A DNA stretch of 64,000 nucleotides, from contig OZ024740.1 in NCBI GenBank assembly GCA_964016885.1, positions 368,590,001-368,654,000 on the forward strand, written 5' to 3'. Below, in pieces: positions 1 to 64,000 of the stretch (the first letter of the stretch is position 1; every line of letters begins with the position of its first letter). A program made the translations under genes and the position numbers. The DNA comes from Eledone cirrhosa (Eukaryota). A model generated the notes under the pieces. It did no database searches, had not been told where the DNA came from, and saw only the letters and a list, made by a program, of their open reading frames with translations.

Positions 1-362
1 ATATTTGCATGTAAATCGCAAATGATATGCTGTCATATTCACATGGAATTACTAGAGAAATATGGTACTCGTTTAAATGGTGGTGAAGAATATATAGTTT
101 GCATCTTTTCAGATTGAACAAAGGGATAATGAAAATCATTTCCCCCTAAATATGTTATCATTTTAAATCCAGCTGGAATAAAATTAGCTATTTACGTCTC
201 ATGAACTGATAATTGAAATAACATTGATAAGCATGGATGGAATTATTCTGCTAGTCCTCTCTGAAAATATTCGTATCAAAATGTTTAATTAGACAGTATT
301 TTAACGTGCTCTTTTCTATTTAAAGTTAATCGGAAAACATTCATTATGAAAATAAAGCGTTC

Positions 363-540
363 ATTGGCAATATTGGTAGAGGGTCATGCATGCTTTCCAG
401 CGTAGTTACGTCACGTTACGATCTGATTTCAAACTCCGCCGAGGTTAACTTTGCCTTTCATCCTTACGGGGTCGATAAAATAAAGTACCAGTAATGTACT
501 GGGTAATTGCTTGCCTTGTGCCAAAAGTAGAAACAATTAT
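363..540 (+). mobile_element. tRNA-derived SINE, young OK-like family
   Basis: A-box-like TGGCAATATTGG, B-box-like region, core CCGAGGTTAACTTTGCCTTTCATCCTTACGGGGTCGATAAAATAAAGTACCAG and ATT tail; at least 8 copies in the window. Confidence 0.85.
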
Positions 541-2322
541 AATTATATAATTAGTAAGTGTGCCCCATTCAGAATATATTCATAAATCAATATGCATATA
601 TGTTATCTACACACACATGCATTCACAAAAACACACAAAGAATGTAATTTATATCAACGGAAGCTAAGAAATGTCTATGCTCAATGAAATACAAACAGGT
701 ATGATATTTCAAAATATGTCATTTTCTCTTTGGAAATCATATGTCTGTATTCACCGATAATGAATTAAAGAATGCCAAGTGTTAAAATTGATTTTAAACA
801 TATAAAACATCTAAATACTTAACTGTAAATAATTATACATGTACACATATGATCAGTCGTGAAATTTAATAGAAATTTGTCGTTTTTACATATTGATATA
901 TCAGATTTCTTTTATCTGTAGTAGTGGTGGTGGGAGGGATGAATTAGTATGTACGGGGGCTTTGGTTACATTTCTGCTGTACTGGTGCTGAGAATATCCA
1001 GTTTGTTTATTATTTGAATATTTCTATGCAGGAATTTTACCCAAGAGATATATTGACAATGCGACGTATTTGTTTATGCATATTGATAACATATACGGTC
1101 TCTATTTTGAAACTGCTTGCTTTCGTTTAATCAATTATATTCCTCAAAGCAAGTCTAAGTGATTAATCAGTTTATTTGATAATGTAATTTCTACAACTAT
1201 ATCAAAATAGAAATATAGATACTGCTGATATTTAATTGAAAGAAAAATATCTTCTTGGGAATGGATAGATAGATCTTCAATAATTACAGAGATTTCAAAA
1301 ACTTAATTAGAAAACGAAAACATGTTACGATACACTAAAAAGTGTTTTGTATTTATCTTTCATTTTTCAAAAAAACCGTTATACATATATGTTTCTTAAT
1401 GTCACACGTCATTAGGCAAATGTCAACTTTATCATTAAAGTGGAATATAAAATATCGCTGAATATAAAATATCGCTGAAGGCAAATTCATGCATATACAT
1501 TCTCTTACGTTCACATACACTTACACGCTGGTACAGAAATGCATATACAATGATATTTAGATTGATAAAAACAAACATACACATACATGCACACATACAA
1601 ATATACATACAAACACACACACGTGTGAATTTATGAAAATACTAGGAAATATTATAATTTTTATGTGAAGTCATAATGCAGCTTATGAGAAAGGTTTAAT
1701 GAGCTACTATAATTAATTCTTATTTTATTCCGGATTTAAAATGTTATATTTTTATAGAAAGGTGGACGTAATAGTAATTTTTAATTAGTGTGTATATGTG
1801 AATGATGGTTTTGTAGGGTGTACATATCGCCCGTCACTCTTGTTATTACATAATTCGTAACATAGTAGAGGTAATGGAAATTGTTTCAGGATTTATATAA
1901 TTTAAATTACAAGAATTAACATAAGATAATGTGTCTCACTTACGTTGAGAAAATATTTATTAATTTAATTATTTAAGAAAGTGAAGATATATAATGATTG
2001 TTTAGATATAATTTAGATTAAAAATTGTAAATAGTTTTAGTATAGGATTAGAAGAATATCAGCTTATTTGTACTGAGAAGGATATATAAAATTTAATGTA
2101 TAGTAAATACATCTTGTATGATGGTTTAATAATATTAAAAGATGAATATTGTTTTCTCGAAATAAGAAGGTGTATCTATGATATGATTTGTTAACGTGGT
2201 AAAGTTATATATTTAATAATAGATGGTAGTGAAATGCTATTCGATTTTTTATGGTAGCTAGTTTATTATATAAACATTTGAGTGTGTATTACACACATAC
2301 ACACACTCACACACACACATAC

Positions 2323-2391
<69 letters not shown>

Positions 2392-2396
<5 letters not shown>

Positions 2397-2631
2397 GTAG
2401 AACACTGGAAGGTAATATCAGTAGTGGTAGAGCACTCAGTCCATGGGACGAGTTAGGTATAAGTGGTTACACAACACTTAGTTCAACATACGAGAACATT
2501 TGTTTCAGCTTAGCGGAACCGCAGCTCGTAATGGACATCGTTCCGTATAAACATGTCCATTACGAGCTGAGGATCCGCTAGGGTGAAACAATTGTTCTCG
2601 GTATGGTGAACTAACTGTTGTGTAACCACTT
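2392..2631. mobile_element. Mini fold-back of PLE family A pLTR between (TA)n tracts
   Basis: Arms 2461-2538 and 2553-2631 are reverse complements; 2392-2545 matches the reverse complement of about 25470-25634. Confidence 0.85.
2563..2600 (+). ncRNA. Type I hammerhead ribozyme (family A)
   Basis: cgag CTGAGGA tccgctagggt GAAA caattg TT ctcg; palindromic stem III. Confidence 0.8.
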
Positions 2632-2732
2632 TATATATATATATACGTAGGTCCCGGGTTGAGTCGGGGATAACCACAGTAAGTAAGGTACTCAATACAT
2701 GGCAGAGTAAATTTTTTTTATTTTATAGAAGG

Positions 2733-2783
2733 AGCTTCTACAGGACTAGTACTGTTTCATTCAGATGAAATCTTCAGGAAGCT
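2733..2783 (-). ncRNA. Type I hammerhead ribozyme (family B)
   Basis: agcttc CTGAAGA tttcatctgaat GAAA cagtactagtcctg TA gaagct. Confidence 0.85.
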
Positions 2784-3351
2784 GGGTGTCGTATTAAGTT
2801 CTGGTATTTATACATTTAGGTAGTGGCAAGGGAGGGGTGGTGGATGGGGGGGGGGATGGTATTTAGATACACAGGACCACTTCATGGCCCAGGCCGTTTT
2901 TTATGGGGAGTGGTCAATTAGCCAGAGTGCTTTTTTGAAATAAATAAATAAGTAAATAAATAAATAAATGAATAAATAAATAGATAAATGAATAAATAAA
3001 TAAAATAAATAAAGAAATAAATAAAAAATAAATAAATAAAAACTCCATGAATAGTAATTCAACAGATATATAGTAGGGAAATGTTTTAGGTGGGTTGGTA
3101 ATAGAAATTAAACATTTAACAAGACCGAATCATGGCACAGACTGGGATGAGTGGTCAAGTTAACATACAAGCCACAGGTGGCCAGAGTGTTTTAGTAGGA
3201 TGGAAAGAATAAAATATATTTAAATACTCACAACAACATACAAAAACACTTACACACACGCATACATATATACTTACATATATGTACACACACACATACA
3301 TATGTGTGTGTGTGTGTGCACACTTACACATTCACACACACATACACATAC

Positions 3352-3417
<66 letters not shown>

Positions 3418-3576
3418 TTATATATATATATACACACACACACACACATGTGTGCGCATACACATACACACACACACACATACATATATACACACACACA
3501 CACACATACATACACATATATACATATATACACAGGAAAAACACAAACACACAAATATACACACACGCATACACAT

Positions 3577-3619
<43 letters not shown>

Positions 3620-3634
3620 CACTCGCGCGCATAC

Positions 3635-3665
<31 letters not shown>

Positions 3666-4655
3666 CATATATATGCATACATACACACACATATATATAT
3701 ATATACATATATATATATAGACACCAACAAGTACGTATGTCTCTCTCGTGTAAACTATACTATACATACACATACATACATTTGCACACACATACATACA
3801 CATACAAACATTTGCACACACATACATGCACATACATACACACAAACACATACATTCACACATATATATACATATATACACATACACACACACGTACATA
3901 TATAATCTCATACATATATATATACCCATACATATACACATATATATATATATGTATATATATATATACACATACACACATATACATACATACATATACA
4001 TACACACACACACATACATATATATACGCACATACATACACACGCATACACATATACAAGCAAACACGCATACATACACATACATACATACAAATAAGTA
4101 CACAAACGCATATGCACAAACACGCACTCGTTCGCACTCATACATGTGTCTATAATATAAAGGTAGTGGGACAAATTTTAAATTTTAAATTTTAAACTGG
4201 GCCTGATAGAGGATTAAAATAATTAATGTCACTATTAAGTTATTAATAGTATCATCAAGTAATTAATTACTATTTATTATATATTACTTGCTATTTACCA
4301 TTCACTATTCGTTACCTATCTTTTATCCTTTATCTAATACCTAATCATTCACTCATAAATTAATAAATAAATGAAAGAGTTAACTAACAAACGAACAAAC
4401 AAACAAGCAGATAAACAAATAAACCAGTAAATAAGCAAATAAATAAACAAGTAAATAAATAAATGGATAAATAAATAAATAAGTAAATAAAGTAACTAAA
4501 TAAATAAAAAAATAAATAAATAAATAAATAACTAAATAGATATACAAGTTAAATAGATAAATAAATCATGAACGTGTGCGTGCAGCAGTTCATAACTGCA
4601 CGTATGTAAACATGAGCAGGTATATACGTGAAGTTGTGTGTGCGGCCACGGAACT

Positions 4656-5562
4656 TTACTCAGAGGCATACAACACAATATATAAGACCTGGAGGGAGGA
4701 AAGAAGGTAATAATGAGAGATAGAGGGGAGGAAAGAGGGTAATAATGAGAGATGGAGGGACGGAAATGGGGAGGGGGGCTGGGGGGGGGTGATATTAGGG
4801 GGGGGGGGGTCAGTCGGGGGGCCGGGGGGTCTGTAGTTTTTGTAATTTGCATAGTTCTTGTGCATGCAATTAGGGGAGTGTTCCGAGATCTTGTTGAGGA
4901 GAGGGCCTTTGGCGAATAGAATCTCATAGCTCTCGGAGATACAGAGGTCACAGCAATTATGGCCTCCCGTGTATGATCGCGCTCTCTGGAGTAGTCTCCA
5001 TTGGGTCTTGAAGGGGATGGAGTTCCTTTTTAGGTGCCAGATGTGGGCGGCGAGTGTAGTTTGGTTAGATTTGTCTGGGCGCCGGAACGAATGTGTGTGG
5101 GCGTACCAGCGAGTCTTAAAACTATTAGAAGTCATCCCGATGTACGAGTTTCTTTTTTCATCGGGGCCTGAGAGTACATCGCATATATACACGAGATCTT
5201 TTTTTAGACAGTTGTTGTTGAGAGGGCAGGTCGTCTTATCAGGGCAATTGCAGTTGCTATCGGTTGCTGGATGGGCTTCGGAAAAAGTAGACTTATTTAG
5301 CTTCTTGATGTTGTTGTTGGCTAAGTTTCTGGCTAGATTAGGTGTGGTAGAGTAAGAGAGTCTAATGGTATTCTTATTAAGGATAGTATAGTACCTATGT
5401 TGGGTGGGGAAGTGTTTTTGTAAGAGAGTGAAGAAAATTTTAGCTACAGGTGTTGAAACTTCTCGGTTGAAGAGGGGAGGGGGTTGTACCAGCTAATGTG
5501 CCTTCGCCTATTCTTCCTGGGTGGACGTGTGGCTATAGTAAGGTAGGTGATCTTATCTCTAA
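4656..5562 (-). pseudogene. Naiad C-terminus: linker plus GIY-YIG endonuclease (frameshifted fragment)
   Basis: RHISWYNP, CNCPDKTTCPLNNNC, VYICD..SYIGMTSNSFKTRWYAHTHSF, CDLCISE, LLNK..CMH. Confidence 0.9.
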
Positions 5563-5793
5563 ATATATATATATATATGAGATTATATATGTACGTGTGT
5601 GTGTATGTGTATATATGTATATATATGTGTGAATGTATGTGTTTGTGTCTGTGTGTGTATGTGTGTGTATGTATGTGTGTGCAAATGTATGTATGTGTAT
5701 GTATAGTATAGTTTACACGAGAGAGACATACGTACTTGTAGGTGTGTATATATATATATATGTATATATATATATGTGTGTGTATGTATGCAT

Positions 5794-5833
<40 letters not shown>

Positions 5834-5848
5834 GTATGCGCGCGTGTG

Positions 5849-5893
<45 letters not shown>

Positions 5894-6019
5894 ATGTGTA
5901 TGCGTGTGTGTGTGTATATTTGTGTGTTTGTGTTTTTCCTGTGTATATATGTATATATGTGTATGTATGTGTGTGTGTGTGTATATATATGTATGTGTGT
6001 GTATGTGTATGCGCACACA

Positions 6020-6069
<50 letters not shown>

Positions 6070-6231
6070 ATTTGGATTTAATGCTCTGAAATAGCGATAT
6101 ATATGTGAAGACAAACATAGAATATTCGAAAATATTCTGTATGTTTATAATAAACATTTTGAAGACCCAATCGCTATAGAATAGAATACGGCACGTATTA
6201 CAATTTGAGATTCTCGATAAAAGCAAGGGAA

Positions 6232-6274
6232 GTAATCTACGCGTTTCATTCTTGTTAGAAATCATCAGGATTAC
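6232..6274 (-). ncRNA. Type I hammerhead ribozyme (family C)
   Basis: gtaatc CTGATGA tttctaacaagaat GAAA cgcg TA gattac; 15-bp outer stem at 6211-6225/6283-6297. Confidence 0.88.
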
Positions 6275-6606
6275 ATATCCAATGCTTTTATCGAGAACGA
6301 CACAGCTAGAGACTTATAGAATACTTAGCTGTGTACAGGAACTGGTTTGAAAGAGCGGTAGCCGGTCCGGCAGAAATTAGAATTTGGATTTAATGCTCTG
6401 AAATAGCGATATATATGTGAAGACAAACATAGAATATTCGAAAATATTCTGTATGTTTATCATAAACATTTTGAAGACCCAATCGCTATTTTCTAATTCT
6501 AATTTCTGCCGGACCGGCAACCGCTCTTTCAAACCAGTTCCTGTACACAGCTAAGTATTCTATAAGTCTCTCTAGCTGTGTCGTTCTCGATAAAAGCATT
6601 GGATAT

Positions 6607-6649
6607 GTAATCCTGATGATTTCTAACAAGAATGAAACGCGTAGATTAC
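6607..6649 (+). ncRNA. Type I hammerhead ribozyme (family C)
   Basis: Same motif as 6232-6274, on the plus strand. Confidence 0.88.
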
Positions 6650-7276
6650 TTCCCTTGCTTTTATCGAGAATCTCAAATTGTAATACGTGACGTATTCTAT
6701 TCTATAGCGATTGGGTCTTCAAAATGTTTATTATAAACATACAGAATATTTTCGAATATTCTATGTTTGTCTTCATATCTGTATGTGTATGTGTGTGTGA
6801 ATGTGTAAGTGTGCACACACACACACACATATATGTAAGTATATATGTATGCGTGTGTGTAAGTGTTTTTGTATGTGGTTGTGAGTATGTAAATATATTT
6901 TATTCTTTCCATCCTACTAAAACACTCTGGCCACCTGTGGCTTGTATGTTAACTTGACCACTCACCCCAGTCTGTGCCATGATTCGGTTTTGTTAAATGT
7001 TTAATTTCTATTACCAACCCACCTAAAATTTTCCCTGCTATATATCTGTTGAATTACTATTCTTGGGGTTTTTATTTATTTATTTTGTATTTATTTCTTT
7101 ATTTATTTTATTTATTTATTCATTTATCTATTTATTTATTCATTTATTTATTTATTTACTTATTTATTTATTTCAAAAAAGCACTCTGGCTAATTGACCA
7201 CTCCCCATAAAAAACGGCCTGTGCCATGAAGTGGTCCCGTGTATCCAAATAAATACCAGAACTTAATATGACACCT

Positions 7277-7327
7277 AGCTTCCTGAAGATTTCATCTGAA
7301 TGAAACAGTACTAGTCCTGTAGAAGCT
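7277..7327 (+). ncRNA. Type I hammerhead ribozyme (family B)
   Basis: Same motif as 2733-2783. Confidence 0.85.
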
Positions 7328-7350
7328 CCTTCTATAAAATAAAAAAAATA

Positions 7351-7458
<108 letters not shown>

Positions 7459-7519
7459 GATATATACTTTATGTATATGTAAATCTTTATATTTAATAAT
7501 CTCCCGTTAGGTTGAGATA

Positions 7520-8042
7520 CAATTGGGCGATATTGGGTTGCGCTTTCTAACAACAAGCCTACCCGCCGTAAGCAACTAATCACATTATTTCTAATTTGAC
7601 CACTGCCACGTCACGATTCTTAGTCATTTTTTAATCTATTTTGGGCGCGATCACTTTGGAAAATTAAATGTCTAATTTACAATTCGCTCCTGAAGAGTCC
7701 GAAACTCTGAGCATATCATGTTATTGGATGTCTAAAAATACGGACGAAACCATGGTAGAGATATAATTACGGTTTGTACACATTTCTTCTGAGTTTGAAT
7801 TTACACCTCATTGTGTATGGTTGACGGTATATTTAGTCAGTTTCCACAAGCTGTTGAAATGTTGGATAAATACTCTATTGGGGCCACCGCGAAGAGGCTG
7901 CTTTCGGTTATTTGTCGAAAATTTCTTCATAGGAGCCTTTATTATTATAGCTTGGTCTAATTGATTTTTTTATATGGTTAATTATGCTAATTGGGAGAAG
8001 AAATGGTATATATTTTATCTAGTGATTCTAAGACATGATTTA

Positions 8043-8045
<3 letters not shown>
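7520..8045 (+). mobile_element. Non-coding HHR-bearing element (family G; solo pLTR or retrozyme)
   Basis: Aligns end to end with 43794-44325; both end ATTTATGA then (TA)n. Confidence 0.75.
7687..7760 (+). ncRNA. Type I hammerhead ribozyme with long stem II (family G)
   Basis: ctc CTGAAGA gtccg...cggac GAAA ccatgg TA gag. Confidence 0.82.
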
Positions 8046-8101
<56 letters not shown>

Positions 8102-8191
8102 AAACAGTATATCTTTGGGAATAGTAAACGTTATGGGCCTATAAATTTGACGTTTAAGTGCTGCTGTTACAATAAAATCAGACTTCTCCGT

Positions 8192-8330
8192 AAAACGGTT
8201 GTTCTGGTGTCTCAAAAACTTGCAACCAGTACTCGTTGTAAAACGGTAATGTTGGTGTCACATAATATTCCCCCAGTACATATTGTAAAATGGTAATATT
8301 GGTTACAATAAAATGGGCCCAGTCAACTGC
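8192..8330. repeat. Imperfect 47-48 bp tandem repeat, about 3 units
   Basis: AAAAYGGT..T.YTGGT...CCAGT recurs at about 8192, 8240 and 8287. Confidence 0.6.
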
Positions 8331-8560
8331 GTGAGTTTAAAAGCTATTGAAACGACTGGGTAATTGCTAGCCTTTTGCCAACAGTACAAACAATTATTAT
8401 ATAGTAATAAACATGTGTATCTATATCAAATATATATATATATATATATAGTAATAATAATAAAATTGAAGACTAAAATCCAAAGAGGGCTCGATAAGGA
8501 AAATATATATCACATATATAAGAACCGTAGAGCAAATATTTATTAAAATAACAGATTAAA

Positions 8561-8609
8561 GTTTAAGCAAAGAATCGCTGCTTTCACCCTTAACGGGATC
8601 TTCTGAAAC
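8561..8609 (-). ncRNA. Hammerhead-like motif with variant CAGAAGA core (family D)
   Basis: gttt CAGAAGA tcccgttaagggt GAAA gcagcgattctttgc TT aaac. Confidence 0.65.
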
Positions 8610-8700
8610 TAACAAAGTAAATCTGTAAACGCAGAACTGGATATTTCAAAAAACGTTGCAACCGGAGGAAGACAGGAAGACGATACTTTGGTTCGTGGTA

Positions 8701-8960
8701 ACGTTCGCTGGCAAAGAACGGGAAAAAACGAATAATACGTCATTAATAGGAGCGGTGAAAAACAATTACGCGCAAAGACAAAACCACGTTTATGGTATAA
8801 AAGAGGTCGTAGACTAATGTTCTCTAAGGTGGTGCATAGAGACGTTCTCTGGCAATGAACGAAAAAACGAAGATAATAAGTCATATGTGGAGCGTGAGAA
8901 CAATAGCACGCGAAGACAAAACCACGTAAATGGTATAGCAGAAATCGTAGACTAAAATTC
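8701..8960. repeat. Diverged 141-bp tandem duplication within the family D pLTR
   Basis: ACGTTC.CTGGCAA.GAACG...AAGACAAAACCACGT...CGTAGACTAA at 8701 and 8842. Confidence 0.8.
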
Positions 8961-9424
8961 TAACTAGGAGACCAAATGAATCTCCGCTATAGAGTTAAGA
9001 ACAAAGTAAATAAATACAATACAGAAGTAATAGAAACAAATAAATATATACACGCAAACAGATACGTACATACACAAGCATACGCAAAACCTTACCATGG
9101 TTATACAAAACCACGCACATATAAGTATGTGTGTGTGTGTATGCTTGTGTACAAATAAATAAATAATTATATAAACGTATATAAGTAAATAAATACGTAT
9201 ATAACAAGCGCACCCGCATACCTACATATAAATACACGAATGTTCGGAGACGTAAGTCAACTAAAACAAGAAGTACACATATACACACACCCACCATACG
9301 TACGAACCTGCACACTCACGCGGACGCAAAACTCTCGTATACACATAGCCAAACCCTAAATACCAGAATATGTAAAAATGATACGCTATAACAGTCAAAT
9401 ATACGTACGAGAAGGTATACATAC
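8708..9424 (-). other. Putative spliceosomal intron (717 nt) in the family D pLTR
   Basis: Donor GAAG|GTATGT, acceptor TTTTTTCCCGTTCTTTGCCAG|; precisely absent at 14709/14710 and 12414/12415. Confidence 0.75.
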
Positions 9425-10216
9425 CTTCACAGAACATACGGGTAATATATACTTACCTATGCAAATAAGTAAAGAAATAAACAAACATATACTTAGCTCC
9501 CACATCAAGACGTAAAATATCCACGTATAGATCGTGCTATCCGTTAGGGTTTAACGTGGGGCTGTAATACAGGAAAGTTTTGTGCAATTTATGTTTACAA
9601 GCCGAAATTGCCTCAGAAAATGCTTCGTAATAAGGGAAAGAAAGATCTTAGCTAATGGTGTGGCCACCTCCATATTATATGGTGGGTTAAACCAACAAAT
9701 GCGACGGGATCTATTTCTTCTAGGTCTATTTTCGTACTTTGTATTATTTCTATTTTCGTACTCTGTATTATTTCTTTTGTACATGTATTTATTTACAAAT
9801 CCGGAACCGTAAGTTGAGCTTTTGCCACGATAGAACCCCACCTAACCACATACACACCACTGAAGAAGAAATGACATCCGGGACATTATTCTAAATATAA
9901 AGTAACGTTCTTTTGAAATCAATAGAATTATCTACTACATTATTTGTATCCTGACCTGTTGAACAATACTTCAACCCTTACCACCCAAAATTCCTAAAGA
10001 AAATATATAATAAGAGAGTTTGATAGAAAATGTTCATACGTTATAACTGCCTTCAGAATATAAGTAGAAACCTTTTATTGTTTGATCAGATTGGCAGTAA
10101 TATTTCATGAGATATAAATTAATGTAATGGACCAATTATACAAAATCAAATCAAACTGGCTGATTAAAAAACAGGATCTCTAAATATACTTCAATGCTTT
10201 TTTACCTCTCTCACTC

Positions 10217-10334
<118 letters not shown>

Positions 10335-10387
10335 TACATATGTGTGTGTGTATGCGTGTGTCTGTGTGTATATATCTCTTTCTCTCC

Positions 10388-10427
<40 letters not shown>

Positions 10428-11150
10428 TCCGACCGCATTTGATGGCATATTTGAGGCACTTCTTTTTCAAAAAGAATGTTCCAGAAAATCGCCCTGCATC
10501 GTATATGGCTAGTGGAGTTCTAATGCTGCAACGGCCATTAGGTTAATACGAAAACTACGTGGCTGACTCTTTTACACTAACAGTGGCAACTCTTTTCTAG
10601 GTAGCAATAATTAATAGTAGGACGTACTGGTTTTTCATATGAAATAACATAAGTCAGGCCGAATATCTTTACCGCCCTAATGCAGTAAATAAGACCCAGA
10701 ACTCTTCATAAACCTAAAGAAAATGTGCGACTGGGAAGTTTTGCCTGCACGCAAGATAAATTCATCAAATAGATAGAGAAAATACAAGACAAACATTTAT
10801 TGGAACAAAAGTTTCTTCATGGTTAGCATGGACTCCGGAGCATTGATTTTGATATAGAACAGAAAATAGTCTATTAGAGTTGGAAGACATCAATACTATA
10901 GACAAACACAGAAGAGTTTACTACGTGTAGAATAAGTTAACAGAGTGTTTCTCAGAAATAACAAAGCATATGGCCGAAATAAATTGGTAAATCGAAATTC
11001 CGGTTTTATACAAATACTAGTCCACTCGTGGATCCGTTGGGTCACATTCACTTAAAAATCTAAATATTTTAAAAATAATTATCACTTAAAAATAATTTGA
11101 AAATAATTAGAATATACACAGACATGTATATAATGAAAAATGAAATTGTG

Positions 11151-11219
<69 letters not shown>

Positions 11220-11739
11220 TGTGTGTGTGTGTCTGTATATATGTGTGTCTGTATATATGTGTGTGTTGGCGTGCGTGTGTTTGTTTGTGTACGTGTGTAC
11301 ATATACATATGACTTAATATTGTCACATTTTCTCTCTCTCTCTCTCTCTGTCTCTATGTCTCTCTTCCAATCTACTCTCTCTGAACCACCATCTCTTTCT
11401 CTCAATCTTTCTCTCTCTCTATTTATGAATATACCCGGAAAAATCCATATCTCGGAAAGCATTGCTACGATTTACGCGAAACATGTTTTATTCCATTCGT
11501 ATTCTCATTTCAGGAAGAACTACGTTCACAGCATTTTCTCATTATGCTACGATTTGGCTGTATTAAATTACAGATAAGCACACAATTACAGAGTTTTAGT
11601 AGTTTCTATGATGAGGCGATAAACGAACTTATCTTAGTGTGTCACTGATTTTGCAGGAAATAGTAGTAAGAATCGTTATAGATAATATATTAATTACCCT
11701 GAAAGCTGTGGAACCTTACAAAATTTAAACAGAGACATA

Positions 11740-12115
11740 CCTGTAAGAGAACCAACCAGAGCCAGTAACGGAAGAAGATAATATTAAAATCGTTTGGGAT
11801 TGGTTAATTTTCACAGCCGTAAGAATCCAATATATAGACCAAAATCATTAAATGGGGATGGAAGCGAAATTTTGAAATAATATTGTTATTCGTTAGATAA
11901 AATATATTAGAGAAACAGAATCAATAATAAAACTTATAGATAATGATTGAAAATATGTGGCATCATAAAACGAAAAAAGCCAGTCAGGGTGAGATGTAAC
12001 AATAGAAGGATGTAAGAAACATCGTATAGCTATAGATGAACTCTCTCTTCAGAAGATTCAAAATACAGTATTGGCTAACATTGAAGGAATATTAGGAACT
12101 GTCATCACAATGTAC
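11740..12115 (+). pseudogene. Highly decayed R4/Dong C-terminal remnant
   Basis: PEPVTEEDNIKIVWD and IQNTVL..ILGTV resemble PEAVTEGDKVTILWD and IQKIVL..ILRK of the Dong copies at 47740-48812. Confidence 0.45.
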
Positions 12116-12199
12116 AAATGAATTATCTTGTACATGTAATTTAAAGTAACATATATTAAATTATGGCCATTTACACGTTCAATAAATTATAAGGTATAT

Positions 12200-12245
<46 letters not shown>

Positions 12246-12255
12246 TTATTTATTC

Positions 12256-14943
12256 AAATAACAGATTAAAGTTTAAGCAAAGAATCGCTGCTTTCACCCT
12301 TAACGGGATCTTTTGAAACTAACAAATCAATCTGTGAATGCAGAAGTGAATATTTAAAAAAACGTGCACCGGAGGAAGACAGGAAGACGATACTTTGGTT
12401 CGTGGAAACGTTCCCTTCACAAAACATACAGGTAATATATACATATGGATTTTAGTCTTCAAATTTATTACTTTTACTATTTGGCTCCCTCGGTTGAGCA
12501 CTCTATTGACTTATATTCATTATGCAGAAACACCATCTGAATATTTCTACAAAGAACATACCCGTTCCAAGAAGGAAAACATACCTAAAACTCCTGATAC
12601 AGAAAACAGACGCGTCAATTAAAAGGTTGCGTTGGCGTGCCTTTTATTTCGATAATCATGGGAAAGCAGACAACAAACAGGGTACATTTGGGTTTAAAAC
12701 CTATAATATCCCTCCGGGTAACCCAGCATTGCTACCCTTTGAAAATGATGTCTTGGAACTCATACGGAGTATCTCATTTCGGAATAGGAGCAATTCCTTC
12801 CAGCTGGACCTGAAGAATAGAATTCGTTCTATTAAGGATTCTAATGCCATGCACGTCCATTCCGACACAACTGGCAACCTATATCAAGTGGAGCGCAGTA
12901 CTTACCATCAACTACTACATAATGCTGTAACTAAGGAGTACCGTAAAACTAATCGATGCGTCATTAATGAAATAAACGATGCTGGGTTTAAAATCACCTC
13001 TGATCTCAACATCCTGGACCGTACCGAAACTCTGGACCCTATTTCTCCCCACTTTACCCTGAAGGATCACAAATCCAATTTTCCTAACAACTCCTCTATT
13101 CGGCTTATTAACCCCACGAAGTCCGATTTAGGTAGACTTAGTAAAAGGATTATTGATAGAATTATACCTGAAATTAGAAGTTTCGCCCCTCTTGCACTGT
13201 GAAACAATTCTTTCGCGGTGATTGATTGGTTCAACGGCATATGCAACAAGGAATATTCGACATCAATAATTACTACTCCTCCATCACTTTACCACTTCTC
13301 CTTAGAGCTATCAATTTCGCTAAAACACTCACAGTGGTTAAGGATTTCGAAATTGATGTCATCCGCAATGCCCGTAAGTCGGTGATTAATTTCGACGACT
13401 CTATTTGGATAAAAACATCTAATAGTACCCCATTCGACGTGAGTATGGGCACCAGCGATTCTGCGGAGGTTACTGATCTTATCGGCCTTTTCCTTCTTTT
13501 CTCTATCAAGGACGAATTCCTCAACGTGGGCGGTGGTTTGTACCGTGATGATGGTCTTTTGACCATGACTAAGTGCGGCCCACGTGCTTGCGACATGTTC
13601 AGAAAGTAACTCACAGCCTTCTTTAAAGGCTTCAACCTCTCTATACAGGTTGAGACCAACCTCTCGGTCGTTAATTACATCGACGTTACCCTCAATTTAT
13701 CGAATGGCTTGTATTACCCATATAGAAAGCCGAATGATACGCTTAATTACATAAGTAAGTATTCTAACCATCCTGCCAGCATACCCATTAACCTGGTAAG
13801 AAACGTTTCTTTGAGGCTTTACCGTCTATCTACTAACGAGCATATTTTCAACGAAGATATTACAATGAAACTCTTGCTCGGAGTTGATTTATCGATAAGG
13901 TAGCATATACAGAGTACGACAATAGATCTAGTAGAAATAGATCCCGACGCATTATATGGTATAACCTACCATGTAATACGGAGATGGCCACACCATTAGC
14001 TAAGGTCTTTCTCTCCCTTATTACGAAGCATTTTCCCCCTACACATAAATATAGTAACATTTTTAATAGAAATACTACTAAAATTTCTTACTCTACGACA
14101 CCTAACCTTGCACATAACATCACAGCTTCAAATTTAGCTAAACTACCTAGCCGTAGGAACACGTTCAACCCTGTAGTTAGTACTAACTGTAATTGTAGGA
14201 GTCGGATTGACTGCCCCCTATCCGGGAAATGCCTCTCTAGTAACATTGTCTACAAATGTAAGGTTGAAACACCCTCGTCCCGTAGGGCCTACATGGGTTT
14301 AGCCGCCAATAGATTTAAGCAGCGTCTTTACATGCATACCCATTCTTTTCTTTACCCTCTAAGAAGGAATATGACGTCACTTTCAGCTTATATCTGGAGT
14401 CTAAAAGACAAACACACACAATATAAATTACACTGAGAGATCCTAGCTAGGGCTAGATCGGATAACGGAAATAAAAGACCATGTGAACTCTGCGCCGCTG
14501 CGGCCCTGGAAATACTCTACGCCACAGATCACATCTTAAACAAAAAATCTGAGGCAAGTTCGGCTTGTAAACATAAATTGCACAAAACTTTCCTGTAAGG
14601 ATCTATACGCGGATATTTTACGTCTTGATGTGGTAGCTAAGTATATGTTATGTTTATACCATTACTTATTTGTATAGGTATGTATATATTACCTGTATGT
14701 TTTGTGAAGGGAACGTTTCCACGAACCAAAGTATCGTCTTCCTGTCTTCCTCCGCTGCAACGTTTTTTGAAATATTCACTTCTGCGTTCACAGAAGATCC
14801 CGTTAAGAGTGAAAGCAGCGATTCTTTGCTTAAACTTTAATCTGTTATTTTAATAAATATTTGGTCTACGGTTGTTATATAATTGATATATATTTATCCT
14901 TATCGAGCACTCTTTGGATTCTAGTCTTCAAATTTATTACTAT

Positions 14944-14946
<3 letters not shown>
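12256..14946 (+). mobile_element. Full-length decayed Naiad-type PLE (family D) with inverted pLTR at 12256-12445
   Basis: Inverted pLTR, then a 35-nt direct pLTR end (12446-12480 matches 14914-14948), ORF and 3' pLTR; (TA)n on both sides. Confidence 0.92.
12522..14598 (+). pseudogene. Naiad RT + GIY-YIG polyprotein with several stops and frameshifts
   Basis: STKNIP, RWRAF, LKDHK, RLINPTKSDLG, FDINNYYSSI, MGTSDSAEVTDLIG, GLYRDDG, CNCR..CPLSGKC, IVYKC..AYMG, CELC. Confidence 0.93.
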
Positions 14947-14987
<41 letters not shown>

Positions 14988-14990
<3 letters not shown>

Positions 14991-16892
14991 AAAGTTTTAT
15001 TTAAAATTGTTGGGTTACAACAAGTAAATATTTTATAACTGATATAAAGCGCTCAACAAGTTTTGGAGTAGATATACGATATTAAACAAATGGAAACTAT
15101 ATTTATAAAACCATATTTATTTCATTATACATATTTCGGGGATACCATATTAAAAATATGGCATGCCTTCTTCAGATAAAATACAATATATAAGCAGTTT
15201 TATAAATAATTTTGACCTACCATAAATATTGATCAACTTTCATGTAAGTAGTTGGTTTGGTAGTGAGATGTTTATAAATATTTAGTGTTAAGCATAGTTA
15301 AAAAGAAAGACGGAGAAAAAGAAGAAATGTATGTAAAGAAAAGCAGAGAGAAATAGAGAGAGAGAGGGGAGAGAGAAATAGTGAGGTGGTGAAAAAAGAG
15401 AGTCAGCTGAGGCAACAGATGAATAATAATAATTCATCATACAGATTGAGCGATTTAGTAGGGAGGGAGTACTGTAATTATTTAGTTATAGTGTTAATGT
15501 CTCAGATGAGGAATTAAAAGCAATCCCTCTTGAGACAATATTCCAAAACATCGAATATCAACGTCATCATGTTTAAGTTGCCAGAGTAAGCCTGATAGTG
15601 AAGTTGAAGATTTTTTGATTGGATCTGTGAAAGAATTCTTATGATTATTATAGCGAAGTTTAAATTCTGTCGAGGTGGAACCAACATAGTTAAAAGAATT
15701 TAAGTTAGTTTTAACATTACAATTGTATATTATATTTTTAACTAAGCAATTGTTATTTAACGGACATTTAGATATATTTCTACAGTTACAGTTGTTTAAT
15801 TGAATATTGTTTAGGCTATTATCGGTATTTTGGCTAGGTTTTAGATTTCTATTATTTACTCAGTTAATATTCTGTGCTAAATTTTTGGTGGACGAGTAAG
15901 TTGATTTTATAGTATGTCTATTAACAATTGAGTGATATTTATGTGTTCTAGGGAAGCGTTTGTCAAGAGCATTAAAAATTAGTTTAGCAATGTGGGTTTT
16001 AATATTTAGTGAGAAAGGGGGGGGGGGCAAACCATATTATATTTCTAGTTCTATTTCTTTTCTGGCTTTTGGAATTATTGTAATATTTTCTATTATAGTT
16101 GTTAAAGTTGTTACCGTAATTAAAATTGTTATTAATTTGGTTAGTTTGCCTATTATTATCGATGTACTTAATTTTATCACTATATCCTGCTCTAGCTAAC
16201 GCTTCATTGTAATACCGCGCTTTTTCGTCGAAAATATTTTTATTAGATGATATTCTTGAGATACGTTCTTGAACAGAGTTCACTATAGTATTTTTAACAG
16301 ATCTGGGGTGATTAGAGTTAAAATTGACATAATTCAAGTTTTCATTTAGTTTGTGAAATGGATAGTGAAGACATGTGTTGAGATTTAGTGTTACATCTAG
16401 GAAATTCACTATTCTATGGTCATCCTGTATTTCTGTTTTTAGATTAAGGTAATTAAAAAATTGTATAATTTGTTTTTTTTTTCTATTTAGTTCAGAGTTA
16501 TTATTTTCAATAAGTAAAAGCATGTCATCACGATATAATCCTCCGGTTACACCAGGTATTTTTCTATGCAGCGAATTAATTATAAATAGGCCCACAAGGT
16601 CCGTTACCTGAGCTGAGTCAGATGATCCCATAGTAATGTCGAAATTATTATCTCTATCTGCCCTAGTCCATAGTTGGTTATTAAATTCTATCAATGTTTT
16701 CCTTGCCGATAATATAATGTGCATTTCATTACTAGTTAGGTCTGTATGTTTGAATGCGTAATTTAGTGCCTTATTCAGTAGATTAGGAGTAATAGATGAA
16801 TAGTAGTTAGCAATATCTAGTTGAATAAATTTATTATTATTGTTATATTTAATTTCTTTAAACCACTCAATAACCTCACCAGTTCCCTTCCA
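14988..16892 (-). mobile_element. Inverted, 5'-truncated, internally deleted copy of Naiad family E
   Basis: Reverse complement of 18049-19441 joined at about 15497 to sequence from 20851 onward; RT fragment ORF 15999-16898. Confidence 0.92.
15118..15183 (-). ncRNA. Type I hammerhead ribozyme (family E)
   Basis: Reverse complement of 17104-17169. Confidence 0.75.
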
Positions 16893-17103
16893 GTTCACCT
16901 CCTCACTATTTCTCTCTCCCCTATCTCTCTCTATTTCTCTCTGTTTTTCTTTACATACATTTCTTCTTTTCCTCCGTCTTTCTTTTTAACTGTGCTTAAC
17001 ACTAAATATTTATAAACATCTCACTACCAAACCAACTTCTTACATGAAAGTTGATCAATATTTATGGTACGTCAAAATTATTTATAAAACTGCTTATATA
17101 TTG

Positions 17104-17169
17104 TATTTTATCTGAAGAAGGCATGCCATATTTTTAATATGGTATCCCCGAAATATGTATAATGAAATA
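17104..17169 (+). ncRNA. Type I hammerhead ribozyme (family E, 5' pLTR)
   Basis: tattttat CTGAAGA aggcatgccatatttttaatatggtatcccc GAAA tatgta TA atgaaata. Confidence 0.75.
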
Positions 17170-17349
17170 AATATGGTTTTATAAATATAGTTTCCATTTG
17201 TTTAATATCGTATATCTACTCCAAAACTTGTTGAGTGCTTTATATCAGTTATAAAATATTTACTTGTTGTAACCCAATAATTTTAAATAAAACTTTTGCA
17301 TATATTTTTGCTCCAATACTGTTGAGCGCTTTATATTATAACTGAAAAA

Positions 17350-19552
17350 ATGGAATTCTTTAAGATATCTTCTTCTCTAAAAGACATACCTCTACCTAAG
17401 AACAAAGACTTTATTAAACAATTAATAGAAAAATCAGACTCTTTTATAAGAAGAATCAGGTGGCGTGCCTTCCACTTTGATAAATCTAATCTAAATGAAA
17501 ATGTTTCAGACTTAGATAAAGTTTTCAAATCTAAAAAAAAATCCCCCCCCCCCAACAAACTTTTAATGGATTTTGAAAACGATATAATTTCTATCATACA
17601 AGGAGTCAAATTGAAGAGAAACTTCAAAGGCCAGGACTATCTAAGAAGCATTAAGGATAATATTGAAAGCTTGGAGAGAACAGAGAAGATCTTGGTGAAA
17701 TCGGACAAAACCAACAACCTTTATGGAGTGCAAATAGACATGTATAATGGCCTTATACTGAAAGAACTAAGGAAAAAGTACAAGGTAGCAGATAAGGATG
17801 AACTGGAAAAAATGAATGTTGAGGCATCTTGTATAATGCATGAGTTGAACATTGAGAACAAAACACAACCCTTCTTGCCTAGGAAACCCAAGATCAATAT
17901 GAAAGATCACAAAAGAAATTTTGAAAATGATTTGCCAGTCAGATTGATTGCACCATCAAAATCTGACCTGGGTAAACATAGCAAAAACATTCTAGACAGG
18001 GTGATACAGCAAATTAAAAACTTACATAATTTACCTAACTTAAACTTATGGAAGGGAACTGGTGAGGTTATTGAGTGGTTTAAAGAAATTAAATATAACA
18101 ATAATAATAAATTTATTCAACTAGATATTGCTAACTACTATTCATCTATTACCCCTAATCTACTGAATAAGGCACTAAATTACGCATTCAAACATACAGA
18201 CCTAACTAGCAATGAAATGCACATTATATTATCGGCAAGGAAAACATTGATAGAATTTAATAACCAACTATGGACTAGGGCAGATAGAGATAATAATTTC
18301 GACATTACTATGGGATCATCTGACTCAGCTCAGGTAACGGACCTTGTGGGCCTATTTATAATTAATTCGCTGCATAGAAAAATACCTGGTGTAACCGGAG
18401 GATTATATCGTGATGACATGCTTTTACTTATTGAAAATAATAACTCTGAACTAAATAGAAAAAGAAAACAAATTATACAATTTTTTAATTACCTTAATCT
18501 AAAAATAGAAATAGAGAATAACCATAGGATAGTGAATTTCCTAGATGTAACACTAAATCTCAACACAAGTCTTCACTATCCATTTCACAAACTAAATGAA
18601 AACTTGAATTATGTCAATTTTAACTCTAATCACCCCAGATCTGTTAAAAATACTATAGTGAACTCTATTCAAGAACGTATCTCAAGAATTTCATCTAATA
18701 AAAATATTTTCGACGAAAAAGCGCAGTATTACAATGAAGCGTCAGCTAGAGCAGGATATAGTGATAAAATTAAGTACATCGATAATAATAGGCAAACTAA
18801 CCAAAATAATAACAATTTTAATTACGGTAACAACTTTAACAACTATAATAGAAAACATTACAATAATTTCAAAAGCCAGAAAAGAAATAGAACTAGAAAT
18901 ATAATATGGTTTGCCCCCCCTTTCTCACTAAATATTAAAACCCACATTGCGAAACTATTTTTTAATGCTCTTGACAAACGCCTCCCTAGAACACATAAAT
19001 ATCACTCAATTTTTAATAGACATACTATGAAATTAACTTACTCGTCCACCAAAAATTTAGCACAAAATATTAACAGAATAAATAATAGAAATCTAAAACC
19101 TAGCCAAAATACCGATAATAGCCTAAGCAATGTTCAATTAAACAACTGTAACTGTAGAAATAAATCTAAATGTCCGTTAAATAACAATTGCTTAGTTAAA
19201 AATATAATATACAATTGTAATGTTAAAACTAACTTAAATTCTTTTAACTATATTGGTTCCACCTCGACAGAATTTAAACTTCGCTATAATAATCATAAGA
19301 ATTCTTTCACAGATCCAAACAAAAAATCTTCAACTTCACTATGAGGCTTACTCTGGCAACTTAAACATGATAACGTTGGATATTCGATGTTTTGGAATAT
19401 TGTCTCAAGAGGGATTCCTTTTAATTCCTCATCTGAGACATGTGACCTCTGTAAAATCTAAAAATTCCCTTAATTTAAGGAGCAATTTATTCAGTTGCTG
19501 CAGACATAGATTGAACTCAACGTTTAAATATAAATATACATTTAAAATGTAG
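17350..19552 (+). pseudogene. Naiad RT + GIY-YIG ORF, open for 664 aa, then premature stops and a frameshift in the endonuclease tail
   Basis: SLKDIP, RWRAF, KSDKTNN, MKDHK, LDIANYYSSI, MGSSDSAQVTDLVG, GLYRDD, NFLDV, WFAPPF, CNCR..CPLNNNC, IIYNC..YIGST; continues past TGA 19342 as GLLWQLK..CDLC..LNLRS..CRH. Confidence 0.95.
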
Positions 19553-21165
19553 TATAATTAGTTAAGATATTTAATTAATGTATGAAACCTGACGATAAAT
19601 CTTTCGATTCCTTCAACTTTTTCTTTTAAACCTTCTACATAAATATATAATAATGATGTAATTAAACTACCCTAAAATGTAGATGCTCCCAATATATTGA
19701 ATACATTTTACGCTAGATATACTTCTATACTAAATATAAGAGCATCTGTAGAGCAACAGGGTCTCCTAAATCTTTTAAATGATTTCTGCTAAATAAGTTT
19801 TGTTGAATAATTTTTGGTTTTTTGTTTGCTTTTTGATTCTGATTGCTTCTAATGAACTTGACAATATATTGTCAGATGAATTGGAAGGGTAGATTTCTGT
19901 GGTTGATAAGGGGGACATACTGTGTTTTTTATGGCCCGAGATACTCTAGGGAGTGATGAAAATATTTTTAACGTTTTGATATCTCTGTGCTGATATATTA
20001 ATATCTGGTTGTCTCTGTACAAAGGCCATATGTATTAATATGAATATGGAATGATTACAGAGTATATTTTATTTTATCTGTTTATTTTATCTGTCCATGT
20101 ACATATATGTGCGCACGCATATATATATATATGTATGTGTGGCTATGGTTCTGGATATGTTACAGATATGCATAATATTCTATACATGAACGATAATCAT
20201 GTATGTGAGGGCAGAAATATTAATATATATTTTTATGTATATATATATATAATAAAATCTTTTATAACACAAGAGAACATGTTTTTGTGTGAAACAAGAA
20301 ATTACAGAGTTGATCACGTAAGATCACGGGTATGTCTATAGTATCAACTAGAACTTGAGATGACCTTCTCTTTCTCTTTCTTTCCTTCTCCGGAAAGTAC
20401 ATATATACTTATGTATTTCCGTATTTTTTGAAGTTTTATCTCAGTTTTTGGTACATCGACCTAAGAATTTTAAACTAAACATATGGTCATTATTTTTCAC
20501 ACATTATATATCTATGTCTCATTCATGAATATTGATATTTACATTATAATACCCAATTCATATGAATTGATAATTCAAATTCATAGGACATAACGTAAAC
20601 ATGTAAATCTATCATCCTTCTCTCTAGATATAGCTCTTTCTTCTCCTTCCTCTTTATACATGATGAAATTTAAGTATCGGTTATTTTAACTTTGCCTCTC
20701 GAGCTTCTCTCTTGTTTTCTCTCTTACTTCTCTCCTATTTCTCTCACCTCCCCATATATAATTATTATTTGGTCTACCTCTTTTTTCCCCCCACCTCTAT
20801 CTTTCTCTATCTCTCTGTTTTCTCTTTATTTTTTATTTCTCTCCGTCTCCTTAACACTATAACTAAATAATTACAGTACTCCCTCCCTTCTAAATCTCTC
20901 AATTTGTATGATGAATTATTATTATTCATATGTTGCCTCAGCTGTCCTCTCTTTTTTCACCTCCTCACTATTTTTCTCTCCCCTATCTCTCTCTATTTCT
21001 CTCTGTTTTTCTTTACATACATTTCTTCTTTTTCTCCGTCTTTCTTTTTAACTGTGCTTAACACTACATATTTATAAACATCTCACTACTAAACCAACTT
21101 CTTACATGAAAGTTGATCAATATTTATGGTACGTCAAAATTATTTATAAAACTGCTTATATATTG

Positions 21166-21231
21166 TATTTTATCTGAAGAAGGCATGCCATATTTTTAAT
21201 ATGGTATCCCCGAAATATGTATAATGAAATA
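21166..21231 (+). ncRNA. Type I hammerhead ribozyme (family E, 3' pLTR)
   Basis: Identical to 17104-17169. Confidence 0.75.
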
Positions 21232-21272
21232 AATATGGTTTTATAAATATAGTTTCCATTTGTTTAATATCG

Positions 21273-21305
<33 letters not shown>

Positions 21306-21382
21306 ATGTGTGTGCGTGTCCGTGTGCGTTTGTGTGTTTATCGATGGTTGTTTCTGTGCCTACGTGCGTGTCTCTATGTGTG

Positions 21383-21452
<70 letters not shown>

Positions 21453-22094
21453 TCCAAAATTAATATATTAATATCCACCATTCAGTTATACAACCAAACC
21501 GCATATTTCCTGCTATAAATAATGTGCACATATGACAGAATATATTCAGTGAATTGAAATATAACATCTGCAATATCATACGGTTATCACTACCACCGTT
21601 GTATTTAATGAATGCGGAGATTGTCGGCCGTATTATAAGTAAATTCATTAAAGTTGCAGACAAATTTTAAAAACGGCCCCATGATAACATTCACAGGATC
21701 TTGCAAGAAGGTTTATCAGATGTATCAAATAGTATGAACAGAAACCTAGTACGCAGAGCAGTGAGACACAAATGTAGAATTAGAAGATATGTAACTAATT
21801 CAGAATTAAAGATCCAGCACCACCATTAAGTGCATGTAAAACAAGTTGATGCTGTTATTGTTAAATAAAAGGACACTGCGCTATTATATGATGTACTACA
21901 GCTGCATATGCTGTACGAGAGCATAACAGAGTAAGTGAGAATGAGAAGGAAATATCTCAGCTCTACCAAAATGCAAGGAAATATCCGTGGAAAATGTTGA
22001 ACACGAGAAAGCTTGAAGTGATAACAATTCTATTGTTTGTCTTAAAGTTAACAACTAAAATAAGAACGTTGATAACAAAATAGAGAATTGATAA

Positions 22095-22365
22095 ATTTGA
22101 TGCTGAATGCTGCAGGTTGGAATGAAAATAACTGTAGCGAATCCTGAGGCACTGGACATCCCTAGGAAGCCTTAATAGTGTACTCTACATGTGAATGGAA
22201 TTGCACTGAAGCAGGTGGAGAAGTTCACGAGTGATGGAAGCCTGGAGGCTGAATTATGAGCAAGAATTGCAGGAACTGGTGAATTAATGAACGAGAGGTT
22301 GGTGTAAATGCCAACTCACTATCTTCAATTTAGTATTGGAGGCAACACTTACCTATGCTTATGTC
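22095..22365 (+). pseudogene. RTE-clade LINE RT C-terminal fragment
   Basis: CTLHVNGIALKQVEK..FTSDGSLEAEL.ARI..LTYA, homologous to 46588-46740. Confidence 0.6.
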
Positions 22366-23912
22366 TCCTTAATAATGAGAAAAGGTGAAGAAAAACTGGA
22401 ATTGACATATTTTTTTCAACACTTAATAGGTAATGAGATTGCAATCTTTACACCGTTATATCGATATCATTTGATTCGTTATAACATTAAGTATCATTAT
22501 CAAAATGTTAATTCTTGAAGTGAGTACATTCTCGTGTACAATCTTCTAATTATACGTTTAATTACTTTTGTTCTTTCGTTAGTTTTGTTAGCCACACTAA
22601 CATAAATATATATTCTGCAAATTATAACTCACCATTCATGGTCAAAGCTTTTCTTATGCACATCCCTATGGTATTAAATGTTTATGCACCGTGTTTATTA
22701 ATCACCATTGAATAAGATAAACGTGAAACTAAATTCTTTGTAAAAGATTCAGTTTAGTAGACAATATTCAACTGCTCTAGAATGTATTCACAATTTAACC
22801 ACCATGAACTCCTCTATTAAATATTACGCTTACAATAACGCCGACAACTTAACAATTTCCAAAGTATCATGTGTGTGACAGTAAAGCCCTTTACATGTCA
22901 GCAAATAGTTATACATTTCAATGTTCCCGCTTTCACAACATGTTTTACTTCGGTGAATAATCTTTTTTTTCTCTATTTCTCGTTCTATTTTTCTCTCAAT
23001 GTCTTTCTCTATCCGTCTCGCTTTTTCTCTTTGATACTTCTTCCATCCATATACCATATGTACGAACGCATATTCATATTATGGATAAGGATAATATAAT
23101 ATTGCCAGAACGCCAATATTTTGTGGGAAATCATTGCTGACTTATTCAATTCAGGATTTGGAAGCTCGATTGTAGGTAATTAAAACATGAGCAACAGCAT
23201 TCTGCATGCTGCCCTACAGAAAAAAAGAAACCTTGTCAGCTTTGTCGATGAAATATCACATACTCGGTCAAAAGAACGTCTTACATTAAATTAACAATTA
23301 AGTGACTGAATATTGCATAGACACGTGTCTCTTCAACGTAATTCTCATAGAGTCAAATTGAAAATGTGTACAACAAGGCAGTCATGTTCATTTATATATA
23401 CATTCCTATCAACAATCATAGACTAATGAAGCCCACACCCATGGCTTGATTCCATATGATGTTGTGGTAAACGACACAAACTCATGATTCTACTGCAAAT
23501 AAAGTCCAAAACAAATGAATGTAAAGTTAACATCTTAATCTGTTTGCCATTTCGTTTCTATGTAGCATGTATATGCTGATTTTACAGCCTCCTCTAAATA
23601 CATCAATATTAGTAATAACATCTTCTAAAATGTATGTACTTACCAATTTAAACAATTAATGCAGTTCTCTACAAATTTAAAGATTATCACTTCAAAAACG
23701 TTTAATATAATTTGTAACACATTTTTCTTGTAAGTAAGTAAGTAATTGCAGGCTTGTTAATGGTAATCAGTGGCTATAAGGTTTTCTGAGAGACGTATAA
23801 TTTGCCAAATTTTGAGTATGAAATGATATCGAATGTAAATGTTTTACATGTATTTGTATATATATATATATATATATATAGAAGCGGTTACACAACAGTT
23901 AGTTCACCATAC

Positions 23913-23950
23913 CGAGAACAATTGTTTCACCTTAGCGGATCCTCAGCTCG
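23913..23950 (-). ncRNA. Type I hammerhead ribozyme (family A)
   Basis: cgag CTGAGGA tccgctaaggt GAAA caattg TT ctcg. Confidence 0.8.
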
Positions 23951-25496
23951 TAATGGGCATGGTTATACGGAACAGGAAGGACAACCGTACGAACTCGCAT
24001 GCGCACATACCGGTCACTTCACACAGGCAATACTAAAATGCGTGCGAGAAGTGTAAGGGAGATAACTGCGAAAGTCCGAAAAGTGTTCAGTTGATAAGAA
24101 CATTATGATGTTGTTACAATAAATTCAATCCGGAGCTTTGTAGTTATGCAACAGGTGTTTCGATACGTGTGGATAACGTGTGAAAAATTCATTCCTCGTG
24201 TTTAGGCAATCACTATTGTATAATCTCTTTAGAATATTTATTCGTTCGTCAATACATAGTTCACACGACAGATTTCCCTTGCGGATGGTTTGGACTTAGT
24301 GATGGCTTTCCATTGAGGGACCATACGTGGCTCGTGAGTTTCGTGGAGGAATGTCTGTCCGGGTACCTAAAGTTCGACTGGTGTTTCAGGAAACGTTCCT
24401 TAAATCGGCCCTCCGCCATGCCCACATAGGATTTGACCTCCTGTGGTTGGTTTGGTCGGTTGAAAGTGACCACAGCTTCATAAATTACAGCTGGTGTTTT
24501 GCATTGCTCTTGAAGGGGACAAGGTCGGGCTTACGGCAAGAGCAGCCTGGTGGGGTGTTGCTCTTAGGGTTGCTGGTGATGTGGGCCTTCATGTTCTTAG
24601 CGCAAGAGTATCCTAGTTTTACTTTGTGTCGTTTGAAGATGGAGCGGTTTTTATGACCTAAGGGAAAGTGTCTATCTAAGAGGGCAAGACATTTTTTGCC
24701 TACATTGGTTTTAAAGTTGACTGAGAATGAAGGCAAACATGTCTAGACCTCTTAGATAGACAATTTTCCATAGGTCATAAATACCGCTCCATCTTCAACC
24801 GACACAAAGTAAACCTAAGATACTCCTGCGCTAAGAACATGAAGCCCCACATCACCAGCAGCACTAGGAGCAACACCCCACGAGGGTGCTCGTGCCGTAA
24901 GCCCGAAGCTTGCCCCTTTCAACAGCAATGCAACACACCAGCTGTAATTTCTGAAGCTGTGATCACTTTCAACCGACCAAACCAAGCACAGGAGGTCAAA
25001 TCCTATGTGGGCCTGGCGGAGCGCCGATTTAAGGAACGCTTCCTGGACCACCAGTCGACCTTTAGGTACCCGGACAGACATTTATCCACGAAACTCGCGA
25101 GCCACTATGGTCCCTCAAGGACTCAAGTATACACTACTCCATTCAATGGAAAGCCATCACTGAGTCCAGACCATACGCAAGAGGTAATCGTCGTGTGAAC
25201 TATGTATTGACGAACGAATAAATATTCTAAAGAGATTATGCAATAGTGATTGCCTAAACACGAGAAATGAATGTCCACACGTATCGAAACACCTATTGAA
25301 TAACTACAAAGCTCCCGATTGAATTTATTGTAACAGCATCATCATTTTCTTATCAACTAAAAACTTTTCGGACTTTCGCAGTTATCTCCCTTACACCTCT
25401 CGTACGCATTGAAGTATTGCCTGTGTGAAGTGACCGGTTTGTGCACTTGCGCGTTCGAACGGTTGCCCTTCCTGTTCCGTATAACCATGCCCATTA

Positions 25497-25534
25497 CGAG
25501 CTGAGGATCCGCTAAGGTGAAACAATTGTTCTCG
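25497..25534 (+). ncRNA. Type I hammerhead ribozyme (family A)
   Basis: Same motif as 23913-23950. Confidence 0.8.
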
Positions 25535-25632
25535 GCATGGTGAACTAACTATTGTGTAACCACTTCTACCTAACTCCTCTCATGGGCTGAGAGCTCTATC
25601 ATTACGGATATTACCTTCCAGTGTTCAACCAC

Positions 25633-25675
<43 letters not shown>

Positions 25676-25746
25676 GTGTGTGTAATGTGTGTGTGTATGT
25701 GTGTGTGTCTATGTGTGTGAGTGAGTGTGTGTGCGCATGTGTGTGT

Positions 25747-25779
<33 letters not shown>

Positions 25780-26714
25780 AGTGTTTCTGCGTGTGCCTTA
25801 TATATATTTGTGTCATCTAATTTAATCGATTAACACTATATTATACAAATGTCTAGAGTTGCAATATTTACGCAGAATTTCACATTCTAGTTTGTATGTT
25901 ATTGTAGTTGTACAGACAAATGTAGACATTGCAGATGTGAATTATTACGTTTGTTGCTTTTATTAAACTTTCTATCGCTTTATGCCACTTTTAAGTTGTC
26001 TCTGCCTGCCTAATAAAGAAACCGTAATTATTGGTATTATTATTTGAGGTATTACATGTTGCTTATAACACATTTAAAGCGATTTAGAAAGTTCATAATT
26101 GTCCTACGAATAGTAATGTTTGTATTACAATATTTCAAACGGACCAATGAAAAGAGAATTATAACTGATCTGAGCGTTATTAAAGCAGATATGAATTTCT
26201 CAGGTTCAGAATTCTACTTATTTATTTTATGATACATATTTGAGGCAAACTATTACCTTGTATTTAATTGCTCGATGCATGTGCAATAATGTCAAAATCT
26301 CTCTCATTCCAATAACAAATTATGGGCACATTGGCCAAGGTATTCTAAGAAACGCTATCTCTGAATAATGGTTAGTGTTTGGATGTAGGAGATCACCCGT
26401 TATAGGTTTTTTTTTTTATCGTGTCCGATAATTGTGTAACAGGAAATAAATAAAACTTTATTTATAATATTTTATTGATATTTGAGAACATTACATTAAT
26501 GCTAATTGGACAATTATTCCTATAGGCCGTTGACTATCGATCTGAGTTCTTCAATTTCTCCAATATATACCCGCATATTATTTTTCCAGTTTGAATTGCA
26601 ATTAATAAATATTAGGAAAATATCAATAATTATAGTTACTCTTTTTTTTTTATGAAAATAACTTGCAGTTTCCGGCCATTGTTGCTATCATTCTCTCCAC
26701 GTCTCGGACATTGT

Positions 26715-26915
26715 ATTGGGTGAATTGATAGAACGTTGGAAAAATGCTTTGCGACATATAGTTACAGACATTTGTCTCAAATCCCATTGATGACAACTTT
26801 GCATTTCATCATTCCAGTGTCGACAAAAATACATCAGATATGTACTATGGTAAGTATGAACGATTTTCCCATCCCGCATATCGTTGCTGTCCTTGTGTCT
26901 AAATTAAAATCGATG
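26715..26915 (+). mobile_element. Old, diverged OK-like SINE
   Basis: CAAATCCC..CAACTTTGCATTTCATC..GTCGACAAAA..CCTTGTGTCTAAATTAAAA landmarks in the expected order. Confidence 0.55.
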
Positions 26916-29900
26916 ATTTCGTCCACGTCTGTCAAATATATATATTTTTATGTTTTGAAGGCCTGCTAACCTTAGTCTTTTTGGTGTGAAATTTTTGGTC
27001 TGTGTAGTTTATCTACATGGGATACGACATATAATTGTTTAGTAAACCTAATAGCTCGAGCGGCAATGCGAAATATATTTGGTTGGTGCCTACAATTATT
27101 CGTATTTATCGTGCCCGTTGTTTTTGCTATATAACACCTGGTAAACCTGGAGAAAATTAATGTCTTATCAAATGTAATTTAATTTACTTGTTATTATCCG
27201 TCCATTTAGAACGGTAGACTATGATTTTAAGTTGATTTAGACGTCAAACCTTGCAAATCGGTAGATCCTAGAGTAACTCGCCTGTTGGTTACAAAGTTGA
27301 AATTCTGGCGTTCCCTTTAGACCTAGACCAATACTCAGTAAGCAAAACTACGGTGAAGACATTCCATCCATGGCTATCTATTTTGTTTATTTACTATATT
27401 TTTGCACATCAGGAGGAGCAATTCTTAATGTTTTATTTATTTGTGTATTTGACGTAATTTTGCTACTGATTCTCTCTTGTCAAGTAAAGACATAGCGAAC
27501 GAAAAATCGACTAGCTCATTGATATCCTCTAAACTCTTTTATTTCTATAAATATAGAATTGGGAGGGAAGCAAATCAAAATTCTCAAGTGTTTACTCTAG
27601 ATATGAGGAATCCTTAAAACATCTCCACTAAAGAAGAATGCATACCCCCGCAAGTTGTTAATGCATCAATATATATCATCTAATAATCTGGATATGTAAA
27701 CTTGTTTGCTTATGAATTAAAATGAGTACTTTAATGTAATTCTAACACGTTTCTTCTTCTTCTTCTTCTTCTTCTATTCCCCTTTTGAGATAATATTTTA
27801 CCCGTGGTGAATGTTTACCCAACAGCAATAAGCGTTATATCTAATGTATTGCACATATTCTTCTATATTAAACAATGATATATTTATTGATTATTTATTT
27901 ATATATCGAAATAAATTATTAGCAAACTTGAATTCATAAAACGATTTTATCAGGTTTCGATTCACTTCAATCACAATTAATATATTCGTTCATTTATTTA
28001 AAGAACTAAAGATTAATAGCGCGCCAATGAATGATATTATTTCATTTTCTGAGCTCTAATTACCAACGCATTCAACTTTGCTACTCCCTGTAATCATGGT
28101 CAGTTCAATCGATTACATTCTTCCACCAACATTAATGATATCACCTGGTAGTCAAGCTGTTACAACTTTGGTGTAATTGTCGTGAAGTTGTGGAACATTA
28201 TCTAGCGAGTAGTGAACTGAGTATGAGCTAAATGCAAGTCTGTGGAAATAATTTGCTGCTGTGAGGTTTTGGAGGTATAAATTCGAATGAGTTGTTGATA
28301 AAACATATCAATGTGTCCTTCTATTAAGAAACTTTCTTAATCTAGATATTCGATTGCTGCTAAACGACATAGTTATATCGACGTGAATATTTACGTGATA
28401 CATAAACTTTGGTGACACCATATGTTTTTGTTTTTGTTGAACTTATCACCTACGTCTTTGATTTTTTAATTGATTTTGGGTGTACACACCAGAGTGATAT
28501 CTTTGTGTAGGATACTTTTACAATGGTAGTTACAGGCTTTCAAATTTCGCCTCTTTTGCCATGTTTACAGAATTAGTTATTAGTTAAACCCAACTAAATA
28601 CTAATGTAATTGATATAGGAATAGAAATACTTTACACCCGACATCTTGTTTCTTTTTATGGCAGCAGTTTATCGATATAAATATCAAATTTAATGTGCTT
28701 TGTTTTCTTTCTTTTTTTGTGGGGGTAGTCAATAAGACGATATTATGAGGGTGAGACATTTTAGCAGATTAAGTGAATACAAACTGTACACTTGTTAGAT
28801 TCTTAGTAAGAGTTATTTTACACGTTAGTCATTCCATGAAACTCTAAACATTTATGTTGTCTGCTTTTGATTTTTGATCCACGAAAAGCATTGGGTATTA
28901 TATCTCATAGCTGCCATTTGTTAGTTTTATAAAGTATAATTTCGATGCAAAGGACACTTTCTTTGTACATTCTTGTCTTACTTCTGTGTCTACCATCAAA
29001 ACATAATTGATACATTTGTCCGTGGGGTTGGGAAGCATGTACGTCTATCTGGTATTTTATTATGGTGATTGATGTATTTCTCCGAATTATATTAGCTTAT
29101 TGATGTTTTTTCCTGCTTCAGATATATGATGTTGGTGTCATGTGATTCTAGCTATGTCAAGTTTTATCGGATCGGACATTAAGTGATGTAATTGCATTTA
29201 TATGATACTGTTGCTATGGGGGATATGTTATTTGGAAGATTTTATAAATATACATTCACTATATACATTGCATTGTCTAAGTTTTTAAATAGATTTGTTG
29301 TCTAGATTCTCTTCCGTTACAGCTGGTTAATTTGGGCTTTCCTGAAGATTGTAATAATGATAGATAGGTCGTAGTCGGACAGTTGTGGTCAAGCACATTT
29401 GTGGGTGAAATAGGTTGTACTATGTTGCAGATGAGAGTTCACAATTACAAGTTGTATTCAGCTTGATGTAGCTTATGAGACTGTTGATATGGCTTCTTAC
29501 CGATTCTGAATTAGGATGTAAATTAAATTCAGTATCTATAATATTAACCTATTCATTAATTAAATTATTTCAGTAGGTATTCATAATGTGGGCTCTGCAT
29601 CGAAGCTTCTCAAGTGCTTCGTTAGCTGTTACAGCATTTGGGTATTATATAGCACTATAGTGTTAAGACTACGTGTATAATGGTAATTTTCTTTATTTTG
29701 AATAGTTTAATATCTTATGTGATTTGTACCCTTATTAATTGTTCAATGATGTTTGCAATATATATGTAATGGATATATGCGCCCTGTCATGTTGGGTTAT
29801 CCATAATGTTTATCTTTATGAATATCTGAAATGCAGTGGAAAAGCTTTGATACTTGTAACATGTGTTCTGTATGATACGGGGAGACTTTTTTTTAGCATT

Positions 29901-30750
29901 TACAAACTGCATTGTTTCTTTCTAGATGCTATGTTGAAATCTAAATCTCGTTCCATGAGAATATTTTGGTCAGCCTATGTATTTTTCAGTCTAGGAACTT
30001 TTTACCTGACCCTCGAACTTTGTGTGCATTGTTTATTTTATATGCGGTTGTGCGTGTTATATATATTGAACATGTGTTTATCTATTTTGTATAAATACAG
30101 AGGAAAAGTATGCGAGCGAAAATGCAGTGTTGTTATACGTGGCGTTCCTTATTTTGGTTTTATACTTTGCTATCTGCACATATTTAATGATTTGTTTTGC
30201 CTTTTTATGTATGGGAACATATTGTTGGGTCTGTGTACGTTGCTTTAGACAGAACCCTCCGTTCCGGTTTATCTCCATATGTTGTAAGCCGAAGGTATTG
30301 TCCTGGTATAAATCTAACAGCGTCCTTTGATGGATGTCGATCCCCGAACCAACTTTCTACTCCGGATTATCACGTCTTCGTTTATATGCATAATTCTACA
30401 ATGAAAATTTAGCACAAAAAAAAAACAAAAAAAAAACAACATAACTATTCTTTAAAGATGTTAGCACGAAATATCAAAAAAACATTTTGAATAATCTATA
30501 GCAGATCGAATTATAAAGTAAAGCTTTGCTTTCGCAATAATTTACAAACAAGGTTTGTCTTCTATCAATTAGGTGAAAGCGGAATCTTGAATCGAAAAAA
30601 AAGATATATATTGTAAAGTTAGTATTTCAGCACTTTCATTTTCCAGCCAATAATATAAGCTAATAAAGCAAACCGTTTCTCACTATACAAGTGAAAGGCT
30701 GTTGACATTTTAAATTATAGCTTAGAATTTAGTATTTCTGTAAAAGCTAT

Positions 30751-30936
30751 ATAATTGTTTCTACTTTTGGCACAAGGCCAGAAATTACCCAGTACATTAC
30801 TGGTCCGTTATTCAATCGATCCCGTAAGGATGAAAGGCAAAGTTAACCTCGGTGGGATTTGAAATGGGAACGGCAAGGGCCGTAACTCTATGCTTCAAAA
30901 CATGGCGTCCGACCCTCTACCAATACTGCCAATCCA
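30751..30936 (-). mobile_element. tRNA-derived SINE (OK-like)
   Basis: Reverse-complement match to 51884-52066. Confidence 0.85.
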
Positions 30937-31435
30937 AAAACCTATATGATGCCTGCCATTTACATTAGCGAATTCAAAATTATATTGAAATAATAAATGT
31001 GAAATGAAAGAGAATGCTTAATTTGTATGCAGAACTTTGGTTTTGTCGTGGCTGTTAATGAAGTAAAGCTATGTATATAATCGGGGGATATCTACAAAGT
31101 GAATGGGGCGTAATACGAAATAATGTATAATCTGAATTGAAACCATTCTAAGAACTTCAACCGCGATATAGGAAGCAATAAGCAGATTCTTAACAATGAA
31201 ACTTTAATGATAATACGTATCATTGAGGACACTGTTTTTCTTCGTGTTTGATAAGTACGCTTTTTGAGATTATTTTCTTTAAATTTCCTAAAGAGAAAGC
31301 TGTTGATATTGATTTTCTATTCTTAGATACAAATCCTATATTGTTTCAAGGAATGTAGCAAGAACATAATCATTTCCCATATAAATGTCAAGAATACAAA
31401 TATAATGGGGTGTTCATTAGACACGGAGATATAAA

Positions 31436-31626
31436 TAATTGTTTCTACTTTTGGCACAAGGCCGGCAATTACCCAGTGCATTACTGGTACTTTATTTTAT
31501 CAACCCCGTAAGGATGAAAGGCAAAGTTAACCTCGGCAGGATTTGAACTCAGAATGGAAAGGGGCGTAACTCTATGCGTCAAAGCATGACGTCCGACACT
31601 CTACTGATACTGCCAATCCACCGCCC
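31436..31626 (-). mobile_element. tRNA-derived SINE (OK-like) with 18-bp target-site duplication
   Basis: Full length; CACGGAGATATAAATAAT at 31422-31439 and 31628-31645. Confidence 0.9.
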
Positions 31627-31757
31627 TCACGGAGATATAAATAATAAAAGAATACATTTTAACCTTTGTAAAATTAGTGATATCCATAATGTAAATTAAG
31701 TTTATCAATAATAAGAAAATCTTAGGAGTCCTCCGCATATCAAATACGCCCACACAC

Positions 31758-31779
<22 letters not shown>

Positions 31780-31854
<75 letters not shown>
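31780..31854. repeat. (TG)n microsatellite
   Basis: Directly visible. Confidence 0.95.
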
Positions 31855-31856
<2 letters not shown>

Positions 31857-33921
31857 TCAAATTAATTTTAAACGTGATGAGAAATGTTATTAAGAATTGT
31901 CTCTGAAAAGGTTTTCAGTGTGAATTGGAAATAGAAGGTTTAAATTAGAGTAAAGAAGGAAAGATCATACAATAGAATAGATTTTACCATACATTAAACG
32001 TATTACCGGATAACCTATAGCTTTTCAAAATAGAATAATAGGATAGTTGTGTTGTTCAGTGCAATCCCCTGTGCTAGTGGAAGACGAATGGTGGAAATGC
32101 GTCATGGACCTGCTTCTGTAGTAAAAATATTTTATCGGATCAGTGAAACTAAATTCAGTTATTGATAACCAGTTGAAACATGTTAATGCTAATAGTATTT
32201 TATTGCATACATGTCAGATGATCTTCGGGGATGTCCATACCGAGATCTCAATATCTCGGGAGTTACATTTTGAAATTATGTTTGGATAGTGGAAGTGTTT
32301 ATATTGTTGCATTCATAGATCCATATAAGTAGTTTCTGGCCCGTGCTTTCTATTTAGGATCCACTGAGACTGCGCAACACGTACAACTTAAACCAGATAT
32401 TTTGTATAGTGCTCGGGAAATAATTGCATACATTAGATCAGCGTGTGCTGCATAACTCTTGTTATCATGTGTTAATTACAGAAATTGAAATAAAGAAACG
32501 TAAATCACACAAAAGAGATGACCAGAGGTGTGACTATGGGGACAAACGTAGTAAATTACTTGAAAGTACATTATTTGTTAAGCTTCAGTAGTTCTCTCAT
32601 TAAAATGTCCGATGCTTGGTTATTCAAACACAACCTTGATTATGTAATCTTAAATGATTGTATTGATTCATATTTATTCATTAATAACACTGTAAAATAA
32701 TTCCCGTAACTTCTACAAAAGGAAATATGAATTTTCCTCACAATAGTCGGCATGATAGATTTCAAGGCTGTGAGCGACAATCCAAACCATCATTGTAATA
32801 TACCAACCGTTTCAACTGAATTAATTATTATCCTCTGTACAAACGTACACTGAACGTTTTAACGGTTGCCAATGAATTGAATACTCTATGAATGAATTTA
32901 ATTAATTTCTATCTTGATCACAGGAATAATTATATACGTGCACATCTATCTACCAATGTTGACAAAACTGTATTTCGATGAAGTTGTTTATAAAGACCTA
33001 AAAATAGAAATAATTAATACTACACAGCTAAAATGTGATTTGTTAATGTTCTAAGTTTCAATAATTTCATTTTAATAACATGCTAATTATGGCTCCTAAA
33101 CATTAAGACAGGTATAATTTCCTGTTCATTAGAATGAATTGCTTCATTGCAATAAGTATGTGAGCACGTAACTTCCTCTATTAAGATACATACACACACA
33201 ATACGTATGAAAACATGGTAGCTAAGTTGGCATAGGTATGCTTGTTGCCGGTTATCAAGTTTTGATTAAACAATGTGGCGGCCTTAGTGATGAGAATAAA
33301 TTATTTTCCAAATGATACATTTGGTACAAAGAACCTAATAAACACAACCGCGAAATACTAATGAATTAAAATTAATTAAATATAAAATACAGTTATGCGA
33401 GAGTCTGAAAAGTAGATTTAGAGTGAAAGATCCGGTCATATATCCATCGTCTTTGTCCAAATCAACAAAAAACAAAACAACTACTTTTGAATCATTACTA
33501 CACATACTGTTCATTCATAACAGCATACGTGAATACATCACACCTCAATTAAAGATGTAACAGTCCACTTCCGTGTATGATTTACTGACTAAGTCTAGTA
33601 AGATGAAATAAAATCAAAAATGTTTTAACAAATCATACTAAACCACAACTCCATTACGTTTTCTATTAATTCTAATTAATGCCATTATATTTACGGCAGA
33701 TGGTTGTGCCTATATTATATTTTATTTCAACTAGTATTATTAATAGCATTGCTGAGACAGTTAGCAAAGAAGCTTTAAAATGTTTCTTACCACTTGTTGC
33801 AAACTAGCATCTTCGACATATTGCTACTTTCATGTTTATTGGATCCTAACCATTTCGGACAACAGAATCATATAAGCTAAAACGTTCAGCACAGGTATAA
33901 CCTTTCTGACAAGCTGATGTC

Positions 33922-33977
33922 ATATCTATCTATCTACCTATCTATCTATCTATCTATATACCTATCTATCTATCCAA

Positions 33978-34046
<69 letters not shown>

Positions 34047-34051
34047 TCTCT

Positions 34052-34145
<94 letters not shown>
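33922..34145. repeat. Compound (TATC)n-(TC)n-(TA)n microsatellite
   Basis: Directly visible. Confidence 0.95.
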
Positions 34146-34149
<4 letters not shown>

Positions 34150-34392
34150 ATATTAGTAAATGGAAACTATATTTATAAAACCGTATTTATTTTATTATAC
34201 ATATTTCAAGGGCAACCAAGGTAAATTATGGTGTGCTTAAGCGCAAATATGTATAACATAAATATGGTTTGATAAATATAGTTTCCATTTATTAATATAT
34301 TGTGTATTTACTCCACACATTGTTGAGTGCTTTATATCAGTTATACAATTTTTAAGCTTGTTGAATCCCAACAAATTAAATATAACCTCTGC
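34145..34392. mobile_element. Mini fold-back of a family E-related pLTR end
   Basis: 34145-34206 is inverted relative to 34245-34305; 34245-34392 aligns with 17151-17300 and stops at the same GCA-TATA point. Confidence 0.75.
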
Positions 34393-34435
34393 ATATATAT
34401 ATATATATAGATATGTATGTATGTATCTATGTATA

Positions 34436-34490
34436 TGCCGGGTTCAGTCAGGGTTAACCACAGTAAGTAAAGTAATCAATACTTTGTAGC
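34436..34490 (-). mobile_element. Short 3'-terminal fragment of family B-type pLTR
   Basis: CCGGGTT.AGTC.GGG.TAACCACAGTAAGTAA matches 2654-2686 and 39625-39657. Confidence 0.6.
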
Positions 34491-34919
34491 TTATTAAAAT
34501 ATTTAATATATTTAATATTAAATATTATATATATATATTAACAATCGATTTATATATTTATTTAATACTATTATTATTATGATGTGATGTTTGGATTTTG
34601 ATTTCTGTGTGTACGGGCTAACACCAAGTATAATCCACGAACCCCGAGAGAGAGGAAATTGATAATTACTATATTTTTGGGGTGGGCGGGTGGGGAGTTA
34701 ATATAGTTACAGCGGTTTGTGTTTTAAATGTATTCCTTGGTTTTGTAAGAAGACTGTACTAGGAAATGTCTGTCAACATCTAAGAAAATGTAAAGTTACT
34801 TTTAAATTATTTGTGTGATGCCAAATGATAGATGACAATAAAATAACGTTAAAAGGTATTTAGTATTATGTACAAATATAATGCATTTTGATGATAAGTG
34901 AAAAATATTTTTTTTTAGT

Positions 34920-36100
34920 TACATGGAGAGAATATCTCGTTTGATAGGACATAGGAACGATCCTCTTCAGTACTATTTCCTTAATTTCCTCAAATTTTGA
35001 GTTCCCTGAGATTTGAGATAGATGATGATTAGTTCTACTACCACGGGTATTGTTCTGGAATTGAGTTTCAACATTTTGCAAATTTCTCTGTCGAGATATG
35101 TGTACATGCTCAATTTTTAGTGCATCATGACAAATACATTTATATCAATTGGGAAAGTCATATCGCTGATGAGTCATGGCTTTGTCTAAACACCATTCAA
35201 TATAATATTTGATATATTGGCACGATATTTCTATCAGTTTGAACATGATAGTGCCATAGGAGTGAGATATGATGTTTTTCAAGCACTGGATGTGGTTTCT
35301 GCTCCCGTCAGTTCTTATTAATGGGACAGGTCTAGGAAGATCCTTGCAAATTACTCAAAGGATATTGTGTACAGTTCTAAATTGCTTGTTGAGCTACTCC
35401 AATGCCCCAAGAAGTCTACACATGGAGACAACGTGATCGATGAATTTAGGTTGATGTTTGCATACTCGACATGTTAGGCTATTTCCGTTCTTTAAGATGT
35501 TGGCCTTTTTTTAGGCAAAAATGTAGCCTGTGCTCCTAAGATATTACTCAAGCGGACGATAACGACTGATGTATAACACTTTTGTCCACACCAGTGTTGT
35601 TAGTTCCCTCTCTGAATACTTTCCAAGTTTGCCGACAGGAATATTTTAGGCTGCATTTGTATCTAGAGTTTTCAGCCTTTTCACATTTTTGTGCTTGTTT
35701 TATTTCATAAAATTCATAGATAACTTGTACTTTGAATTCAGCTAAATATGTTCGTGTCTATATTTTTGCTGTATTGGTGCTTTGAACATGTTTTAGCATC
35801 CAACATGACTGCTGCAAATTTCAGCGACAATTAAATTTGTATGATTCCATGGCCTCCTTCACTTCTTTTCAGGAAATTTGTTCAGTTTGCTTTAGTTTGC
35901 TGCATTCCGTTTCCTGTCAACTATATCTAAATGTTTCTATCAAATATACAGATTTTGGCACTTGATCAGTTATTAATACTGAAACTATATGTTGTGAACG
36001 TTATAGCTAAATCATTAATTGCTTCAGACCTATTTCTTGCCTTATTTCTGTCCTGAATATGGTCCTAATACTGCGATAACATTTTCATTTCTATTCACAT
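34920..36100 (-). pseudogene. Decayed R4/Dong element 3' half
   Basis: AINDLAITFTTYSF..FDR..EGGHGIIQ and LSQISGNSKFEEIKEIVL parallel the Dong ORFs at 47740-49453. Confidence 0.65.
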
Positions 36101-37246
36101 CGCTTTGTGTAAAAATGTCATCGACTTCTTATTCTACAGGATAATTGCAACACTTCCCTGGTTCTAACACCTTTATTGCAGTTTGCTGATCAATTTCAAT
36201 GCTGGATGCTTTGACAATGTTCATCTAGCGGAGATTAATTTTTACGCATATATCAATGTTAAATTCGTACAAGTATGGTCATTAATGTATTTTAAAAGAA
36301 ATAGTGCGCCGTTTAGCCGGTGGCCATTCATGCAAAAAAGAACTTATAATGTTCTCATAGATTTTTGGAGCCATATTTTGTTTCATAAGTAATCTAGATC
36401 TAAAGCTCTCAACAGCATATCCCTACCCCCGAGCATATCCCTACCCCCGATGGGGGGGGGGGGGGGGCATTTCGGGACATCAAGCGGGGAGTGTTTGGGA
36501 GCATGTAGGAGCTAGGGGGCTTTTGAAGGTGGGGTGAGGTGCGCTAGGGTGCGCAGGGAGGCTCTTTAGTTTGGCAAAGTGTTTAAGCCATATGTGTACG
36601 TCTCTGAGACAGCCAGTGAATGAAGAAAGCGAAGAATATAAATGAGAGCAGCTTGTCAACCAATTCCCTCGGGAGATAAAAGGAAAACGAAAGGCATAAA
36701 AGGAAATGAAAATAAGGGCAACGTCAACTATGACAACAGTTACAAGAACAACTTCAACAGAAAAAGAAGCAAGAGTGATGAAAGGTGTGGGTGTATAATA
36801 ATACATACATACGAATATACACACGCATGCATACGTACACACATGCATACATGATGGCTGCCACCTCGTTATCGATTATGGGCATTACACGATATACCAT
36901 TATTAATAATTATTTGTTAATTCTATCGTGCAATGCCTGTGCATGAAGATATTGTTTAAAGTTAGGAAAGACTGTGCACTGAGCCAAACCCACTCTCTGA
37001 GCGACAGTAGCTATAACCCGAAAAGAAGAAAATATCAACATCATCGGTAACTACAGAGCCGCAGGTTTTATATCGGAGTTATCCCAGTTTCCTGAGTTGC
37101 CTTCTCCTGGAGCAACGCCCTGACAATGGCTAGGGTCCTTCACTCCTAGTAGTTTAACCGCCCGATCGGGTGTCCAGCCCGACTATTTCTATGCCCTCGC
37201 GCACATGCACCCATGCATACACACTTATATGTACATGTGTATATAG

Positions 37247-37695
37247 ATATTTACACACTTTTGGATGGGCGTTGACACATATGACTTCTTCCGCCCTTTG
37301 TCAGGTCTTGTGTTTTGTCCTGCAGGGTGTCCTAAATCACCCTCCTCACCAAGTAAACTTGGTGGGGTTGCCGGGTTAGTCGCCGACGACCCGGCCATGC
37401 GACACAGCTGTACTGGGTTACATGTTACAAAGTAGTACTCAAGAGTGACCCGATAAACACACGCACGCATAAACATGCATTCATACGTACATACATACAT
37501 GTGTATATACATATTTACACAATTTAAATGGCTGATGACCCTTATCAGTTCTTCTGCTCTTTGTCAGGATTTGTTTTATGTCCTGCAGGGTGTCCAAAAT
37601 CACCCTCCTCACCAAGTAAACTCGTTGCCGACGACCCGACCATGCGACATATTGTACAAGGTTATATGTTACCAATATACTCAAGAGTGACCCGA
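37247..37695. repeat. Two diverged adjacent copies (period about 264 bp) of a short interspersed repeat
   Basis: CTTTGTCAGG..GTCCTGCAGGGTGTCC.AAATCACCCTCCTCACCAAGTAAACT..CCGACGACCCG..ACTCAAGAGTGACCCGA occurs twice. Confidence 0.8.
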
Positions 37696-37932
37696 CATAC
37701 ATACATATATACATACACATATAAATATACACACAGGCCGGCGTTGCTGTTTGATGAGGTTGAACAACTGTGGTAGTTAATCTCCCTAGGTAATAAAATC
37801 TCAACATAAATCATGTCAACATACTTAAAGGCAAATATACACCCAATTAAATATAAATACATGCATATATTCAAATATATAAATGTATGGCTATATACGT
37901 AAATGTATGTATGTATATACGTATGTATGTAG

Positions 37933-38007
<75 letters not shown>

Positions 38008-38214
38008 CATAGGAAAAGTATATGACAATAAGGAGTTCAGTTACGAAAGGTGTTAGGTATTAGGTTCACGCTTGCTATGTTACGAACCTTGCCACTAGTG
38101 TAGACAATACTTAAAAAAGAAAAATATAAATATATGTGTGTATGTCTGTGTGTGCGTGTGTGCATTATATATATATATATATATATATATAATACAAACA
38201 CACACATATATACA

Positions 38215-38340
38215 TTGTTCGATCCTGCCTCGAGCGACGGAGAAACTTATGTAATATGTTAATAAATTGTAGTTTGATGCATTACTGATTCCTCTTTTTC
38301 TATAATAATATACTCTGCTCTCCGCGAGCATCGAGTGCTC

Positions 38341-38345
<5 letters not shown>
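38215..38345 (+). mobile_element. Probable PLE pLTR 3' end carrying the conserved bulged stem-loop
   Basis: TACTC TGCTC tccgc GAGCA TC GAGTG then CTCACTT and (TA)n; context resembles the family B end. Confidence 0.5.
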
Positions 38346-38400
<55 letters not shown>

Positions 38401-38401
<1 letters not shown>

Positions 38402-38604
38402 CGAAGGAAATGTGGTAAGGAACCAGATGGATCATAACGCACCAAAGTACTCAATGCCTAGGGTAGTAGAGTGGGTAATAGGAACGAGTAGGACCCCGAC
38501 GGCTGAGCTCAAGCTGTTTCGACGGCTAATTCTGGACTTTTTGGGGGGGATCCAGAATTAGCCATCGAAACGGCTTGAGCTCAGCCGCCGGGGTCTTACT
38601 CGTT

Positions 38605-38609
<5 letters not shown>
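38401..38609. mobile_element. Mini fold-back pLTR element (family H) between (TA)n tracts
   Basis: Arms 38479-38536 and 38551-38608; related fragment at 62441-62490; stem-loop motif at 38448-38473. Confidence 0.7.
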
Positions 38610-38654
<45 letters not shown>

Positions 38655-38796
38655 TTAGTTTAGCAAAACAAGACCACAAATTTCACAAGGAACACATTAA
38701 TTAAAGATTGTCAACATAGTTCTAGGTTAATGAAAGGAATGTAAAGAATAATAATAATACTAATAATGTCCGTTTACAATTGTTTCGCTACTCCAT

Positions 38797-38985
38797 ATAA
38801 TTGTTTCTACTTTTAGGCACAAGACCACCAATTACCCAGTGCATTACTGGTACTTTATTTTATCGACCCCGTAAGGATGAGGGACAAAGTCAACCTCGGC
38901 GGGATTTGAACTCAGATCGTAAAGGGACGTAACTATGCTGGAAAGCATGGCGTCCGACCCTATACCGATACTGCCAATCCACCGC
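38797..38985 (-). mobile_element. tRNA-derived SINE (OK-like) with about 13-bp TSD
   Basis: Full length; TA(C/T)TCCATATAAT on both sides. Confidence 0.88.
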
Positions 38986-39252
38986 TATTCCATATAATGT
39001 TACTGGATCAAATGATTATAGATCATTATCGATCTTGTTCAGTTGAAGATAATTAACTTAGTTAAAATTGGAGCAGTTCATCGGAACTTCAAAAGAAATA
39101 TAAATTATGGTAAAGAAAGATGGTTACATGAATGTAATGTTCCATATATTGGTATTTGACTATGGTGTCCTGGTCTATCTATTGTCTGCCATAGGCGAGC
39201 AATATTCTTCTGTCTAGGCTGCGTTACGCGAGATCTGCCTATGGGTAACACC

Positions 39253-39305
<53 letters not shown>

Positions 39306-39308
<3 letters not shown>

Positions 39309-39555
39309 TCAGTGTCACAAGAAGCTTGCTTCTCAACGATATGTTTCCGGGTTCAGTCTCACTGCCCGGCCCGACCAAAGCCCTGTGAGTGGATTTGATA
39401 GACTGGAACTAAAAGAAGCCCGTCGTATATACGTATATATGTCTATGTGTGTCTTTGCGTTTGTGTTTGCCCTCTCACCAATATTGTTGGCTTGATGACG
39501 TCCCCATTACTTATCAAGGTGATGCTCCAGGATGGGATTAGTCCAGACACAGAAA
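39306..39555 (+). mobile_element. Internally deleted tRNA-derived SINE of a second family (octopus OR-like)
   Basis: tRNA-like head with GGGTTCAGTC B-box and GGCCCGACCAAAGCC.TGTGAGTGGATTTG..AAAGAAGCCCGTCGTATAT body, recognised from memory. Confidence 0.6.
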
Positions 39556-39567
39556 AAAAGTAAAGTG

Positions 39568-42843
<3,276 letters not shown>

Positions 42844-42909
42844 AAACGGGTCTCAAAGTCAAGGACGCAAAAGGGCTATTACGTCCTCCATTTATCACCA
42901 GTTATACTC

Positions 42910-43080
42910 ATTTCTACTATAGGCACAAGGTATGGCATTTTGGGTTTAGGGTCCCGTCGATCACATCTGTCCCAGTTAACAACTGGTACTTAATTTATCG
43001 GGGGAATTTGAACACAGAACGGATGAAGTACCGCTAAGCATTTCACCAGATGTGTTAACAATTCCACCAGCTCACCGCCT
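42910..43080 (-). mobile_element. Older OK-type SINE with internal deletion
   Basis: TTTCTACT.TAGGCACAAGG..CTGGTACTTAATTTATCG..GGAATTTGAAC.CAGAAC..ACCGCTAAGCATTTC..CCAGCTCACCGCC. Confidence 0.7.
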
Positions 43081-43255
43081 TATTTTCATTAGATATAATG
43101 CAATCTGAAATATTAGTTCTCCCACGAGCCATAGAAAAGTACTTCGCGGGACGCATGTTTGAACCCCCTGTTGGAGAGATAGATAGATAGATAGACGTGT
43201 ACCAAACACAGACACACATTTCTTATTCTCTATGTCTCTGCCGTCTTCTCTCTTC

Positions 43256-43302
<47 letters not shown>

Positions 43303-43309
<7 letters not shown>

Positions 43310-43722
43310 AGATCAAAAGATGGTTAAAGGAGTTCCATGTATTTTATTATGCGCATTTCAAAAACAAACATCATCATGCAATAATATTTGTGTTTACGTC
43401 AGATAAAACAGGAGAACATGATATGAAGGCTAAAAAACACTTGTGGATGGTGCAGTTTTAAATCAATATATGTTGATTTAAAACTACACTATCCACAAGT
43501 GTTTTTTAGCCTTCATATCATGTTCTCCTGTTTTATCTGATGAAAACACAAATATTATTGCATGATGATGTTTGTTTTTGAAATGCGCATAATAAAATAC
43601 ATGGAACTCCTTTAACCATCTTTTGATCTTATATTATGCATACTCCAGTCCTACAAACTGTAGAGTGCTTCTTATCCGATATCTGCATTGCTTTATTGTA
43701 CTACAATAAAACTCACCTCCTA
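43303..43722. mobile_element. Fold-back pLTR element (family F) with near-perfect 164-bp arms
   Basis: 43303-43466 is the reverse complement of 43473-43636; the plus arm extends to 43722; (TA)n flanks. Confidence 0.85.
43529..43599 (+). ncRNA. Type I hammerhead ribozyme (family F)
   Basis: tgttttat CTGATGA [long stem II] GAAA tgcgca TA ataaaata; the mirror copy on minus has core CTGACGT. Confidence 0.82.
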
Positions 43723-43732
43723 CATATATATA

Positions 43733-43793
<61 letters not shown>

Positions 43794-43798
<5 letters not shown>

Positions 43799-44325
43799 GG
43801 GCAATATTGGGCTGCGCTTTCTAGCAACCAGCCCACTCGCCGTAAGCAACTAATCACATTCTTTCTAACTTGACCACTGCTACGTCACGATTCTTAGCCA
43901 TTTTTGAATATATTTCTGGCGGCGATCGCTTTGGAAAATTAATTGACCTTGAGTTTGCCTTCTGATGAGTTCGATACTCGAGATTGATCCTTAATAGGAT
44001 ATCTCAAAACGCAAACGAAACCCAGGGTAGGGACATAATTACGATTAGAATGTACTCATTTATTCTAACTTTTAGTTTATACCTAATCGTGTATGATTGA
44101 CGGTATATTTTGTCAGTTTCTACATGCTGTTGAAATGTTGGGTAAATGTTCTGTTGCGGTCGGCCGAGAAGAGGCTACTGTAGTTTATTTATCAAATATT
44201 TCTTCATAGGAGCCTTTATTCTTATAGCCTGGTCTAATTGATTTTTTATATGGATAATTATGCTAATTGGGAGAGGAAATAGTGTATATACTTTATCATA
44301 TAATTCTATTGACATAATTTATGAT
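43794..44325 (+). mobile_element. Second family G HHR-bearing element
   Basis: Colinear with 7520-8045; (TA)n on both sides. Confidence 0.75.
43958..44032 (+). ncRNA. Type I hammerhead ribozyme (family G)
   Basis: cctt CTGATGA gtt...aac GAAA cccaggg TA ggg; inner stem gagat..atcct/aggat atctc. Confidence 0.72.
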
Positions 44326-44671
44326 ATATATATATATATATATAATTGAAATAATGGCGTGCTTCGTTGTTGAAAGTGTGATACATATGAATGGAAAATA
44401 GTGATATTCTGACTATCAACGATATTTCTTCACATTAAAGACCAGATACCTCAAAATCAGTGCGAGCAATAACTAAAATAAATTATTGGGACAGAGCGAA
44501 TTGGGTGGCGAAAGAGTAAACAAACAAAGTAGTAATGTAATATATATATATATAAATGGCATTGTTACTTGACGTTGTTGAAAAGAGCAGTGACCTTTGA
44601 CCCGGCAATAGAAACAAAGCACACACACACACAAGTTTGTGTGTGTGCCTGTATGTGGGTGTGTATCTATT

Positions 44672-44724
<53 letters not shown>

Positions 44725-46126
44725 GATACATATATTGTTTGCTCACTGTCACCAAGCATCTCAATTCATTCGTTGCAACTAAGTTTGTGATCGAGGTATT
44801 TTATTTTACAAGGAACTATTTTTCCCTTGAGTTTGTGATTCCAGAGAAAGGTAAGAAATTGTTCATATTTTGCATCTTTGGTATTGTGACTTTACAGTTT
44901 GAATTATAGAATTGTCTATCCACTCAAAATATTACAACAGGTAACAGTGAAATATAGAATTTGAAAAAAAGCTTTTTCGACTGAGATTAAGTCTTTGAGA
45001 ACATTCGCGTCTATTTTTCAAAAACATATAATTTGAAATAGTTTGCTTTTGTTTTGGATTGAAACTTTTTGTATTTAATTTGTACGATTATTTTTTAAAG
45101 ATTTGTTTAAAGATTCTGACATAACTTGATTTGGCCCAGTAATCTACTGAAATCAAAATCAGTAGTATATTGAAAAATGGAAAAATAGGGTAGGGTGTTT
45201 TTCGTGATTTCGAGGGTCAAAAGGGGGCGTTTGGCCGAAATAGGTTGAGAACATCTGATCTAGATAAACCTGCCGTAGCTAGTCAAACGAGAAACTGTGA
45301 CAGACGATCCAACGCACTCAGATATTTCTTCTTTTCATGATTTCATACCAACAAATATAAAGTTTCCTAAATTAGATGATATTTTAAACGTTTCCATACA
45401 TTGTTCAATCCAACAATGTGGTCGACCCCCACCAGCTTTTTTCATATTATATCCAAGCTATTGATAAATCCTTTCCCTCATTGTAGAAATCTTCAATTTG
45501 AATGTTATTGATGACGAGCTAATCTTTACAAACATAGGCACCAGGATTAAAACATTGGTCATCATTGATGAAGGTGCTATTTTATAAAAAATGTTACTGC
45601 TGTATTCGGTTAAAACAGATTTCTTACCTTACACACAGTCGTTAAGCAGGTTATAGGTAATGAGTTATTAATTTCATTTCTTTCTTCGTTTTGAGGGAAT
45701 AATAATGTAGCAACATGAAATAGTCAAGTGGGCAGCTTGTCTTGTTCTGGAATAATATTGTTTTAGGGTCTAGTTACTTGTTGACATATTTCCGAAAAGC
45801 CCCTTGACCAACAATTAGGAATTTTATACTTTTCTGGAGAATTAAATTTGCTTCGTTTTCTGAGGGGAGATGTTACAGCCTGTATCATGATTTCCATCCA
45901 TTTTACTTTCAATTGAGTTGAATCTGTTGAGAAATTATCTTATTTTTATTTTCTGCCAAAATGTTACTTAAACATTCTTGCACCCAATTTCATGGAAGAG
46001 ATTTTATTGGAATTTATGTTTTTCTTTTACTTTTGTAAACATGTTCTTTTTTTAACAATTTGGGGTTGCTGAAGAACACAGCGAGTCTGTGATAACTTGG
46101 TATTTGGGGAGCTTCAGCAGGGATGA

Positions 46127-46740
46127 TGTTCTTCTTCTTCTTCTTCTTCTTCTTCTTCTTCTTCTTCGCCGGTGTATTGTTGAGAGGGCCAGATTGGCTA
46201 GATCCGAAAGCAAGGCTAGACAATCTTATGAATGTTATTCAAAGATCTTGCTCTGGTTATAAAGATGCGTCGCCTGGCACTTGGTTTTGTCTGATTCTTT
46301 CCTGAGACATTCTAACCGCATGTTCATAGTATCAGAACTGTGATCTTTCAATTCGAAGAAATAGCGTCTCTACCTGGAGTGACTTTTTCGAGTAACCTCA
46401 CTCCAAAGACACTTCGTATATACCCCATTTCGCCCGCTTGTCTTGTGGATCCTACTCATTCGGTCATTACCCAAGATTTATGAAAAATAGATAACGTTTG
46501 GCACGAATACTGAATCGGAGGTAGCAAATTTGGCTTTTACAATTACCTCCCTTCTTCTGATTACCGAATGCTGAAGTTGGTGTATTACTATATTCTTGCA
46601 CTTAACTCAGTTTGAAGCCTCCACTCACTCGTGAACATGGCCTTGAGATACTTGTATTTCTCCACCTGCTTCAGTGGAACGTCATTCACATCTAGAGTGC
46701 ACTGCACAGGCTTCTTTGAACGGAGGAGGGCATCAGTTTT
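46127..46740 (-). mobile_element. RTE-clade LINE 3' fragment with (GAA)n tail
   Basis: CTLDVNDVPLKQVEKYKYL..FTSE..ELSARI; (TTC)n on plus at 46127-46167. Confidence 0.7.
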
Positions 46741-46742
46741 CG

Positions 46743-46843
46743 TGCACACTGTGAATTTATTTGTCCTAGGTGTCAGGAAGACACTCCGCATATATCACAG
46801 AAACAATAATGAAAGAAAATTAAAACTATAATAATAATAATAA
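46743..46843 (+). mobile_element. 3' UTR stub of a Dong element with (TAA)n tail
   Basis: Reverse complement of 48070-48154. Confidence 0.75.
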
Positions 46844-47367
46844 TCTAAACTATAATAAAGGAAGGTCTGCGGGACTGCGTACGGTTTATTTATTTTTACC
46901 CCGTTGGTAAAATAAGTTGGATTACTTTGAATAAATAATGAATGAATATTACATAATTTATCTACTAAATTTCGTAAACAAAAATAATTTCGTAACAATA
47001 AATAATTAAAAATTTACACTTCCGGTATATCCTTGCCACCACTTCAACTACCATATATATAGAAAGAGAGAGTGTGTGATATCAACACTTCCAGTGGTGA
47101 TCACTTAAATACACATACGAATTTGCTGTCACTAATTTCCTCCTAACGTAGTTTATATATAGTATCGTCTTATTTTAATGTATCATGGATTACGTTACTG
47201 ATTACATAAGACAGTGTAACAACGTCTTCGTTCAATTTCTGTTTATATTGTCAATTACGATTTTATTTGATGTATCATATCTACATGTATATATAATTGC
47301 GTATAATATCAATATACACATTACACATGCTAGCAGAAAACCACCCTTCGTGTGGTTTTTCTGCTAG
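46844..47367 (+). mobile_element. Non-autonomous Helitron-like element
   Basis: A|TC start, subterminal hairpin CCACCC-TTC-GTGTGG, CTAG|T end; splits a (TAA)n tract without a TSD. Confidence 0.6.
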
Positions 47368-47390
47368 TATTAATAATAATAATTATTATT

Positions 47391-47568
47391 ATTTCTACTT
47401 TTGACACAATGCCAGCAAATACCCAGTACATTACTGGTACTTTATTTTATCGACACCGTAAGGAAGAAAGGCAAAGTTAACCTCGACGGGATTTGAACTC
47501 AGACCATAAAGGGACGTAACTATGCTAGAAACAATGGCATCCAAACCTCTACCGATACAGCCAATCCA
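47391..47568 (-). mobile_element. tRNA-derived SINE (OK-like)
   Basis: Family match. Confidence 0.85.
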
Positions 47569-47594
47569 ATAATAATAATAATATATATATATTT

Positions 47595-47845
47595 TTTTAA
47601 TCTTGCTTTATATTCATACGAGTTATCACCAAGTCACAACCAGTGACCTTAAGAGACAACAAGTGTCCGCCATGTTCCAGAAAGAACTCACATACGCACA
47701 TATGTATTTTTAGGTGTTTAAACTTGTATTTATATGTATTTATATTGAGAGACACTTCCTTAGTATATGGGCAGTTCCCACTAGTACTATCTTTTGTATT
47801 TCTTCAATACGCGGGTTTCCTGGGATTTGGGGTAAGTTTCTTTTT
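47595..47845 (-). mobile_element. 3' end of another R4/Dong family
   Basis: NLPQIPGNPRIEEIQKIVLVGTAHILRKCLSI* plus 3' UTR; TAA-type flanks. Confidence 0.75.
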
Positions 47846-47869
47846 ATTATTATTACTATTATTAATATT

Positions 47870-48057
47870 GTGGATTGGCAGTAGCGGTAGAGGGTCGGAC
47901 GCCATGCTTTAACGCATAGAGTTACGGCCCTTGCCATTGTGAGTTCAAATCCCGCCGGGGTTAACTTTGCCTTTTATCCTTACGGGGTCAATAAAATAAA
48001 GTACCAGTAATGCACTGGGGTAATTACTGGCCTTGTGCCAAAAAATGAAACAATTAT
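47870..48057 (+). mobile_element. tRNA-derived SINE (OK-like)
   Basis: TGGCAGTAGCGG A-box, GAGTTCAAATCC B-box, family core. Confidence 0.88.
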
Positions 48058-48069
48058 TATTATTATTGT

Positions 48070-49620
48070 TATTTTAATTTTCTTTCATTATTGTTTCTGA
48101 GATATATGCCGAGTGTCTTCCTGACACCTAGGGCAAATACATTCACAGTGTGCATTGGTAAGCCAGTTAATACAGCACATTGATTATAATTTTTAAAAAA
48201 CAAACAGTATACACAAGTGCATATGTATATGTAAATACAATGAAGGATATCAATCTTACAGAGATAGTGCTCTTCTCAATACGTGTGCAGTACCAGTCAA
48301 AATAGTTGTTGGCACCTCTTGCAGAGAGGGTAAACCAGGAATCATTCGCAAATATTGTTCTGTTCCTTTATTGATCATTCCCAGTCCTCCCACAATCACT
48401 GGTATTGTAACGGCCTTGAGTTGCCACATGTTCTCAATTTCAATAAGCAGAAATTTATATTTTCGTAGCTTGTCAAATTCCTTTGCCGCAATATTGTGAT
48501 CACATAGGATGCTCATATCTATCAAAAACAGATCTTCTTATGTTGATCTTTTACAATGATGTCGGGTCTATTTGCTTTTATGGTCCTGTCAGTATGTACA
48601 GGAAAGTCCCAGAGAATTGTTACTTTATCTCCTTCAGTTACAGCCTCAGGATGATGATTGCACCACTTGCCTTCAGCTTTGATTTTGTAATGCCGAAATA
48701 TTACCCAGTGTTGATATTGACCAACTCGGTCATGTCTATATTTGTATTTTACTGGTGCTAAAACTTTACATCCAGAGACTAAGTGATCCACTGTTTCATG
48801 CAGAATCGGCACTTTGGGTTTATTCCGTTTCTCATCACATAGACCTGGTAATTACGAATCAATAAGCTTTGATCTTGGACAGATAAGATGTTGCCTTCAC
48901 TCTCCACCTTTAGCCCTGAATTATGTAGCCACTGATGTGTGTGTTTTTGGTTAACATCAGCTTGTTTGCTACGGGCCCCATATTTTCCATGCAGAGGTTT
49001 CTGCTCCCAATTTGATGCTAATTGTCCTTGCCCTTTTGCTTTTGCCAGTGATTTTATGTGCCTAGCAGCATCAGTTTCTTTAGTCTGTCCAGCCTGGGTA
49101 TCAAGTATGAGATCAGTAGCATATTTTCTGCCCTTCTTCAAGTGAGAATGAATCTTCTTACTTCTCTCATGCTTTTCAACAACTTTCAGCATACACTCGT
49201 AAGTTGTTTCAAGGTATTTGGCCAGTCCAATGATGGTGGTCTTGTAAGCAAGTTCAAACTGGATTAGGCCACGGCCTCCTTGAGTTCTAGGAAGGTAAAG
49301 ACGATCCACATCTGCTTTTGGGTGGTGCATCCTATTACAGGTCAGTAGCTTACGGACTTTGGTGTCGATTATTTTCATTTCACTCATATTCCAGTTCAAC
49401 ACACCGAAGCTATAAGTGACAACTGGGACTGCCAAGGAATTTATGACTAGCACCTTGTTACGAGCGTTTAGTTCTGATCTCAGAACTGCACGTACTCTCC
49501 TGTAATATTATTTCCTTATCCTCTCTTTCACACTTGCATGCTCTATGCCAGAGACCCCATTAATCCCTAAGAATGTATAGGTTTGTTCCATCTCAAGTTC
49601 CTTTATGATTGTTTCAGCAT
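48070..49620 (-). mobile_element. 5'-truncated R4/Dong-clade non-LTR retrotransposon (decayed)
   Basis: INSLAVPVVTYSFG, LYLPRTQGGRGL, QDQSL, CRFC..ETVDHLVSGC, YRHD, NRPDII (restriction-like endonuclease), GTAHVLRRAL; (TAA)n on both sides. Confidence 0.9.
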
Positions 49621-49644
49621 TATTATTATTATTATTATCATTAT

Positions 49645-51850
49645 TCTTTGAGTCACAGTCATTGATGTTATTTAACTGGAAAGTTTGTTGAAATGAATAT
49701 CAAGCCGCTACCTGCAGCCTCAGATATTCAGGACGTATCGGAGGGTTCTTGCTGTTCCCAGCAAGCATGCCGTTTGAAGTGTTCCAAAAAGCGGGGCTGA
49801 ACTAATCTACTTTAACCATACTTAGAAACTCTTTGAGATAGTACTTAGTACGCCTATGGCAATCGGGAGGTCCTTGATTTCATGGAAGTTCCAAATCCTT
49901 TTTCCTCCCATTTTACGTGCTTGTATCGGTTAATTTTCTCCCTCTACTTTTCTTGAACTCTCGTGTCAAATGGGCAGGCTCCATCTAAAATCAGTCACGA
50001 TCTTCTTTCCTTGTCCAAAACCACCAGGTCAGGCCTATTGTGTTCTAATTTCTTGTCCGTGTGTATCCTAAAATCTCATAGCGCCTTCACCTGATCGTTC
50101 TCTATCACCGACTCTGGCTATTGCTCATACCACTTTTCAGAATGTGGTAAATTGTTTACTTCGCATAGGTGCCAGTGGATCACCCTGTTCATCACATCAT
50201 GTCTCCAGCCTTTATAGTGAGTCTGAGCTAGGTGTTTACACTCGGTTACAATGTGAGACACAGTCTCCTCTCTCTCTGCACAGATCCTACACAGTGGGCT
50301 AGCCTCCTCCTTGTAAATATGGTGTTTCACCCACTTCGTTCTGAGGGTCTGCTCTTGCGTAGCCATTAGCATTCCTTCTGTAGGATTGTTAAGGTCTCCT
50401 CTTTTAAACCAACGCCATGTGTGTGGATCTCTAAATTCAGTTTTCTTAAAGAAGGAACTATGAAGGGATTTTCATGAAGGTTGCTCTTCCTCCTCGTTGT
50501 TATTTCCTCCTTGGACATCCCCTGGTCAATTGTCCTCTCCTTCAGTAAAATATGTCAGTCACGTATTTGTGCAGGTTGCTTTTCTCCATCTCAACACAGT
50601 CCTCTATGCTGATAAGACCACTTCCACCTTCAGATCACTTTAAGTAGAGTCCATCGACATCACTCCTCTTGTGGAACATGCTGTAGATAGTCAATAGCTT
50701 CCTAGTCTTCCTATCCATTTCTTTTCGTTCAGAAACATTCCATTTCAGAATTCCCGCACTGTACCTAATAATAGACACAGCTCCGAAATTCACTTCACTT
50801 ATGACATTCCAAATATTTAGATGTGATTTTAATACGCTCCTTACTCTCCTAATGTACTCAGATCTTATCAATTCCTTCATTTCTTTTGTTCTTGATGTCA
50901 TCCGGCTCCAGAACACCTAAGTATTTGTATCCTTCTTCAGTGTCAATTTCCTTTACCATCTCACCTGTTGGTACCCGGATTCCGTTGCTTCTGCTCAATT
51001 TACCCTCTACGTCACTAGGACTCCACACTTATTAATACCAAATTCCATACATATATCATTGCTGAAAATACGAACAGTGTCAACAAGTACATCCACCTCC
51101 TTCTCACTCTTCCCACAGAGTTTAAGATCGTCCATGAAGAGGAGGTGGTTGATGGTAAGCTCTCCTTTTCCCAACTTGTATCCTGCTCTCACTTTTCGCA
51201 CTATAATGGTCAGGGGTATAACGGCAAGGACAAACAGCAGAGGGAACAGAATATCTCCCTGGAAGATACCTCTCTTGATCTTCACCCCTCCCAAGGATTC
51301 TCTTAACTCTGTTTTCCAGGATTTCATACTTTTGCTCAACAACTGTCTGATGTTATCTGCCACCTTGAATATCTCTAGGCTTTTGGTTATCCAAGAATGA
51401 GGCGCCATGTCGAATATCTTTTTCCTATCTATCCATCCCATGACAAACCAGTGTGTCTCCTCTTGCAATTCCTCATTACCATCTTATCAATAAGTAACTG
51501 GTCTTTTGTACCACGGGACTTCTTTGTGCATTCTTTCTGTTCGTCCGGTAGCAAGTTGTTTATGTGGATGTGATGGTAGATTTTCTCAGACACAATGCTT
51601 GTTAACAGTTTCCACATTACGGACAGACATGTGATAGGTCTATATTTGGTAACATCATTACCCTTGATTCGGTTTTTCATTACCAGAACTGTGGTACCTT
51701 TTGTCAACCACTCTGGTACCTCACCCGACATCAAGCATTCATTGAACATGGTTGTCAGTTTCGGGTGCGGGGATGTTATATTGTTAATCCAATACACCTG
51801 CACACCATCTGGGCCTGGTGATTTCCAGTTGGTTAGCTTTTCTCAGAATG
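49645..51850 (-). mobile_element. Second 5'-truncated R4/Dong-clade element including the RT core (decayed)
   Basis: YRPITCL, GTKDQLLID, GIFQGD..PLLF, HLLFMDDLKL, MEFGINKC, CRIC..ETVSHIVTEC..RHD; (TAA)n flanks. Confidence 0.9.
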
Positions 51851-51883
51851 TGGTAAATTGTTTACTTATTATTATTATTATTA

Positions 51884-52066
51884 ATGGATTGGCAGTATCG
51901 GTAGAGGGTCGGACAACATGCTTTCCAGCATAGTTACGCCCCTTTACGATCTGAGTTCAAATCCCGCCGAGGTTGCTTTGCCTTTCATCCTTACGGGGTC
52001 GATAAAATAAAGTACCAGTAATGCACTGGATAATTGCTGGCCTTGTGCCTAAAGTAGAAACAGTTA
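51884..52066 (+). mobile_element. tRNA-derived SINE (OK-like)
   Basis: TGGCAGTATCGG A-box, GAGTTCAAATCC B-box, (ATT)n tail. Confidence 0.88.
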
Positions 52067-53399
52067 TTATTATTTTAATTTTATTATTATTGTTGTTGTT
52101 GTTATCATTATTATTGTTGTAGTTGTCAACATTAACTGTTTTACCATACGTAGAGCTAATATAGATGTGAACGAGAAACATATAATACATTTACGTCCTT
52201 CAGACAGTTACTAAAAGTAGTTATTTTTCTGTCTGTTTAAATAAGCAGTTGAAATATTTCGGTGAACGTTAAGTAAATTTATATAACGCCTGAAATACAA
52301 TGCCACCTCTTAGTTGGCTTGGCTAAAATAGATTATGAAACGTAAATTAAGCATTCAAGTACAGTGCTCCTATATTGATTATATTTTATTATTTTTATAA
52401 CCTTTGGCTTTTTTGGCCATACGCCATTATAAAGGAATTCTATCTAAGTGTTTCTGTAATTGCAGTTTTCTACGTTTCTTTATTTTTATTTCCCCAAAGA
52501 TCTTCATCTCATTTATCCAATTTTGGCTGTGAATAGCGTAATTTCCAGGTATAAACGGTGAGCAAACGACCGACACTACATTATTAAAAAATATAATTAT
52601 TATACTTTATTTGATAGCACATAAACAAAGAAAACATATTTCTGAGAAAACACTCAAGCTGTAACACACATAAAATTCGGTGGCAAAGGAAGGAGAATGA
52701 TCAGCATTGCTTTTATATAAAGTTCCTTTTAAATTATCATTCCTCAAGGAACGAGTGATATACAAAAATTCACTTCTAGGCACAAGGAAGTTATCGTAGC
52801 ATAAATGTTGTTAACCTCATTTCATACAATCAATACTGTTATTTATTAGAGTAAAAAAAGCTTAACTAATCAATTAAAACCAGTTAAACTAAATATAGTG
52901 TATCTCCTTCACATATGAACTACAGCCTCATTCTGAACCAGAAGCCCAGTCCATCTTACCTATAACTAATATATATATATATATGAAAAGGGAGTAAAGT
53001 TATATACAAAGCAAGGGTTATAAAGAAAGAGTGGTATTAGAAATAGCACCTAATATATATTTAAGGATCTGTTTTTCTTGTTTTCGTCTTTGATTCGGAT
53101 TGAAAACAATGCGAGTAACAATTCTTTTAAAAACAGGAATTTTATAATGTTTATGAAATATATAATATAACCTTTTTCCATGTATCACTGTAAACCATAT
53201 TATCAAATGTTGAATATTACAATTAAAAAGAATTAAGAATTTGAAATTTAAAATTAAGTGCCAAAGAAGTCTGTTCATCTTTCTTGTTACGAGTACTGGG
53301 CCTTAAATTGAATAGAAACTCACACACACACACATACACAAACAAATATACAACGATTCGTGCGACGCACGAAACTACAGGAACATTTCCATCTAACAC

Positions 53400-55405
53400 C
53401 ACCGGCACCGAACGCTCCAGACCCGTTTCTCGCCCTGGGCCGACGACCATCGTCTTAGACGCTGGCACCAGGGCGATTTAGCCCCCTGGACACGTTCGTT
53501 GACACATGCCGTAGCGCAGTAAATCGCTTCGACTTCCGCCACCGTTCCAAACGGAATAACATCTCACAGGGCGAACTCCTCGCTCTCCGCTCCCTCCGTA
53601 GCCGGGATGACATCGTCATCAAACCGGCGGACAAGGGAGGCGCCGTGGTGGTGTGGGGCGCTGATCCCTACACGACTCAAGCCCTCAGGCATCCGTAACC
53701 ACCTCTTCTACCGCCCTCTACCCTCTGACCCGACACCCCTCTACCAACAACAAGTTTACACCACAATCGAACACCTTGTCTCCTCCTCCCTCCCACCGCT
53801 TCCCACCTTATCGTCCACACCGCCTGCACCCCTACTATCTACTGCCTCCCCAAACTCCACAAACCTGACAACCCTCGCCGCCCCATCGTCTATGCTTGCA
53901 ACTGCCCCTCCGAACTCATCTCCGCATTTCTTGACTCCATCCTCGCCCCCCTCATCACCACCCTCCCCTCTCACAGCTGGGACACCAACCACGCCCTTCG
54001 CCTGTTCGACTCCTTCACTTTCCCAGCCGGCCCACATCCCCTCCTCATCACCCTAGATATCCAGTCCCTCTATACCGTCACCCGACCCCCCCCTCACGCC
54101 TACGGCCTACGTGGCCTCCGGCACAAACTCGCCCCTCCCGCATCCCCTCCAGCCCCACCCTCCTTCGCCTCGACGAGGTGGTACTCACCCTCAACTGCTT
54201 CTCCTTCTCGGGTGAGTTTTACTAATAGGTCACGGGGGTAGCCATGGGCATAAGAATGGGCCCTAACTATGCCAACCTTTTCGTTGGCCGTGTTGAGGCC
54301 CAAATCTTTGCTCAGTACACCGGCCCCACGCCCGAACTGTACGGTCGTTACATTGACGACTGCATCGGAGCCACGACCCTCACCCGAGAACAGCATAACT
54401 CCTTTCTCTCCTTCTTCTGCTCTTTCCAACCCTCCCTGCACTTCACCACAGCTATCTCCACCAACCACGTCCACTTCTTAGACATTTCCATCGCCATCGA
54501 CCCCTCCCACCGCTCCCTCGTCACCTCCGCCTTCTTCAAACCCACCGACTCCCACTCCTACCTCCACGCCACCTCCTCCCACCCATACACACACTAAACA
54601 CTCTATTCCCTACTCTCAACTCCTCCGGATGCGCCGCCTCTGCAGCCGAGATGCTGACTTTGAGTCCAAAGCCCTTTCCCTAGTCAGCCATTTCATCCGG
54701 CGAGCTTACCCAACGCCCACCCACTCCGTCCACACCTCCCTCACTCGCGCCCGGGCTGTCCACCACTCCACCGCTCTCAACCCACGCCACCGCACACCCA
54801 CCCAACGTCTCCCATTACCCACCACCTACCACCTCTCCACCCTACCCCTGAACCGCACCATCCTCCGCATCTTCCTCCGCCTCCAGCCCGACCCTCCACT
54901 TCCTCCATCTTCGCATCCCCACCCTCCCCTCCTACAAATGCACAAGCAATCTCCGCACCCTCCTCGTGCACAGCTCCCTACCTCCCAATCCACGCTCTTC
55001 TCCCCCCCCCCCCGGTTCACTTCCCTATTCCAAGGCTCGTTGCCACACCTGCCCCCGCATCACCAACACTACCACCGTCCATGGTCCCAACGGCCACTCT
55101 CTCTCTCTGCCCGGCACGCCTTCCGCTGCACCTCCTGCATCCTAGTCTATGTACTTCGCTGCACTGAGTACAGCGCAACCTACGTCGGACAGGTTGGACG
55201 TCGCCTGGCGGACCGTTTCACGGAACACCTCCGGGATATTCGTCTCGGCGGGTGTTCCCCGATCGCCCGCCACTTCGCTCCCCTGGACATTCCGCCCACC
55301 ACCTCACTGTATGTGGCCTACTTCAATGCCATAGAACACCCGCCACCCGCCTCACGATCGAACAACGCACAATCTTCACCCTCCAGACCACCCCTCGCGG
55401 CCTGA
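53400..55405 (+). pseudogene. PLE RT + GIY-YIG, multiply frameshifted
   Basis: IVIKPADKGGAVVVW, LPKLHK, LDIQSLYT, GVAMGIRMGPNYANLFVG, RYIDD, FLDISI, KPTDSHSYL..SSHP, VYVLRC..YVGQ.GRRLADRFTEH. Confidence 0.92.
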
Positions 55406-56799
55406 AGTCCCCACCCCTATTCATTTAGCCTTCGACCGTCCACCCTTCCCCCACATTCCCCACTAACACCTCTAATACACTTCCCATGTTCACCGCCCCA
55501 CCCCCGTTGCCCAACTCACAATTAACTATACTAACATCCCCACACCTCCCCCTGACACGCACACACCCACCTGAACATATATACACGCACTCACACTATC
55601 CACACACCCTACTACCACCACTAACCCTCACCCACACATCCACTGCCATCACCCCACATCTAACATCACTAACCTCCCTCCGACCCCACGCACACGAAGA
55701 CACACCATCACACACACACACCCACTCCACACACCCAACCACCACTAACCCCGACTTACACACCCGCTTTCCCCAGCATATGTAATACTAACACCGACTA
55801 ACAGCCCCTTTACCACACACATACAAACACGCACACAACAAGTACACTACACTCCCTCCTCCGTCCTCAACACCTCTTCCCTCCCTCCCTCTCTCTATCC
55901 CCTATCTCTCTCTCTCTCTCTAACTCTCCCCCTCCCCTACACCCCTTCACGCACACATCCCACTAACACCTCTACTAATATACACCTCATCTCCCCACTT
56001 CACCACCTTCCCCCTCCACCCTTCACACCTACCCATCCTCTCCCCTGTCCACCGCACCTCCGCACAAACGGACACACACAGTCCTCACCACAATGACCTT
56101 ACTCCACATGTCATCCAGCTCTACTGCTATCTCTTCACCTTGCCTTGACCCTCGGACCACTTCCTGTTACGCGCGCACCCCACTTCCCTCCACTTCCGAC
56201 CACCACCAGCATTGGATTCTACACCACCGGGAATCTCTCCAGCCATCCACTCCATAACATAACAAATATCCAGCACTCTTCTCACACTCGATGGAACTAC
56301 CTCAGGAACTTACCCACGAACATACACTCACATATTTTTTCGCACCACGCCACCGACATTCACACCACATATAAACACAAACACAAACGTGCGTACCCCC
56401 ACATATACACATTCAACCTCCGGAATACACACGCCACCTCCACCACCCCTTGACCCCCTCCTGCCACACGCACGCACACGCCGACTTACACCCCAGCCCA
56501 CGCACACACCTTTTCCTGAACATGGAACCTCGTGCTTCCTCTCACATACACGCACACTCACATACACCTACACACATACACAAACACCACCTTCAGCATT
56601 CCCCGCCTCGAACCCCCGCCTCCTCAGCCAACTCCACCCGCCACCACCCTTACACGCCTCACACCCTTCCAACACTTGTTCATCTTATTGTTCATTCTTA
56701 TGTTTATTTTTACGTTTATTTTTATTTTTATTTTTCTCCTCCCCCCTTTTTTCTAAATGTATTTCCCCACACCCTCGGAACACTCTTCCTAACCTATTT

Positions 56800-56833
56800 A
56801 TCCTGAAGAAGGGCTTATGACTGAAACGTCGTG
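56800..56833 (+). ncRNA. Degenerate minimal hammerhead of the Neptune pLTR
   Basis: c CTGAAGA agggcttatgact GAAA cg TC g; stems I and II are weak. Confidence 0.5.
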
Positions 56834-56939
56834 CCCCACCCCACACTCTCAAGAGCGTGAACCTAATCAACCTTTATTCGTACGCCTCTCTGTTTTGTTC
56901 CAGTCTAAATTTGCACTATATATACATACACGCACACAC

Positions 56940-57072
<133 letters not shown>

Positions 57073-58099
57073 AACTTAATAACTCTCAATTTATGTATAA
57101 TCTATTTCCCCTTCTCTTTCTATCTCCCTAACAGTATGTCTCTATATCGCCGAAAGACCTCACAAAGAATCAGCATGACGTCGAGGAGACAGGCCGTCGA
57201 ATATAATTTACACAGCTGAAAATTGAAATGAATATAAACGCTGAGTTTGTAAATCTAACATTAATAATCTGATTACAACTATTTAAATGTTCATACATAT
57301 TGAACAGGTAGTACGAATGCATCGAAATTTAACACTCTACTTGCGCGTATATATTAAGATTACATCGAGAGGCGTTCATGCAATGAGGAGTATGTATATG
57401 TACAGACATTTATCGATGTGTAACTTCTATTTTAAGAGTTCACCATTTTTTTAGAAATATATTATTTTGCTGCAGTTTCGTTGTATCGCAATAGTTAGCG
57501 TGGGGAAAATATCTAGTGTAATTAAGATAATGTATAACATAATCAATGCATTGTCCAATATGGCAGCATTTAGTCCCACCCTACTTTAAGTTATATTTAT
57601 GAATCATGTTGCCTATTATTCTTGTGAGATCTATGAAATAAGTGTCAGTAAACAACTGGTGATGATTTGCACCTTGCTCATTGCCTCCAAAGGTCTGTAC
57701 ATGTCAAATTCGTTAAATCATGTGTTATGTGAGATTGTACTCCTAGTATCGTTCCATAGAATTATGATATGTGATATATCCAAGTTTTTAACATAATTTC
57801 ACACAGCTTCAAAATAACATATGATACAAAGAAAAGAAAACGGAAAAATAATCTGCAAAAAAATGATTAACTTACATATCCATGTTCACTTGTGTCCTCA
57901 AACAAAGTCCCAACACGGGACCATTGGAAACGTTTCAAAAGGGCAAGTCTGGCTGGATTAAAGCGCATATGATAACTGAAAAATAGAAATCCATGTATAT
58001 GAAGTAAGTAACAATATTTACACATTTATCATTAAACATATATGTAAGTAAAAGTGCATATTCATATGTTGCAAGTATAGAAAATGCTCTTTCATCTGA

Positions 58100-59145
<1,046 letters not shown>

Positions 59146-59146
<1 letters not shown>

Positions 59147-59213
59147 TTAAAATAACAGATTCAAGTTTAAGAAAAGAATAGCTGCTTTCACCGTTAACGG
59201 GATCTTCTGAAAC
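59146..59213 (-). mobile_element. 68-bp family D pLTR fragment consisting mostly of the variant hammerhead
   Basis: Matches 8543-8609; core CAGAAGA retained; (TA)n on both sides. Confidence 0.75.
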
Positions 59214-59233
59214 ATATATATATATATATATTT

Positions 59234-59460
59234 AATAAGAAAATGCGAAGTAGTTTCAGATGTTAAAGTCCTTTATTGATAACAGCATTATCAATGAAGG
59301 ACTTTAACATCTGTAACTACTTCGCGTTTTCTTATTCTAAATATACTCCGTTATTCCTGTCTGGAAAAGTTAGTTCCACAACAGCTAATAAACCATTTTC
59401 AAAGACGCGTGTTTCACCTTGCGAATTTTTAAATTATTGAATGACACTAAGTAACAGGTA
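59234..59460. mobile_element. Mini fold-back element between (TA)n tracts
   Basis: 49-bp arms 59234-59282 and 59288-59336; the right arm extends to the (TA)n at 59462. Confidence 0.6.
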
Positions 59461-59529
<69 letters not shown>

Positions 59530-60540
59530 AGGGGCGAGAGACTCCTAGTCTTCATTAAGACATCTTTCTAGGAGAAAGTTACTCTCAGATAAACCTTGCG
59601 ACTTCGTTTGCATCCAATGATGTTGAACAGTTCTTCATTTTGGGCAAATGCATTCGATGTTTAGTCAGCTGGATTGGTTCCTTGCAAAGCGTTTCCTCGT
59701 TTAAAAAAGCTTCAAGCACAGGCATCGTTTGACATGCGACATTTTCTGTGGTGCATATTTTTGATGGTCATAGGCAAGTCCCTAACAGCACTAAAAAGTA
59801 ATGTCGGTGATGCTCATGCTTAATTATCAAGCGATGGTATTACTCGAAATTGGGTGGCAGCCATCATATATATATACATATGTACATATGTCTGTGCACC
59901 GTATATTTGTGCGAGTGTGTGAGGGTAAAATTAATATCTGTGTGTGAATCTTGTGACAATGACTGCGACTTTGTGCCGTTAATATCGTCTTCTCTGAAAA
60001 GAAGGATTTGATATCGGTGAGGATATTGTGATAGGTAGTGGAATAAATATCTCTAAGTAGCATGTAGTATCACCAAGTGGAATCAGCTCATATCAATAAT
60101 AATTAATATCTAATTCTATAATCAGTCTACATGTCCCCCATTCACTCATAATTCCTGTAACTGTTATGTAAAGCCAGAAATGGAATCATACAAAATATAT
60201 GCGTGACGCCTGCTTCGGATATTAACAAGATATGTTACCTCCTATAGTTTAACATCTGGTCAATTTTCGAAGTTTACAATGTGTGCTCAATCATAGCATC
60301 TTTAACTTTAATGGAAGAATTGATGCCGCTTGGTGACATATAAACATATTTGTATTTATGAATTCATTACGTTGAATTCGATACGTTTGTATGGAAATGG
60401 CAAACGGATTATGAGGGCAAGGCTTTGTAGGTGTAAACACTGATCCATTCTGGATCATTTTTCTGTAACATGATCTAGTGTCTACAGACTTGAATCAGAA
60501 ATATCAATGCTCTAAAACAGACATTTAAACCTGTTTGTGA

Positions 60541-60586
<46 letters not shown>

Positions 60587-61369
60587 AGAGAAAAAGTGTG
60601 TAAATATCTGTGCGAGTGTGGCAACGAATAAGGAGGTCTTATTTTAAATATGTATGTGATTAAAATATCCGACAACACAGATATCGTAAAATAATTATAT
60701 TAATGCGACGAACATCGGCAATGTATTGCTTACTCTATTATTGGAAGAATGCATGTAACGCTAGTTAGGGGCTAAAGAGTTAACTGTGTAGCTACTATCC
60801 TCTCATAATAGAATAATCAATCTAATCCATTGTTTTATTTTTTTGGTGAGTAAACATTAAGAATGTTGCCAACGCAAGAAAAATCAACATCAAGAATGAT
60901 TATGATTTCTCTTGCGTTGGCAACACTCAATATACTAATGCAATCTAATTCAATACATCACAATCCCGTTATACTATTCCTCAGATCATGTCATAATTTC
61001 CCAAATCTAAATGTATACTAGGAGAGTGAAATGTTTTTCGTATCATCATAACAGAAATATTGCGCTCATAATTGTAAGGGAAGCCAACATCGAGCAATAT
61101 TTATATCAACACTCAATCTCAATTTTTCATTTTGAAATATTATTATAGAATAAGAGGTGATAATTGCTTGAAGTTTTGTGGAATATAAAATTGAAAAGCG
61201 GGTATGTATGTTTTGAAATTGAAAATGCAACTGGAATCTTTTAAAAATCTGTATTTCTTTACTTTATCGGTTTCAGAGTTTTCAAAAGTTTTCACGTGAT
61301 TTTGAAAAGTAAAATTTTGATGGAGGGTTTGTCTTTCTGTTGTGTGTTGTGATTTGTCTCACTCACACA

Positions 61370-62135
<766 letters not shown>

Positions 62136-62337
62136 AGGGGAGAGATAGTATAGAATAGAATAGAATAGAAATTAGGATTTAGCTTCGGGCATACCTGTTT
62201 ACAGATATGTATAGATATTCCGTATTTGTAATGAAATACGGTATTCTTACAGGTAAATATTTAGCTATGCAAAAAACACCGGAGCTAACGCCCTCTAGTG
62301 ATGTCCTGCAGACGCAGGGAGGGTGGGGGGAATCATC

Positions 62338-62380
<43 letters not shown>

Positions 62381-62674
62381 CGATATTTCGTTTCTGAATT
62401 GACCCTCCCAAAGTATAATATTATATATATGTATATATAAGTATGACCCCGACAGCAGAGCTCAAGCCGTTTCGACGGCTATTTCTGGACTATATATATA
62501 AATATATATATGCATGCGTGAAGGCACATGGCATTCTGGTTACAGCAACAGTCTTACAAATGTGAGGTTGTGACCAAGATATTTTATTCCATGTTACTCC
62601 AGTTCACGCAGCTATAGAAGTGATTTGCGAACTGGGGTCTTTAACTTATATATATATATATATATATACATATA

Positions 62675-63949
62675 TCTCTCTATATATAAAATGATTTGCC
62701 TATCTGTCTATCTGTCTACCTATCTGTTCCTATGCATTCTCAAACGCCTCGACTAAATCAAATAAAATGTTATAAGGTATTAGACACCGGGAGTGTCAAT
62801 ATGTAAATTTTATTTTCATTTGGATTAAAACAATATAGTATTTTATGTAAAATATTCTTTCTAAAGTTGTCAACTATAGTAAACCTCGACGACGTATGTG
62901 GTTGTGTATGTGTCTGTAAGCGTGTGTGTGTTTGCGAGTTCGTTTCGTACGTTAGACCTCAGAGAATTAAACACACACATACATATAGCCTTAGTAGGTT
63001 GCATACACATTATCTTCACACACAGATAATTAGACACACACACATAAACACATACATATGTGGTGACAGACAAATAACAGGTGTGCGTGAATGTATGTTT
63101 GTTTGTGTCTGTCTTAGTATCTGTATGTGTGAGTGTATGTGTGTGCGTATATGTGTGTGTGAGTGTATGTCTGTGCGAATGTATGTGTATCCCGCCGAGG
63201 TTAACTTTGCCTTTCCTCCTTACGGGGTCGAAAACATAAAGTACCAGTAATGCACTGGGTATTTGCTGGCTTTGTGCCAAAAGTAGAAACAATTATTTTA
63301 ACGTTAGGCCTCACAGAATTAAACACACACATCTACACATATATATACTTATATGGTGACAGAGAAGTAGTAGATGTACGTGAGTGTATGTGTGAGTGTA
63401 TGCGGGGGTGTATGTGAGTGTGAGTATGTGTGTGTGAGTGTGTGTCTGTTAATTTGTATTTTCATTTAGATTAAAACAATAGAGAACAACACAATGACGT
63501 CACATTTTGTATATGAATATATGTGTCTGTGAGTGTGTGTGTGCGAGTTTATTAGGTACCTTATTAAATACACACATACATACTTGAAACTGACACTAAA
63601 TGATGTGGAAATCTAATCGTGTGTCTGCGTTAATGTATGTCTGTTTGTGTATGTCTTAGTATATGTATGTGAGTGTATGTCAGAGTGTATGTGTATGAGT
63701 GTGTAGCAACAATTTATTCAATTTTACACCAACGAAAATTACACAATGAGTTTTGTTTACATTAAGGTGCTTCAAGATTGACAGATTTTCATTTCTATAT
63801 TCTATTATCGGTACAATTTTGATATTTCTTTTAATAAAATATAGTTATTTTGGAATAACTATGAGAAAAAGCAACAACATATCCTCATATTTATTGTTTA
63901 CTAATCTGAATAAGAAGCACAGTGACACGAGCAAAGCCGTGTAACTCAG
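62675..63949 (+). mobile_element. Possible non-autonomous Helitron with internal tandem repeats
   Basis: TCTATATATAAAA start followed by (TCTG/TCTA)n, internal duplications (62951/63303, 62811/63457), terminal hairpin ACACG-AGCAAAGC-CGTGT; no exact CTAG end. Confidence 0.4.
63189..63296 (+). mobile_element. 5'-truncated OK-like SINE
   Basis: 3' half of the family core. Confidence 0.82.
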
Positions 63950-64000
63950 TGCTTTATGCGAGCGAGTCCTGGAAGAATACGGCAAAAATAATGAAACGAC

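Follow-up and report, generated by a model that had tools for sequence, protein, structure and literature searches.

Intron-retaining and precisely intron-less junctions of a Hydra-type Penelope-like element in the genome of Eledone cirrhosa

How Penelope-like elements (PLEs) retain introns while passing through an RNA stage has been an open question since 2003, with antisense and unspliced-sense templates both proposed (PMC3846280, PMC2377424). One stretch of the Eledone cirrhosa genome (the window, 64,000 nt in all) bears on this question: one PLE copy in it carries, within its pLTR, a GT...AG segment of 717 nt whose flanks are joined elsewhere in the window. Is the segment an intron, were intron-less copies made once or many times, and from what template? 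We consider it very probable that the host of this segment is a Hydra-type PLE with a GT-AG intron in its pLTR, that about 5% of the junctions examined are exactly intron-less, having likely been made repeatedly as the element's own reverse transcriptase (RT) and endonuclease integrated spliced sense RNA, and that the intron was kept in the long-lived lineage.

On the minus strand of the window GTGAAG is followed by GTATGT, and the segment that begins there (9424-8708, 717 nt) has TTTGCCAG at its 3' end and is followed by CGAACG. The intron-less junction GTGAAGGGAACG occurs at 14704-14715 (+) and 12409-12420 (-), the flanks being joined without the segment between 14709 and 14710 and, inverted, inside 12409-12420; the initial annotation was correct on this segment, letter for letter and in its coordinates. 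It was also right that the window's two other pLTR copies lack the intron, but not in counting them as independent copies, as together they form a single older, decayed insertion, one being its body and the other its inverted arm, and so represent one event only. The body (12440..14990, +; ATG at 12522) is a full-length copy with an RT followed by a C-terminal GIY-YIG domain, spliced at 14709/14710 from the donor that we call D2, and its inverted 5' arm (12247..12445, -) has the same D2-spliced junction at 12409-12420. The intron-plus copy is young, belonging to the youngest step of the subfamily ladder described below, and upstream of the intron it comprises a 5'-truncated ORF end and 3' UTR (9457..9744, -; stop TAG at 9539-9537) with an internal deletion of ~510 nt at 9616/9617. 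Beyond the intron lies exon 2 of the pLTR (8536..8707, -), which ends at the commonest 3' end in our survey of copy ends, and then an optional tail (8451..8535, -), which equals the lead-in to the next unit and precedes (TA)n.

The GTATGT donor (D2; 717-nt intron, 8708..9424, -), at which 102 + 7 genomic copies are joined exactly, had been taken as the splice donor but is the minor one. A second donor 32 nt upstream, D1 (ATAG followed by GTAAGT at 9456), defines a 749-nt GT-AG intron (8708..9456, -) and is used more often, with 117 + 162 + 15 exact-join copies; stop codon and intron are 80 nt apart with D1 and 112 nt apart with D2. The 749-nt skip is also present in contigs of run X1, which may be the assembly's own sample. 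Read in order, the intron's 3' end presents the branch-point-like motif TAATGAC (8739..8745, -), the A of which lies 33 nt before the 3' splice site and may serve as branch point, a pyrimidine tract and CAG. The main acceptor is CTTTGCCAG (8708..8716, -), and a variant of 390 copies, CTTAGCCAG, has a second AG 4 nt upstream. At the DNA level the segment therefore combines the traits of a spliceosomal intron, namely a GT donor, a branch-like motif, a pyrimidine tract, AG and precise removal, and the host spliceosome is the presumed maker of the junctions. The intron also contains a tandem duplication of ~139 nt (8842-8961 versus 8701-8823, 79% identity), through which a second copy of its 3' end (8842..8961, -) presents an acceptor-like site ending at 8849; no D2-joined copy using this site was found, the sole match being a point change in a normal exon 2. 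In older subfamily steps the length of the unspliced intron ranges from about 590 to 1,150 nt.

The element had been labelled Naiad, a placement that its motifs contradict. Read by eye, these motifs assign it to the Hydra-type PLEs with a C-terminal GIY-YIG endonuclease. At locus L424 an intact single ORF of 708 amino acids has RT motifs and then a GIY-YIG-like domain, and GIY-YIG-like motifs likewise follow the RT in the window copy. The L424 protein carries DKT exactly, RWR where the Hydra clade has RWK, and CNCRNRADC (a CxCX5C linker), CDLC (CxxC) and CKH (CxH) around conserved E and N residues, with no CCHH motif. The N-terminal GIY-YIG and the DKA motif of Naiad are absent, the endonuclease motifs coming after the RT and DKT standing in place of DKA, and size is also discordant, since Naiad has a main body of 3.4-4.4 kb and no hammerhead whereas the unit here measures 3,258 nt with its intron and contains a hammerhead-like motif. 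A Pfam search returned no families. Of 8,000 candidates scored in a protein search 1,274 were relatives, and the top 120, at 39-57% identity, are essentially unnamed. The hammerhead-like motif, a candidate ribozyme (8560..8610, -), was matched by eye to the layout in File S2 of PMC8557442. Its core reads CAGAAGA, compared with CTGAAGA in Hydra-clade PLEs (A for U), and the motif is conserved across 254 copies; a minimum-energy fold recovered just part of the layout, and an Rfam search yielded no hammerhead, its hits being weak, microRNA-like and confined to the dinucleotide tract. In contigs of run X4, depth at 8538-8613 is ~300 times that of exon 1 (about 8 times in X1), an excess over the hammerhead-like stretch that could reflect a short non-autonomous derivative or mere 5' truncation.

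The resemblance to the Hydra-clade PLEs described by Craig et al. (2021, PMC8557442) extends from the C-terminal GIY-YIG, DKT, CxCX5C, CxxC and CxH motifs to (TA)n targets, a length of about 2.5 kb without the intron and, as judged by eye, the hammerhead layout near the 3' end; the differences are RWR for RWK, the CAGAAGA core and the 3.26-kb unit, which is due to the intron. Partial tandem and inverted pLTRs, the optional tail and 5' truncation are general PLE traits that the element shares. Where units are arranged in tandem, 301 nt separate the intron acceptor from the start codon (ATG) of the intact 708-amino-acid ORF that follows, and this interval holds no other ATG. The 749-nt intron contains 14 ATGs, so a transcript begun upstream would likely need splicing for translation.

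The initial annotation proposed a genome-wide count of intron-plus and precisely intron-minus copies. Exact patterns of 17-23 letters were counted over the 2,996-Mb genome, the reversed control giving zero matches for each. The unit of this census is a junction match and not an insertion, the arms of one insertion not being independent, and all counts are lower bounds. There were 8,112 intron-retaining and 427 precisely intron-less junctions, the latter being 5.0% of the 8,539, or ~10% when spliced junctions are set against the donor-bearing unspliced copies alone (3,887). Intron-less junctions take four forms, two donors combined with two acceptors, D1 with the main acceptor (the 749-nt intron) being the commonest. 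By subfamily step, the oldest (G) has 4,268 unspliced, 117 D1-spliced and 102 D2-spliced junctions, the middle 1,679, 162 and 7, and the youngest 1,775, 15 and 0; to these must be added 390 unspliced junctions of a TAG variant, the AG of which precedes the acceptor by 4 nt, and 24 spliced junctions in which D1 is joined to the -4 acceptor. The spliced share thus runs from 4.9% through 9.1% to 0.8%, oldest to youngest, and the ratio of D1 to D2 shifts from 117:102 to 177:7. An insertion private to this locus, which would have explained the segment without splicing, is irreconcilable with 8,112 exact intron-end junctions across the genome, and the 717-nt segment is present, at 98-100% identity, at all 40 genomic places scored. 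The census also disposes of the supposed substitution at the first exon base. That letter distinguishes subfamilies, since in the older intron-plus subfamily CCAG is followed by GGAACG (4,268 matches), with which the intron-less copies agree without any change.

The joins are precise at a few fixed sites, and the heterogeneous breakpoints that the initial annotation would have taken as a refutation did not materialize near them. When a gap of 0-30 nt was left free in the pattern, the first 100 of 300 matches, sorted by eye, comprised 93 joins of D1 to the main acceptor, 7 of D1 to the -4 acceptor and none elsewhere. A single D2 join was shorter than precise, its junction intact, and six were longer. 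Three of these join D2 to the -4 acceptor, in near-identical copies that all lie in one 70-kb stretch, and the other three are small insertions, in one case at the junction. The -4 form provides a natural mutation test of acceptor choice. A marker ~45 nt before D1 is present in 9 of the 12 TAG-variant unspliced copies with data, against 2 of 38 other C-type unspliced copies; the same marker is carried by 8 of 13 C-type -4 copies (from seven insertions) and by none of 50 C-type copies with the ordinary D1 junction (p=3e-7). Since the marker tracks the -4 junction, an AG newly gained by a source was used as the joining site in its progeny, as a spliceosome would do. For the marker-bearing copies at least, the TAG variant accounts for the -4 junction, which need not imply a non-canonical GT-TG intron. 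The marker is lacking in nine -4 copies with data (five C-type, four G-type), whose acceptor may be TG or may derive from a TAG source outside the sample.

Two readings of the intron-less copies had been offered, that both spliced and unspliced RNA are mobilized or that one spliced sublineage arose and persisted. The former agrees with the four precise forms and their presence at every step. The latter fails as the sole explanation: two different donors cannot stem from one loss, and spliced copies at every step of the subfamily ladder do not make up one spliced sublineage. In a broader version of the second reading, a few intron-less sources, one per splice form, multiplied as sublineages and, through recombination with the main lineage, took up markers that arose later. 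This finds some support in the data. Sixteen D1 copies group together at a support of 85, although few unspliced copies of that step are in the sample; one private change is common to five D1 copies from five loci; the proportion of spliced junctions is highest, at 9.1%, in a single step; and L421:3030-5538 and L423:2593-7593 are fully spliced tandem insertions, with two and three D1 pLTRs, respectively, which are candidate intron-less sources. Indeed, the group of 16 and the shared private change may reflect a spliced source that was active for a time. As a general account, however, it is improbable, because on either side of the junction spliced copies of every step, the youngest included, have the haplotypes of unspliced copies, and because the TAG-linked marker tracks the -4 junction. 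When 146 copies were sorted on 27 linked markers, D1 copies shared haplotypes with unspliced copies from the oldest through the youngest step, and D2 copies did so across the older steps. The question of a single or repeated loss, which the initial annotation had referred to a tree, was put to one as well: an exon-only tree of 147 distinct copies among the 276 (those with >=600 nt upstream) is ladder-like and has 17 changes between spliced and unspliced, with weak support (3 of 143 branches starred). In AU tests on 54 copies drawn at random from 121, a D1 clade was rejected (p=0.0025), while a D2 clade gave p=0.09 and an unspliced clade p=0.043; the D2 value fell to 7e-5 after the addition of three C-type D2 copies, which had been picked for their haplotype and one of which is long-branched.

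Integration of spliced RNA, the explanation that we favour, can be distinguished from loss of the intron after insertion by comparing the arms of single insertions. Of sixty spliced seeds, drawn by their order in the list and examined together with wide flanks, 15 had a contiguous head-to-head partner, and all 15 pairs had the same splice form, one -4 pair among them; seven head-to-head or same-strand neighbours of these seeds that were separated by a gap were unspliced. Across the full set of loci, those contiguous pairs in which an arm is spliced comprised 53 of the same form (18 of which were chosen as pairs and 15 came from the list-order seeds), none of different form and one that was mixed (L057). 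Contiguous tandems were spliced in both units in two cases (chosen), unspliced in both in six (one of them probably two insertions) and mixed in none. Both ends of an insertion were thus likely built from one molecule. Tandem continuation seemed rarer in spliced (2 of 220) than in unspliced copies (10 of 210), a difference given no weight because the two spliced and five of the unspliced cases had been chosen on purpose. Gene conversion by cDNA of spliced RNA, a published model of RT-mediated intron loss (PMC3652778), might be invoked for the mixed pair, but at a rate of 5-10% the arms would convert separately and the pairs would be mostly mixed, and this model is accordingly very unlikely. 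Among contiguous unspliced pairs, 6 of 31 differ at a subfamily marker, for which later mutation is the only explanation we can offer.

The AG followed by G that donor and acceptor have in common in the G-type background makes it conceivable that the intron-less copies are DNA deletions, or template jumps of the RT at this short repeat, that involved no splicing. However, the same ends are found in the C-type background, where just AG is common to both sites, two GT donors are used with almost no other breakpoints nearby, and a gained AG moves the junction, so such an origin seems exceedingly improbable. Retroposition of spliced transcripts in trans by a LINE, in the manner of processed pseudogenes, has equally little to commend it beyond the presence, at the loci retrieved, of other RT elements, seen as long RT-like ORFs and assigned to a class by eye, as poly(A) follows 0 of 172 spliced copies and their 3' ends, (TA)n targets and inverted arms match those of unspliced copies.

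Spliced copies carry the integration hallmarks of the parent element itself, as SpIRE-like copies do. Poly(A) was absent from the 104 unspliced copies as well, and (TA)n follows 162 of 172 spliced and 92 of 104 unspliced copies (254 of 276 overall). The two classes share two 3'-end modes, at the exon-2 core or after the tail, and the usual inverted arms are found on spliced copies too. At L302, L321, L324, L432, L172 and L023, copies of different steps lie tail to tail, often 400-600 nt apart, as would be expected if new copies insert into (TA)n beside old ones.

Intron-bearing PLEs and spliced, retrotransposed L1 copies are already known. Penelope of Drosophila virilis (Schostak et al. 2008, PMC2377424) and Chlamys-3_cRei (PMC8557442) likewise have a pLTR intron that lies upstream of the ORF in tandems; for both, spliced and unspliced RNA exist, and Chlamys-3 has alternative introns (PMC2377424, PMC8557442). 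Their introns (75 nt in Penelope, 398/751 nt in Chlamys-3) were demonstrated with RNA, whereas the 717/749-nt introns described here are deduced from DNA. The majority of PLEs contain introns according to PMC2377424, the parts of which considered here give no census of spliced genomic copies. Craig et al. predict introns upstream of the ORF in other PLEs, and the Hydra section and metadata sheet of that paper (PMC8557442) mention neither an intron nor spliced copies; the present element places such an intron in a Hydra-type PLE. Our literature search found no census of spliced genomic PLE copies, and Arkhipova 2003, Gladyshev and Arkhipova 2007 and Evgen'ev and Arkhipova 2005 may mention intron-less copies. 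A close parallel is provided by the L1 SpIREs (Larson et al. 2018, PMC5860796), in which spliced element RNA was integrated, in several forms, by the element's own machinery. They number 131 of 6,609 full-length L1s, about 2%, show subfamily-specific splicing and are interpreted as dead ends (PMC5860796). L1 differs in being a LINE, its 5' UTR is spliced cryptically and its copies end in poly(A), and the word Penelope is absent from the main text of PMC5860796. This work extends the SpIRE idea from L1 to PLEs, where the conserved intron sits in a repeat copied at both ends and so also reports how the ends are made.

These data bear on a puzzle set out by Arkhipova et al. (2013, PMC3846280), who, confronted with the same combination of intron retention and head-to-head inverted pLTRs, favour an antisense template and leave an unspliced sense template open. 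An antisense-only template is contradicted by the spliced copies, since spliced insertions with normal PLE ends need a spliced template derived from the sense strand, at least for themselves; by parsimony, the sense strand is probably the template of unspliced copies too. The template would then be sense RNA that is mostly caught before splicing, and hence probably in the nucleus. A sense transcript through the 3' pLTR would be reverse-transcribed from an internal site, as an Anolis PLE is in vitro (PMC11167929); reverse transcription would usually precede removal of the intron and follow splicing in about one case in twenty, and body and inverted arm would have one RNA or cDNA as their common template. 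Lasting sources would keep the intron, which is indeed retained along the whole subfamily ladder. In D. virilis, removal of the Penelope intron abolished protein but not RNA, which was proposed as the reason for its retention (Schostak et al., PMC2377424), and by analogy the intron-less copies described here may be mostly dead ends, perhaps through low protein output.

Hundreds of integrated splice products imply that spliced sense RNA does work as a template and that intron retention is leaky, at about 95%. The splice form, moreover, is a natural barcode for the template molecule of each end, making the origin of pLTRs directly testable. Much more tentatively, PLE pLTRs, inverted and tandem alike, could be re-copies of one sense RNA, possibly a ribozyme-cut circular monomer copied by rolling circle, with the RT racing the nuclear spliceosome and the lineage having evolved a way for its template to evade splicing (the spliced share of the youngest step is 0.8%). 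Although we think this proposal rather less probable than its negation, it would, if true, make the genome a dated record of single point changes that shifted donor and acceptor choice in the germline.

The surroundings of these copies contain further repeats. At L345:2265-118 (-) an intact ORF of 715 amino acids from another PLE family (RT, C-terminal Cys linker and GIY-YIG-like domain, read by eye) adjoins a spliced copy, and intact long RT-like ORFs of other retroelements lie in the flanks at L332:460-3321, L363:203-2632, L323:4409-6667, L353:4176-2128 and L332:8764-6893. In the window, another inverted fragment of the same pLTR 3' end (75-90% identity) occupies 59012-59213, and a young inverted repeat structure of ~97% identity with a 672-codon open frame (17326-19344) is inserted at 14982-21280, immediately past the spliced copy's (TA)n. 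A dispersed repeat of ~190 nt is present in eight window copies, at 363-548, 30748-30940, 31429-31620, 38795-38985, 47368-47583, 47857-48095, 51861-52094 and 63189-63298.
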